A stretch of DNA of 64,000 bases. Origin: Phoronis australis. Lineage: Eukaryota > Animalia > Phoronida. The notes below the pieces were generated by a model. The model was not told where the DNA came from and did not search any database. It saw only the letters and a list, made by a program, of their open reading frames with translations. Positions 1 to 64,000 of the stretch are shown here, in pieces. The stretch is taken from the NCBI GenBank assembly GCA_002633005.1, contig NMRA01000383.1, positions 136,951 through 200,950 on the forward strand. Direction: 5' to 3'. Numbering within the stretch: position 1 is the first letter of the stretch; every line of letters starts with the position of its first letter. The position numbers and the translations under genes were made by a program.

Positions 1-599
1 GGAAACAATGTGGGCATTACCAACAAGCCTTTGAAGAATGTAAAAGGCAATTTTAGTGATTATTATTAGTGCAAAATTGGTGAGATTTTACGGTATATCC
101 AATATATTGCAAGCTCAATATAGCAAAGTGGAAAGACTAACAGCTATAGCCATATCAGACTTTTGATCCTGAGTAGTAAAATGCGTCATTGATCATATTT
201 AATTTGTCTAGGGAGGAGGGATTCGCGGATTACATTTGATTTAATGCTATTAATAGGCCAGTTTCACGACCTACAATTTTACTTAATTGAAGCTGAAAAA
301 AGATGAATGATGAAGAGCTTGCAATTTCAAAAAGATTCAAGATAACTGAGATGACTTTTTGCAAATGGCGTATTCCGAGACAAAAATACTTGAGTATTCC
401 TCAAAAATGTTTGCAATTAGCAGCAACACAAAGCGAGGCTCTGTGACACACAAAAAGAACTTGAGAGACCATATAGCAGCAATCTTGAGATATTTTTCAA
501 TTTCCCAGGATTTGATCACCTGCCAACAATCAGTGTTCCAAGAAATACCACCTTGAATACCACCTGAGGATTTGTACAACCTAACACAAGGAAAAGTGG

Positions 600-945
600 A
601 GCAAAGGCAAAGTCCAGCCAAGGATCATCTCAGCCAAGGAACAGTTGAGTCAAGAACCATCTTAGCCAAGGAACAGTTGAGATAAGGATCTGCTGAGCCA
701 AGGAAAAGTCGAGCCAAGGACCATCCGAGCTAAGGAACAGCCGAGTCAAGAACCATCTGAGCCAAGAACAGTCGAGCCAAGGACCACCTGAGTCAAGGAA
801 CAGTCAAGTCGCAGACCATCTGAGCCAACGAACAGTCGAGTCAAAGACCCTCTGAGCCAAGGCCAGCAGTCAAGCCAAGGAACTGTCAAGTCAAGGAACA
901 GTCAAGCTAAGGATCAGCTAAGCCAGTACATAGTCAGCAGGCATG
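600..945. repeat. Degenerate tandem repeat, ~16-bp unit (AGCCAAGGAACAGTCG / AGTCAAGAACCATCTG) often alternating as a ~32-bp dimer
   Basis: AGYCAAGGA recurs about every 16 bp; further related units at ~1340-1385. Confidence 0.8.
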
Positions 946-3900
946 ACTGTCAATAGGAACCTTTCAAGTTTGGCATCACACATTGTAATGAATACTAGGA
1001 AGCCTCTGAAGGCTCACAGTGGGGGCTCTTTTTTCAAAGCAGGAAGAAATATACAATGTACAAAGTATATGCATTGTCGCTATTTTGACACTTGATTGAC
1101 AGCATTGTAAAAGTCTTGGTCAACACAGTTTTTTTTAGTAAAAATGCTCACCATAGAAGGCTGTTATATAAACTTAGATGTAAAAACTTTGATCTGTGCA
1201 TTTTTTGTAAAAAAAATCTGTGTGTTTGGGGGTATTGCTGGGGGTGGGGGGTTACGCGTCGGAATCATGGACGCCCTGGAATATTGGGAACCCCATTTTG
1301 GATACCCTATTTTCAAAATCCTGGATAAAGGCCTGATAGTCAGACAAGGAACAGTCGACACAAAGGGCGGTCAAGCCAAGAACTAGACACCTTACACCAG
1401 ATGTGAAGAGGACACTGACAATTCACCAGCATCAATCAATGCTCAACTGTGTATCCAGGGCTATTTCCTTTTATCCTGAGGGTCCCCCATATCATCTTGA
1501 CTTTGTAGATGAATGGTTGCAGTTAGAACACACAAACTAAGTGGCCATGCTGGCAGTATCATCAGAACTTAGGCGTGACACAAAGCAGCTTATCCAAACT
1601 ATACAGTCTAACGTACTTGTCTACAAGTGCACTACTCATTAATAAATTCACAGTTTAGCATAGTACTAAAAAGAATGATGGTTATCATTTTACAATTTTC
1701 CAATTAACACCTTGTACCTATAATTCATTCTTTTCAGAATACAAACATCAGCAGCACTAACAGATGACTAAACCAGCCGCTACAAAATGTAAATTCATAT
1801 ATTATAACGCAGAGCGTTCTAAAAGAACATATAATGTTTCAAAAAAAAAGCTTTACAACAAAACTGTGCAGAACAGCCCAGGTTGAGAACACGGACAAAT
1901 CTGTTTCCTCCCTAAAGAACAGTAGGATTGTTCTCACTCGCAGCAAAATCGTTTCTTCATAGGCCACATTACTTTTCAATACATCACATGAGAACACCTT
2001 TTATGTTCACAACCCAGTGTCATCTAGAACAACTATTTTCTTTCAGACAAGAAATTTGTGAGAAAAGCAGACTGGCAATTATGTAACGCCTTTTCACCCA
2101 CCCAATAACGCATCATCAAAAGTTCCCGAATCACTAGAAAAATCGTACCTTTGTAATTATTACTGTTTGGGATTGTTCACACTTCTAATAAGTACTTCTA
2201 AGAATACTGCTATCATAGATAATGTCAGATTTCATTTGTGGTATTGGTCCTATAAAACTAGCGCCTTCTAGTGCCTGACTTTGTTAAATGAGCAACAATT
2301 ACTAGGCAGTGATTTTATCTATTGTCTTGACTTATGAAATAAATTAATACTAAAAAAAACTATACTAAGCATCTCCAAATTGAGTGACATATTTCAGTAA
2401 TCGTAATAACAATAAGAAAAAGAAAATCTCCAAAGTTTTTTGGCTTCATCTTTCTATATTTTGAAACATGAACGACTGCAAAAAATTTATTTACTATGGC
2501 AACCAGCACATTTACTCACAATGGCAACCAGCACATTTGGAATTTACATGTTTGTCCATGACTGTGTTAATGTATCAGTGAAGCTAAGATGAACAGTCTT
2601 GCACACTATTCTAAGTTCAGAAATACAACTGAAGATATGAAAACCACCAGTTTCATTTTTGAATTATCATCCCCTATTTTCAAATGAAAAAATTACTCTA
2701 AGATTTGCTTCATTTTTCCGGTGTCAGTTTAAAGATTTTCAGACTGTTTTCATGGATACCAAGATAACTGAAGTGGACCCCATCAATTTTCGAAAAGAGA
2801 GCCTACTGGACACCAGTGTTTGGACAAGTAAAGGGAACGCTTAACCATGAGAATACTGGTTAAGAGGAAGTGAACCAGCAAGCTGGGAAACTGTCGACAC
2901 TCAGAGCATAGCTTCAAATGCCCATTAATGTCAATGAATGCAGTAACTAAATAGCAATTAACAAGATTAAAGACAAGGTAACTATTGTTTATAGCCAAGG
3001 TTAATGATATATGTATTGTACGTAGGTACAAACTGATTCACAACTATCAACAAAAAAAATGCGTTACACTACTTGACAAAGATTACTAGCGAAAAAGATA
3101 CATCTTGATTCACAGCAATTATTGACAATCAAGAGCAGAGTTTTCATACAACGTCAAAAAAGTAAGGTGTTAAGTTCAATAGACATAAACGGTAATAAAA
3201 TGAGAATAAAACATGAGATTCACGGAAAATTTTGGGACGTTTGGATAAATAATAGGAACTGAATAACTCTTTAGATAACGTGATACTATTTTTGCAGAAA
3301 ATTAATTTGCCAAAATCTAAGCTTTCCCAAAACTGGCAAATTTAGCTAATATAAATCCGTCACCATTTTTCCCCCCGAGTGTTGTTATTGCAAAATCGCC
3401 ATCTTTGTTGAAAATTCCTTAAGTCACTCGTCAGTTCGTGCATTTCAAATAAAGGTGAATAATTCGTAGGGGTTCTTCAAATTATTATATTTGTAATCCA
3501 ACTACAGATCCAGTCCATTAGTCCGTCCAAGTCACTAAATAAGGGCAAACGCGCAATTCACAGAGGTGCTCCCGTTCTTTTTTTAGTCCGCCCGCCCTTT
3601 TGTTAGCAAATAGTCCACAACTTCGGGAACTCGAGCCCCCCATATTTAACGCTGTGTGCGCGCATGAGATCCAGGAACTGACGAAGCACTCCAGGATGTG
3701 GCTACAAAGACAGCAACTTAGCAACAACAGAGCACGTGATCAAATGGTGACAAATTTGTTTGATATCGATTTGCGAAAAGCTACAAATTCAGCAAATTAA
3801 TTTTTTACAAAATGGTACCTGAAAAAATTTCAGTTCATGTTATTGGGCCCTATTCACAACTTGCACACTTGGTGGCACTGCATAAATGATTGTTGTTCAG

Positions 3901-4256
3901 GACACAACGCCTCATTTTAGCATCGATTTTAACAATGCAAACATGAAAATATGCAGGTTCCAAACATGCAGAACCATTGTAGTTGGGAAATAATGCCTCG
4001 TTTTCAAGTATAATGGCGAATTTGTGCAAGTGGCGAATGTCCAAAACTCGCATTATTTTCTTTTAAGCATCTCTTAAAGAGCCGCAGTATTATAGTGATC
4101 ACATTGTGCTATCAAGAAGACAATTAATCAACGGCTGATCTCCATTTAACTGCACAGCAAGCAATTCAATGACAAGACAGCCTGCCTGGGGTTATACTCA
4201 TTTGTTGTGATATCCTAGACAAATACCATCTCCAACACCATTATCACTGAACCTAC

Positions 4257-4362
4257 CTGGCATCTGGAACATCCCGTGGTGAACTGCAGCGTATGGTCCA
4301 TACTGGTGGTAGCGTGCAGGCAGGGGGGCCCGCGACCTGCCGTACATTGAGTGGTGTGACAT
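4257..4362 (-). CDS. Candidate small coding exon of the GSE1-like gene (alternative first exon or internal exon): MSHHSMYGRSRAPLPARYHQYGPYAAVHHGMFQMP-G
   Basis: GC-rich open frame ending at a strong donor CCAG|GTAGGT (intron begins 4256), phase 1. A possible weak acceptor CACAG| would start the exon at 4379. Confidence 0.45.
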
Positions 4363-5198
4363 GTGAGACAACAACACCACTGTGTGTCTATGTTTAATGA
4401 AAATATGCGTTGTAACCGACACAATTTGTGGCTCTTTACTCGATAATTTAAAACTACCCAGAACAGTATTGATTCAAGACAACTCACACACATAGTTCAC
4501 GCAGGCAGTTCATAGTAGGGGTGGGCAGGATCTGTATGCGGATCGATCTCATTCCAAACACGGGGGTGTCAAGTTGCACAACAAATTTACTCCTATTGAT
4601 TTCTCTTGGCCTGTCCAGGCTACATGCTGAAGACTGGAGTAGATAATTTTACATAAAACCCTGTTGACAGAATCACGCCATTCCACCCAGGTTAAGGCTG
4701 CTATGGGCACAAAAGTAACTTGTTAAAATTTGGCTAATGAGACTGAGGTCTTAAGTGATCACAATTGCAGAGCAACAAGGGCTAATGAAAAATTAATAAA
4801 CAAATGCATTAAATCATGTGGTACGAGAATGGGTACATAGTAAAAATGCTGGTACCTGGATGTTTCCAATAACAACCATTTAAAGTGAATAATTAATCAC
4901 GGGAAAATAATCAGTCTAAGCAGTGTTTCAGACAAGCAATATTGTCCGTTCCCGAAAAGGTGTGGCGTGTCAGCTGATGAGTTAAGCGAGTGTACTGTTG
5001 CATTCATATAAGTGTCAACAACATACAAGCATTCAATTCCTGCCAAATTCATCTTAAGTCAAAACAATCTGAACTTCCCATAATAACAGACTTTGTTGAG
5101 TTCTGTCAGTTAGCATTTGCACGTGTTGAGTTTATATTAATTTTATTGTGGGCTGCTAAAAACTGGCATCCCATATAACTAAAATTCCTGAGTTAGCA

Positions 5199-5342
5199 CA
5201 GGTGGATCCAGGGGGATCCGGGCCCTTTTTTTACCTTGATTTTAGCGATATCATATTCAGAATTTTCAAACTGTTGACTTAGACGCCCCTTTTTAGAAAA
5301 ATCCTTGATCCCCCCTTTTAAAAAATCCTGGATCCGCCCCTG
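5199..5342. mobile_element. Short MITE-like element with GGATCC-containing terminal inverted repeats
   Basis: Left CAGGTGGATCCAGG, right CCTGGATCCGCCCCTG; a related decayed copy lies at ~42223-42390. Confidence 0.55.
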
Positions 5343-7364
5343 GTCAGTTCTTTTACCAACCACTTCTGTTTGTACTTATTAACACAGTCGTTCCACTTGG
5401 CATTCCCTATAGCTTTGCATTTAGTCGCATGACATGGGACTGAGGGAAGAAGTCACATTGGTTATGTAAAGGTGATTTTTGATTGGTGAATGAACATTTT
5501 CATTCCTCCAATTTCTACGAAGTATCGGACGAAAAGCTGCACAAAGCTGAAGCCGTTTGACTGTCCACAGCTTGTCACCAGACACGTTGTCACAGCATGT
5601 TGCTGAGACAATCACACAGCCAACATGTCGTAGAACTTAACAGCTGAAAATGTCCCTCATATGAAATCGGCTCAACTCGATTTACCTGTAGGAAATAAGA
5701 CAATAATTTATTTTGTTCTGAAATGAGTTTTTAAATGATTCCATACCTTGGCTTTTATTACCTGACGAAAAAGGTTTCACTTAATTTGCATGCATGCTAC
5801 AAATCACACTTTTTGTCCAAACTACATGAAATTCACACACATCATGTATCTACCAAATACCGAGGCCTGGTTTGTGGAGCCATAGTTCCACTGTCTCCGG
5901 TGTGATTTTTCAGATTTTTTTTCTGTGGACTATAGAGAGTGAGCAATTTGTTTTTCTCTCGCACATACCGTTCTCAAGTTATTTGAGATTTTTTGGTGAT
6001 TGATCGGTAATTGATGGGATTTTCGTGTGGTAACGACGGCACCATTGACACATCTTTCTACAAATTTGAGTACAGATAGATATGGTCAAGAGCTACCTGC
6101 AATGTGCCGTCCATTTCTCACTACAACTTACTGTTCTCAAGACATCCAATATTTACTGGTCACATGACTGCTACCTTATTAACATATTTCTTGATGCACT
6201 TTGGTCACCCATCATATTTGTGCAACAAATCACACTTTTCATTTGATTGACATTAATTTGACGTACACTGTTTATCTAATTAAAATCAGAGGATTCTGGT
6301 TTGTGAGCGAAACAAGATGGCACTGTGACGGTCATTTTTTAAATAATGTTTAAGCAGGTCTAGCTTTGCGATTCTTTGACCAAACCTTCTCACATTTAAT
6401 ATTTAAATAGATCTCCTCAAGGGCTATCTGCAGTACATTATTGGTTTCTCGAGTTATTCCAGATTTTCCTTCTGATTTGACGATGGTCTTTTTTGACTAA
6501 TTACCAAAAAGTACATTTAATGGTTTATAATTTATTGTGCATAGGTGCAATAGGGAAGGGGCTGCTTGTGTTCTAGGTTTCATCTAAAATTTCATTCCAT
6601 TTCGCCAAGTGTCGCTCCTTAAAGAACTTCATTTTATTTTCATTATTACGCACATCTGTTGAGTTTCATGCAAAATTTACATTCAAGAAGAAGCCTATGG
6701 TTGCCATGTTGTATTTTTCATATAAGCTGGGATGCCTTCTAAACAGACTGAACAAACATTACAAGGCTTGCCATATACATTCTCTAAGAAATACTCTAAT
6801 AAATGAATAGTAACAATATTTTGACCACTATACAGAATTTGAGATATTGAGTTTTATTGGTAAAAATGACAAAACTTTGGTTACTGTTTGCACACTACAG
6901 GTATCTAGCAAACATCTCAAAACTTACTGTTAATCGTCACCATCAGATTTGATAAGGCAGACGTAGTGGCCATTTTGTTTTCAAAGTTGCACTTGAACCC
7001 TTCTACATCCTACATTTTTCATTACGCCACATTCAAAATCGGCAAGTACACAAAAGTTTAACGTCATCTCCCTAGATTACAGACGCTTTAACATTATGAC
7101 TACCAAAAATAATCCATCGTTTTCATTCTTTATCTCAAGAAAGTACAATCAGTGAAGGTTGGTAATCAAAGCCCATTCTATAAACATAAACAGTAACTAC
7201 TACACAGCAGATTATGTTTATTTCTTTATGAACTGTGACTGTTATGACACAGCATAAGCATCATGGGTTCCTTTGCTGAAATGTGTTTGTTGGCAATCTC
7301 CATGGTGTGCAAAATTTTGTGATATCCCGCAACGTCATTGCGTGCATTATCTTGCCGTGTTATA

Positions 7365-7623
7365 CCGTAATCGTTCGGGTTAACGCCCTGGGCGGTTAAA
7401 TTGGCAAACTCAAAAAATCGGGGGTGGGCGGTTAACCAGACATGGGCGCTTAAACGTGAAATTTCAAGAAATCCAGGGTGGGCGGTTAACCGAACATGGG
7501 CGCNGAAATCTTCAAAAATCGTAGGGGGGCGCTTAACTGAGCAGTGGGCGGTTAAATCGAAAATCCACCTAAAGTAGGGGTGGGCGGTTAACTGAGCATG
7601 GGCGTTAACCCGAACGATTACGG
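7365..7623. mobile_element. MITE with TA target duplication (Tc1/mariner/pogo-type non-autonomous)
   Basis: Perfect 24-bp TIR CCGTAATCGTTCGGGTTAACGCCC...GGGCGTTAACCCGAACGATTACGG flanked by TA on both sides; internal GGGCGGTTAA repeats. Confidence 0.85.
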
Positions 7624-7750
7624 TATTAGATTTTTCTGGCTGTCGCATAAATATGTTATGTAAGCGACTTTTCTGATTGGGAAAGCGACATCCAAGGCAA
7701 TTAAGGACTAATTTGATTGGCACTGAAATTAGAAACATTTCGCAAAACAA

Positions 7751-7787
<37 letters not shown>
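7751..7787. repeat. (TG)n(CG)n microsatellite
   Basis: Direct reading of sequence. Confidence 0.95.
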
Positions 7788-7788
<1 letters not shown>

Positions 7789-10577
7789 AAATGCTAACCT
7801 GCTAACCTCTCTGTACAAACCGATCTCACTAGTGGAGGTCTAGGCAGCAGTTCATCGTTGCATCTTCAGCCAAATGCCCATGACCCAAATATGGGTAAGC
7901 GCACGACACAGTTTTTAAAATGTGTGATACGTTTTTAACTTTTCCATGTCTCTAATTCATTTCTTAGAGCAGCTATGTATGTCTAAGATCGTTTTGTTGT
8001 TGATAGGATAATTTTTTACCCTTCTTGAGTTGACTTCGTCAAGGGTCACTCTTCAGATCATTTTCATTTCATGTCTTGGGGAATGCTATTACAATTGTAC
8101 ACAGAAGTGATGTTCAGCAGGTTCAAAGCAAGTGTTACATTGTAAACTTGTGCACTGTTCATTCAGTGAATAACTTCTACCAGTGTTTTGAATTTCCTGG
8201 AACCATTAAAGGCAAATGCAGCCATAAAACCTGTTAACCATTCATGGTTGCAATACGAGTCACAAAAACAAATTCTAAATCTTTAGTTTGAAAGTCTGTC
8301 TATTCATTCTGAATAGACGCAATAACCCAAAGAACATCTATCAAAAGCTGCTTAGTAACACAAAAATAACCTAATATGAAAAAGGAATGCGGGCATGTGA
8401 ACAAGCTAACTTGGTATAATGTTGACATAATGGCGCCAAGCTCTAACATCACGCAGGTAGGATGCAGGTATCCATAACGTAACAAGACATCAGCAATCTC
8501 ACTCAATGCGACGTGTCAATTTCTCATATAAGAACCTAAGTGACAACATTTCAGTAAAAGATAATGAGCGATTAATCAAAAACAGTAATTATTGATAAAT
8601 TTTTTAAAAATTCCCCATTTTCATTAAATTTCTGCTGAAAATTATATTTAATGATAATCCCTTTCGTTTTTGTTACAACCTTCTATTGAGAAATATTTGC
8701 CTACTCTTGACACCATAACAAGCACCATTTTAGCTAAATTCTTAATATACATAACTAACAATTGTAGCACAAGTTCATCAAATTAATAAAACCACCACTG
8801 ATTCCATGTTCTATGTAACAGTATTTAATCGATTTTTCCGCCTTCAATCCTTTTCTAAGGGGCTGCAGACAACGTGTTCTGCGCAGTGTCCAATACACAC
8901 GAGACTTCTGACCAATCAGATACACGCGTCCCCAGAGAGCACGCGCGGCTGACAAAAGTGAACAAACGTAATTTACAGACGATGAGCATTACTCCCATGC
9001 TCATTCAAAAGTGGTGTGATCTATTGTCTTTGCTAGTTATAAAATAATAACCACCAAGTCCCTTGTGAGGTAGTTAGTTAGTACATATGAATGGCCATGT
9101 GCACGCAGGTTTTCAGTCCATGTATAAGGTCAAGAGTTGAGCACAGAAAAAATCAAGTAAAAAATGCAAAACTATAATTGCTCAATAGTAGGAAAACTAC
9201 AGAAAGGATGTACTATAAAACTAACCAGACAACTTCAATATCAAGATACTTTTAGTCTAAATAATTTCCATCTCTTAACTTTTAAGAAAACTGGAAGACT
9301 AAAAAAATAAAGACCAAATATGAGACATCTAAACAAGGGAATAAGTACTGTCATATTCAGTGAAGCATCTGATGAAACAAGATTTTGTAGAGACAAATAA
9401 CTGCAAAACAGATGTAGTACATATACATTCATTCACTGACAACGCCATCTATTGGTAACCATTTTCAAAAATAGGCATTGCCATCTATTGGTGAAAGAAA
9501 ACAATGCTGGTATGAGCACTACACATCAGCTAGGTCCATAAAACAATATACTCTTAACAGGAGATGAATTGTAATGAGCAAAAAATAAAACTTTGAAATT
9601 CTGCTCCTTTATTCCATAAGTTACATAAACATGTATGTCATTTTTTCTTAAGGTCTTTTTGCACAAGAACCCTGCTATCAAATTCTGACAGCCTAGTTCT
9701 TGTGCTAAAAGGCCTTAACAGAAAATTCCAGACACCCTTCCATAACTAATAGACTAAAGAAACATAATATGCAAGTTTTGCAATTAAACTTGCGTCTCAT
9801 ACAGCAATACCATGAAAAACCACAACTTTCATAAAAAGCAGTCGCACGATAACAATATGCCTATAATAAGAGTCTGTGAACATCAAGAGTTTTAAAAATA
9901 GTTTTATGGGTTTGAAATTAATACCAAAATATTTGAAAGAATTGAATTTTTGTTAAAGCTGCATTTCGCTTGTTCAACTTGTTGAAAAACAAAACTCGAA
10001 TGAGGTCCATTACTCTTGCCAAATCAGTCTCAAGAATTTCCTTACGATGATAGGAGGTAGAGTGTGGCCTAATGGGTCTGATTCCTGTTCACGAGCTCGT
10101 AGTTCTGAATCCCACTAGACCCCACAGCTAGACCCTTCAAACAAGTTTGGACAACCTCAGCTTGGTCGTGATTTGTGTATATGTCTATATGTGTTATGTG
10201 TTAATACTAATCGATGAAAATGATTTCAGGTGTTAAATGCAATGGGCCTGGATGAGTAGTTTGCACACATCTATACAACGAGCATCAGACCACATGTATT
10301 TTTTTAATAGGACTTGTTTTCTGTTACCAAGAAAAACATATAAACCCTCTACAGGCCGAGAAAAAGATTGGACAACTTTTGCTTAGATTGGGGTTGACCA
10401 ACCCTGAAAGTAAAAAATGGGGCACAGGGAATCCCATTAATTATATAGGTCAGTCGCGTAACACAACAATGATTTTTAGTAAATATATCAGCTGTAGATT
10501 TTGGATCTTCAAATAAGAACACAACATGTGTTAATGTGACAGGTACACAGAGCAAAATGTAGCTTTACGTAGCCATT

Positions 10578-10773
10578 TACTCTACACTGTACATGTCAGT
10601 ATCCGGACACTGTGTTTATAGAGTGTTTCACATACGGCCACATACTCTACACTGTACATGTCAGTATCCGGACACTGTGTTTATAGAGTGTTTCACATAC
10701 GGCCACATACTCTACACTGTACATGTCAGTATCCGGACTTGTGCTTATAGAGTGTTTCACATACAACCACACA
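10578..10773. repeat. 65-bp minisatellite, ~3 copies
   Basis: TACTCTACACTGTACATGTCAGTATCCGGAC at 10578, 10643 and 10708. Confidence 0.9.
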
Positions 10774-10823
10774 TAGCTATGCTTCACTCATACACACACA
10801 CCAGTATCTGGTTGTTACGGGAA

Positions 10824-10966
10824 CAGTAGTTGCTAAGGGTAGAGCAGTTGCTACAGGTAGAGCAGTTGCTAGGGGTGGAGCAGTTGCTAAGGGTAGAGCA
10901 GTTGCTAGGGGTGGAGCAGTTGCTAGGGGTGGAGCAGTTGCTAGGGGTGGAGCAGTAGTAGCTAGG
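10824..10966. repeat. 18-bp minisatellite (GAGCAGTTGCTAGGGGTG)n, ~8 copies
   Basis: Direct reading; explains the ATAPPL and NCSTPS ORF repeats. Confidence 0.9.
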
Positions 10967-11058
10967 AATGTGCATAAACAGTGTAAAAGCATTTGTACAG
11001 GATGAGACTTCACACTTGGCAAACAGTCTAAACAACAACAGCAAACTGAAATACCTAC

Positions 11059-11179
11059 CTCCATCTTGCATCGAAGTGAGACCCCCACTCTCCACCCATG
11101 CCTTGGTAGCACATAGCGCCCCCTGGTTGGTCTCTGGGAGTTTCTTTGCATCAGCTGCTCGCTCCTCCTCTTCCTCCCC
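11059..11179 (-). CDS. Candidate internal exon of the GSE1-like gene: GEEEEERAADAKKLPETNQGALCATKAWVESGGLTSMQDG-G
   Basis: Pyrimidine-rich acceptor TTTTCATTTTTTGTCCACCAG|, donor GAG|GTAGGT, 121 bp open in phase 0, matching the phase-0 end of the large exon at 22696; ends in phase 1. Confidence 0.55.
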
Positions 11180-12746
11180 CTGGTGGACAAAAAATGAAAA
11201 GTGATAAATTAATAGTCCAAAAATGCTAAGAACATTAGGGCCAACTAGAAGTTATACTACGACAAATCTGTGTGTATTATACAAGACAGAGCACAACACC
11301 CTATTTGGATGTGCGTCAGCAAAACAGACCAGAAGCTTGCAGCTGGCAATGTTTTAAACCCAACAGAGTGCTATGGCAGTACTTTCTTATTTTAAAGAAA
11401 GACATCAAGTACCCATTTCTAAACATGTCATCATTTTCAGGCTGTTTGCAGCAACTATTTAGAAAATTTATGTTGACAACACTGACAGCACTTATGTCTC
11501 AAGGACAACAGAGTTTTAAGAAAGAAGCCCAAGATCTTATTAAAGTACCAAGAATAAGCAGCAGTGTAACTGGTCTCACACTTAATGAATTCAAATAGCC
11601 ACTTGACAGTTTTACATATCACACTGTTTGTTCCAAATAGAATTGATGACAACTGAAGTGTTTCCCATGTTGAAAATGAGAAGGCACAATCATTTTTCTT
11701 CTCGGGTGAATGAGAGCTTTGATTCTGATACAAAGATCCCAAAAAATAAAACTGCCACAAGAGGGCACACTGGCAGTGGGATCACAAAAAGACCACCTAG
11801 CCATCCTCTCAGCTTTGATGGAAACAGCGACATCCATATTTCATCTTTCACGACAGTCATCATCTAAGTCACGTTCACCTCAATAGAAACACAACTGCCG
11901 AGTTTCAACGAAAATCTTTTAAGAGCGTTAGGAGATATAGCCAAAAGACATCAGCTGGCACACAGGATACTTTTTCAAACAAGTCCATGTGGGTCCGCAG
12001 CTTCAGAAATCACGGCGCATAGATCTAATTACATGCATACATTTTGAAAACGTAGATAATTAAGAAAGATTCTAAAGTAAATTAGTCTAAACATTTTGGA
12101 CAGATTCAAAAAATCAATTACGGAAATTACGCACATACCACAGTAAATGCAGGTATAAGACACTCATTATTATATAATGTACGGTACGANCCCCCCCCCC
12201 CCCGAGCATGGCTTTTCTTTGTGTTTCCGGAATTCAGGCAACATACCAACCAACATGTGAATTCTTTAACCCAACAGGGAGGCATGCCAACAATATTTCA
12301 GCAATTCAATGCCCGACTTAGAACCATAGATAACCATAGATAACCATTTTGCCAATAGATGGCAGCAAAAGTAGCAAGTAAAGGGAAATAACCATTTTCA
12401 CTGAATCGCCGAATATGACTTAGTCTAAAACATTCTAGAGTACAACAATAGATTAGCAACTCCTAGATGTGTTGTGCCATAGGAAGACAACTTTGTAGAT
12501 ACCAACATGTCCCACACACTTTGCAGATACTAAATGTCAGTGCAGATTACATAGTACATTGTGCACCCACATAAATGTCTCAACTTATAGAGTTACAGTT
12601 ATCAGACCACTTACAGAAAACTAGATGCACACCTTGACTAAGTAATTGTAGAGTTAAAACTAAATCCACATCTTGACTAAGTAATTGTAGAGTTAAAACT
12701 AAATCCACATCTCGACTAAGTAATTGTAGGGTGTTAAAACTAAATN

Positions 12747-12942
12747 GGCCGCCACGTCCGCCATTTTGTATCCGATCATGACCAAAAACAATAGCGTTCC
12801 AGTGATTCCCGATCTACATGTTGTGTGCAAATTTCGTGAAAATCGGACCAGAATTGCGACCTGTAGAGAGCGAACAAAAAAAAAAAAAAAAAAACTTGCT
12901 GTCAGAGCAACATACTTGGCGGAAGAATTCCGCCAAGTAAAA
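12747..12942 (+). mobile_element. 3' end of a Helentron-associated (HINE/DINE-like) non-autonomous element
   Basis: Terminal 12-bp hairpin TACTTGGCGGAA-GAA-TTCCGCCAAGTA (12913-12939) followed by an A run; core-repeat-like CCGCCATTTTG...AAATTTCGTGAAAATCGG upstream. Confidence 0.6.
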
Positions 12943-14340
12943 ATGCCGAGAACATTAGGGCCAACTAGAAGTTATACTATGACAAGTCTGTGTGTATTAT
13001 ATAGGACAGAGCACAACACCCTATTTGGATGTGCATCAGCAAGACAGACCAGAAGCTTGCAGCTGTCAATGTTTAAACCCAACAGGTTGCTATAGCAGAA
13101 CTTTCTTATTTTAAGGAAAGACATCAAGTACCCATTTCTAAACATGTCATCACTTTCAAGCTGTTTGCAGCAACTATTTAGAAAATTTATGTTGACAACA
13201 CTGACAGCACTTATGTCTCAAGGAGAGCAGAGTTTTATATTAAGAAAGAAGCCCAAGATCTTATTAAACTACCAAGAATAAGCAGCAGTGTAACTGGTCT
13301 CACACTTAATGAATTCAAATAGGCACTTGACAGTTTTACATTTCACACTATTTGTTCCAAATAGAATTGATGACAACTGAAGTGTTTCCCATGTTGAAAA
13401 TAATGAGAAGGCACAATCATCTTTCCTCTCAGGTGAACGAGAGCTCTGATTCTGATACAAAGATCCCAAAAACTAAAACTGCCACAAGAGGGCACACCGG
13501 CAGTGGGATCACATAAAGACCATCTAGCCACCCTCTCAGCTTAGATGGAAACAGCGACATCCATATTTCATCTTTCACGACAGTCATCATCTAAGTCACG
13601 TTCACCTCAATAGAAACACAACAGCCGAATTTCAACGAAAATCTTGTAAGAGCATTAGAAGACAAAGCCAGCAGACATCAGCTGGCACACGGGATTCTTT
13701 TTCAAACAAGTCTATGTGGGTCCGCAGCTTCAGAAATCACGGCGCATAGGTTTAAGTACATGCATACATTTTGAAAACGTAGATAATTAAGAAAGATTCC
13801 AAAGAAAATTAGTCCAAACATTTTGGACAGATTAAAAAAATCAATTACGCAAATTACGCACTTACCACACTAAATGCAGGTATAAGGCACTCATTACCAT
13901 ATAATGTACGGTAAGACCAACCTCACAATGTACACCCNCCCCCCCCCCCCCCCCCGAGGATGGCTTTTCTTTGTGTTTTCGGAAATTTAGGCAACAAACC
14001 AACCAACACGCGAATTCTTTAACCCAACAGGGAGGCATGCCAACAATATTTAAGCAATTCAATGCCTGACTTAGAACCATAGATAACCACTTTGCCAATA
14101 GATGGCAAAAGTAGCAAGAAATGGGAAGTTAATCATTTTCACTGAATCGCCGAATATGACTTACAATAGATTAGCAACTCCTAGTTGTGTTGTGCCATAA
14201 GAAGACAACTTTGCAGATACCAACATGTCCCACACACTTTGCAGATGCAGATACTAACTGTCAGCGCAGATTACATAGTACATTGTGCACCCACATAAAT
14301 GTCTCAACTTATAGAGTTACAGTTATCAAACCACTTACAG

Positions 14341-14632
14341 AAAACTAGATCCACATCTTGACTAAGTAATTGTAGGGTGTTAAAACTAGATCGACATCTT
14401 GACTAAGTAATTGTAGGGTGTTAAAACTAGATCGACATCTTGACTAAGTAATTGTAGGGTGTTAAAACTAGATCCACATCTTGACTAAGTAATTGTAGGG
14501 TGTTAAAACTAGATTCACATCTTGACTAAGTAATTGTAGGGTGTTAAAACTAAATCCACATCTTGACTAAGTAATTGTAGGGTGTTAAAACTAGATTCAC
14601 ATCTTGACTAAGTAATTGTAGGGTGTTAAAAC
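14341..14632. repeat. 41-bp minisatellite, ~7 copies (only ~3 copies in the duplicate at ~12618-12745)
   Basis: AAAACTAGATCCACATCTTGACTAAGTAATTGTAGGGTGTT repeated. Confidence 0.9.
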
Positions 14633-15406
14633 TTCGTTATACGCTGCTAACACATCTCAACTCATTTACTGCTTCAGAACACAGGGACTACTTTTTTGTT
14701 TTGAATCACATAACCACAAAAATGGTTATGCGTTTAATTCCTAGAGGTCACTGAATTCGTGCAGGAGGGCAGTAGTTCTATTGAGCTTCTGTTTGCTAAT
14801 TGTATTTACATGTACATGTACAAATGTTATAGACAATAAATTTCATTCTTTTTTCAAAAGAAAAATCAAGCAAGTTTAATATTTATGGCACTTAAGTGTA
14901 TCGTAGCAGGGCTTATCTGCGTCGTACCAGAGGTACCATTCACATGAAGATTCATATCACATGACCAATGCTGCATGTCTGCACTCCATCAGATAAGTTT
15001 CAGATTCATTATCTGCGGAGGTTTTAAAAGATATTGCAAAAACTGGACTAATAGACATGGGTAAGGATAAAACTGTTGACAGATATTGAGATATTAACTA
15101 CCGATTACCAAGAATGAAATGTCACAAGTAATTTTTATTCAGTAAACCTCGAACCGTAAAGCTGTATATTTTCAAAATCCTTGAAGTACACAGCATCTTA
15201 TCGTGTGTAAAATAATAATTCCCAAAAGTTCACGATCAAGTAACTGCAATTCTAGAATGAAACTTGCAAATTCTGTTTATTTTACTTGATACAAACTTGA
15301 AAGAGTCACTGTGATTTTATTAGGCTTTTAGTCCAAAAATTCTGTTGCCAAAAAATAACCTTGGAGAAAACATGGTGATTTCCATGAAAAATAACAATAT
15401 TTAAGA

Positions 15407-17406
15407 AACAAGAGCAACGCGGAGCGTTGAAATGCGCCCACAATTGCACCGCATACGGTATCCTTCTAGGGTTGTTTATTGGTACCATAAAGTGGCCAGT
15501 AGAGGGCATACTTTGCAAAATGGAAAGGCATGGTCATTGTCTCCTCAATAGGCTAGGGGCAAAATGTGAGTAATCTTCATAATACAAGCACATCCTATAC
15601 ACCAGTTGCTTAAAGCACCACAGAAACATAGAATTAAAAACAAATTTACCAACATACGAGATTAGCACAGCATTAGAATGCCAGAAACAAATTTCTACTT
15701 GGAACTTTTCCTTCACAGTCACGAAGTAACACAAAGTATACACCTGAAGACCTATGAAAATACAGAGGTCAATGTAAAATACTAAAATTGCCACTAGAGG
15801 CAAATACTAAAATTGCCACTAGAGGCATACCGGTAATCAGAATCATCCTAAAGTCGTCATCGTCCGTTGTCAACATCACATAAATACACTTGCTAAATTT
15901 AGTAAAGATCCTGCAAACGGTTTGGGAGATACAGCCATGGGCGCAAAAAAACAAAACTGCCACTAGGAGGCGCCACAGTAGTCCAAATCGTCTGAAAATC
16001 ATTGTCAGCTGTCTTCCTTATAGTAAGCACATACACGCCAATTTTCACAATCATCCTTTGAGCGGTTTGGTTGATAGAGGGGTGGACGCAAAAATACAGA
16101 CTCGAAAACAGTAAAAATGGCCACTAGGTGGCGCAAACTACGTCGAATCCATCTGAAAACAGTAGGATAGCGTCATCTCACTAATAGGTGCCTACATACC
16201 AAATTTCATGAAAATCCGTTCAATACTTTTGAAGATACAAAGGTAAGCGTAAAAAACTAAAATTGCCACTAGGGGGCACACCGGTAGTCGGATCCGACCA
16301 AAAGTCGTCATCTTCCGTTGTTAACATCATATAAATATACTTACACAATTTGTAAAGATCCTGCGAACGGTTTAGGAGATACAGCCATAGGCGCAAAAAA
16401 ACAAAACTGCCACTAGGAGGCGCCACAGTAGTCGAAATCGTCGGAAAATCATCGTCAACCATCCTCTACATAGTAAGCATATACATGCCAATTTTCACAA
16501 TCATCCTTTGAGCGGTTTGGTTGATAGAGGGGTGGACGCACAAAAACAGACTCGAAAACACTAAAAATGGCCACTAGGTGGCGCAAACTATGTCGAATCC
16601 ATCTGAAAACGGGAGGATAGCGTCATCTCACTAATAGGTGCCTACATACCAAATTTCATGAAAATCCAATAAGGACTTGTGAAGATACAAAGGTAAGCGT
16701 AAAAAAATTAAAATTGCCACTAGGGGGCACACCGGTAGTCGGATCCGTCCAAAAGTCGTCATCTTCCGTTGTTAACATCATATAAATATACTTACACAAT
16801 TTCGTAAAGATCCTGCGAACGGTTTAGGAGATACAGCCATAGGCGCAAAAAAAACAAAACTGCCACTAGGAGGCGCCACAGTAGTCGAAATCGTCGGAAA
16901 ATCATCGTCAACCGTCCTCTACATAGTAAGCACATACATGCCAATTTTCACAATCATCCTTTGAGCGGTTTGGTTGATAGAGGGGTGGAAGCACAAAAAC
17001 AGACTCGAAAACAGTAAAAATGGCCACTAGGTGGCGCAAACTATGTCGAATCCATCCGAAAACGGCAGGATAGCGTCATCTCACTACTAGGTGCCTACAT
17101 ACCAAATTTCATGAAAATCCGTTCAGGACTTTTGAAGATACAAAGGTAAGCGTAAAAAACTAAAATTGCCACTCGGGGGCACACCGGTAGTCGGATCCAT
17201 CCGAAAGTTCGCACATGCCGTCCCATTCATGAATGGAACATATGTGCCAAATTTCATGAATGTATGTCAAAGGGTTTTGGAGATAGAGCAGCGGACGCCG
17301 GACGCCAGACGCCGGACGGACGCCGCCCGGACGGACGGACGGCCGGAAGGACGGACAGAGATGACGGCATAATGCGTCCATATATAAATATGTGGGCGCA
17401 TAAAAA
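15407..17406 (+). mobile_element. Helentron-associated non-autonomous element (HINE-like) with an internal ~450-bp higher-order repeat of three ~150-bp subunits
   Basis: 5' palindrome CAACGCGGAGCGTTG; subterminal IR ATGCGCCCACA (15432-15442) / TGTGGGCGCAT (17391-17401); tandem core array ~15800-17290; (GACG)n microsatellite ~17293-17355; 3' hairpin 17372-17401 then A run. Confidence 0.75.
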
Positions 17407-18041
17407 ACACAATCATGTAAGCACAAATGATAATATTCAAAACGTTCTTTACGAACTTTAACCCTTGCTAACAAAGGTAGCCTATAAGCTTATGTTGATT
17501 CTTTGTACACAGTATCACGAGGGGAAAATGAGCAAATTTAGAGAGAACAAATTTTTGCCGAGTCCGTAGGCAGCTGGCATGCTTCCACCATTTGAAACTG
17601 ATAGATTGCTTCCATTGCACCTTGCTTACTTCTTGGTAAAGTAATAATTGGCTGAAATATACCATTTAACTAGAATTTGTATGGGGCAGTATGGGTAACT
17701 GGTAGGCAACCGCTAATCAACACCTACTTCAGTCAGAGCAACAGTAACTTTTGGACACAAGAAGATGTCTGACAATCTAAATTCCAATTCGCTGGTAGCA
17801 ATTTTATGTCTCCAAAGCAACATGGTTGTCAGTGGAATAGCACAAGCTTGGCTGCATCACAATGAGATGAAGTGACCGTTGATACCTGGGAGCTTTAACT
17901 AGCATAAATGTCTAGTATACAGTGACCACTGCATCTATTCTCCATCAGCCTGGACACTGCAAATGACTACTTCAAAAATTCTCGCCTGTAGGGCTCCACT
18001 TGACATTACCAGCTGAGCACAACACACAGGGGAATCTCCAG

Positions 18042-18577
18042 AAGCGTGTTCAACAGAGTGAGCGCCCGCTAACGTGTACTCGCGAACACAAGGAACAGCT
18101 CCTGAACAGCTGTGAGCGCTCAATGTGCGATCCAGTATGGCGACTCTAAAGCAGATTGTGTTGAACGTCTTAGCCGATGAGTTTAACACTAACAGTCCTT
18201 CCTATGGCGTACTGAGCGATAAATATGATTAATCTTTGCCAATAATTATTAATATCGGCAGCCCAAGACAACAACCTTGAAGGCTTTGGCCCGACAAGAA
18301 ATTACGTCAAGGAAACTGTTCCTCGCTACAGCGACCCGCAATTTAAGTCGCAGTTTCGGATGAGTCGGTCAACTTTTGAGGTTAGTTTTCGTGTTGCAGA
18401 ACCATAATGGGTTCATATGTTGCAGACGTGAAGCCTTCGCAGGACGCCATCTTGGAAATCTAAGCGAACATGCTCTCGAGGTTGTTCGCGAACGCTCGCG
18501 AGCGCTAACGTGAACACAGCTGTTCAGGATGAGGGCGCTCAAATCGCTCGTGGGCGCTCACTCTATTGAACACGCTT
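18042..18577 (+). mobile_element. Internally deleted PIF/Harbinger-like transposon with a transposase N-terminal remnant
   Basis: TIR AAGCGTGTTCAACAGAGTGAGCGCCC...GGGCGCTCACTCTATTGAACACGCTT. 18300-18380 translates NYVKETVPRYSDPQFKSQFRMSRSTFE (FxxxFRMSRxTF motif of HARBI1-type transposases) then donor GTTAGT. Upstream frame has stops; no clear TSD. Confidence 0.7.
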
Positions 18578-19249
18578 GTGCTGTGACAGATATTCTCTCA
18601 TGTTGACATCACCAGCTGAGTACAGCTAACAAGGGGATCTTATGTGACCTTACAACTCACAACACTTAATCACCATCAAAATGGTGAACAGTCTTAGAGC
18701 TCTACTTTAGTTAACACATGACAACAACAAGAAAAAAGATTTCTCCACTTTCTCAAGAGTGACAGCATTGCTCAAATAATTAAATTTCCAAATGCTGTTT
18801 GATGACAGGTATACAATATGGTCCTATCATGACAACAGTAAAAATTCACCAATTTGGGACAGCCTCTAGGATTTGGAAATCTTTAGAGTTTGGGATACGG
18901 AATCTCTCACAAAAATTGAATTTTCTTCATTCTGTTATTTGAAACAAGGGCAATTTTTGCATTCGCCATATTTCTCAAATTTTAGACAATGTGAGTGGGT
19001 ACTTTTGACATCTTTGTTGTGATTTTCATTCTTAAATTTGGGATGGCCAATATTGCCTAATTCTAGAATTTAGGAGAAGCTTCGACTCCAAGCAAAATAA
19101 TTAATTTTTCACTGTCCCAAATTGGACAAATTTTTACTGAGTGAATCATCTAAAGCTGCAAATGAGGCAAGACTTACGTACTACCATAAAATTATCACCG
19201 CTTCTGAAATCAGTGTCAACAGCAACTTGAACAGGACTTCCATCTCCAT

Positions 19250-19340
19250 GCCACACAAGTCCTGCCCACGCCACACAAGTCCTGCCCACGCCACACAAGT
19301 CCTGCTCCACTCCACACAAGTCTTGCCCATGCCACACAAA
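19250..19340. repeat. 20-bp minisatellite (GCCACACAAGTCCTGCCCAC)n, ~4.5 copies
   Basis: Direct reading. Confidence 0.9.
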
Positions 19341-20111
19341 TAATATTCTGGGGTAAAACATTATGCATGTACCTCACATTCAAACTAATCATTCAAATCT
19401 TAAATATGTACTTTTTAAAATGTTGATGCATTCTTGGCAAGTTTTGTTACACATACTTGACAAATTTTGCAAAATTATGACCAGATTGACAAACTTATAC
19501 GTATTTTCCATTAGTTGAAGTCTATTGAATTTCTGTTTTCTTTTTAAACATCAAGACCAAGGCTTCATTTCCAAATAATACTTCGTAGAACCTTGATAAG
19601 ACCTACTCTTATATCCTGGTAACAATTGTGATTGACTGGGAAGTAGAGGGCTTATACAGTCATCTAGAAGGTTGATCACTTAGATAACAAGCTGCCCAGT
19701 AGTAAAACTTGAGTTGAATTGTGCTTCAACAAAAGTTAAACAGCCCTTACTGAAGATAAGGCAACCTGGAACAATGTTGAATTGGACTAGGCTTTATAAT
19801 TCCACAAATCACCATCAAGTATATGGCAGTTACAGACACAAGTTTGTGTTCAATCACATTTTATCACCAAGGCCAAAACTAGTCGCATATAGCCCACCCC
19901 GTCGCTGCCACACCCATCATTGGGTCATCCCACCCTATTGTCGCCACGCCCGTCACTGGGTCACCCTTCTCTCCCCCCCATAGGAGAGGGAGCCCCCAGT
20001 CCTGGATCCTCCTTTATATAGCAGGAGCATGTATGTGCTGGCGCTATAAATAGTTTGATTTAGCAGACATAAAATGAAGTATTAGCTCACAGATTAATAG
20101 ATCAAGCACTG

Positions 20112-20125
20112 GTTACCATGGCAAC
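20112..20125. promoter_or_regulatory. RFX X-box consensus match GTTACCATGGCAAC, intronic to the GSE1-like gene
   Basis: 14-bp near-palindromic match to GTNRCC-N2-RGYAAC; function not shown. Confidence 0.35.
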
Positions 20126-22052
20126 ACTACTAGTCAAATGGCCACAGAACATCTGGCATCAGAGATGTTGATATCAATTACACAGTGGCACTGCCTTTCA
20201 CAACGCTGACCCACATCTCAAAAACTTTAAACCCTCAAGAAAAATTTATTTAGCTGAGTCAGCTAATAGTCATGGTGTACTAATCATTACCACAAGGCAA
20301 GGAAGTGCGAAATGAAAGCTCACAAGCTAGTGTATTTTGGTCTTAACAGTGAGCAGACCTATGACCTAAACTATATATAAGTAGTCTAGACAATTGTCAA
20401 TAAATGTTGTAACAGATGCAGTGGAATTGTGACTTAGAATAGCAATCACCAACAGGGCCTTCCTCAGATTACACACTCATAGAACTCTCCTTTGTCTCTG
20501 AGGTAAGAATATGCAGTGTTTTCAGTGACCTAGTTTTGCAATATGAGCCACCCTTTCACTCAGGTCCAAAACCATTGAGGTGAATATCCGTGGAAATATT
20601 CCCAATTTCAACCATTTAAAAACAACGGTATCTTCAAGAAAGGGTATTGAGGCAGGTTTAAAATTAACCGGAATTTGCTATATCCACTCGTTCTGCATTC
20701 GCTTCTCATTGGCTGATTGATGCCAGGAAGGCCACGAACTTAAACATCAGGCATCCATGGCTATTTGTCAAGTTAATCCAACTTTCTGCCCTCAGAATTG
20801 CAGACCACAGCACATCAGTAATACTTCATGTACATTGGTAGAACGAATAGAGTAATGCAGCCCAGAAAAATTAGTAAAGAATACAACAAGAAAGAAGATG
20901 TGGAACTCCAATGGCGCACAAAAAAGTGCCTGATGAATATTGTGACATTGTAAGTAAATACAGTGAAACTGGAGTGTTGCTGTGTAATGATTTGGGAAGG
21001 CCCTATTGCATTGGTCCCATAAATAGAGAGCAGAACTACAACTAATATTTCAATCTCACAAGAATAAGCAAAACCAAAGCTTTTTACATATTTAAAACAA
21101 GCATAAAACAAAGAATTGCTAGCCTTCTGGGCTACAAAACAAAAATCATGTCGCTTCTAAGCTTGTGCTAAATTCGAAACCTTTTAAACGATGACTAAAA
21201 AAGCATAAATTCAAACCTCAGTGAATGAAAGTAGTCTCCTTTCCAAGATAAAACATCAATTCTATATTCTCTCTTTTTTCAATAAAGAGCATTCCAAGAT
21301 GAATGTAAATGAACATGTCGGCAAAATATCCCAAACATCCATCCAATGGTTTTGAAGATACAGCAGTGAACGCCAGAAGCCACAAGAACGCATGTACTAG
21401 GATGACAGCATAATGCACCCAACTATACCATACATACAATACTATAATACAATACAACACAATACAATGCACCACAATATACCACACATAATGTGACTGC
21501 ATAAAAAGCAACATACAAGGGGGTCCAAACAACGAAAATTACTTATTGACATTGATTAAAAAAGTACTATCCATGATATTCATAGGTATTCACTGTGATA
21601 TTACGTTTGTTTTAACATAACTACACCTGATGGATCCTACTCAGTACTTGCTAATTGTCTACATCTTATGATATCAATGACATTGTCTTTTAATTAGTCA
21701 CTGGTCATGAGAAAGGGAAAAGGAGTGATGTCAAATGGAGCTCTTCTCATATAGTACTAGTGGTGTTGTGGAAAATTGCAAAATGGCCATCCCGTCCAAA
21801 AAGAGGAGTAACTCTGCCGATAATTAAGCAAACCTATCTGGCAAATGTTAAGATGAGGATAATTGGTTTACCAAAATCTGTGAGAAGTGGAAAACAAAAA
21901 CGATGCCAGAGAGCAGTATGAAAATGATGTTTGGATGTTAGTCATCGGTAGGTACAATAGCCTGTGAGTAAAAACACCCAAAAATCAGTTCTAAATGAAG
22001 TCTTGCGAAGATGATGTGAAATTAAGAAAGTTGCATATCATAAAATCTGGTA

Positions 22053-22480
22053 CTGTATTCGCCCTAACAAGCGCCCATGACCCTATAGGCACCCCCCGCC
22101 CACACGTTTTCAGACTTTAATAAAATAACCGCCCAGTCCGTGAACGCCGTGTACACGCGAAAAATGCCTTCCCTACAGTTCTAAGTTGACCTATCGACAA
22201 TCGAGGCAGCGACGCATCAGTCGGTGAGTTTTCGCACTGGGATTTTCTGAAAAATGCTCGTAATTTAACAACAAAGTTTGATAACGATGCACTGCTATTT
22301 TGTAGAAACTCTGTCTTAGGTTACAGATGCGTCACAGAGCGTAAATTTGATGAATTCTAGCTTACAATTTCACCTGTTTCGGAGACCAGGTTTCAACCAC
22401 TAGGCACTTTGGGCTATAAGTGCCCCCTTCCTGAAGCAAATTTTTCTAAGCGCCCTGGGTGCTTTTTAGGGCGAATTTGG
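22053..22480. mobile_element. Degenerate TA-flanked MITE
   Basis: TA|CTGTATTCGCCCTAACAAGCGCCCA ... TGGGTGCTTTTTAGGGCGAATTTGG|TA imperfect TIRs. Confidence 0.65.
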
Positions 22481-22695
22481 TATGTAAGGTTAGTTCACAT
22501 TCAAATTAACGTTTCTGTTCACAGTGCAATGCAATTAATGCCGAATATAAGACCATGATCACATACATACCAGGTTTTAAAATAGCTCTTTTCTGTTCAG
22601 GAAGCATTCAAGAACAGATTCAAAGTCAATGTTGCAAGGAATAGACACATGATGCATTATAAAGTGACTATTGTCACTATATTAACTGTATGTAC

Positions 22696-23850
22696 CTGCT
22701 TTCTTCCCACTGCCTCCACAGATTCATTGGATAGAGGGCGCTCCTTGACGACCCAATTGTACTTGCGCATGTTGACCGGCAGGCCCATCTTCTCATACTC
22801 TTCATACTGACTGGTCAGCTGGTCATGACAGTCTGTGCAGATGACCACACTACTACCCTGGTCCACTACCAGTGACCGTGGAGGTCGAGGGTGCGACTCC
22901 AGAAACGGAAATTGCTTGATAAGGATGACACGCGCTCGTCTACGTTTGAACCTAACGCTGCAGACAAAACAGGTCATACCACTAGGGTTATATGTGCGCA
23001 ACCAACGATTGCGATCCCTGAGGTCTGGCGAGAGTTCGTAGTCATTCCATTGCTGGACAAGATTCAAAGAGCACAGGACACATACTATGACAGTGCCCTC
23101 TTCAGAGATCGGCTCTGCTTCATCGGCATTCTTATGGTTACTAAGGAACGGGAAAAACGGACTAACACCATCACCAACAGCAGTCTTCTTTGGGCAGGAG
23201 CTGAGGATAATGGCTTGTCCAAGCTGGCACTTCACACCACAAAGGAAACATGTGTTGGTGATTGACTGTGAGTCGCTCAACCGTGCATCCTCATTACTGT
23301 CTGAAGCATTTGATGCGCGACGGGAAGAGACTCGAGATGGTAAGCCGCCAATCATGGTTGTCAATGAAGCATGATGTGGTGGCATGGTAGCTACAGCCAA
23401 GAGACCCACCGACTTGGATGGGTTGGGTACAGGAGACACATGATCAGGGTACACCTCCACACTTAATGGATTAGTTGCACTTAGCTTACTGCCAGTGTTT
23501 GAAACTGGCGACCGATTGGCAAGGTGATACGTCTGCTCATGTTCAATCACATTCCTTTCGCGGAAACTTTTCCATTGAGCCTTTAAACTCTTGTAGCATG
23601 TCCGGCACGTGCGAACACGCTTTTTCGAGTCAAGTGCTTTAGCTCCTGTAGCTGGTTGCACCGAGACCAGAAACGGCAAAAACATGTTCTCACCAGCTGG
23701 TTCTGTAGCAATCTTTTTGGAAGAGTCAGCCTCAGTTCGCTGACCACAAATATAGCAGACAATCTGCTGTTGCACTTTTGTTTCTGGTCCTGACACAGAC
23801 GAAATTGAACCTTCTTGCGCTGTACTGCCACAAGACTGATGTTGCTGTTT

Positions 23851-23885
<35 letters not shown>

Positions 23886-24642
23886 GGTAGGCCAGCCATT
23901 GTCTGTACATCGACTGATGACACATTGTACATACCGTCGTTACACCATGCTTGTTCAAGGGAGACGCTCCCTGGTATGGTTTAGCTGCTTCCAGAGAAGG
24001 AAAGTAGGGCGCGCCATGTGGTTGTGGCCGGGAGGAAACATGGCGCGCAACATCCAACGGTTCCGTTTTACCACAAGTGAAACATATGAACATTCCTTGA
24101 GGCTCCATTGTGAGGTCATCCTTGCACAATGGAGTTCCTCTCTCTGACTTTGTTTCATTGGATTCCCGGTGTACACTAAGGTCCAAAGGAGCAGGATCAT
24201 CAAAGCTGGTGGAACCCTTAAATGTGTCACTAGTTCGTTCTCGACTAAGCAATGGAGAGTACACAGCACTGCCCGACTCGGGGAAACAGTTGTATCCATT
24301 TCCATTAAACGGCACACCCATTAACTGAGCCACAAACTCACCCTGTAGCTCAGGTTCTGCCCCTGTGAAGTGCCGGTTGTCAGCACGCTTCAGCCAGTAT
24401 AATCGCTTCAAGTGACTAGTATTAGACTGTTCAAACGAGTTCCACTGCTGCATAAGAAAGAAGTAGCAGACATTGCACGCCTTCACTACACCGTCAGGAC
24501 CTGGTCGTTGACAGCCACGGGGAGGATCGTGGTGTTGGAGGAAAGGAAAGTAGGGTCCATCATCACGAGACTTGGAGCATAAGTCAAGACTGGCTCCCTG
24601 GTTACTGCCACAGACAAAGCACACATTCCCAGTCTTCAACAT
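22696..24642 (-). CDS. GSE1: Large 5' coding exon (649 codons) of a GSE1 long-isoform / Drosophila plexus-like nuclear protein with five Cys4 repeats and a polyQ tract
   Basis: 661-aa ORF with repeats CxxC...P(Y/F)FPFL...CxxC...L..QW, plus KRLYWLKR, as I recall for GSE1 long isoforms and plexus. Acceptor TTGTAG| gives exon start 24654; donor CAG|GTACAT after 22696 (phase 0). The GSE1 C-terminal coiled coil is not in the window, so the symbol is tentative. Confidence 0.7.
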
Positions 24643-27002
24643 GACTAGATGGTTCTACAAAAAACAGACACGACAACAATTACGACACGGTTTCCGTAAG
24701 CAAGTTTCAGTTAAATGGCTGGTCAAAAATCTTAAAATAGGGACGAGTTTTTGAGAAAAGTGAGCTCTATATATGACCAACTGACAAGAAATCAATGTTG
24801 ATCTACAGACAAATGATGAGGCTTGTTATTTGTGATTAAGAGAGTGAACGTGTGCAGAACGGAAAGTAGACTTGATAAAAACACTGTGGCCCATCTTTTG
24901 ATGAATTTTGAGACAGACACTTAGAAATGAATCATAGTGAATTCTGGTAATTCAGTTTTCAATATGCAAAATGCAAACACAAAACACTGAAAATGTTGAC
25001 ATTTGTTCAACGTCCTAGTTCTAATACATGCAAAACAAAAATTGAAAATCCCATATATTTATTTTGGTGATATGAATTTCTCATGGAATTCATGCTCATT
25101 ATAGATGTTGGTGATTTTACAGATGGTCAATGGTCAAAAATGCAATGCTCCCCAGCTCTGACATGTGATGATGTGAACATTGATTTAAATGGGCAGGGTT
25201 TATCAGGGCTACATTTCTCTTGACACAAGACACTTCCGATGCACTTGGAGCGAAAAATTTTTGCTTACTTTGAAAAAACATTGGTGGTTATGGTCAGTAT
25301 CCTGATTCATTTTGAGTCCTTCATCTCATTACTAAAAGAAAAAAGAGTCTACTCACATTAGGTTTAGTCAAGGTCTCATGCCATCCAATTGTATGCAGGT
25401 TTATAAACACCATGGCTTGGCAAGAGTCACACTATTGGTATTACAGTTATTACATTATAATTACCCACCAGTGACACAGAGACCCGAGGGTGGCTTATTT
25501 CATTAAATTTCAATTAACAAAAAACGTTTCATAGGGGATTTCTTTCAATGTTTGCCCTACTTTTCCAAAACTTGAGGTCCATTGGACCCACCTTCAAATA
25601 ATTTTTGGGGTTCGTTTGAATTTTTTGGGGTCCATGAAACTCAGTCCCAAAATCTTTAAAAACACACTCGCTAAGTATGAGACAAGTTTTTGTTTTTCAT
25701 AATATTCGTCTGTTTCGGCGCCACTTTTGTGACTGTAATATCGAGTATACCCCTTATCGGACCAATTGTAACACGATATTCTGGTCCACACTGTAATGAC
25801 CTACTTACAAAGTATCGATGCTGTGCATTTGGCTTCGGAGAATGAAACAATCAAGCAGTGCTTCTATGAACGAAAGGTATGGTATGGTAATCAATGAACG
25901 AAAGATATGGTATGGTAATCAAAGAAAAGTATTATTTTCATTTGTGTTTAATTTTATTTATCACCTTTGAATAAAAAGTTGGGTCCAAGGTGACACACTC
26001 ATCGAGTCAATTTGCGTCTTTTACAGCTTGGTTGGGTCAAATGACGCAAAAACACAGCCTCAGGAGAACACTAGTTTTGTAGGCCACTTGCATGAACAAG
26101 CGCAGCACCTAAGCAACACATCCCCCTATAAACCACAATAGCACACTGAGCATCCCTGAAGATCCCTGGGCAAAAAGCTTGATTACAATTACAAACATAG
26201 GAAGCCAAACTGAATGACAGATTTTGAAATTTGAGTCACCATTATTGGTATTGAGGACATATTTGATTTTCAATTTTGGTTTTGCATGTTGGACTAAGAA
26301 TTGAGAATTTTAAGCAAAGAATATTTGACATTTGTTTTTGCATATATCGAAAATAAACAGAATGCACATAAACAATACAACTGTAATTACAAGCTTTTTA
26401 CTTGCATTGAATATCACTTAGGCAACATATAATACATCAGACAAGAGGAATATCATTGGAATTTCTGAACAGAAAATTAACATGAAGAATACAGAATCTC
26501 TGTTTATTAGCCCAGACTTTGTAAAACAAGACAGTTTATAAAATTCTGAAGATTTTTATCAAGTCAATCAGCCTTAACAAAACATAAACATTACAATTGT
26601 CCCAATTGTTTTCATACAAAAGTAAAGTACAGTATCATACAGTTACCTCTTTAACAACCCATTTTTAAACAAGGTAACCCATCAGACTCCAAATTTGGCC
26701 AACATTCATTCAGTGGTTGAACCCTACATATCCCTGACCCAACACTGTCAAAGCTGACAAAAGAACACACACACTTATCAGATGGTGTTTATCCCCCAAA
26801 CTTTCTTATCGTAAGTGCAAAAATTTCGTCACACTCTGCCTTGGCCATCCGTTGAGTACCTGACTCCAGGCACACCTGCCTTATATCAGTGACTGGAGAC
26901 AATCAACAGGTAAATACTTACTGCAGATAACAAAAAAACAAATCCAATGAATGACAGCAGGGGCAGGTGCTCTATTATATAAACAAGATAATACTGTGGC
27001 AC

Positions 27003-27250
27003 TGTTGGCTCTGACTGGACAGGGGTTCCTAACCATGTACAAGGTTATACAGTGTTATTGTTGGCTCTGACTGGACAGGGGCTCCTAACCATGTACAAGG
27101 TTATACAGTGTTATTGTTGGCTCTGACTGGACAGGGGTTCCTAACCATGTACAAGGTTATACAGTGTTATTGTTGGCTCTGACTGGACAGGGGTTCCTAA
27201 CCATGTACAAGGTAATACTGTGGCACTGTTGGCTCTGACTGGACAGGGCA
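27003..27250. repeat. 56-bp minisatellite, ~4.5 copies
   Basis: TGTTGGCTCTGACTGGACAGGGGTTCCTAACCATGTACAAGG recurring every 56 bp. Confidence 0.9.
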
Positions 27251-28447
27251 TTCTCAGCATGTACAGCACTGTCCAGTCTGAGACAGCAAATTTCAACTAG
27301 AAATGGAATTTTTGCAACTTAGAATATTGGGACAACAAGGATTTTTGAATTTGTCATATTTTTCAAATATCACCTGTGTTTTAATATCAACTGAGTCTGA
27401 AAATAAACAAGGAAGTTTCTAAATTCGTCGAAAGTAGCACCTTCGTGCATTGCCATTGTGTATAACATTGTGATGAATGAATGATTGTCGGTGATCGAAA
27501 ATTGGGACGGCCAATATTGCCTATTTCAAAACTTTGGTACAAGCTCAGACCTTGAGAAAAATAAGTAATTTTTCACGGCACCAAACTGGGGAATTTTCAA
27601 TCTACTGAATACTATCAAAACTAAATGGTACGGAGAGAAAAAAATAAGTAATTATTCACTGCACCAAACTGAAGAATTTTCAGTCTACTGAATACTGTCG
27701 TCAAGTGGTTTGAACCAAACAATAGATGAATGTCCAGTATAACACCAGTAACCACCTCTTCTGAAGGATTTCATTCGACATACCTTTAGAATAAGACCAC
27801 TCTCAGTGACTGAGTCTCATTTTGTTCCTAGTCATAGCCTGGAGACTTCAGAACAGATGACATACCATAGTTAATGCTAAAGATCAGCCGCAAGAAGTAC
27901 ATTTATTGGGTCAACAACTACCTATGGACTGACCTTAGCAAATAGACTTACTCCACCTCATGACCCCTTTCATTCAAATTAACATCAATTTTACTTGAGA
28001 CAGCAGTATGTCTAGAGATTTTACTACCCTACAAACCAATGAAATGACTCACAAGTCAGACTTTAGGTTAGTCAAGACTTCACTGTCAATAAACTACCAG
28101 AGCTATCAATCTGAAGGGGGATTGGCAAACACAAAAAAATTAGTAGAGTTCTAAAACAAAATCATCATTAGTATTAGGAAATAACACAGAGAAAAGTTAA
28201 CATTCTCCTAACAATCACTTCCAACACTATACACTACCTCAAGTATGAGAGGTTGTGAATGTGAATGTTCTTTATCTGAACTAAAAATCATTGTGTAGAT
28301 CAGTACATTGCCTCAAGTATAAGAAGTTGTGAATGTTCTTAGCACAATATGAACTGCCTCAGCACCAACATTAGGAAGAAACACCAACAAAGAGCAACAA
28401 TCAGAGTGAGAATCATTAGTATCAACACTAGTGCAATGAAATAAAAA

Positions 28448-28512
28448 ATGACAATGATAATGACGATGAAGATGATGAAAACGATGAGGATGACGAGCAT
28501 GATGAAGATGAA
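28448..28512. repeat. Degenerate (GAT/GAC)n trinucleotide repeat
   Basis: Direct reading. Confidence 0.75.
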
Positions 28513-29599
28513 TTACAATGACAGCACATCATTCCATCATAAATAGCAGAGAATCCCATCAGGTTATATACCTCTCTAGTATGAGGAAGAAAGCATGTAA
28601 GCACTTGTCTACACATAACTACATTTATATCTCACTGTTCATATTGTTGTGCAACCCATAGCATGGACATGTCAGGGGCTTTTAGTAAACACTCCCTTTA
28701 TCCAGTTCAAAGTAAACTCACTAATATAAAATGTCTAGGGCAGATCTAGACAACAAAATTGCTGGAGTCTTGTACTGTTCTAATACAGGTGAGGATAAGC
28801 TTCTGGAACAATGTAGGTGAAGACCTCTTTTAACAGGACACAGTCTCCATGAAGGACAAAGAAGGGCTCACACAATTATTATATACGGTAGATAAATGTC
28901 CGTCATTCAAACACACGTCATCTACATGATAGAAATGTCAATGTAAAACAAGCAACAAACAGGCACACACAGCTTTACGAAAAAAAGTTTTCATTCTGCC
29001 CACAGGATCAGATACAATTCATATGGTACACGGCTCTCCTCTTCATAAAACCAGAAAGAAGTTGGATATGTAATGGTGCGCAAATGAAAATCCAAACTTC
29101 CAAAGGCTGTTTGGGGTATCTGGGGGCCTACCCAACACAGTTTTGAAAATTAAGGATCATTTCTGGCATTTTGGTGCAAACATGATATTGGCGTCCCTAG
29201 ATCTTTGCTCAGTATTTACAAATACTTTTCAACCCTGGCTCTTACAACTGTTGACAAGCTTATTAAAGTCTAAAACCAATGCGTTTGCAACAAACATTGT
29301 CTGGGGTGATCTGATCAAGAGTTGCAGTGTTCTACACGACCAAAAACCCAAACGTGTCGGAAATATGCGAACGCCAACAAACATGTCATCAGCCTGGGGC
29401 AGCATTCTCTGCAGCGCTTATTCACCCACAAGGCATTTATTCAGTTTCAAAGGGCCACAGTCAGTTGTTTCTAGTCAACAAATTGGTAATGATGGTGATG
29501 CGCATTCCCAAACTCGTAGCTATTTTTTTCAAACAGCTCGCTGGCCATGCAAACTTTCACAAGTGCTGACTACCAGTCTGCCAGAGGAGACATCCGAGG

Positions 29600-30050
29600 A
29601 TGCAAAAAGAGCAAATCACCACTAGAGGACGCCACAGTTCTCAGACTCATTCAAAAAACAATGTCAGCCAAGATCTTCTGTTTACTTTTTTGAAATGATC
29701 CTTGGAGGAATTTGGTGCATAAAGACAGATACCAAAAATGGGCCCAAAATAAAAATGGTCACTAAGTGGCACAAAACTACACCAAATCCAGTCAAGAACG
29801 GCATCACCATTTCCTTAGAAATGTATATAAGCCAAATAACATGAAAATCCATTGCAAAAGTCCAAAGATATAGGAGCAAACATAAAAAACTATTAAAATT
29901 GCCACTAGGGAGCACAGCAATATTCAGACCGGTCATAAGCCTCATAAGAACACATCCGCTACATCTCCTTAAGATCCTACATGGGATGTTAGAGAACCAG
30001 CAGTGGACAACGGACACCGGGAGATGACAGCAATATTGACACACATATGA
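29600..30050 (+). mobile_element. Decayed copy of the 15407-17406 HINE-like family
   Basis: CCACTAGAGGACGCC, GTCACTAAGTGGCAC and AATTGCCACTAGGGAGCAC about 140 bp apart, then GGACAACGGACACCGGGAGATGACAGCA. Confidence 0.55.
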
Positions 30051-31802
30051 ACAAATACAAATGCCAATTTTAGCAGTTACGTATGTTTGTCTCATGTAAA
30101 AGAACGTTTATTGCATATATTTGTGGATAAACAAAAATTCCATTTTTGCTTCAAAATCCAAAGAGTAACTTCCTGATCAACAACTTGAAGGTGAGTAAAC
30201 ATTTGAAACATTCTTCGCGAGTACCTTAACTGCATCTCCCGAAGTTGAACTCGATTCCCCTCCACTAAACTTCCATTTCATAACTACAGAAATTTTTTGT
30301 CAAATCCACTGTGGAAAACTGGATTGGAAAGAGACAAAGAATTAGTGTTGTCAAATAGTTTTGGAATAATAAGGAGAATGTTGCAAGTAAAACAAGACAT
30401 TAAACTAATTCAAATATCATACCGGTAATATTTGAGTTATTCAATTCTCTTCAGTAATGTCGGTGAATGTGTCAATGTACTTTGGACAGTTAAGTCGCAT
30501 ATTATTGACCTGCTCTGACCTGTAGGTCAACAGTCTATGTATGTTCTCATTTTTTTGCTGTGAAGTATATAAGTTCATTAAAGATTGAAGTGATGTTTAC
30601 AGACTTCATGGTCTGTACGATAGCTATAATCAATATTTCAATACAAGGGAAATTTTGGTAATTTATTTTTGGCCGAAATTGAAGAAATTTTAAAGTTTTG
30701 TAGTACAACAATTAGAGCTAAAAACAATGGCTCAGGCTAATTCCAATTAACCACTCTTGAACATGGTCCTAAAACTTTCTAATTCAAGGCATTTCATTAC
30801 CTACTTACCACACAATATGGCAGACAAATGAAATTTGATTTTGTGAAATTTCTCAAAAATGATGATTTAGACAATTCTATTCCATTGTAAGCCAGGTATT
30901 GTACCAAAAACTGACATTTTGCAGTTTCCCTAATTTACATCAAGGTGGTACGCTGAGTTAAAAATGTAGGCAAAAATATGATTTATGTGTGTCAAATAAG
31001 TGAAGAATAGCAAAACGTAGTTTATCACTTTTGCCAGAAATCTGTAGGTACTAGGACTCAGTACAGACAGAAGAATTAAAAAACATCAAAGTACCTCAAA
31101 ATCACCAACACTTGCCCTTACCTTTATCTGGACAAACACAAACACACAGACAAATTAAATCAAACTTGATTTCTAATTTCAATTATCTTGTTCTTATATT
31201 GTCAGGACTTCATATTCAGGTCAATTCAAGTGAAGTAAGGTCTACAATTAAAAGTATGACACAGTCATTGTGGTACACAAATAAAACAATTTTCTTTTAA
31301 ACAGAATTACAAGGCAAAATCATACAGAACCTCACTGTACAAATAACTCATAAACTATGATCGCTCAAACGCAAAATTGGGCTTACTAAGCCACCGACAA
31401 AGTTATGATATCACTTGTATTGACTGATGAGATAGTTGAAAAGTAAAGTGGGTGAATAGCAAAAATCAGCTTGTTACATAGTCATGACACATTATTTATC
31501 GCATGAACCATTTTCTTAACTGGTCAGTAAGACAGTTATCCAGCCAGTGACTCCTCCAACATTTTGAGATGTGGTTGTTTACTCTTCTGAGTATTTTACC
31601 TACCTATATTTACTGCCAGGTAATACCGCTACATTAGTATGGAAAACCTGGAGGACCAAAAGTTAAGAGTTACCAGTAAGTAGGCAGCTACTCATTACTA
31701 CAATTTGCCCCTTTTTCATCCTTTACTCTAGCAGTCAAGTTAACCTCCATCCTAATAACAATGCAATTTTCTTGCCCAAATACTAACAAGTCATGTTTTC
31801 TT

Positions 31803-32110
31803 ACTATAGCATCTACTTGTAGGGGATGTGCATAGCCAATACTATGGCATCTCCCACAGGGGATATATAGACAATACTATAGCATCTACCACAGGAGATG
31901 TATAGACAATACTATAGTATCTACCACAGGGGATGTAAAATACTGAAGCATCTCCCACAGGGGATGTAATAGACAATACTAAAGCATCTCCCACAGGGGA
32001 TGTATAGACAATACTATAGCATCTACCAAAGGGGATGTGCATAGCCAATACTATGGCATCTACCACAGGAAATGTATAGACAATACCACAGGGGATGTAT
32101 AGCCAATACT
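31803..32110. repeat. ~35-bp minisatellite, ~9 degenerate copies
   Basis: AATACTATAGCATCTACCACAGGGGATGTATAGAC repeated. Confidence 0.9.
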
Positions 32111-35100
32111 TCGATCTCAATCTGAGTTTTGGCTTTGTTGAGACAATGGACTCTGGAGACTGCGTATGACTTAGGGCTTCGAATGAACAGGTAAAATCTT
32201 GGAATACACTAGCAGTAGTCTTCAGTCTGTTCTTTTAAGTTTGCAAACTCTAGCTTAGAACATGTATGAATTTTTCAGACATGTTGCACACGCATACACT
32301 ACCTATGCTGAGCAACTACAGATTTTTAAAATGGAATTCACAATACATTAATAGTCAGTAGGCATAACAAAACCAGTCTCTAGTTATCAGGGTATCACAG
32401 GGGAATCACCCTCTGTCTGAGGTCAGAACCGGGATCAAGTCGGTCGGTTTGAAGTTAATTCGCTGGTAATATTTAAGTCATTCACAGCAGAATGTAATAA
32501 AACACAAAACGTTAGTCTATAACTGGACGTATGTTTGCCGGCTATCAGCATTAACATAAACCCTATATATAAGCCACTAAAGTAATTAGAAAAGAAAAAA
32601 ATTTCCATCATTCGCTCGTTATTTGTACAGTACTCTCGAAGTTAAAAATAGCATCGGATTAGATGATAAAGTTATTGTGTGCGAACGTCAAGAATATGAC
32701 AGGGTCGTTTCTGAGCACATTTAAGCTTTATATTTCAACTTACTGGTGTGAGAGAATCTCTAGTCTTTGGTTACGATCCTCGAAGGGGAATCACTACAGT
32801 ATTCGTATCGACAATGCATAAATTTTGCATTACAGTAACCACGAGTTAAACAATCCTCTGGTGAGAAAATCAGACATCTGGATCATAGTAACCCATAATG
32901 CAACGCGCACCTGCTCTATAATCAAGGGAGATAACTTGATAACAAAGCCAATAGTACAATGTTGAACTTGTCAGTAATTGTGGAACCAGTATGAGTCTCT
33001 TACTGGTTCCTAGTTCTGACAGAGAGCGGCCAACTTGCAACCACTATAGTTGGTAAAGCAGAACAGAATTGTTTATTTGACCCATCACCATCGTTGTCTA
33101 AAAGCATATGACTGAGAATTTAAAATGTATTGGTGGATCAGAAAAACCCATTTCATCAGCACAGTACAGTTCCACAAATTTCACATTCTAATTTTTAGGA
33201 CCCGCCTTTCTGTTAATACAAACGTGATGTAATAGTTGTCATTTTTTACTTTTTATTCATTCTTAAACTATGTCTACAAGGAACCTTTATTTAACCATTG
33301 AAAATTAAATGCCACAGTCCCAGCGAAAAAATTAGTGAGTCCCATGAGGCAATTGAGCTGCCAGTATCACTACAATGAGATAGTAAGTTCTATTTTTTTT
33401 TTACTTTGGACTTACAATATTTCCAGCCATCCTAATTATTTTTCTCACCCTGGAGTCACAAAAAAATGATTTTTTGTGCAAATTTGTATGAGAGCGGTGA
33501 CATTACTTGATGACGAACTGGCTGCATGATTTTTAGTTGTGAGTGGGCAGTGCAGAGTTGACCAACTGTCCACTCTGGACAGTCAGAAAACCACAAGTCT
33601 CCGCTTTATTACTCTCTATTGCACAGCATGAAGGTAAGAGTTACTCGAAGAATTAAGATGCTTGATTTCATTTTTTTGCTCTTTTTCTGGACAGAAAGAG
33701 CCATTCTGGCTTCAGTTAAATTCCCCTAACAATTTGAGTATACTGGGAACATTTTCCTCACAAAAACTGATTTGAATGTCTATTTGCTAATCCCACTGAT
33801 TAACTGATGAGAAGTAATTAACATGTTTTATTACCAACACTTGGAGAAGACACAAAGGCAACGATGAGTCATAATAGTGTACCCGGCAGTGTATACTTCC
33901 TGAAAGCCTCTCAGTTCACTTCACACGATCAAGATAGTTAGGATGCAGAACACCAGGTGGCAGAACACCCCTCACGCAGATTACTTATTTTTACACTTCT
34001 TTACCAGTCTCAATGACTTTACTGTGACAAGCATCATGAGTGTATCTCTCTCCCTGTGACACGTAGACAATGGCTGAGCCGTTGTAAGGAATCCTGTCCA
34101 TTGTGTATTTTAATGCATTGTATTCATTTTACATATTGTATTTATTACTGCACTTTGCCCTATTTAGCCTTTTACTCAAATGAAATTGGGATCACCATAC
34201 TACTTACCATTATTCCATTTCCTTGGAGAACAAAACTGCTATGTGAACATTGATTCAAGAGAACGCTTCAGTTTGTTGAGGTCAATCATTGCCACAGATT
34301 TGAAAATGGTGTCATGTACGCATGAATTGCATCTCATGACTTCCCAGAGTTGCCTGCTCATTCAGCAACAAGTGATCACACTGACCGTGGTAGCATTTTC
34401 AAATCCCAAATTAAGTGCTTCGGCTATGAATTCAACATTGACAGCTAAAAAGAGAGCAGTGACATCAGTGCAGCTGTAAATATTGTCGATGTAAAGCGGC
34501 TACAAATCCACTTCCATCACAAAAACCAACTTTTGACTTCATCCACTTACCATTGTTCTCAATTTTTGCTCCTTGTAGTCAAACTGGAAGGGCTTTAAAA
34601 GAATTCGACAGTTTCCAATTCTTTAGACCAACCTCACAAGATTTTACGTGAAAGCGAGACATGACTTTTTATGAGCTTGGTGTAAAGACACAAATTTAGT
34701 AGTCGCCAGCTCTTTCAAAGCCCAAAGATGATTTCCAAACTGGCTAATTTTACAACAGTAATCAGGCTAAGCCAGAAAGCACGGGTTTAATGCCATTTTA
34801 AATGCCCAGCATGCAGCGCTGTCTCTGAAAAACAATCATTTGGTTCATGATTTGAGGTTGCTCCCTTTGCTTATTTTTCATATTATGAAGTAGCACAATG
34901 CTGATAAGGCCACTGGAAGGTTCCACGTTGCTAACTTGATTTATTCCAATTTGGAGTTTTGACTTGAACAAATTAGCGGTGCGTGTCTTTGATAAACTAG
35001 GCAAACACTCACTGGTCAAAAAGCTTTCATTAAGTCTCTGTAACAAACAAATATAACGATGCACATTACACGAATTCCACCACCACCATTTGAACATCTC

Positions 35101-36019
35101 AAGTAAACCTAGCTAACACAACATGGTCTTATAAATATATGAAACGTAGAATGTGAAAAATCAGCTTTGTCATTTCATGACCTACCCAGTAGAGACACAA
35201 ACACTACATAGATACATGTATAATGTTTATGGTGACCAAAACTAAAGTGACATGTATCATTTCAGTCACTGAAATTAATAAGTAACTTTGGAGAGTATTT
35301 CCTAAGAATAATGCTCAAAATCACCAACTTCAGTCAACACAAAAACATGACTTGCATAACATTGCAAATATTCCTTGTTTACTTTCACCTCCAGACAACA
35401 GCAGTTTCCACATCCAGTTCAAACTGTTGATCGCGCAGCTTTTTATCTTGTGTCGCGCACGCCAATTATGATCTAGCACAATTAAGGTGAACACATCCAT
35501 CCCTATTGTAATATTATTCACAAAATCCAATCACATGGTCTCTGAGAAATATAATTCTAACTATTAAACTTTTCACAAGGAAATCAAAGAGTCAAACGAG
35601 ATCAACATGAGTTGAAATGTGCCCATTACTGCTCCACAAATGGCATGCTTCTAGGGGTGTTGTTGGTATTATAAAACTGGCATAATACACAGAACTTGCC
35701 CAAAAAACAAAAATCAAAACTATATGCTTTTTCAACTAACATATATCTTTGAAAATCAAATTGCACCTTCTAAATAAACTGAACTGCACTCAGCAGTAAA
35801 ATGGCAAAACATGTCACAACACATCTAATACACCATGACATTACCTCCCCCTACTGTCAAACAGAAAAAGTTAAATGGCATATTAATAATTCTAAAGCTC
35901 AATGTAACATTAAAATTCAGAATATAAAATAAAATATTTCACTTGCATACCAACAGTGGAATGCTATGCATAGTAACATTGATTGTGCCTTTCATAATCA
36001 AAATAAACTGTTTCTGAAC

Positions 36020-36201
36020 TCAGTAGTAAATAGTATCTATAGTTTCAGTCTTTGAATTTGTGATGACATCACGCTCAAACTGGTGGATAGATTCGTCAAT
36101 TTGAACAAAGCCTTCAACTCCAAGTTCTTTTAGACGAGCTTCCCACTTTGTGTTTTTACCCATGTCCAGGAAAGCCAGCTTTAACTTTCTTTTTATCTCA
36201 T
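36020..36201 (-). CDS. PhnD-like substrate-binding protein, coding exon 5 (last): (D)EIKRKLKLAFLDMGKNTKWEARLKELGVEGFVQIDESIHQFERDVITNSKTETIDTIYY*
   Basis: Acceptor TTTTGCAG|, phase 1 matches exon 4, TGA at 36022-36020; absent from the ORF track. Confidence 0.8.
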
Positions 36202-36594
36202 CTGCAAAACAAAACTATGTCAGTACCACAGAATACTAAAAAGCATATCTGAGCATAATAGCTGTTTCAATTAATATGTTCATGAATTTTACAAATACGT
36301 GACCTCAATTGAGAACTATTTTGTTTAAGAAGCAATGACTGCCTGGAGTAGTCAAAGCCAAGACGACAGCTTTTACTCTCGTGAGCATTTGTGGTTATGT
36401 GCACGCATGAAAATCAAGACTTGGTCATAATTCAAGGAAATACAGTCAATTCACAAAAAGCTGACGATATGCACTAGAGCACTTCACAAGGACTGTTTTC
36501 AAAATTTTGGTCGACATCCAATGGGAATTAGAGGAGTTGAGCATAGAAAATTTCTCTGCAAGTGAGACGGATTAACATAAACAAAGATGCACAC

Positions 36595-36731
36595 AATGAT
36601 GCCTACTGTTACTATGACGCCTACTGTTACTATGACGCCTACTGTTACTATGACGCCTACTGTTAATATGATGCCTACTGTTAATATGATGCCTACTGTT
36701 ACTATGATGCCTACTGTTACTATGACGCCTA
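36595..36731. repeat. 18-bp minisatellite (ATGACGCCTACTGTTACT)n, ~7.5 copies, intronic
   Basis: Direct reading. Confidence 0.9.
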
Positions 36732-37136
36732 TCATATGGAAAATCGTTATAATTTGTAGTGCTATTATGATGGGTTCAGGAATGGGGACCTTTTTGTGAC
36801 AAGCTCAAAAATGACGACCATCTTTTAATTGTTTCAGATTGTCAAGTCCTTGTTGAACATTTTTCACTAAACAATGCAAGTTTAGTTTTTCACATTGATG
36901 TTCAAAATTTATTTCAAAATAACACGAGTGAGCAAACTGAACTGTAAACAACGATATAGTCAGGCATTTCCGGAAAGTGTAAAAATACTTTCTTAAAACA
37001 GTCATGCTTAGGACCAAAGTGAACATAAAAAATAAAATTGCCACTAGGTGGAGGCACAACAGCAGCCAATTGACCTCAAAATGAAAAATCATGCAAGAGT
37101 GGTATCTTACAATGGATCAGTAAATCAGTGATATAC

Positions 37137-37316
37137 CTGGCAATCTGTTGCTGACAACGATACCATAGGTAGATAAAGGACCCCATGAGGTAAGGACGTG
37201 TATCTTGTCACGAGCTTCAGGATGTGTCCGACAGTAGTGATCAAGACAAACTGAATGAACGGCTGATGCATCAGCTGTGAAATTCAACACAGCCTCGATA
37301 GACTTGATGTGTGAGC
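37137..37316 (-). CDS. PhnD-like protein, coding exon 4: (G)SHIKSIEAVLNFTADASAVHSVCLDHYCRTHPEARDKIHVLTSWGPLSTYGIVVSNRLP
   Basis: Acceptor TACAG|, donor CCAG|GTATAT, 180 bp, phase 1/1; GSH..SI.AV motif. Confidence 0.85.
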
Positions 37317-38067
37317 CTGTACCGGAAAAAAACATGCAAACAACTTTAAATCAGGTCAACATAGTTGCACAGATCAGATCTTTTTGTGAAATAAAACCCA
37401 TCAAGAAAGTATGCCTTGCATAAGCTCCCACATAAAGGCATACGCATTCAAATATGGAAAGAAACCAGGAAACTATGGGAACAGTAGTAATTTGACCAAT
37501 CTATTGAAATCACAATATTGACAATTATTATGAAAATTTAATTCTCAGTTTTGCAGTAATCATAAATTACCCTTCTAAATCCTGCGGGAGCTACATGTAG
37601 TACCGTCTTGCTAGTTTTTGTTTATAAACATGGAATTTTGCAAGACATAAAAGAAAAGTAATGACTTTGAATTCATTTTAGTTTGACAAAAATAGCAAAG
37701 ATTGCTTGTATTTGCTACTTATCCAAGGATCAACAGTTTTCCAAAATGTGGTAACAAGTTTACCCAGCCAATACAAATGTAATATGTTATCTCAGAGAAT
37801 GGAGTCATGTTTCATGGCAAGTCACAATTTGTCACATCTCAAAATTTTCAAACTGTCACAGCAACTTTGCTTTGCGTAATCTTACAATTTGTGAAAAAAG
37901 GAACCACCACTTGATGCTTCATAAAATAACTGTTAACCCAACAAATCACTAACAGCCAACTTGGCTCAGCAAATTTCTCACATTTGGTAACAGAATTCTC
38001 AAAATGTCACAGAATTTCATGCAAGTGAGTTTGGTAACAGAATGTCACATCACAGGAAATCTATTCA

Positions 38068-38630
38068 GGGCTGTTCCAGTAAAATCTGTATGGGAGGGGG
38101 GAAGGCACCTTTTTTTCGCACCCACCACCCATATTTTTCATTTATTTCTTCAGCCTACCACCCGTATTTTTTTATAAGTTTGAAATGCAACCACCCGTAA
38201 TTTTTTTTTTGTTCTTGTGGTTGACTGCACAGGCACTTGAGTTTATCTGTTCCTCCATCACCACTAACGTCATTCATTACTAAGAAAACATATGTTTCTT
38301 ATATAGCCATCGAGAAATTCGAGCACCTGTGATTAAATGGTGTTATGGGCATGCCGATGAGGAGATCAGAGGGACTGAAAAAGTCGGAGCTTTTTGCAAG
38401 TTGCATTTTTGTTTCAGTTTTTGATTCTGTGCGGATTGTTTATAAAATTTACTAAAATTACCCACCATCAAACATTTATGGCCCAATGAAACAACAACGA
38501 CCTGTAAATTTTTACTTTTTTGAAGTACGACCACCAGCCATTTTGAATTTAAATCAAACGCAACCACCCATAAATTTTTATTTCAGTTGCCTTCCCGCCC
38601 CCTCCCACACAGATTTTGCTGGAACAGCCC
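38068..38630. mobile_element. PIF/Harbinger (Tourist-like) MITE in an intron of the PhnD-like gene
   Basis: ~40-bp TIRs GGGCTGTTCCAGTAAAATCTGTATGGGAGGGGG...CCCCCTCCCACACAGATTTTGCTGGAACAGCCC, 3-bp TSD TCA on both sides, internal ACCACCC repeats. Confidence 0.8.
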
Positions 38631-39316
38631 TCAGTAATTCAGTTGGGAAACAATTACATAGCTCTGAATTTAAAATACCTATTTTAAATAAAGAAATCTT
38701 TTATTACTCAATATTCTACACGTTGAATGAATTTGAAAACACTTGATTCTAGTGTTGTATGTCAAGTCAAGTACAATAGGAAATCTGAACTTTTCTCCAC
38801 CAATCACTAGAATGTACAATGTCTAGCGAGTCTTTCCTATTCTCATCAAAGTTTTTGAACATTTTTAACTAAGCATATTTACTATTTAAGTAAAACAAAA
38901 TTGAGTTAAAATTAGAGCAGTGCGGAAAACTAATAATAAAACTGAGATAAAATAACAAATTATTTGTAGAATTGCAATTCTGAACCCGAAACAGAGCGTG
39001 ACTATTTGAGAAAAAAATGTCACACAAAAACATCAGTACGACATTAGTTGACCATTACAATTAAGAAAATCGTAGATATATATCATGTCTCTACTGTACC
39101 AGTTGTCATCAATCACGACATGTGGTTTAAACCGTAACAGTTCAAGTCATGCACAAAATTGTCTCGAACACAAGTAGTAGAGAACTGGCCTAAACCAAGA
39201 CTTGGTCTTTTTGGCAGAAGGTGGCTTTGTAACCTCCTCTAGTACATGAACAGCGAAAAAGCCATTTCCTTACAAGACATCAAGTAATATCGAGTCAGAT
39301 TCAGGTAACAACTAAC

Positions 39317-39462
39317 CAGTTTCTATTTTATGTCCAAAGAAAGAAGCATTAGTCCCCAGTCTCTTCAGCTCTGCCAGGGCTGCCAGATTGCTACTGATGG
39401 AGTCAGGTTTACTGTAGGCCCAGGTATGACCCTTCAGCTTGTGAAAATCAGAATAAACGTCC
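39317..39462 (-). CDS. PhnD-like protein, coding exon 3: (K)DVYSDFHKLKGHTWAYSKPDSISSNLAALAELKRLGTNASFFGHKIET
   Basis: Acceptor TTTCAG|, donor CTG|GTTAGT, 146 bp, phase 2/1; LKG..WAY...DS.S motif. Confidence 0.85.
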
Positions 39463-40439
39463 CTGAAACATTGAAAGCACAACAAATTACGTGACATTAC
39501 TGATGCCTAAAAGTTTTGTTTCCAAATTCCTTTTGAAGGAAGTAGATGAGAGGCTAAACAATGAGGTCAGCAGAAGTAGTTCCAAAACTTTGTTTCTCGA
39601 TTTACAAATTCAGTTTATTCTGAAGTTTGATGGCAAAAACTTTTGTCACAATCACTAATTCAGCTTTTAAAGGTAATGTGTGCTTCATGTGATTTTCTGC
39701 AGAGCTTATATCTCTACATACAAACCACGAGCTTTGATGGACTGAACAATGTGTTTATTGATTTTTACCTCAACATTTAATCTATTTCAGAAAGGATTCT
39801 GCGTCATGCCAAGTTTGATATTAATATAAAATTCAATAATTAATGATAAAGTCGGCAGTATTACAACAAATGCAAGCCCTAACCAAGAAACACAATTCCA
39901 CAGTATCGGACATTTTTCCCCATGTAAACGTTAGCCCTTACGGCAAGTTGCACGAAAATCATCATATAATCAATGGTTTCACAGTCTCTATTGAAATGTC
40001 GACACACAAGCAACTTCTTTGATATTGGCAAGAGATTGCATCTTCTGCCCAAAATAATGGTTTAGGGCCACTACCATTGAAATGACTGCTTGCACTGATT
40101 TCGGGGCTTGGGAAAAAGACTGTTCATTACTACATGATACCAGACTCATCAAGTTGGTTTGAACCGGTAAGTCATTGTAAGTGCCCAAAACACTGTAGTT
40201 CTCAACGGCACCTTTCAAGCTCCACCATTATCGTTCCTCCCACCTCAGCAACCTCCTCAGTGAGATGTCATTTTGGAAAGTCCGCACCCAACCTCCCTAA
40301 CTATGCCAATACCTGTTCCTATGTCACAGTGTCAACAATAATACGAAATCCTTGTTCAAACTCAAGGTTTTAAGAATCTCAATACCTAAAACACAAAAAC
40401 AAGAATAAATATATAAATACGTTGTTCTGTAACACTCAC

Positions 40440-40581
40440 TTTTTTGAGCTATTAATAATGACATCAGCATAGTAGACAGGTCGTCCCTGACTCAGCGGGT
40501 GATGATGCACAGCTCCAACAGGTAACAGACTGAAAGACTTGTTGTCTTGGCATCTCACAAAAGCAGAACTACACATGAAAC
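40440..40581 (-). CDS. PhnD-like protein, coding exon 2: (G)FMCSSAFVRCQDNKSFSLLPVGAVHHHPLSQGRPVYYADVIINSSK
   Basis: Acceptor TTGCAG|, donor AA|GTGAGT, 142 bp, phase 1/2; GRPVYYxDVII motif; absent from the ORF track. Confidence 0.85.
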
Positions 40582-40699
40582 CTGCAATAGAGCATTGACT
40601 CATTAAAGTGCGACTAGCATCAGACAGAACACTGTAAAAATCTGCTACAAACGTTTACCACCAGTTAGTTAGTCGGGGCTTATACACCAGCCAACTTTA

Positions 40700-41775
40700 A
40701 CATACCAGAGACATTCATACGTGTATGACAGTATTTTATGACTTTATACCGATCTGAAGCATAACAGACATTCATAAGTATGCGACACTATTTTATGTAT
40801 GGATCTGAAGCATAACAGATATTCATGAATGTGTGACACTATTTCATGTATGGATCTGAAGCATAACAGACATTCATAAGTGTTTGATACTATTTTATGT
40901 ATGGATCTGAAGCATAACAGACATTCATAAGTGTTTGATACTATTTTTGCATGGATCTGAAGCATAACAGACATTCATAAGTGTTTGATACTATTTTTGC
41001 ATGGATCTGAAGCATAACAGACATTCATAAGTGTTTGATACTATTTTTGCATGGATCTGAAGCATAACAGACATTCATAAGTGTTTGATACTATTTTTGC
41101 ATGGATCTGAAGCATAACAGACATTCATAAGTGTTTGATACTATTTTTGCATGGATCTGAAGCATAACAGACATTCATAAGTGTTTGATACTATTTTTGC
41201 ATGGATCTGAAGCATAACAGACATTCATAAGTGTTTGATACTATTTTTGCATGGATCTGAAGCATAACAGACATTCATAAGTGTTTGATACTATTTTTGC
41301 ATGGATCTGAAGCATAACAGACATTCATAAGTGTTTGATACTATTTTTGCATGGATCTGAAGCATAACAGATATTCATGAATGTGTGACACTATTTCATG
41401 TATGGATCTGAAGCATAACAGACATTCAAAAGTGTTTGATACTATTTTATGTATGGATCTGAAGCATAACAGACATTCATAAGTGTTTGACAGTATTTTA
41501 TGTATGGATCTGAAGCATAACAGACATCCATAAGTGTTTGACAGTATTTTATTATTATTTCTGTTTTTGTTGATAAAGGAAGTTGTTACCTCCGAAAATT
41601 TCAAATTTCAGTTGATCCATTCTTGTTGTTTTATTTACCGATTTATACAGTATTTTATGTATGGATCTGAAGCATAACAGACATCCGTAAGTGTTTGACA
41701 GTATTTTATGTATGGATCTGAAGCATAACAGACATCCATAAGTGTGTGACACTATTTTATGTGTCCATCTGAAGC
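40700..41775. repeat. 50-bp minisatellite, ~19 copies, interrupted by a 94-bp insertion, in an intron of the PhnD-like gene
   Basis: ATGGATCTGAAGCATAACAGACATTCATAAGTGTTTGATACTATTTTTGC at 40951, 41001, 41051 and so on. Confidence 0.95.
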
Positions 41776-42428
41776 ACTACATGCTTTTAATAAGAAGACA
41801 GTAAACAAATTTCCAAGTTTAGATGTCACTGAAGCAAGCATGCCAAAATCTAGGACTCAGGATTCTAACCAAAATAAATTCAAGGAAGTGCTATATGCTG
41901 CCCACTCTTCGTACCACTGGTTCATAAATAACTTTTTGAAAATCTACGCTGTGGCCTGCCTTTCAGGACACATTTGCCCAATAAAAATGCCCACGTTGAT
42001 ACAACAGCCTATAACATTGGTTGTTTCTAATGTTTTTCCAGGAAAGGCAATGCACTAAAATTGAATTCAGCAGTTCTGGCATAAAAGAGTAAATATTCAC
42101 CATGCTGAATCCTTACACAGCAAAGAGAATTGAGTAGTCAGAGAAATTTACGGACATTCAAAATTGTTCTCTGGCCACCCATAGCACACCTGCGCTTTGA
42201 AATTTATATTGAGATTAAAAAACAGTGGCAGATTTTGAGGGGGCCAAGGAGGCCATGCACCCACCCCCCACCCCATTTCTCCCAGATTACATTGGGCACT
42301 TCGGGGGTGCGAATGTCTGACGAGCAAAATCCTGGCTAGTACTCTGCCCTGCCCCCCCCCCCCAACTCAAAATCCTGGATCCACCCTTGCAAAGTTAATG
42401 CAAGAACATCCCTTTACAAGTTTCATAC

Positions 42429-42621
42429 CTATATCAGCAAGTCCAGAAGCAAATACGTCTGAACGCGGTTGATCAGGTGGGCCATTCCATCGTGAATCAA
42501 TCATAAGAAACGCCTCAACATTGAACACCTCTTCCAAGTAGTCTCTGTAGATTTCAAACAGTTCAACAGGTAAGTCTCGCGTCAGGTAAGATATCAGCTT
42601 AAGGGTTTTGACGTTAGACAT
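42429..42621 (-). CDS. PhnD-like protein, coding exon 1: MSNVKTLKLISYLTRDLPVELFEIYRDYLEEVFNVEAFLMIDSRWNGPPDQPRSDVFASGLADI
   Basis: Acceptor TTTCTTTGTTTCAG| (exon starts 42635, so an upstream exon exists), ATG 42621, donor TAG|GTATGA. The five exons sum to 843 nt = 280 aa + stop in one frame. Confidence 0.85.
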
Positions 42622-43482
42622 ATTGAAGTCTTGGCCTGAAACAAAGAAATTAAATGTTATAAAAGCTTTATTTTCAATATTAATTTCCAACACCATCCGC
42701 AACTGAATGCCTAAAAATTAGCATTTGCTTCAGTATAGCTGATATAAGTCATAACTACAAAAAAACTTTTAATATCGATGTCCAAAATTACTAAGCCACA
42801 ACCACAGGAGCAAAAGATGACAAATATAAATACTTGGCATTCAACAAATGAACAAAGACTGAATATTACTCAATATTTACCAACTCAATGCAATATATTT
42901 GGACATTTTCATATTCTTTGTCACAGTAAAATAATTGAACAATGAAAATTTCAAATTGATTAACTGAAAATTGGCATGGAGACACTAACTGGGATATTAT
43001 ACTCCACACGCCACATGTATAAGTCACCTCTCTTGATCACACAATTTTTAAATCTGAAAGTGATTCTTGGAATAAAAATCTTTGAGACGTGAAAACCGTT
43101 ATCAACTGGTGATGTGTTTCTCAGAATAATTCGACATTAAAAACAAGTTAATCTGATGCTCAACTTGTATCAAACCTAAATATTAATAAACAACACATTT
43201 ATAGACAAAATAATTAAAGTGAGAAATCTAAAATACAAAGTTTATGATCAGGCAAGATTACACTGAACAGTTAGTAGTGAATTTTGAAATGAAAATACAA
43301 GGTTAGAGATGAAAATCCAACTTCAAAAACCTTAATTTCCTTGAAATGAGAATTTCCTAATCCAACAGTAAATTCGTTACCAACTGCTGACATAATTCTG
43401 ACATGATAAACAAAAATTTCAAAAAAATTCAGCATATGATGTACACATATATCTGTGTACCAAAAAGAGTTTGAAGGTTTAA

Positions 43483-43764
43483 AGGAATACCAATCCGGCT
43501 ATGGCCTCTTAATAGATACCAAAAAGCGGCTTTCCACATCATGTTCTCTGAAACAAAATAATGCTCCGTAACCCTCGACAACCATCAAAAGTTTGAAAAT
43601 TTATTACAAAGTCTGCTAAAAAAAACAGACGAGCGTGACCGACGTTTTAGGAGAGTTACACGTGTGACAGCCCACCCACCAAGAACGATAATATCGAATC
43701 GTTGACACAGACAGTATCTGTTTTCAGTTGAATCCTGCTCACTAAAACAGCGCTTAGTGCTCCT
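43483..43764. mobile_element. Possible Kolobok-type non-autonomous element
   Basis: TTAA|AGGAATAC ... GTGCTCCT|TTAA: TTAA duplication with short imperfect TIRs. Confidence 0.4.
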
Positions 43765-44794
43765 TTAAATGGTTGTACCCATGGACATGGGTCTATACCT
43801 TTCACAATTTTGAATGTGTCCACACCAATTTAGAAATTACACAAAATTTTCTTATTTTGGTTTTGGTTTGCCATATTGCTTATCAAATTACCCTACGCTA
43901 GGCGTCCTAAAAATTTGGTCAAACAGTAATAATACTAACTGCCATCATATGTACTGGCTGCCACAACACATAAACCATCCACAAAGCGGGGGTGCTGACT
44001 AGCATCAGAGCCTCAGCAACACCAGTACCATTCTGGAACTTGTCCTCAGTCATATTTCGCAAAGCGTCCTGTAATTTGTTGTCACCAACAATCTCATTAT
44101 GTTCTTGGCCGTCCTTCAAACAAGCCAGGTGTCCAAACCATTCGACCAAAGAGCAATTGCCCATAGGGGCCTTTTGTACTACACTCACTGCAGATTCACC
44201 ACACTCTTCCCATCTAATGATTAGGGGTAAAGCCGCCTGGAACTCAGCGTCCTCTACATCTGCCTTCTCCTTGGCAATTATGGCAATATTGAAAACAGGA
44301 GGCTGTGTGGTCCTTTTCTGCTGTTGTGAGAACGTACCCTTGTTTGGTGTCAATGAAGTGAAAAATCATCAAGTCCAAGTTTAAAACACAATACCTATTG
44401 CTTCATGAATGCCAGGTGTCCTAACCAGTTGACCTATTTACCGTTAGCGAGTGATTAAAAGAGGCCATTACACAGGGATATTCCTGACCATGTTTGAACC
44501 TGTGTCCTTTGGGCACACCTGATGATAAAAGGTATGCTTTTTTCAAAAACGTTGTGCCCAACAGACTTAGTGTAATTAAAGTGGTAACATAACAGAAATC
44601 CCAACAGCAATCAAAATAACAACAGAGTCATGTTAACCGGACTGACTTAAGTTGACTAGAATATTGTGTTTTTGGAAAAGTGTTGCATTTTAAAAGGTGC
44701 AATGTACTTGCACCTTTTCATTTTTATGCCCTGAAATGGCACAAAGGTGCAGTCCAGGAATATCCAGGATTATATTAGTACACTCACAGCAGAT

Positions 44795-45622
44795 TTGCTG
44801 TACGTGAACTTGGAATCCTGCTTAATCGCAAGATTAATCGGAAGTGAGTGTTGCCCAAACTTGGAATACGCAAGGCAACTTGACAAGTTTACTTAAACAA
44901 TCACGTTCATGTTCTTAAAAATTTGCATGCGCACTAAATCAAGTTACATTTGAATAAAATAATGTCAATGTTAACCAACCTTTTCAACTACGGGTGATCA
45001 GTTTCACCAAACAATAATCGATTTAGCCATTCACATATAACTCTTGTTCACCAACTTAAGTTACAGTAAAGGAGAAAATGGTTGATAGTGAGGCCAATAA
45101 TTACAAAAATTCTTTTCACCGAACAAAAAATTCACCTTTTTGCCTTAAAGTTCACGCACAGCAGATTCGTTGCAGTGCATGAACTTGGAATCCTGCTTAA
45201 TTTCAAGATCGAGTACATATGCGTGAACTTCGAATTGAATATTCATTTGAGGAATTGGCGGGGTAAAAACTTTTGTTCAGCCTAAAGAATTTAGTAATTA
45301 TTGGCCTCATTATTAGCCATTTTCTCCATTGGCGTAACTTGTGCCAAAGAATCAGAGGAGTATGTAAATGGTTAAATCAATTACTGTTCGGTGAATAAGA
45401 TTGCCAGTACAGTAGTTGAAAAAAATTGGCTAAAATCTAGTTATTTTATTTTAAATAATAAACATGTAATTTGATATAGTGCATGACAAATTTTTATCAA
45501 AGAGAACGTGATTATTTCAGTGAACTTGTCAAATTTCCTCGTGTGTTCCAAGTTCATGCATACGCGATCTTGAGATTAAGGAAGCATGATTCCAATCCTA
45601 AGGCTAAGTTCACGAACAGCAA
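44795..45622. repeat. ~830-bp degenerate palindrome (foldback-like)
   Basis: Arms ~44795-45135 and ~45265-45622 are reverse-complementary, e.g. GGAGAAAATGGTTGATAGTGAGGCCAATAATTAC vs GTAATTATTGGCCTCATTATTAGCCATTTTCTCC. Confidence 0.85.
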
Positions 45623-45819
45623 CATAACGCATGACACGGCCACAGCAGTATGCCCTGCCCCTGGCCCTGTCATGAGACTTAACAGATTTAGTTTTGAGTG
45701 CTTTACAAATCAATGTACCAAGTTTCTGTGTATCTACCAACCTGTGTGTATGGCACCAACGCCCCTGGTCTTACCACCTGTTGCAAGGACACTTGACAAA
45801 AAGGAATGACTTTGACTGA

Positions 45820-46133
45820 GATCATCCGGACGTCAGCTGGACAATTTTCTGTAATATTGTCAAAAATGGGTCATGCGAGCCTGTTGGAAGTAATTAGGTA
45901 GGCCCTATGCACCTTATTTTTATGAAGTAGTCTCAAATCGGATTCAGATTTTAATCGTTATAATTTTTATGAAGGTGTTATTTTTAATATTAAGTTTGCG
46001 AAGTTGTAAGATCTTCCGTATAAAGATATTCGTAAGATACATACATGTCTATTTCTATTTCCGGCGTTTCCCGGAAGAAATCGAGAAACTTGCGAGGAAG
46101 CTTCTCTCTCCTCCTCCCGAGTCAGTGGAAGCT
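45820..46133. promoter_or_regulatory. Probable MUL1 promoter/5' UTR, possibly bidirectional
   Basis: Immediately upstream of the MUL1 ATG; ETS-type CCGGAAG (46071) and TTCCGG, CRE-like GACGTCA (~45829), locally CpG-richer. Confidence 0.4.
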
Positions 46134-46238
46134 ATGGGATTGCCTTTAGATTTAATATTTTTGGGTATTGATACGGGATTGACATTACTGTTTTACAAGC
46201 TGTATCGCAGTAGTTGTTCAAATGCGGAACTTGTTGAG
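46134..46238 (+). CDS. MUL1: Mitochondrial E3 ubiquitin/SUMO ligase MUL1, exon 1 (N-terminal TM segment)
   Basis: MGLPLDLIFLGIDTGLTLLFYKLYRSSCSNAELVE, donor GAG|GTATTC, phase 0. Confidence 0.8.
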
Positions 46239-46384
46239 GTATTCGTGCATCGTCTTGTCTCTTTTAGCAATAGCACTCAGTCTCTCGACTCTACTACTAG
46301 TTTAAAACTCTAAACTTGTCTCTATTGACTATTGATTTCTGTGATGCCGTCCATAGTCTAGTCGTCTGACTCAGCATGACGACT

Positions 46385-46456
46385 GTAGTAATAGCCGAGA
46401 TTACCCTACCTGGGAATCGAACCAGCAACATCTATAAGCGTGCTAACCATTCAATA
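46385..46456 (-). mobile_element. tRNA-derived SINE head fragment
   Basis: Minus strand has A-box-like TGGTTAGCACGC and B-box GGTTCGATTCCCAGG; no full cloverleaf. Confidence 0.35.
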
Positions 46457-46478
46457 GGTAGGGAAGCACGTCTATAAC

Positions 46479-47410
46479 TAGGCAATGACCATCGCCTCTG
46501 TTGGCCCGAAGCAGAGGCGATGTAGAGGCTATAGGCGCTCTGTACGCCGGAAGCTTTTCGGCGAATTATGCCTCGCACCGACTAAACCATCAAAGTCACG
46601 TTGTTATAAATACCTTTTGCGCATAGAGGAACACCTTAGGAGGTTGTCGATGTGTTTAAGTTCTTCCAACTCGAACAAATACTCCCGTTATGAAACTTTT
46701 TCTTCGATCAGTCCCTATTTCAGTTCCCAAAATCGTGAAATCAAAATTTTTGTACTGCGCACGCTCCAATTTTTACCGCGCTCGCTAGGTGATGTGACTT
46801 CATAACCTCAATAATTTTTAAATAGGCCAAAGGTGAGCCATTGCGGTCTTGTCAGTCAAATGTTCGTTTCCAAAATGCCACCACTTATACTTGTCTTTAA
46901 TTGGCGTTACTTGAAACTGTTTGTATTTCAATGAATTATTGTTTGTATTTGATAAAAATAAATGCTGTTGATATGACATTTAATAGTCTTTGTGCACATA
47001 TTTGACATTTTAATGTTTAACAACACGGCAAATGCACGGCTGGTTCCCGGCAGCACGTACGCAAAGGGCGGGAACTTCAGCTTTCAAAGTTCGCCGGTAG
47101 GATCGCAACTTCTGACCTTCGGCCTGGTTAAAAAAATGAAAATTTTGATTTCACGATTTTGGGAACTGAAATACGGACTGCTCGAAGAAAAAGTTTTATA
47201 ACGGGAGTATTTGTTCGATTTGGAAGAACTTAAACACATCGACAACCTCCTAAGGTGTTCCTCTATGCGCAAAAGGTATTTATAACAACGTGACTTTGAT
47301 GGTTTAGTCGGTGCGAGGCATAATTCGCCGAAAAGCTTCCGGCGTACATAGCGCTTATAGCCTCTACATCGCCTCTGCTTCGGGCCAACAGAGGCGATGG
47401 TCATTGCCTA
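46479..47410. mobile_element. Mutator-like (MULE) non-autonomous element in MUL1 intron 1
   Basis: ~270-bp nearly identical TIRs (46479-46750 / 47139-47410) and 9-bp TSD GTCTATAAC (46470-46478, 47411-47419). Confidence 0.85.
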
Positions 47411-48063
47411 GTCTATAACTAGACTAGAAAACCTGTCCACGACCGGGTAGGCTATGTCCTATGATCATTCTGTCAACAAGACTTAGCGTCATTACAGTCA
47501 GTGTGCTCGTAGTTGAACGGAAACGTAGAGAGTTTTATGGAAGATCATTTGTATGCCAGGCTGCCAGCCATACCAAGAGGCAGCATTGAGCACAAGTGGA
47601 TTTATCAGTTGTGTTGGCTTTCATCGTCATGAAATAGAGCGTCACCTATTGGCCAGCTTCTAGTTTAGACTATTTTTCAATTAACTGTTCTTCTGGCACA
47701 AGGTTACATACAAATCACAACAAATTAAATTTTTAAGTAATGTATTACCAACAAACCATTGAATTTCTGGGCAAAAAGTTGCCATCATGTCACATAAAAT
47801 TAGAAACTGGCATGTGTGTGTCACTGGTGTTTTGTTTTCAAGTCGAAAGGGCTTTTCTCCCTTCCAAAAGTCTTTTTGGATGTTGATAACCTCGTCTTTG
47901 AATTTAGAAACTTCAGATTTCGTGCAGCTCTCAAGTTCGGTATTGTAGTCGTACCATGTACCAAAGTCATGGAGGCTGTCTGATCATAAGATTATGATAG
48001 AAAATTTGCAAATACGACTTTGGTATCAACTTTTCAAGTAAACTTTCCATGTCCTCGTTGTAG

Positions 48064-48263
48064 AAAGCAGAGTTAGTGGATCTGACGCCAGACCTGGCTC
48101 AAATGTTGGAAGAAATACCGGATAGAACTTTGGCTTATGCATGTGTCAGCGGTGTGGTGGAGCCTGTGAACAAGGCGTTACACAGCTTCTACACAGAAGA
48201 CACTGGAGTGGCACACAACATTATTTTCAAAGAACACAAGACGAAAAGAACTCAAGGATTCTG
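48064..48263 (+). CDS. MUL1: MUL1 exon 2 (start of GIDE domain)
   Basis: KAELVDLTPDL...LAYACVSGVVEP...KEHKTKRTQGFW; acceptor TTGTAG|, donor TG|GTATCT, phase 0/2. Confidence 0.85.
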
Positions 48264-50546
48264 GTATCTACTGTTATTTAGCAGCTTTCACCCGTCTTCC
48301 GTCATATTTAGACCACTTACTGTTATGAAACTTGTCTCAAACTGTTCCTTAGTTAAATTGGACATGGGGATTAGGACATGGGTTAGGGATGCGAAAGAAG
48401 TGACAGTTATTATTGCTTGAGGCTAGTTGGCTTGCCACGCCATTTTGTCCGCCAAGCATGGTTCCAGCAAATAACAAATTGTCAGTTCTTTACAAAATCA
48501 TAATCTTGTCATTTTGAGTAAGAAAAAAGTTGAGATAGATTTAATTGGGTCAAGTGATCTAAGTGACAAGTTCACTTCTTGGCCGGATCACAGATGTAGA
48601 GCCTCTTTAGCTGTAATTAACATAGAGTTATATACCTAGGAACAAAACTAAGTGATAAAATAGGACCCACAAAACTGCTTACTCTCAAACCCACCACTCA
48701 GCACGTAAGAGCCAGTTTAACGTGTTAAAAATATTGCTTGAGTATTTATTGCATGTGGACATAGTAGAAATTTGAAGACTTGGATTGTTTCGATTTAAGA
48801 TTTGCCTTATTTCAGAATTTGAATTATTTCTTCTGCAAGGGACTGGAACAATTATGGGGCTGTACCCCTAAATTCCAGCTATGATTTCCTAAACTCTAGT
48901 CCTAGACTGGCGAACACCAAAATCTCAGTACAAATTTCATACCCGTCCCCCTAAATTTAACACACCTGCTGTTTAACATGCCATTCCCAGTGTCCAAACT
49001 CCACCCCTGGGTACCAGATTCTTCACTTGCATCAACTGATCCACTAGTCCACAGATCCAGGGTTTGGTCAATGCATATGAACTATTATCGGCGTGTCTGC
49101 GTATTCATCTAAAAAGTTCAAAGTACATCTATTAAGTGAGTATTCTCACCCATTCATAATTATGACACTGGCATCTGAGCATATTGCAAGATTTTAATTC
49201 GATGAGTGTTATTGATTTCGATACTTTTGATATCGCTGTTAAATCTACTCACCAATCTCAGTATTTGTACTCTAAGTAAAAATAAACGTGGGGCCACATA
49301 TTCTTCTTGCTTACAACCCCTAGAGTTCTTGAAAGACTTTCAGCTCATGTTATTGCATGTGTTATTTCTCCTAACTATCTTCTCTTCTAAACCGTCTATC
49401 TTAAAATCTCTAGAAATCTTTAACTGGTATGGAATACTGACCAAAAAATTCTTGTAAATATACATGTTGCAGTTTGTCATCACGAGAGTAATGACTGTGA
49501 AAGAATAAGTTTCATTGAAAGTGGCCTCTTGAGAACAAATCTTTTTATTTTTACTGTCATTTAGTTTAGTACCTGTCATTTCTGTATAATTTCTTTTTTC
49601 AGGTCATATAGAAGTATTCTGTAGACTATTCACGATCTTAAATCCACTTTACATTAGATTTTAGGATATCAATCCCTAAATGTTTTTTTTTTTTCAATTC
49701 TTCCAGTTCCTGTTTAATAGCATTCATTTAAAGGTTTTTTTTAAATTTGCATCAAGAGAGAGAATTTCATTTATGGTTTTTATTTCGGTTTGTAAATAAG
49801 CCAATCTCTCTAACCCGTGCTTCTCTTTGCAGACACTTTGTGGGATTGTCATATTTCAAAAAATAATTTTTCATTTATATTAAGTTCTAAAGTATTTGAA
49901 GAAATATTTGATATTTTGTCTTGATATAGAAAAACAGCATACTTACTTTTCGTGTAATGAATAACATCTGTCATCTTTAAAAGTGTACTATTGAAGTACC
50001 AAAAACTTCAAACTTTTGTAAAACTTGAGAAATCAAAAAAATACTATAATGATCCATTCTATAGCATGGAAAAACTTCAATTTTTTCAGCGCATGACAGT
50101 AACTCTTTACTAATTAGACAAAAATGAAGTCATTTTTAACCCATTTTTTCATCCAAGTATTCTCATTCACAATGAATTACATGTTCTCCAGAGACCATCT
50201 TTTATTATTATTATTTGTTGTATAATAACAATCTGACTCGATATCATGGACTAAATTCCAGTCTTCACACAGAACAGAAAAATCAGAATTTAATTCATAA
50301 TAGAGTAGATTTTGAATTCTTATAGAAATCTTGGCTATCTGTGTTGGGGATGTAAACATTAACAATAGAGATTGCGGTTCATGTTTCAACAAGTATCTCC
50401 AATATAAGGTAGTTTCCATCCTGATCACGTATATCTCATTTAACATTGTGCTCAAAATTATTACAATCTACACATCATGAAAATAACAAGTGTTGTTTCA
50501 CTGATTGGTATGCATTATTTCATTTCAAGTTTGTTCTTGTTTCTAG

Positions 50547-51282
50547 GCATGACTTTGTCAACACAATACGCGATCACACTAACTGGGTGCCTTTCACTCT
50601 GAAGAACAAAGACTCAGGCAACACTGCCATTCATGTGACAGAACCAGGCTCTGCTAAATACCTGGATTTCTCAACAACCTACGACAAATTTGAGCCAAAC
50701 CAAACTGGTATACTGGAGAGGGGACTAGATCGTCTTTTCGGAGATGTCAGTAAAGGATTTCAAGAGACTGAGAGCATGTTAAAAGTAGGTGCCACTCTTC
50801 TGGGTGTTGGAAAGATTGCCTTGGAGGATGGAAAGTTGAAGTTAAAACCATCACCAGACAAGCTGTACATCTTGACCGAGCTATCAAAAGAAGAAGTATT
50901 AAGCAAGCTACGATCAAACTCCACTGTATTTAAAGTTTTCACTTACATATTAGGTATATCCAGCGTCGTTATTCTGGTAATAGCTCTAAGACACAGATTA
51001 CGTGACTTTTTGAGCCGCAGAAACTTCAACGAACAGTTGAGGACGATCAGAGATGCCATTCGTCGGCATAGAAACGACGACGTCGACGGGGGCGAAAGGG
51101 AAAATGCAGAAAATGATGGCCAAAACTGCGTTATCTGTCTGACGAATCCCCGCGAAGTTGTGCTGTTGGAATGCGGCCATATTTGTCTGTGTGCTGACTG
51201 TGTAGAGAAGCTGCCTACACCACGTTTGTGTCCCGTCTGCCGGCAACATGTCATACGAGTAGTACCAACATACATGCCATAG
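50547..51282 (+). CDS. MUL1: MUL1 exon 3 (GIDE domain, second TM, C-terminal C3HC4 RING)
   Basis: VPF.L, KGFQETESMLKVGATLLGVG, TM helix, CVICLTNPREVVLLECGHICLCADC...CPVCR; acceptor TTCTAG|; spliced total 346 aa. Confidence 0.93.
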
Positions 51283-52593
51283 ATGTCACTGAACGCAAGG
51301 TCTTCATACCCATCTTTTGTATTATATGCTTAAACCCAGATTTGAATTGTTTACTGGACTGTGGTTTGCAGTAAGTCACGGAATTAGCTTGACCAAAGCT
51401 TTAGCAAATGGTGATGAAGGAAAGATGGCTGGGATTGCTTGGATTTGGAACGTTGTTGAATAATTGCTCGAGTAAAAGTAGGGGAGATAAGAATAAGTTG
51501 TCAACATAAAGGGTGGGCAAATTTGTTGGAGACTTGAGAGCGAGATGGCACCTTCCTTTTTCTTGTTTAAAAATACTTCTTTTTCACCAGTGGTTTTTGA
51601 AAGTAGTTAGAAGTGATCTAGCTGCAAAAGTCCCTCATTGACCTTGGCCTTTTTTGGTTCACCTAAAAGTATGCATGTGCAATGAAGTGCAGAGGTCTTT
51701 TTAATAACTCCACCTTGTACCAACTGACATGCACCTATTTGTGTGTGTCACTTTAGGACTGGCATAGCCCCTAGCTAAGTAGTTAACTAGAGCTTACAAA
51801 TTCGTACATTGTAATGCAACCAGCTATTTTGAAAATATTGGTAAGCAACAAAATTTTTAATGAAATGTTCTGTGCACTCATCCGTAGTATGACGTAGTGA
51901 TGACTTCACACATAGTCTATGCAGATGACTTGCAGGTGTTCTGTAAAAAGTCTGTTGGCTTGATCCTGTGTTTCTGACAGATTAGGTAAAATTTCCAGAA
52001 TTATTATTTGGTGATGGTTTTACCGGGACAATATTTTGGTAAATGTCTTTGTTTCTGTTGTCTATTTTGCTATAGTATCTCTCTTCTTGGGCACATATGC
52101 AGGATCATGACCTGGTCGCATGAAGCTAAATCTACTATGTTTCTATTTTTGTTTACTCACAAATGTTGTCTTTCTATCCCTTTACCTTTATTGTCAGCTC
52201 CTCGTTTCCTCAAGACGTGTAACTTCCCTATAACATGTAAAAACTGAGCCAGTGCAAATAAGTATAAACTTTTTAAATCAGTGACGTTGCATGGAGAGGT
52301 CCTGTTTATTTTCATTAATAGTGAGAATTCAATGTAGAGTTTACTCTCTGTGTGTATCAAAGCTGAAAATTGACGTAACAGTTTATCTTTATTATGAGCT
52401 GCTCATTTACAATCATATTTTTAGTAATATATGTGAAAACTGTGCAGTTATTTCAGTCCTTAAGTTTTAGATGTTACTTTAAAAAAATTCTGTATTTGTT
52501 TTCACTAAAGTCTCACTGTGTATCAAAGCTGAAACTTGACATGGTGGGAAAGATAAAATAGCAGCAGAAAGGACAGTCAATGTTTGTAGAAAA

Positions 52594-52758
52594 TTTGGGG
52601 AACATAGTTGAGGAGGCCCTATTGGGACTGCAACCAGACTATGCTGCTCAGTTTGTTTGGCCTTAAAGCAGCTTGTGGTTTGGGGAACATAGTTGAGGAG
52701 GCCCTATTGAGACTCCAACCAGTCTATGCCGCTCACTTTGTTTGGCCTTACAGCAGCG
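52594..52758. repeat. ~85-bp direct duplication
   Basis: TTTGGGGAACATAGTTGAGGAGGCCCTATTG...TTTGTTTGGCCTTA twice. Confidence 0.85.
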
Positions 52759-53063
52759 TCTGATTACTTTCTTTTGACAACACCTCTTCATAATGTCTAC
52801 ATGTTTTATTATCCAAATAATGTCTCGTAAAACCAGATGGCACTTAGGTTATGTTATGTTTGGTTTTCAGGTGTTTTTAGTGATTTGATTATAGAATTAA
52901 ATTATCTGTATATGTTTATCCAGTGTCATTGAACACAACGTGTTATTTTGATTAAGACAAGTGGCCTATTTTCTGTTTTGTTGATTGTTGATTGACTCAA
53001 GTATACTTGTACGTGACAAGAACAAAAGGCAAATATATTTCATCAAACATCACATGTTATTCA

Positions 53064-53936
53064 TTTTTATGCACCCACATGTACATATGTAGGTGCACTT
53101 TGTCATCATCTCTGTAAAGGTGTCCACTGCTTTATCTCCTAAAGGTGGCGCTGCTGTATCCCAAATCCTTCAAAGGATAATAATGAGACTTGGCAAATGT
53201 GTTCTTATGAAGCTGACAACAGATGACAATGAGTTGCGGATCGATTCGACTATGGCTTTGGCTCCTAGTGGCAATGTTAGTTTTTTACGTTTATAATAAT
53301 AGTAATGTTTTTTACGCTTATCTCTGTTTCTTTGGAATTCCTGGATGGATTTTAATGAAATCAATTAATTTATAAGGAAACAACGACACCTTGCCATTTT
53401 CATTATTTACGCGTCTGTTTTTCGGCTTCTGTTTCTCTATCTGCCAAACTGCTTCTAGGATCATTACGGAAATTGGTACATCTGTTCCTGTTGAGAAGAA
53501 CATCGCTGACATTGATTTTTGAATGCGATCTTCTACTGTCGTGCCCATAGTGGTGATTTTGTTTTTGTGTATGCAGCAGAGTCTCCTCAAAACTCTTGCA
53601 CGACCTTTGTCAAAGTTTGTCAAGTGTTTTTCTGTAGATGTAGGAAGAGATGGCAATGAAGTACTTTTAGGAAGATCTGACTACCATTGTGCCCCCTAGT
53701 GGCAATTTATGTTTACCCCACACTGTATCTTCAGAGTACCTTGACAAGTATAAATATTAATGAAATGTGACAACTGAGTTTCTATATGAGATGCCTACAC
53801 CCTTCTATGTTTGGACCGATTAGACATATTCTCATGCTACCATCGTCCAGTTTTATCGTGCTAATAAATACCCCTGCAAGTATACCATTTGTGGTGCAGT
53901 CATGTGTGCATTTGAACACTTTGTGTTGCTCTGGTT
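53064..53936 (-). mobile_element. Reverse-oriented older copy of the HINE-like family at 15407-17406
   Basis: Ends match the reverse complement of that element (TTTTTATGCACCCACAT hairpin; GTGGTGCAGTCATGTGTGCATTT...GTTGCTCTGGTT); internal GCCCCCTAGTGGCAATT motif. Confidence 0.7.
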
Positions 53937-56900
53937 CTTCTTTTTAACATTGAACCTGAGCATGGACTTGAGTGGTCTGTTTTCTTTGACAACTGTAGTT
54001 ATGTGGTGCCACCTTCAGAGTTTATCATAAACTAATTAATTGATAGACTAAAAAGACTGTAACCCACACAGTGCTCCATGGTACATTGAGATTTGAGATG
54101 GGTAATATAAGTTAAATGGGACCACTTTTAGCAAAAATTACATTGTAGCCCATTGTCTTTAAAATTTACAGCAGGATCACAATTTTCTGAAATGACATGG
54201 TACAGTCACATTTTCATGTCGAATATGTTGGTAAGAAATTTAAAACTGTTAAGTATGGGTGCAGCGTTACTGTTCATGGAATTAAATAGAAGGCATGTCC
54301 AACAAGGTACTAACGTTCGATTACTTAAAATTCCATCCTTGTAACAAGTCACTGAGCAGTCTTGTCTCGACCCTCACTTGCAAATGTCATTATCAAACTT
54401 TTCTTCGGCCCCTTTCTACAGGGGAGATAATGTTGGATGAAAAAATAACTTCAGTATAGATACTTTAACTTATGTTCATGTACATTTTCTTTAACTGTTT
54501 CTCTCCTATGTCAAAATGTAACAACAAACAATTGTGATGCCTTGGTATATCATCAGAGTAACCCCCAATGACTCCCTGAGTGTTTGGCAAAACAGAATTC
54601 TGATATCTTATTTCTTTTGCCACTTGAAACCGTCTGTTTGTTCATGCTGTTGTCCTGTTCAAACAGCTGTGCTAGTTGTCGCTCCTATTGTTGTGTTTCT
54701 CACATACTTGGCTCTGTTTGTTTTTGGCTAATCAAACAGTTCAATGCATTCTTGTTGGAATTACTCTAACCATGAATCCACAGCAACTCTGTGATAAATA
54801 TTGTAAACCAGCCCTCAAGACAAAGGTGTGTTGTTTGTTATCAAAGGTTTATAATTAAAGGATATCTGTCTATGAAAGGGTGTAGACTGTCTTCAAATAA
54901 ATGCTAATTAACAACATATTCACTGTGTGCCACTGGCATCAATTGTTCGACAAGAAATCTGTTGTCAGTAATGTGATACTCTATGCACTGGCAGATGCCA
55001 ACACTAGAGTGAACATGATAGCAAATGACAGAAATGTATGTCTCAAGGAGTACCACATCACTGCTCTCTTAAACTGCTCTCTTAAACGGCTCCCTCGGAT
55101 TTTACAGCATCTTTGAGTTACCCTGGTAGAAATTCATCCAGTAAGAAATTCCTATTGCATGCCAGGCAATGTCAATGGTCAAAAGATAGTTTATTTGTAA
55201 AGACGGTGGCACAGTCTGTATCACAAGTCATGGTTTTTTAGCTCGTTTATTGTGTTAAAAACATGGGGAGCTTGGACTAAGCATTTAACTGGTACCTACA
55301 AGTCTATTTATCTGCACACGTAGCTTTAGTACACACAGTAATTATGACTACAGGGTTTCCTTCTCAACTGTATTATTCATATTGTAATTCTAGTAAACTT
55401 TAATGAAATAAGATAGTATAGGCTTGGAGCCAATACCTTGTCTAAACGTCTTCTGTTATTGGTTAAACCATTGTATGGAGTTAGGTTTCTATCAATTGCT
55501 AGTTATACTCGTGAATACTAGACATATTCACTGTGTTGCATTAGTGGGCACCAATGGGCTGATTGCCTATGATTTAGGACATAATTTAATGGTTTTGATA
55601 AAATTTTCTACTTGTACAACTTCTGATAATTATGCAGTAATTAGGTAATTTCTGCATCATTTGGCTCTTGGATTTACTTTCAACAAATCCTTTTCAAACT
55701 GTTGTAACATAGCATGGAGTCTTTCAGAGGAAGCAAGAATAGTGTGCATGAAGGATGCTGTAATGGATAAGTTTAAAATGTTGCTTTCAGCCACTGTCAG
55801 TGCTAACTGAACAAGTGACTTGAACAGATTTGTACTAAGTAGTGTTCTTGGAAAACAGTGTTGCTGTAAAAGTCCTTTCCGGGTGCAGGTTTAATGGCAA
55901 CCTAGGACCAAAGTTGTACAAATACTGCTAGGAACCTGTGTATTTTGTTGGTAGTCTTCATACAGCTAGGTGTCTGGCTAGTTTAAATGGCAGCTTCTCT
56001 GTTAGGACCTTTCTTGCATCAACCCTAGACACTACCGAGACATTATGCACCAAGAAATCTAGGCTTATTCAACAGAAATAGCATCTTTTACTTACGCAGC
56101 TCAGAGAAATTAAACATCTGAGAAATTTAGTTTCGAGTCATACTATGGCAGATAATGGCACATTGCTAAAGAATTGTCTCTGAGATATTAGGGGACAACA
56201 ACCCGTTCTCATTGCATCTCTCAATTATAGCCCTGGAACCAGGATTGTGGCCTTTATTAAATAGAGCTCTTTTCATTGAATAGTTAATGATATTGGCAAG
56301 TTCTGGTAAAAATCGATATCAACTTTTCTAAATTAATTACTTGACTAAATCTAAACTGAAACATGGAAACTGATAGAATTTGTGAAGGAACGTTCAGAAC
56401 TCATCTTTCCCCCAGAGCTAACTGCCAATCACGTTTTCAGATTGACAGCCGAAACCATCCATTCCCCAAAGGTTTGTTCAAGTCAGTGCCAAACCAAAGA
56501 CAGCATCTGCAACTTTTCCCAGCCACATCACCAAAATCCTGTTTTAAAGGGAAGACATTTGAAGATGCTTTGGGCATGCAAAATAAAACCCATGTGTTTG
56601 ACAGAAATTAAAACAGTTTGGGCCTTTAAGGTATACAGACATTTTGGTTCCTGAAATAACAGTGCCACACTCCCGGCTACAGAAACCAACTGCAGGCTCC
56701 CAGTACTTGTACTAGACAATTTACGGGTGCACATCGTTGGTCTCTGGAGCGCATTGTGGCATTGTGCTTGGTCACTAACCACTGTTCCCATCTCCTACAG
56801 CAAAATTTAAGGGCAACCAGATAATGTGCTCGAGTTGTGAGTACATTTTGTGCTTTGTCCCAGAGATAAGTGTCTGCTTCCTACACAGAACCATCTCACT

Positions 56901-57537
56901 CAAATAATTTTGCCAGATGAATAGAAACCGTCGCATCAGGCAGATAAAGTTGGGATATGTATATTAACCTCTTTATTCATTTGATAATATAAATCACATT
57001 CAGAGGTGTCTACAACAAGCTACATTCATCAACAACCAATGCAATTGCACTAAATGTTACATTACTGACTATATCTTAAGATAACAGTACTAAATTTTGA
57101 CAACTTTAACTATAACTGACCAGAGATTTTTCTCATCTGACCACACAGTTGACTCAACAACAAAGTACACAACTATGTGCTGAACATTAGACCAGCTGCA
57201 TCATTGCATAATCAAGGCCCAATCTGAAGCACAGGCCTTTTCTCAAAAAACTGTGATGCTCAATTCTTTTTCAAGTTACATTACTGACTTCAGGATACCT
57301 CCTTGCAATGCAAAATTTAAATAAATTATCATCAACGTCATGAAATGGTGTTTGCTCCATAAACAGAGTGCATCACCTCACAACAAACACTGAAAATGGA
57401 GTTTTAACAGAGAAAGTCGCGTTACTGTCAGCCAAGAAATTAAGCTGAAAATGAGGGCCAGACACTACAGTGAATGTCCTTATAAGTACATAACAGTTAA
57501 TGAGCCTGCATATGCACACAACCTATTCCTGTAATAC

Positions 57538-57676
57538 GTTCACGTGATCTACTCAGACCCATTGGTATACCACTAGTTATTATGTTCACGTGATCTACTC
57601 ACATCCATTGGTATACCACTAGTTATTATGTTCACGTGATCTACTCACATCCATTGGTATACCACTAGTTATGTTT
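57538..57676. repeat. ~46-bp minisatellite, 3 copies
   Basis: GTTCACGTGATCTACTCACATCCATTGGTATACCACTAGTTAT repeated. Confidence 0.9.
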
Positions 57677-60600
57677 GAATGTGTACCTAAAGTCTATGAT
57701 CAAGCAGACTCAAGGACTACATTCAAACCTACTAGAATATACCCCAGTGATATAATTATTGAACATTTAGCAAGTGTGTAGTAAAACACAGTGATCAAAA
57801 GCAAACTAGCTTACAGAACAATGGTGTAAATATGACAGAACTAAAGCTGATAGATTGTACTAAACATATCTAAACACAATGAAACTCTGGTTAGAGACAC
57901 CAGTGACATTGTTCTATAATACAGTTGATATAGTTCGGGCACTGGGCCTTCAGTTTGGCATGAAATCTCTCTGTAGGGCACGCACAATTTTTCTGCACCT
58001 TTGAAAAAAGTTGCACCATTACAAAATCAAATTCTCATCAGCTACACTTTGAAGAAATTGCAAACCACCAAGACTTCTAATTTTGCAGCCGACAAGTTCA
58101 TGACCTTTCACTGTGATCATTTCATTTTTTAACTCTCAGTACATTAGGATCATCTCTCAGCACATATTTGGTTAAAAAACATACAAATCAAATCTCTATA
58201 AAAGACAATAAATACAAGGAGTTGCAGGACAACCACAACAAGACAATCGATGAGGTAATCAATAAGTAGAATTATAGATATTCACAAATGTACGATTGTC
58301 TGTGTGGAACTGTACAGAAAACACTTCAGATTGCATTCAAATGGATTACTGATTACATAACAATAATTAAACGACAGTACAAAATGACCTTATAGACTAG
58401 AAATACAGTCACTGATTGTCAGCAAATGACACCATTCACAGACCAGCAAATAAAAACACTAAAAATTAAAACATGTAACAATTTGTTGATGGTTTCATTT
58501 CTTATGTTGCTAAGTGACTTATGATGTTGAAACAAATGCATGACAAATCATCCTTTAACAGGCGACAAATCACCCCTTTAACAGGCGACATTAGATTGAA
58601 GGTGAATACACACTGCAGCATAAGTTTTCAACAGAAAATATAGAACTTAAATACAGTCTGTCCAATAAAGTTGTTTCAGACTCCAGACAAAAGTTGGAGT
58701 TGTGCTTTTTTAAGTAGCTGCTAAGCTACACCTGATGGTGAGGCAGAGTATGGACCTATGAAAATAAACGGGGCAATTACTGATTAACATTCCTTACACA
58801 GAACAATAAACTTTGTTGAGAAAGTGGGATAATTACAGGGTCAAAGGAGGTCATGAAGAGAGGACAGTGTACCAGGACTTGACTAGCACGTAGGTACAGC
58901 ATTACATTGGCACGCTGACATATAGTATGGTATTACAGGGGCACGCTGGCATGTACAGGTCAGTGGAAGAATTTAGAAGCCAGATCTTAAACTTGTGGTG
59001 AATGTAATCATTCCTCAGATGAAATCTGGAGTGAACTAAGAAAGCTTGGGAGAATACACCTCCANGGGCAATGTAGCACGGGGGAGTATTCATGACAAAA
59101 TATCACATCTCAGAGCAAAGACATTAATGCACACAAATGTTAGCAGATAAAAGTGTTAACTCCTCCAAGATGAATAATTCATCAAAATTCATTGGTAACT
59201 AAAACTTATATGGTGCAATTACAGCATACATGTTCACACCAGGTTGCAAATTAATGAGCTACACATGGTGATGGGTGCAAAAGCCAAGCTGGTAGAGATG
59301 CCATGCCCAATGATGCTGGCTTGTGCAAATAACAAATATTCTGGACTACTGTCACAATGCGATAGTCACAGCTAATGAACACAACATTGCAGCAGGAACT
59401 CTGTCTCCCTGTTTCACTCAAGTGAAAATGTTAATACCAAGAAGCCTGGATAAAATACACCGAGGACTACGGACTACCTGGCTAATCAACTCTGAACAAA
59501 ATGGAAAATTTGTCAGGAATTTCATTTCAGCAAAATCTGGCCTGAAAAGGACTCGCAGAGATAACCTTTACACAATTCTTGTGGAAGTCCTTGGTAAAAC
59601 TGAAATAGTGATTATACAAGTTCCATCCAAGAACAACCATAGGTATCAAGACAGGTGACTGGTGTTTTATACTTCTATTGCCAGGCCACAACCACAGAAC
59701 ACAGTGGCAGCCATTTTGATATAATCACGATATTTGAAGTCGGGAGATAACGAGACAAAAATGCAAGGATTCAGGAATTGTACCAGTTTTAACATCTGAG
59801 TAATACATAAATGTAAAATCAGATTTTAATTGCCCAATATGCTTTCATGAACAATGGCCACAGTGGCTTACACCGTGTGGTTTTTCCAACAAACATGGTG
59901 AAAAAGAACAGTTAACTACAAAAGCCTGGAGGGAGAAATGTCAGACTGTTTTGAAACAATATAAAGGCGTTGCTGCCATTTTGTTGACACAGATGTACAA
60001 AGTACAGTCAGTGAGTGAGATCTCCAGTCTGTGAAATTCTGACAAATGGGAAAAAGGTGGCAGGCCACGAGACCACTTGAAACTTGGCCAGCAGATTAAC
60101 AACACTTGTAGCTCTCTTACAGGGTGTACACAAAGTACACCAGCCACTAGAATACAACTATTTTCTTACAGGGTGAACATCAGTATATTAGCCATTAGCA
60201 CACACCTGGGTTACTTCATACATAAATGAACTACAAAAACAGTCCGTCAGGTGACAAAGTTTTGAGAGATTTTATATAGTTCAGAAGTGTTGAGGTACCA
60301 GATCAGAGCCAAACACAGGCAGTGTATTGGAATACTTCCCAACTGATCATGAAGAGGCAACTAGAAACAGCTGTTCTGTGTCTAACCAACAGGTCTTTCT
60401 ATTGGTTAAGGCTATCCTGATTTTTTGTAATGCCCGGGGTAATTATTCAGTGCTTATATTTAATGTTCCAAAAATTTGTCCAGAACTGCAACATTGCAGT
60501 ATAGTAAAATAATCTTTGATAGAAATCTATAGAAAACTGGTGTACAGCCCTCAGTTGTGTCCCTGGCCTTTCCCTGGAACAACATTGACGGGTGTTGAGT

Positions 60601-61895
60601 GAAAAGTTTGGACAGTCCTGTCTAACACAGCTGCTTATCAATAATGAAATCAGGCAACCAAAAAGCTGAGCAGACATAACAAAAACTAGAGAGAACAGCA
60701 GGCAGGGTGTAAGGTTGCCCCCGATTGAGTGAGCTACCTGTTGTTTTTCACATTAGCCCAGCAAAAGAACGGCTGTTGATGGCTAAAAATATGCATTTGT
60801 GAATTCATTGAACATGGCAAAGTCAAGTTTAGCAAATTTGGGCCAAACGAGGCGAGGCGGTGTTTTACGATGGCAACAATTAAAACTTGGGAGATGAGAG
60901 TATAAAGCACAACAGTGTGACAAATGAGTGACTTGACAATAAGCTTCATAACACCTGTAGCAGTCGATCCAATTAAACGGACAGTCACCTGTATAAAGCT
61001 GAGTAACAGAGTAAAATCTGCTACAGTTCTAGTCTCGCATCCACGGATAAAAATAGTAGTACTATTTACAAAATCTACAATAAAAATTACTAAAATAGAC
61101 CTAGTGAATCTGTACAAAACCGTATAGATACACGATAAGTATACGAGACCTATGTGACAATGAGAGCGCTGATATGCTCACAAAACATATATATCAAATA
61201 TACATTAATCATTATCATACACCCATTGTTCACGTATGTACAAAACACAATGCTACGTAATAATAATATTAATAATAATCATAATAATAATAAATGTAAG
61301 AATATTTTAGTTAATATTAAATGTACACTGTCTGCTTGATCCACCATCAGCAAGACTAGACACTTAGCACATCTACAGCACTCTCCTAATGGTAGGCAGA
61401 ACCACCACAAGGAGGTGCTACACTCTCCTAATGGCAAGCAGAACCATCACCAGGAGGTGCCACATTGCAACATTCATAATCATGACTAGTGAGAGACGAG
61501 TCTTACAAAAATATGTCTTTGGTAAATTGCTCATCGGCACGGATACATCAACAGCAGTTACTGGCAATGCATATACTAGAGTAGAGGAACACGTGAGGCT
61601 GGCAGTGATACATGTGTTGTCCCGATACAGATACATACATAAACACGTCTGAAGGTCCAATATACACTGCTGTGTACTTAATTACCATGGTGTACCTGCC
61701 GCACCTATGAACCATAGTTATCAGACACTTGTTAGTCTCTGACGACAATATTGAACCTCGGGAACAATTCACAAAGTATAGTCATAGATCAGTGACAGTC
61801 GCTGCACATATTACAGGCTGCGACTGTCACCAGGTACATCTTATCAGACCATCAAATACACACATGACCAGCTGTAAACATGGGGTGACTCCAGG

Positions 61896-62270
61896 CTATG
61901 ACTGCGAGGTGCATGAGGTGCCATGCAAGGACGCTACCTCTGCAGCAAACACTGGGTCCTTATACAGCTCATCAATCTCCTCTGGCTGAACATGCCTATG
62001 TTCCGAGCGCAGCGACCGTGCTGACTTGCTAGATTTGTTGCTCTTGGTCGACCTGGTCGACTTGCCACTACGGATGCTATTTGCCCGCGTCGACTGTCTG
62101 TGAAGCAGGTTTTGACTGATTGTGCGGTGTAAGTTCTTATTACTCAACGCCGCAGCGTTCATGATCCATGGATGCTTAAGAGCCTGGCTTGCCGTCATTC
62201 TCTCTTCAGGACTGATGACGAAGATTTGGTCGATGAAGTCCTTGGCTAGTGTCGACACGTCTTTCCACGG
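61896..62270 (-). CDS. PSKH1: Last coding exon of serine/threonine kinase H1 (CAMK group)
   Basis: PWKDVSTLAKDFIDQI...PEERMTASQALKHPWI (subdomain XI) followed by KNLHRTISQNLL and the STRSTKSNKS tail typical of PSKH1; acceptor TTTCAG| at 62271; upstream exons not seen in the window. Confidence 0.85.
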   Translation of the reverse strand, partial: PWKDVSTLAKDFIDQIFVISPEERMTASQALKHPWIMNAAALSNKNLHRTISQNLLHRQSTRANSIRSGKSTRSTKSNKSSKSARSLRSEHRHVQPEEIDELYKDPVFAAEVASLHGTSCTSQS

Positions 62271-62826
62271 CTGAAATTACAGGGAGTTGACATTAGCTTA
62301 TTATTTTCATGATCCATAATAAGTTACACAAAGCAGAGACTCGACAAAGCCCAACACTGTTATATGATGAAGCACATACATTCTCTGCCATACAGTCTCG
62401 CAAGTCAAAATTGTTCAATGGATTTAACTACGACCCATCTTGGAAGACCCATGCAGAGAACAAAACAGTGAGTCATGACATAGGCTACACAGAGCACTAG
62501 AACAGGAAGTCACCAGGGACACAGGCACATTTGCATCCTATCACCACAAAGACTTCACACAATGTTTACCTTATGCTAATTTTAATTACCTGGCTTACAC
62601 TAGACTTAGCAAAGAAATGGTTTCCTTTACACGACACGCTATAGTTATTTTGGTTTAATTTTTGGAGCGTGTTTCATTTAAATCTAATTGCAGATATTAT
62701 CGTAAAGGTCATGAGAAAAAAGCACTCTCATTGGCGTATCGAATTTCTTCCCAATGAGACAATCAATTTTTCACTGGGTGTGCCTCAATACAACATGAGA
62801 CGAAGGTCACTGGAGAAATCTCATCA

Positions 62827-62953
62827 TAGAACAGACTGTTGGGCCATGCCCTAACTGCTGACCAATTCCATGCTCTAACTACAGAGAACAGACTGTTGGG
62901 CCATGCTCTAACAGCATAGAACAGACTGTTGGGTCATGCTCTAACTGCTGACC
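62827..62953. repeat. Short tandem repeat AGAACAGACTGTTGGGCCATGCTCTAAC, 3 copies
   Basis: Direct reading. Confidence 0.8.
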
Positions 62954-64000
62954 CTCATCAAGAGAGTAGTGCTGCCAAGGACTTTAAAACTCATCAACCT
63001 GCTTGAAGGCCAAACACACAACTCCAGTTGACTCAGCCGTAACAATCAAGAAAAAACAAAAATACAACAGCGTCAGGTTACTAACTGGGACACTTTAGTG
63101 GTAAAATAATGCTAATTGTTTTCAACTATGGTTTGTGTATATGTAGTGTAAAAAGTATTACTGTAGAGTTGAGTATTACATTTAAAGAAAGCTAACACAA
63201 GGTGTGTATGTCAAAACATCAAGCTTGCAGTCAATGTTGCGTTCACACTAAAGACTAACTTTGACAAGTCTATACAGTGCACAAATATAACTACAACACA
63301 AAATGGTGGCTTTCAATTTTTCAATGGCTGACTTTTTAAACTTTTTGCAAATAAATTGTATGTCAGCAAAAGTATTACATCATGCACGCATTTCAGACCA
63401 TGTTTGTAATAGACCAGAATATTCGCAATCTCAATTTTGAGTAGAAATTGAAAAAAACTTTCCCTTGTGGGCCATTTTGTGTGTCAAATAAATGAAGACT
63501 TAGCGGTGCACCAGTTTTCATTGTAAATTTAAGGCCACTGGAAGTGTAACACTGGACAGCACACATTACATTTGAGAGTACTTAGTCAGCAAAACAAGGA
63601 TTAAAAATCACTTTCACCCCCAGTCTGTGTGAGAAATTTCAATGAACTTGAGCCACATGATTTAATTCATGGCCTTATTTGGATTTGGGCCACTGTTACA
63701 ACACTAGACCTCTCCCAACTGACCACAGGACCTATCCCAGCTGATCACAGTAAAATATGTCCAATCTAGGATAAAACGTGGCTGTCAACTGAAATTTAAT
63801 TCACTTTTTCAGGAAAGAGAAGCATCACCAACCAAAAATTCTTGATGACTTAAAGGCGAAGGCAACCTTTTTTCATCTCTTTTTAGCAAAAACAAGTTAC
63901 ATCGGTTATCCCAGACATATTTTCCCCTTAATAACAGCTTTTCGTAATGTGATTAATTATTCGTTCTCTACTCCGGAAGTGACGTTTTGGGAGGGAAGAA

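Follow-up and report, generated by a model that had tools for sequence, protein, structure and literature searches.

The closest matches to the protein studied here, by profile and by fold, are ArrX of Chrysiogenes arsenatis (PDB 6X6B, 6XL2) and AioX of Rhizobium NT-26 (6EU7), which together with ArxX are periplasmic sensors of arsenic oxyanions and not subunits of transporters. ArrX binds arsenate with a Kd of 1 uM and phosphate with one of 150 uM, AioX showed no phosphate binding in ITC, the phosphoryl-binding core is common with PhnD, and the pocket residues by themselves do not fix specificity (PMC5908839). Other members of the fold include the phosphite-type binding protein PtxB (Trichodesmium, 5JVB; Pseudomonas, 5O2J), in which a Tyr cap keeps out bulky R groups (PMC5700983), and Escherichia coli PhnD (3P7I). 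Domains of the same Pfam family, PF12974, are also known to sense thiosulfate and tetrathionate (PMC5408782). We analyzed a 64-kb stretch of the Phoronis australis genome (the window) and found a PF12974 gene whose product resembles these proteins in its pocket and differs from them in its gene context, predicted location, and probable origin.

The gene consists of five coding exons (Table 1) that are all joined by GT–AG introns in phases 1, 2, 1, and 1 and encode 280 amino acids in 843 nt, reproducing the exon lengths and all the motifs quoted in a preliminary description of the locus. In a Pfam search, exons 3, 4, and 5 matched PF12974 collinearly with the profile; exon 4 alone scored 32.3 bits against a cut-off of 27, exons 3 and 5 were under the cut-off, and exons 1 and 2 had no match. 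Expression was studied using three RNA-seq runs from one study with a matching species label. Stranded coverage spanned exons 2 to 5 and left the introns bare except at repeats, and reads crossed three of the four junctions (10, 13, and 28 reads for exons 2–3; 17, 8, and 19 for exons 3–4; 22, 18, and 28 for exons 4–5), with exon 1, the junction of exons 1–2, and the 5' end lying outside read coverage. Of 186 differences between reads and genome, the 40 listed include none in exon 4.

Table 1. Features of the PF12974 gene and its surroundings (positions within the window)
Feature	Positions	Strand	Content and evidence
Coding exon 1, 193 nt	42429..42621	-	ATG at 42621; strand 1 with Tyr12, Arg44, G-P...D-x-F insert; aligned with homologue N-termini, sequence only
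Coding exon 2, 142 nt	40440..40581	-	Cys68 (AioX Cys106 position), Tyr101 (AioX Tyr131 position); reads
Coding exon 3, 146 nt	39317..39462	-	Ser133-x-Ser135; PF12974 profile and reads
Coding exon 4, 180 nt	37137..37316	-	His163, His181, Tyr211 (PtxB cap position); profile and reads
Coding exon 5, 182 nt	36020..36201	-	Ends Tyr-Tyr then TGA; profile and reads
3' UTR, ~1 kb, approximate end	35000..36019	-	Stranded read depth reaches the 34896-35119 bin
5' leader, 14 nt, and splice acceptor	42622..42660	-	Pyrimidine tract and CAG ending near 42636; sequence
MITE-like repeat in intron 3, noncoding	38062..38636	.	39-nt terminal inverted repeats; multi-copy read depth
Tandem array in intron 1, 50-bp unit, noncoding	40751..41776	.	

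The splice acceptor 14 nt upstream of the ATG (~42635) implies that a further upstream exon is likely. From the sequence, this exon is probably noncoding: the homologues begin at a position equivalent to the ATG, and a scan of donor sites up to 48050 for single-exon leaders gave 26 candidates, of which three had an in-frame ATG and none was signal-like. Hydropathy analysis of the 280-residue protein gave no hydrophobic N-terminus. The absence of a signal peptide claimed earlier thus held, as did that of a nearby transporter, tblastn giving zero matches to PhnC, PhnE, or a histidine kinase at E<=1 within the 64 kb. The gene is present as a single copy in the window and has eukaryotic genes on either side.

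The family is otherwise prokaryotic in the sampled sequences, which could suggest bacterial contamination or a model spliced by chance. We consider the probability of this negligible, as the junction reads and the grouping of the protein with molluscs (support 95/82) refute it; furthermore, the protein is 44.5% identical to a bivalve protein and 33% identical to the best bacterial one, the exon-4 donor site is common to 25 of 29 short database fragments, and the flanking genes are eukaryotic. The five-exon gene is a genuine, expressed animal gene, as first described.

Homologues were collected by a HMMER search with exon 4, which gave 40 matches, four of them (P0023, P0026, P0037, and P0038) repeats or unrelated sequences. 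Word-based searches using single exons returned nothing, and neither a PDB search with exon 4 alone nor a search of 50,697 phage records found a match. In a set of 105 homologue matches, about half of them without a name, PF12974 was present in 104. The animal members form a family of ~280-residue proteins in echinoderms, molluscs, and arthropods, confirming the expectation of homologues in other invertebrates; the named carriers include snails, sea stars, spiders, and insects, Lepidoptera among them. The word-limited search found no vertebrates, cnidarians, sponges, nematodes, flies, bees, or beetles among the named matches, about half of the 105 being nameless. The family occurs in the sea, in fresh water, and on land, with many members from land snails, spiders, ticks, and insects. 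Two features characterize it: a C-terminal Tyr-Tyr, found in 70 of 73 animal homologues and none of 53 bacterial relatives, and Arg44, conserved in 72 of the 73. A hydropathy scan of 66 animal proteins flagged two for a signal peptide; P0053 has a true hydrophobic leader that ends at an internal Met, and the other was a parsing artefact. The databases know the animal members through automatic annotation only, and several arthropod ones have been named "PtxB" by NCBI; the automatic names PtxB and PhnD are misleading. A full-text search covering the main text of open-access papers found no literature on the animal family, in agreement with the function being undescribed.

The preliminary description had named PhnD and PtxB as the nearest family. 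In a profile search against solved structures, ArrX (2.9e-28) and AioX (7e-19 to 3e-18) came before PhnD (5e-14) and PtxB (4e-13), placing PhnD 14 orders of magnitude behind ArrX, and a second search repeated this order. The scores of three full-length animal homologues were below the cut-offs for the PhnD model TIGR03431 (65–76 bits vs. 261) and for the phosphate-phosphite-phosphonate ABC binding model TIGR01098 (87–94 vs. 112); against TIGR04553, a putative selenate ABC binding protein, two of them scored 42 and 33 bits (cut-off 250) and the third had no match. For the fold, we used structure models of the homologues P0050 and P0078 as stand-ins for the window protein. The P0078 model (pLDDT 95.4) has the two-lobed alpha/beta type II periplasmic binding fold, as anticipated, and the comparison hardly sets the arsenic sensors apart: the Z scores for ArrX (26.3), AioX (26.0), PtxB (25.2), and PhnD (24.8) are nearly tied.

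The resemblance to AioX extends to the pocket, where the positions of Cys106, Tyr131, Ser161, Ser163, and His192 are all retained in the window protein. Four of these form an oxygen-binding core that is conserved across the 73 animal homologues: Tyr101 (Tyr in 57, His in 11), Ser133 (Ser in 70), Ser135 (68), and His163 (69). The AioX oxygen ligand Tyr88 is replaced by Trp45 (Trp in 27 of the 73, Phe in 13, Ser in 10), and Asp210, kept as Asp in 67, is His181 in the window protein. Compared with AioX and ArrX, which are ~25% identical to it, the window protein has no signal peptide and no visible kinase partner, and it has Tyr12 in the region of the signalling loop as well as the G-P...D-x-F insert. 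With PtxB it shares the fold, the Ser-x-Ser-His core, and a Tyr in the cap column (Tyr211 for PtxB Tyr208; Tyr in 54 of 73), whereas the animal protein is predicted not to be periplasmic, lacks PtxAC, belongs to a separate clade, and has Ile/Leu for the middle Thr of the STS motif; the cap partner Asp22 has no confidently mapped counterpart in the window protein. PhnD has in common with it PF12974, the fold (Z 24–25), and the Tyr, Ser, Ser, and His, while the positions of Glu177, Asp205, Thr128, Gly65, and Asn175 have all changed. The amine-holding Glu177 and Asp205 correspond to Val183 (Asn in 43 of the 73 animal proteins) and Tyr211.

The window copy departs from the animal family not only at His181 but also at Gly212 (Pro in 69 of 73) and Ser136, and its terminal branch is longer (0.73–0.77 vs. 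medians near 0.6). Judging by His181 and Gly212, this copy may bind another ligand or none. Together with the variability of the Cys and Tyr88 columns, these departures would fit a scaffold that has lost its ligand in animals or, in the window, a diverging paralogue without the ancestral ligand, with Cys68, His163, and His181 possibly holding a metal instead. We find this very unlikely: Ser-x-Ser and His are retained in more than 90% of the 73 animal proteins from three phyla, and the window copy, single there, keeps them in an intact, expressed reading frame.

The phylogenetic analysis supported an old bacterial origin. The animal proteins form one clade (100/99) whose branching order tracks animal phylogeny, and their sister is a group of signal-less bacterial proteins (100/99), with further signal-less bacterial lines branching outside the two (100/99). 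A constraint joining the animals and six transporter-type proteins in one clade was rejected (p-AU 0.001). The animals are sister to the nearest bacterial group and not within it, and their nesting among bacteria relies on rooting the tree with transporter proteins. The placement within a signal-less, mostly transporter-free bacterial clade points to one old transfer, likely from a bacterium into a bilaterian ancestor early in animal evolution.

The sister proteins, annotated as an uncharacterised "PhnD/SsuA/transferrin family," come from Acidobacteriota, Actinomycetota, Planctomycetota, Chloroflexota, Myxococcota, and cyanobacteria. They share with the animal proteins 33% identity, the T/S-Y-L-x-P start without a leader, and an insert, here G-P...D-P-F; unlike the animal proteins, they have an invariant Cys, no Tyr-Tyr tail, and no introns, and 51 of 53 have Gln in the cap column. 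Asp at the Asp210 position in 53 of 53 was discounted, being largely built in by a DNA search pattern that contained that Asp. We studied 157 bacterial loci in short neighbourhoods (means 9.9 and 4.9 kb). An importer was present in eight, seven of which had a separate binding protein. The loss of signal peptide and transporter, earlier seen as an animal repurposing, thus goes back to bacteria that already lacked the former and mostly the latter.

A stand-alone cytoplasmic gene could be explained by the protein being an enzyme. Thi5 and MqnA/MqnD of menaquinone synthesis are enzymes on the periplasmic-binding fold, and the bacterial relatives are signal-less and mostly transporter-free, with invariant Cys and His. 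Thi5 came up in the fold search only at rank 48, however; the best matches are binding proteins, no pathway recurs among the 157 neighbourhoods, and the Cys, the candidate nucleophile, is lost in most animals, making an enzyme highly improbable.

The same Cys could serve binding, as in AioX with arsenite: Cys68 would allow the protein to bind or carry, in the cytosol, an oxyanion that is pyramidal and reacts with thiols (arsenite, selenite, sulfite, or thiosulfate), with a role in detoxification or in selenium or sulfur delivery. The Cys is present in the window protein and shared by all 53 bacterial relatives, its position lying outside the search pattern, and thiosulfate- and tetrathionate-sensing PF12974 domains exist (PMC5408782). 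The gene adjoins SenA, SenB, or SelD in 8 of 157 bacterial loci, often directly behind a PtxB-like ABC importer, and the LysR there has a selenium-associated best model, below the cut-off; DsrE, TauE, OsmC, or a molybdopterin oxidoreductase is the immediate neighbour at individual loci. But all seven selenium loci with a named organism are from Rubrobacteraceae/Rubrobacterales and probably represent one event. SelD occurs in 45 of 50 carrier genomes (one, G032, unpublished), which lends weak support given a background of 68–75% in controls (82/120 in one carrier class, 45/60 in one carrier phylum). With five of five further carriers added, the excess (50/55 vs. 123/176, Fisher p 0.001) is open to confounding, since the carriers are related and the controls come from only two groups. 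No locus of the 157 contained AioA, an Aio-type kinase, or ACR3, or otherwise the arsenic-operon context sought. Lepidoptera retain the gene, although they are not known to have selenoproteins. Just 2 of the 73 other animal proteins have the Cys, so the family as a whole probably does not rely on a thiol to hold its ligand, and we regard this binding mode, with the roles it would imply, as unlikely.

No bacterial neighbourhood clearly indicated phosphate sensing. The commonest context was argS, the gene, a metallophosphoesterase, and a 438-residue protein (52 and 37 of 157 loci), mostly in a single lineage and amid housekeeping genes. The 438-residue neighbour, presumably a cyclic 2,3-diphosphoglycerate synthetase, had no family match in profile searches. 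This context, the PF12974 membership, and the phosphoryl core shared with PhnD (PMC5908839) would agree with a ligand from animal phosphorus metabolism, either a phosphonate (2-aminoethylphosphonate, methylphosphonate) or a phosphate ester (a sugar or glycerate phosphate). With Tyr88 gone and the insert added, a different side of the pocket could become accessible, and phosphonate production is known from molluscs and coelenterates and possibly from insects (PMC10574752). The missing amine-holding acids of PhnD, the TIGR03431 and TIGR01098 scores, the rejected clade with transporter proteins, and the one-lineage, housekeeping nature of the phosphoesterase context make it quite unlikely. The earlier link to 2-aminoethylphosphonate in marine invertebrates also fits poorly with a family common on land.

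Given the conserved Tyr/Ser/Ser/His core, the protein is best understood as a cytosolic sensor or carrier that would bind a small inorganic oxyanion. Phosphate would come first as its ligand, followed by arsenic, selenium, or sulfur oxyanions; a phosphorus ligand is still likely, as inorganic phosphate and not as a phosphonate, and the spread over sea, fresh water, and land fits a universal metabolite. The missing leader would place the protein in the cytosol. There, Tyr101, Ser133, Ser135, and His163 would hold the oxyanion and the lobes would close around it, arsenate being bound as a phosphate mimic, while Tyr211 in the cap position would leave the pocket too small for aminoethylphosphonate. 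The Tyr-Tyr tail and the Arg44 loop may bind a putative partner and report or pass on the bound state; the last residues are of low confidence in both monomer models, which with the conserved Tyr-Tyr fits a partner-binding tail. We tentatively favour the whole, a signal-less clamshell binder of small inorganic oxyanions, most likely phosphate, that entered animals in one bacterial transfer and has the Tyr-Tyr tail as its output, at somewhat less than an even chance. A more specific version is possible but doubtful: a cytosolic sensor of bilaterian invertebrates, acquired before protostomes and deuterostomes split from the arsenic-sensor branch of bacteria, that directly reads phosphate in the cell, or arsenic or selenium oxyanions, and signals by the animal-specific tail.

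The sequences were already in databases, and what is new is their placement and a testable function. The analysis brings to light an uncharacterised branch of the AioX/ArrX sensors in the bacterial cytoplasm and a probable case of early bacteria-to-animal transfer with shared introns. The direct sensing of inorganic phosphate or metalloid oxyanions in animal cells is poorly settled. The family offers a candidate sensor that is small, soluble, apparently single-domain, and conserved in three phyla for more than 500 million years; if the proposed function is true, it would be a direct animal sensor of phosphate or metalloids of an undescribed kind.

We found the window gene to be a real and expressed member of a probably cytosolic animal branch on the arsenic-oxyanion-sensor side of PF12974. 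Splice reconstruction gave five minus-strand exons with GT-AG borders throughout and a 280-aa product, reproducing exactly the exon count, sizes, borders, phases and protein length of the preliminary description. In a Pfam search, the PF12974 profile aligned collinearly to exons 3–5, with exon 4 exceeding the cut-off, and the proposed family membership was thus upheld. In three RNA-seq runs from one study under the same species label, exons 2–5 were covered on a single strand at a depth of ~4–31 per bin, and 8–28 spliced reads spanned each of three junctions among these exons, a check that the preliminary description had proposed. Read support applies to exons 2–5, exon 1 and the 5' end being predicted from sequence; the 3' UTR reaches ~35,000. 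A splice acceptor 14 nt upstream of the ATG implies an additional upstream exon. A scan of 26 candidate donors yielded no leader-encoding exon and an in-frame ATG in three, and the protein aligned end to end with its homologues from a common start position, in agreement with the reported lack of a signal peptide.

Features of the window
Feature	Position	Strand	Remarks
Tandem array	15802-17208		unit 450 bp, 3.1 copies, 93% identity
Single-exon frame, 665 aa	22657-24654	-	repeated CxxC...PFFPFL modules and poly-Q tract
Codons of C-terminal x-Tyr-Tyr	36023-36031		conserved in the family
Codon of His181	37256-37258		Asp in the family
MITE-like element	38062-38636		39-nt inverted ends
Open frame, 148 aa	43919-44365	-	upstream of PF12974 gene
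Further inverted arms	44858-45554		nested
Inverted repeat, 274 nt	46477-46750 and 47139-47412		arms 98% complementary, 388 nt apart
GIDE+RING ligase	50425-51282		eukaryotic neighbour gene
Kinase exon	near 62,000		eukaryotic neighbour gene

PhnC, PhnE, a histidine kinase and a second gene copy were not found within the 64-kb window, and the earlier statement that it holds no transporter stands. The surrounding genes are eukaryotic, namely the RING ligase and the kinase exon, presumably MUL1 and PSKH1. The inverted repeats are young foldback-type elements separating the PF12974 gene from the ligase gene, and the MITE-like element, a multi-copy sequence, showed very high RNA-seq depth on both strands. 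Neither open frame had a Pfam match; we take the 665-aa frame to be the N-terminal portion of a GSE1-like protein, while the 148-aa frame is probably a decayed transposon piece.

A HMMER search with exon 4 followed by a profile search gave 105 matches. Among the named ones, about half of the total, ~280-aa family members came from echinoderms (sea stars, urchins and one sea cucumber), molluscs (bivalves and gastropods) and arthropods (horseshoe crab, spiders, ticks, one millipede, crustaceans, hemimetabolous insects and Lepidoptera), and the homologues anticipated in other marine invertebrates were present. The window protein was 44.5% identical to that of Ruditapes, 33% to the best bacterium and ~25% to ArxX/AioX. 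Residues were counted in 73 near-full-length animal proteins (42 named and 31 unnamed ones grouping within the animal clade), leaving out fragments, mis-spliced models and some near-duplicates. The exon-4 donor coincided with the breakpoint of 25/29 short database fragments (~8 near-identical); as starfish-type and insect-type fragments share it, the intron is likely ancestral.

The preliminary description had placed the protein nearest to PhnD/PtxB. A profile search of PDB instead ranked ArrX (2.9e-28) and AioX (~1e-18) above PhnD (5e-14) and PtxB (4e-13), and a second profile search agreed. Models of two homologues of the window protein (pLDDT 89.1 and 95.4) gave the same order in Foldseek, although the fold Z scores were nearly tied (ArrX 26.3, AioX 26.0, PtxB 25.2 and PhnD 24.8). 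For three animal homologues, no score reached the TIGR01098, TIGR03431 or TIGR04553 cut-off.

The AioX study (PMC5908839) lists Tyr88, Cys106, Tyr131, Ser161, Ser163, His192 and Asp210 as binding residues and sets AioX apart from PhnD by Cys106 and Asp210; in PhnD, the amine of AEP is bound by Glu177 and Asp205. The AioX-site equivalents in the window are Trp45, Cys68, Tyr101, Ser133, Ser135, His163 and His181. The amine-holding acids are replaced by Val183 and Tyr211, which speaks against the 2-aminoethylphosphonate reading, and a binder of phosphonates or phosphate esters seems quite unlikely. Tyr211 shares a column with PtxB Tyr208, described as a cap excluding bulky substituents (PMC5700983). 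Given this cap and the conservation of Tyr (57 of 73 animal proteins), Ser (70), Ser (68) and His (69), next to Asp (67), we infer that the three-oxygen clamp is intact and that the pocket is probably small. A Cys-dependent binder of arsenite, selenite or a sulfur oxyanion is unlikely. The Cys occurs in 53/53 bacterial relatives and, besides the window copy, in 2/73 animals. Thiosulfate and tetrathionate are also sensed by PF12974 domains (PMC5408782). The AioX study reports ArrX binding arsenate and phosphate and AioX arsenite alone with identical residues (PMC5908839), and the ligand is therefore not assignable from sequence. With its retained Cys and with His181, the window copy is atypical, and it may therefore bind another ligand than the family does; Cys68, His163 and His181 could form a metal site peculiar to its lineage.

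Bacterial relatives were collected by a pattern scan (77 genome loci) and from metagenomes (80 kept of 211 loci), and came from Acidobacteriota, Actinomycetota, Planctomycetota, Chloroflexota and few others. They share with animals a T/S-Y-L-x-P start and a G-P...D-P-F insert. In 29/69 and 36/74 loci an in-frame stop lay no more than 20 codons from strand 1, and among those lacking it a single case had a mildly hydrophobic upstream stretch. With bacterial relatives already leaderless, the signal-less state is older than the animal gene, contrary to the idea that the signal peptide was lost in animal repurposing.

We inferred LG+C20 trees of 51 and 41 rows, rooted on transporter-type proteins and with bilaterian sampling of eukaryotes; a quick 144-row tree used 49/77 genome loci. 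The trees agreed on monophyletic animals, branching as echinoderms, then window and molluscs, then arthropods. Their sister was the leaderless bacterial group (support 99/97 and 100/99), followed outward by cyanobacterial and other signal-less lines (100/99) and by AioX/ArxX with ArrX-like proteins (one ArrX-like protein checked); six transporter-type proteins stood apart (100/100). Constraining animals with transporter proteins was rejected (p-AU 0.001). The proposed ancient transfer is kept, most simply as a single old event from bacteria, in the bilaterian ancestor or earlier; the animals are sister to the nearest bacterial group and not nested in it. More signal-less Cys/Asp-type PF12974 lines were seen in cyanobacteria and Acidimicrobiia-class genomes (L078, L086, L087, L172, L178 and L179), and their Pseudanabaena member sits among three cadmium-resistance transporters.

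Among the 157 bacterial loci, a metallophosphoesterase lay nearby within a housekeeping run at 52, a PtxB-like importer at 8, and SenA, SenB or SelD at 8, every named one Rubrobacteraceae/Rubrobacterales; AioA, an Aio-type kinase and ACR3 were found at none, and two other loci had unrelated kinases nearby. The bacterial gene is mostly a stand-alone passenger, its function not fixed by context. SelD occurred in 50/55 carrier genomes (including the unpublished G032) vs 123/176 controls from two groups, a mild excess confounded by kinship; it was present, frequently with an in-frame TGA, in ~70% of the genomes sampled from these sparsely cultured groups (G001–G230), 1-Mb genomes included. The Rubrobacteraceae selenoneine-gene cluster (L013, L015, L020, L024, L030, L068, L076 and L128), with SenA, SenB and SelD exceeding NCBIfam cut-offs at L015, also holds an MTAP-like phosphorylase, a LysR closest to a selenium-associated model, and an ABC importer of PtxB type that carries the capping Tyr. 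This importer is a candidate for selenite uptake and is followed by a Cys-containing binding protein of the cytoplasm. A 438-aa protein (L009:7775-9091 and 36 more loci, in the run argS, PF12974 gene, metallophosphoesterase, glpX) had no Pfam or NCBIfam match; we assume it to be cyclic 2,3-diphosphoglycerate synthetase.

The C-terminal Tyr-Tyr was kept in 70/73 animal proteins and Arg44 in 72/73. We hold a ligand-free scaffold or diverged copy to be improbable, and an enzyme more improbable still. The tail, nearly invariant yet unplaced in monomer models, resembles the proteasome-gating HbYX motif and di-aromatic ER-export motifs, a lead to candidate partners. Public databases already carry family sequences under automatic PtxB/PhnD names; full-text literature searches, supplements and subscription papers being outside their scope, found no study on the animal family or its origin, and as a branch of the arsenic-oxyanion-sensor side of PF12974 it is undescribed. 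Our tentative preference, held at somewhat less than even confidence, is for a cytosolic clamshell protein that would take up a small inorganic oxyanion, phosphate foremost, and would transmit a signal, or transfer the ion itself, to a partner by means of the animal-specific Tyr-Tyr tail and Arg44.
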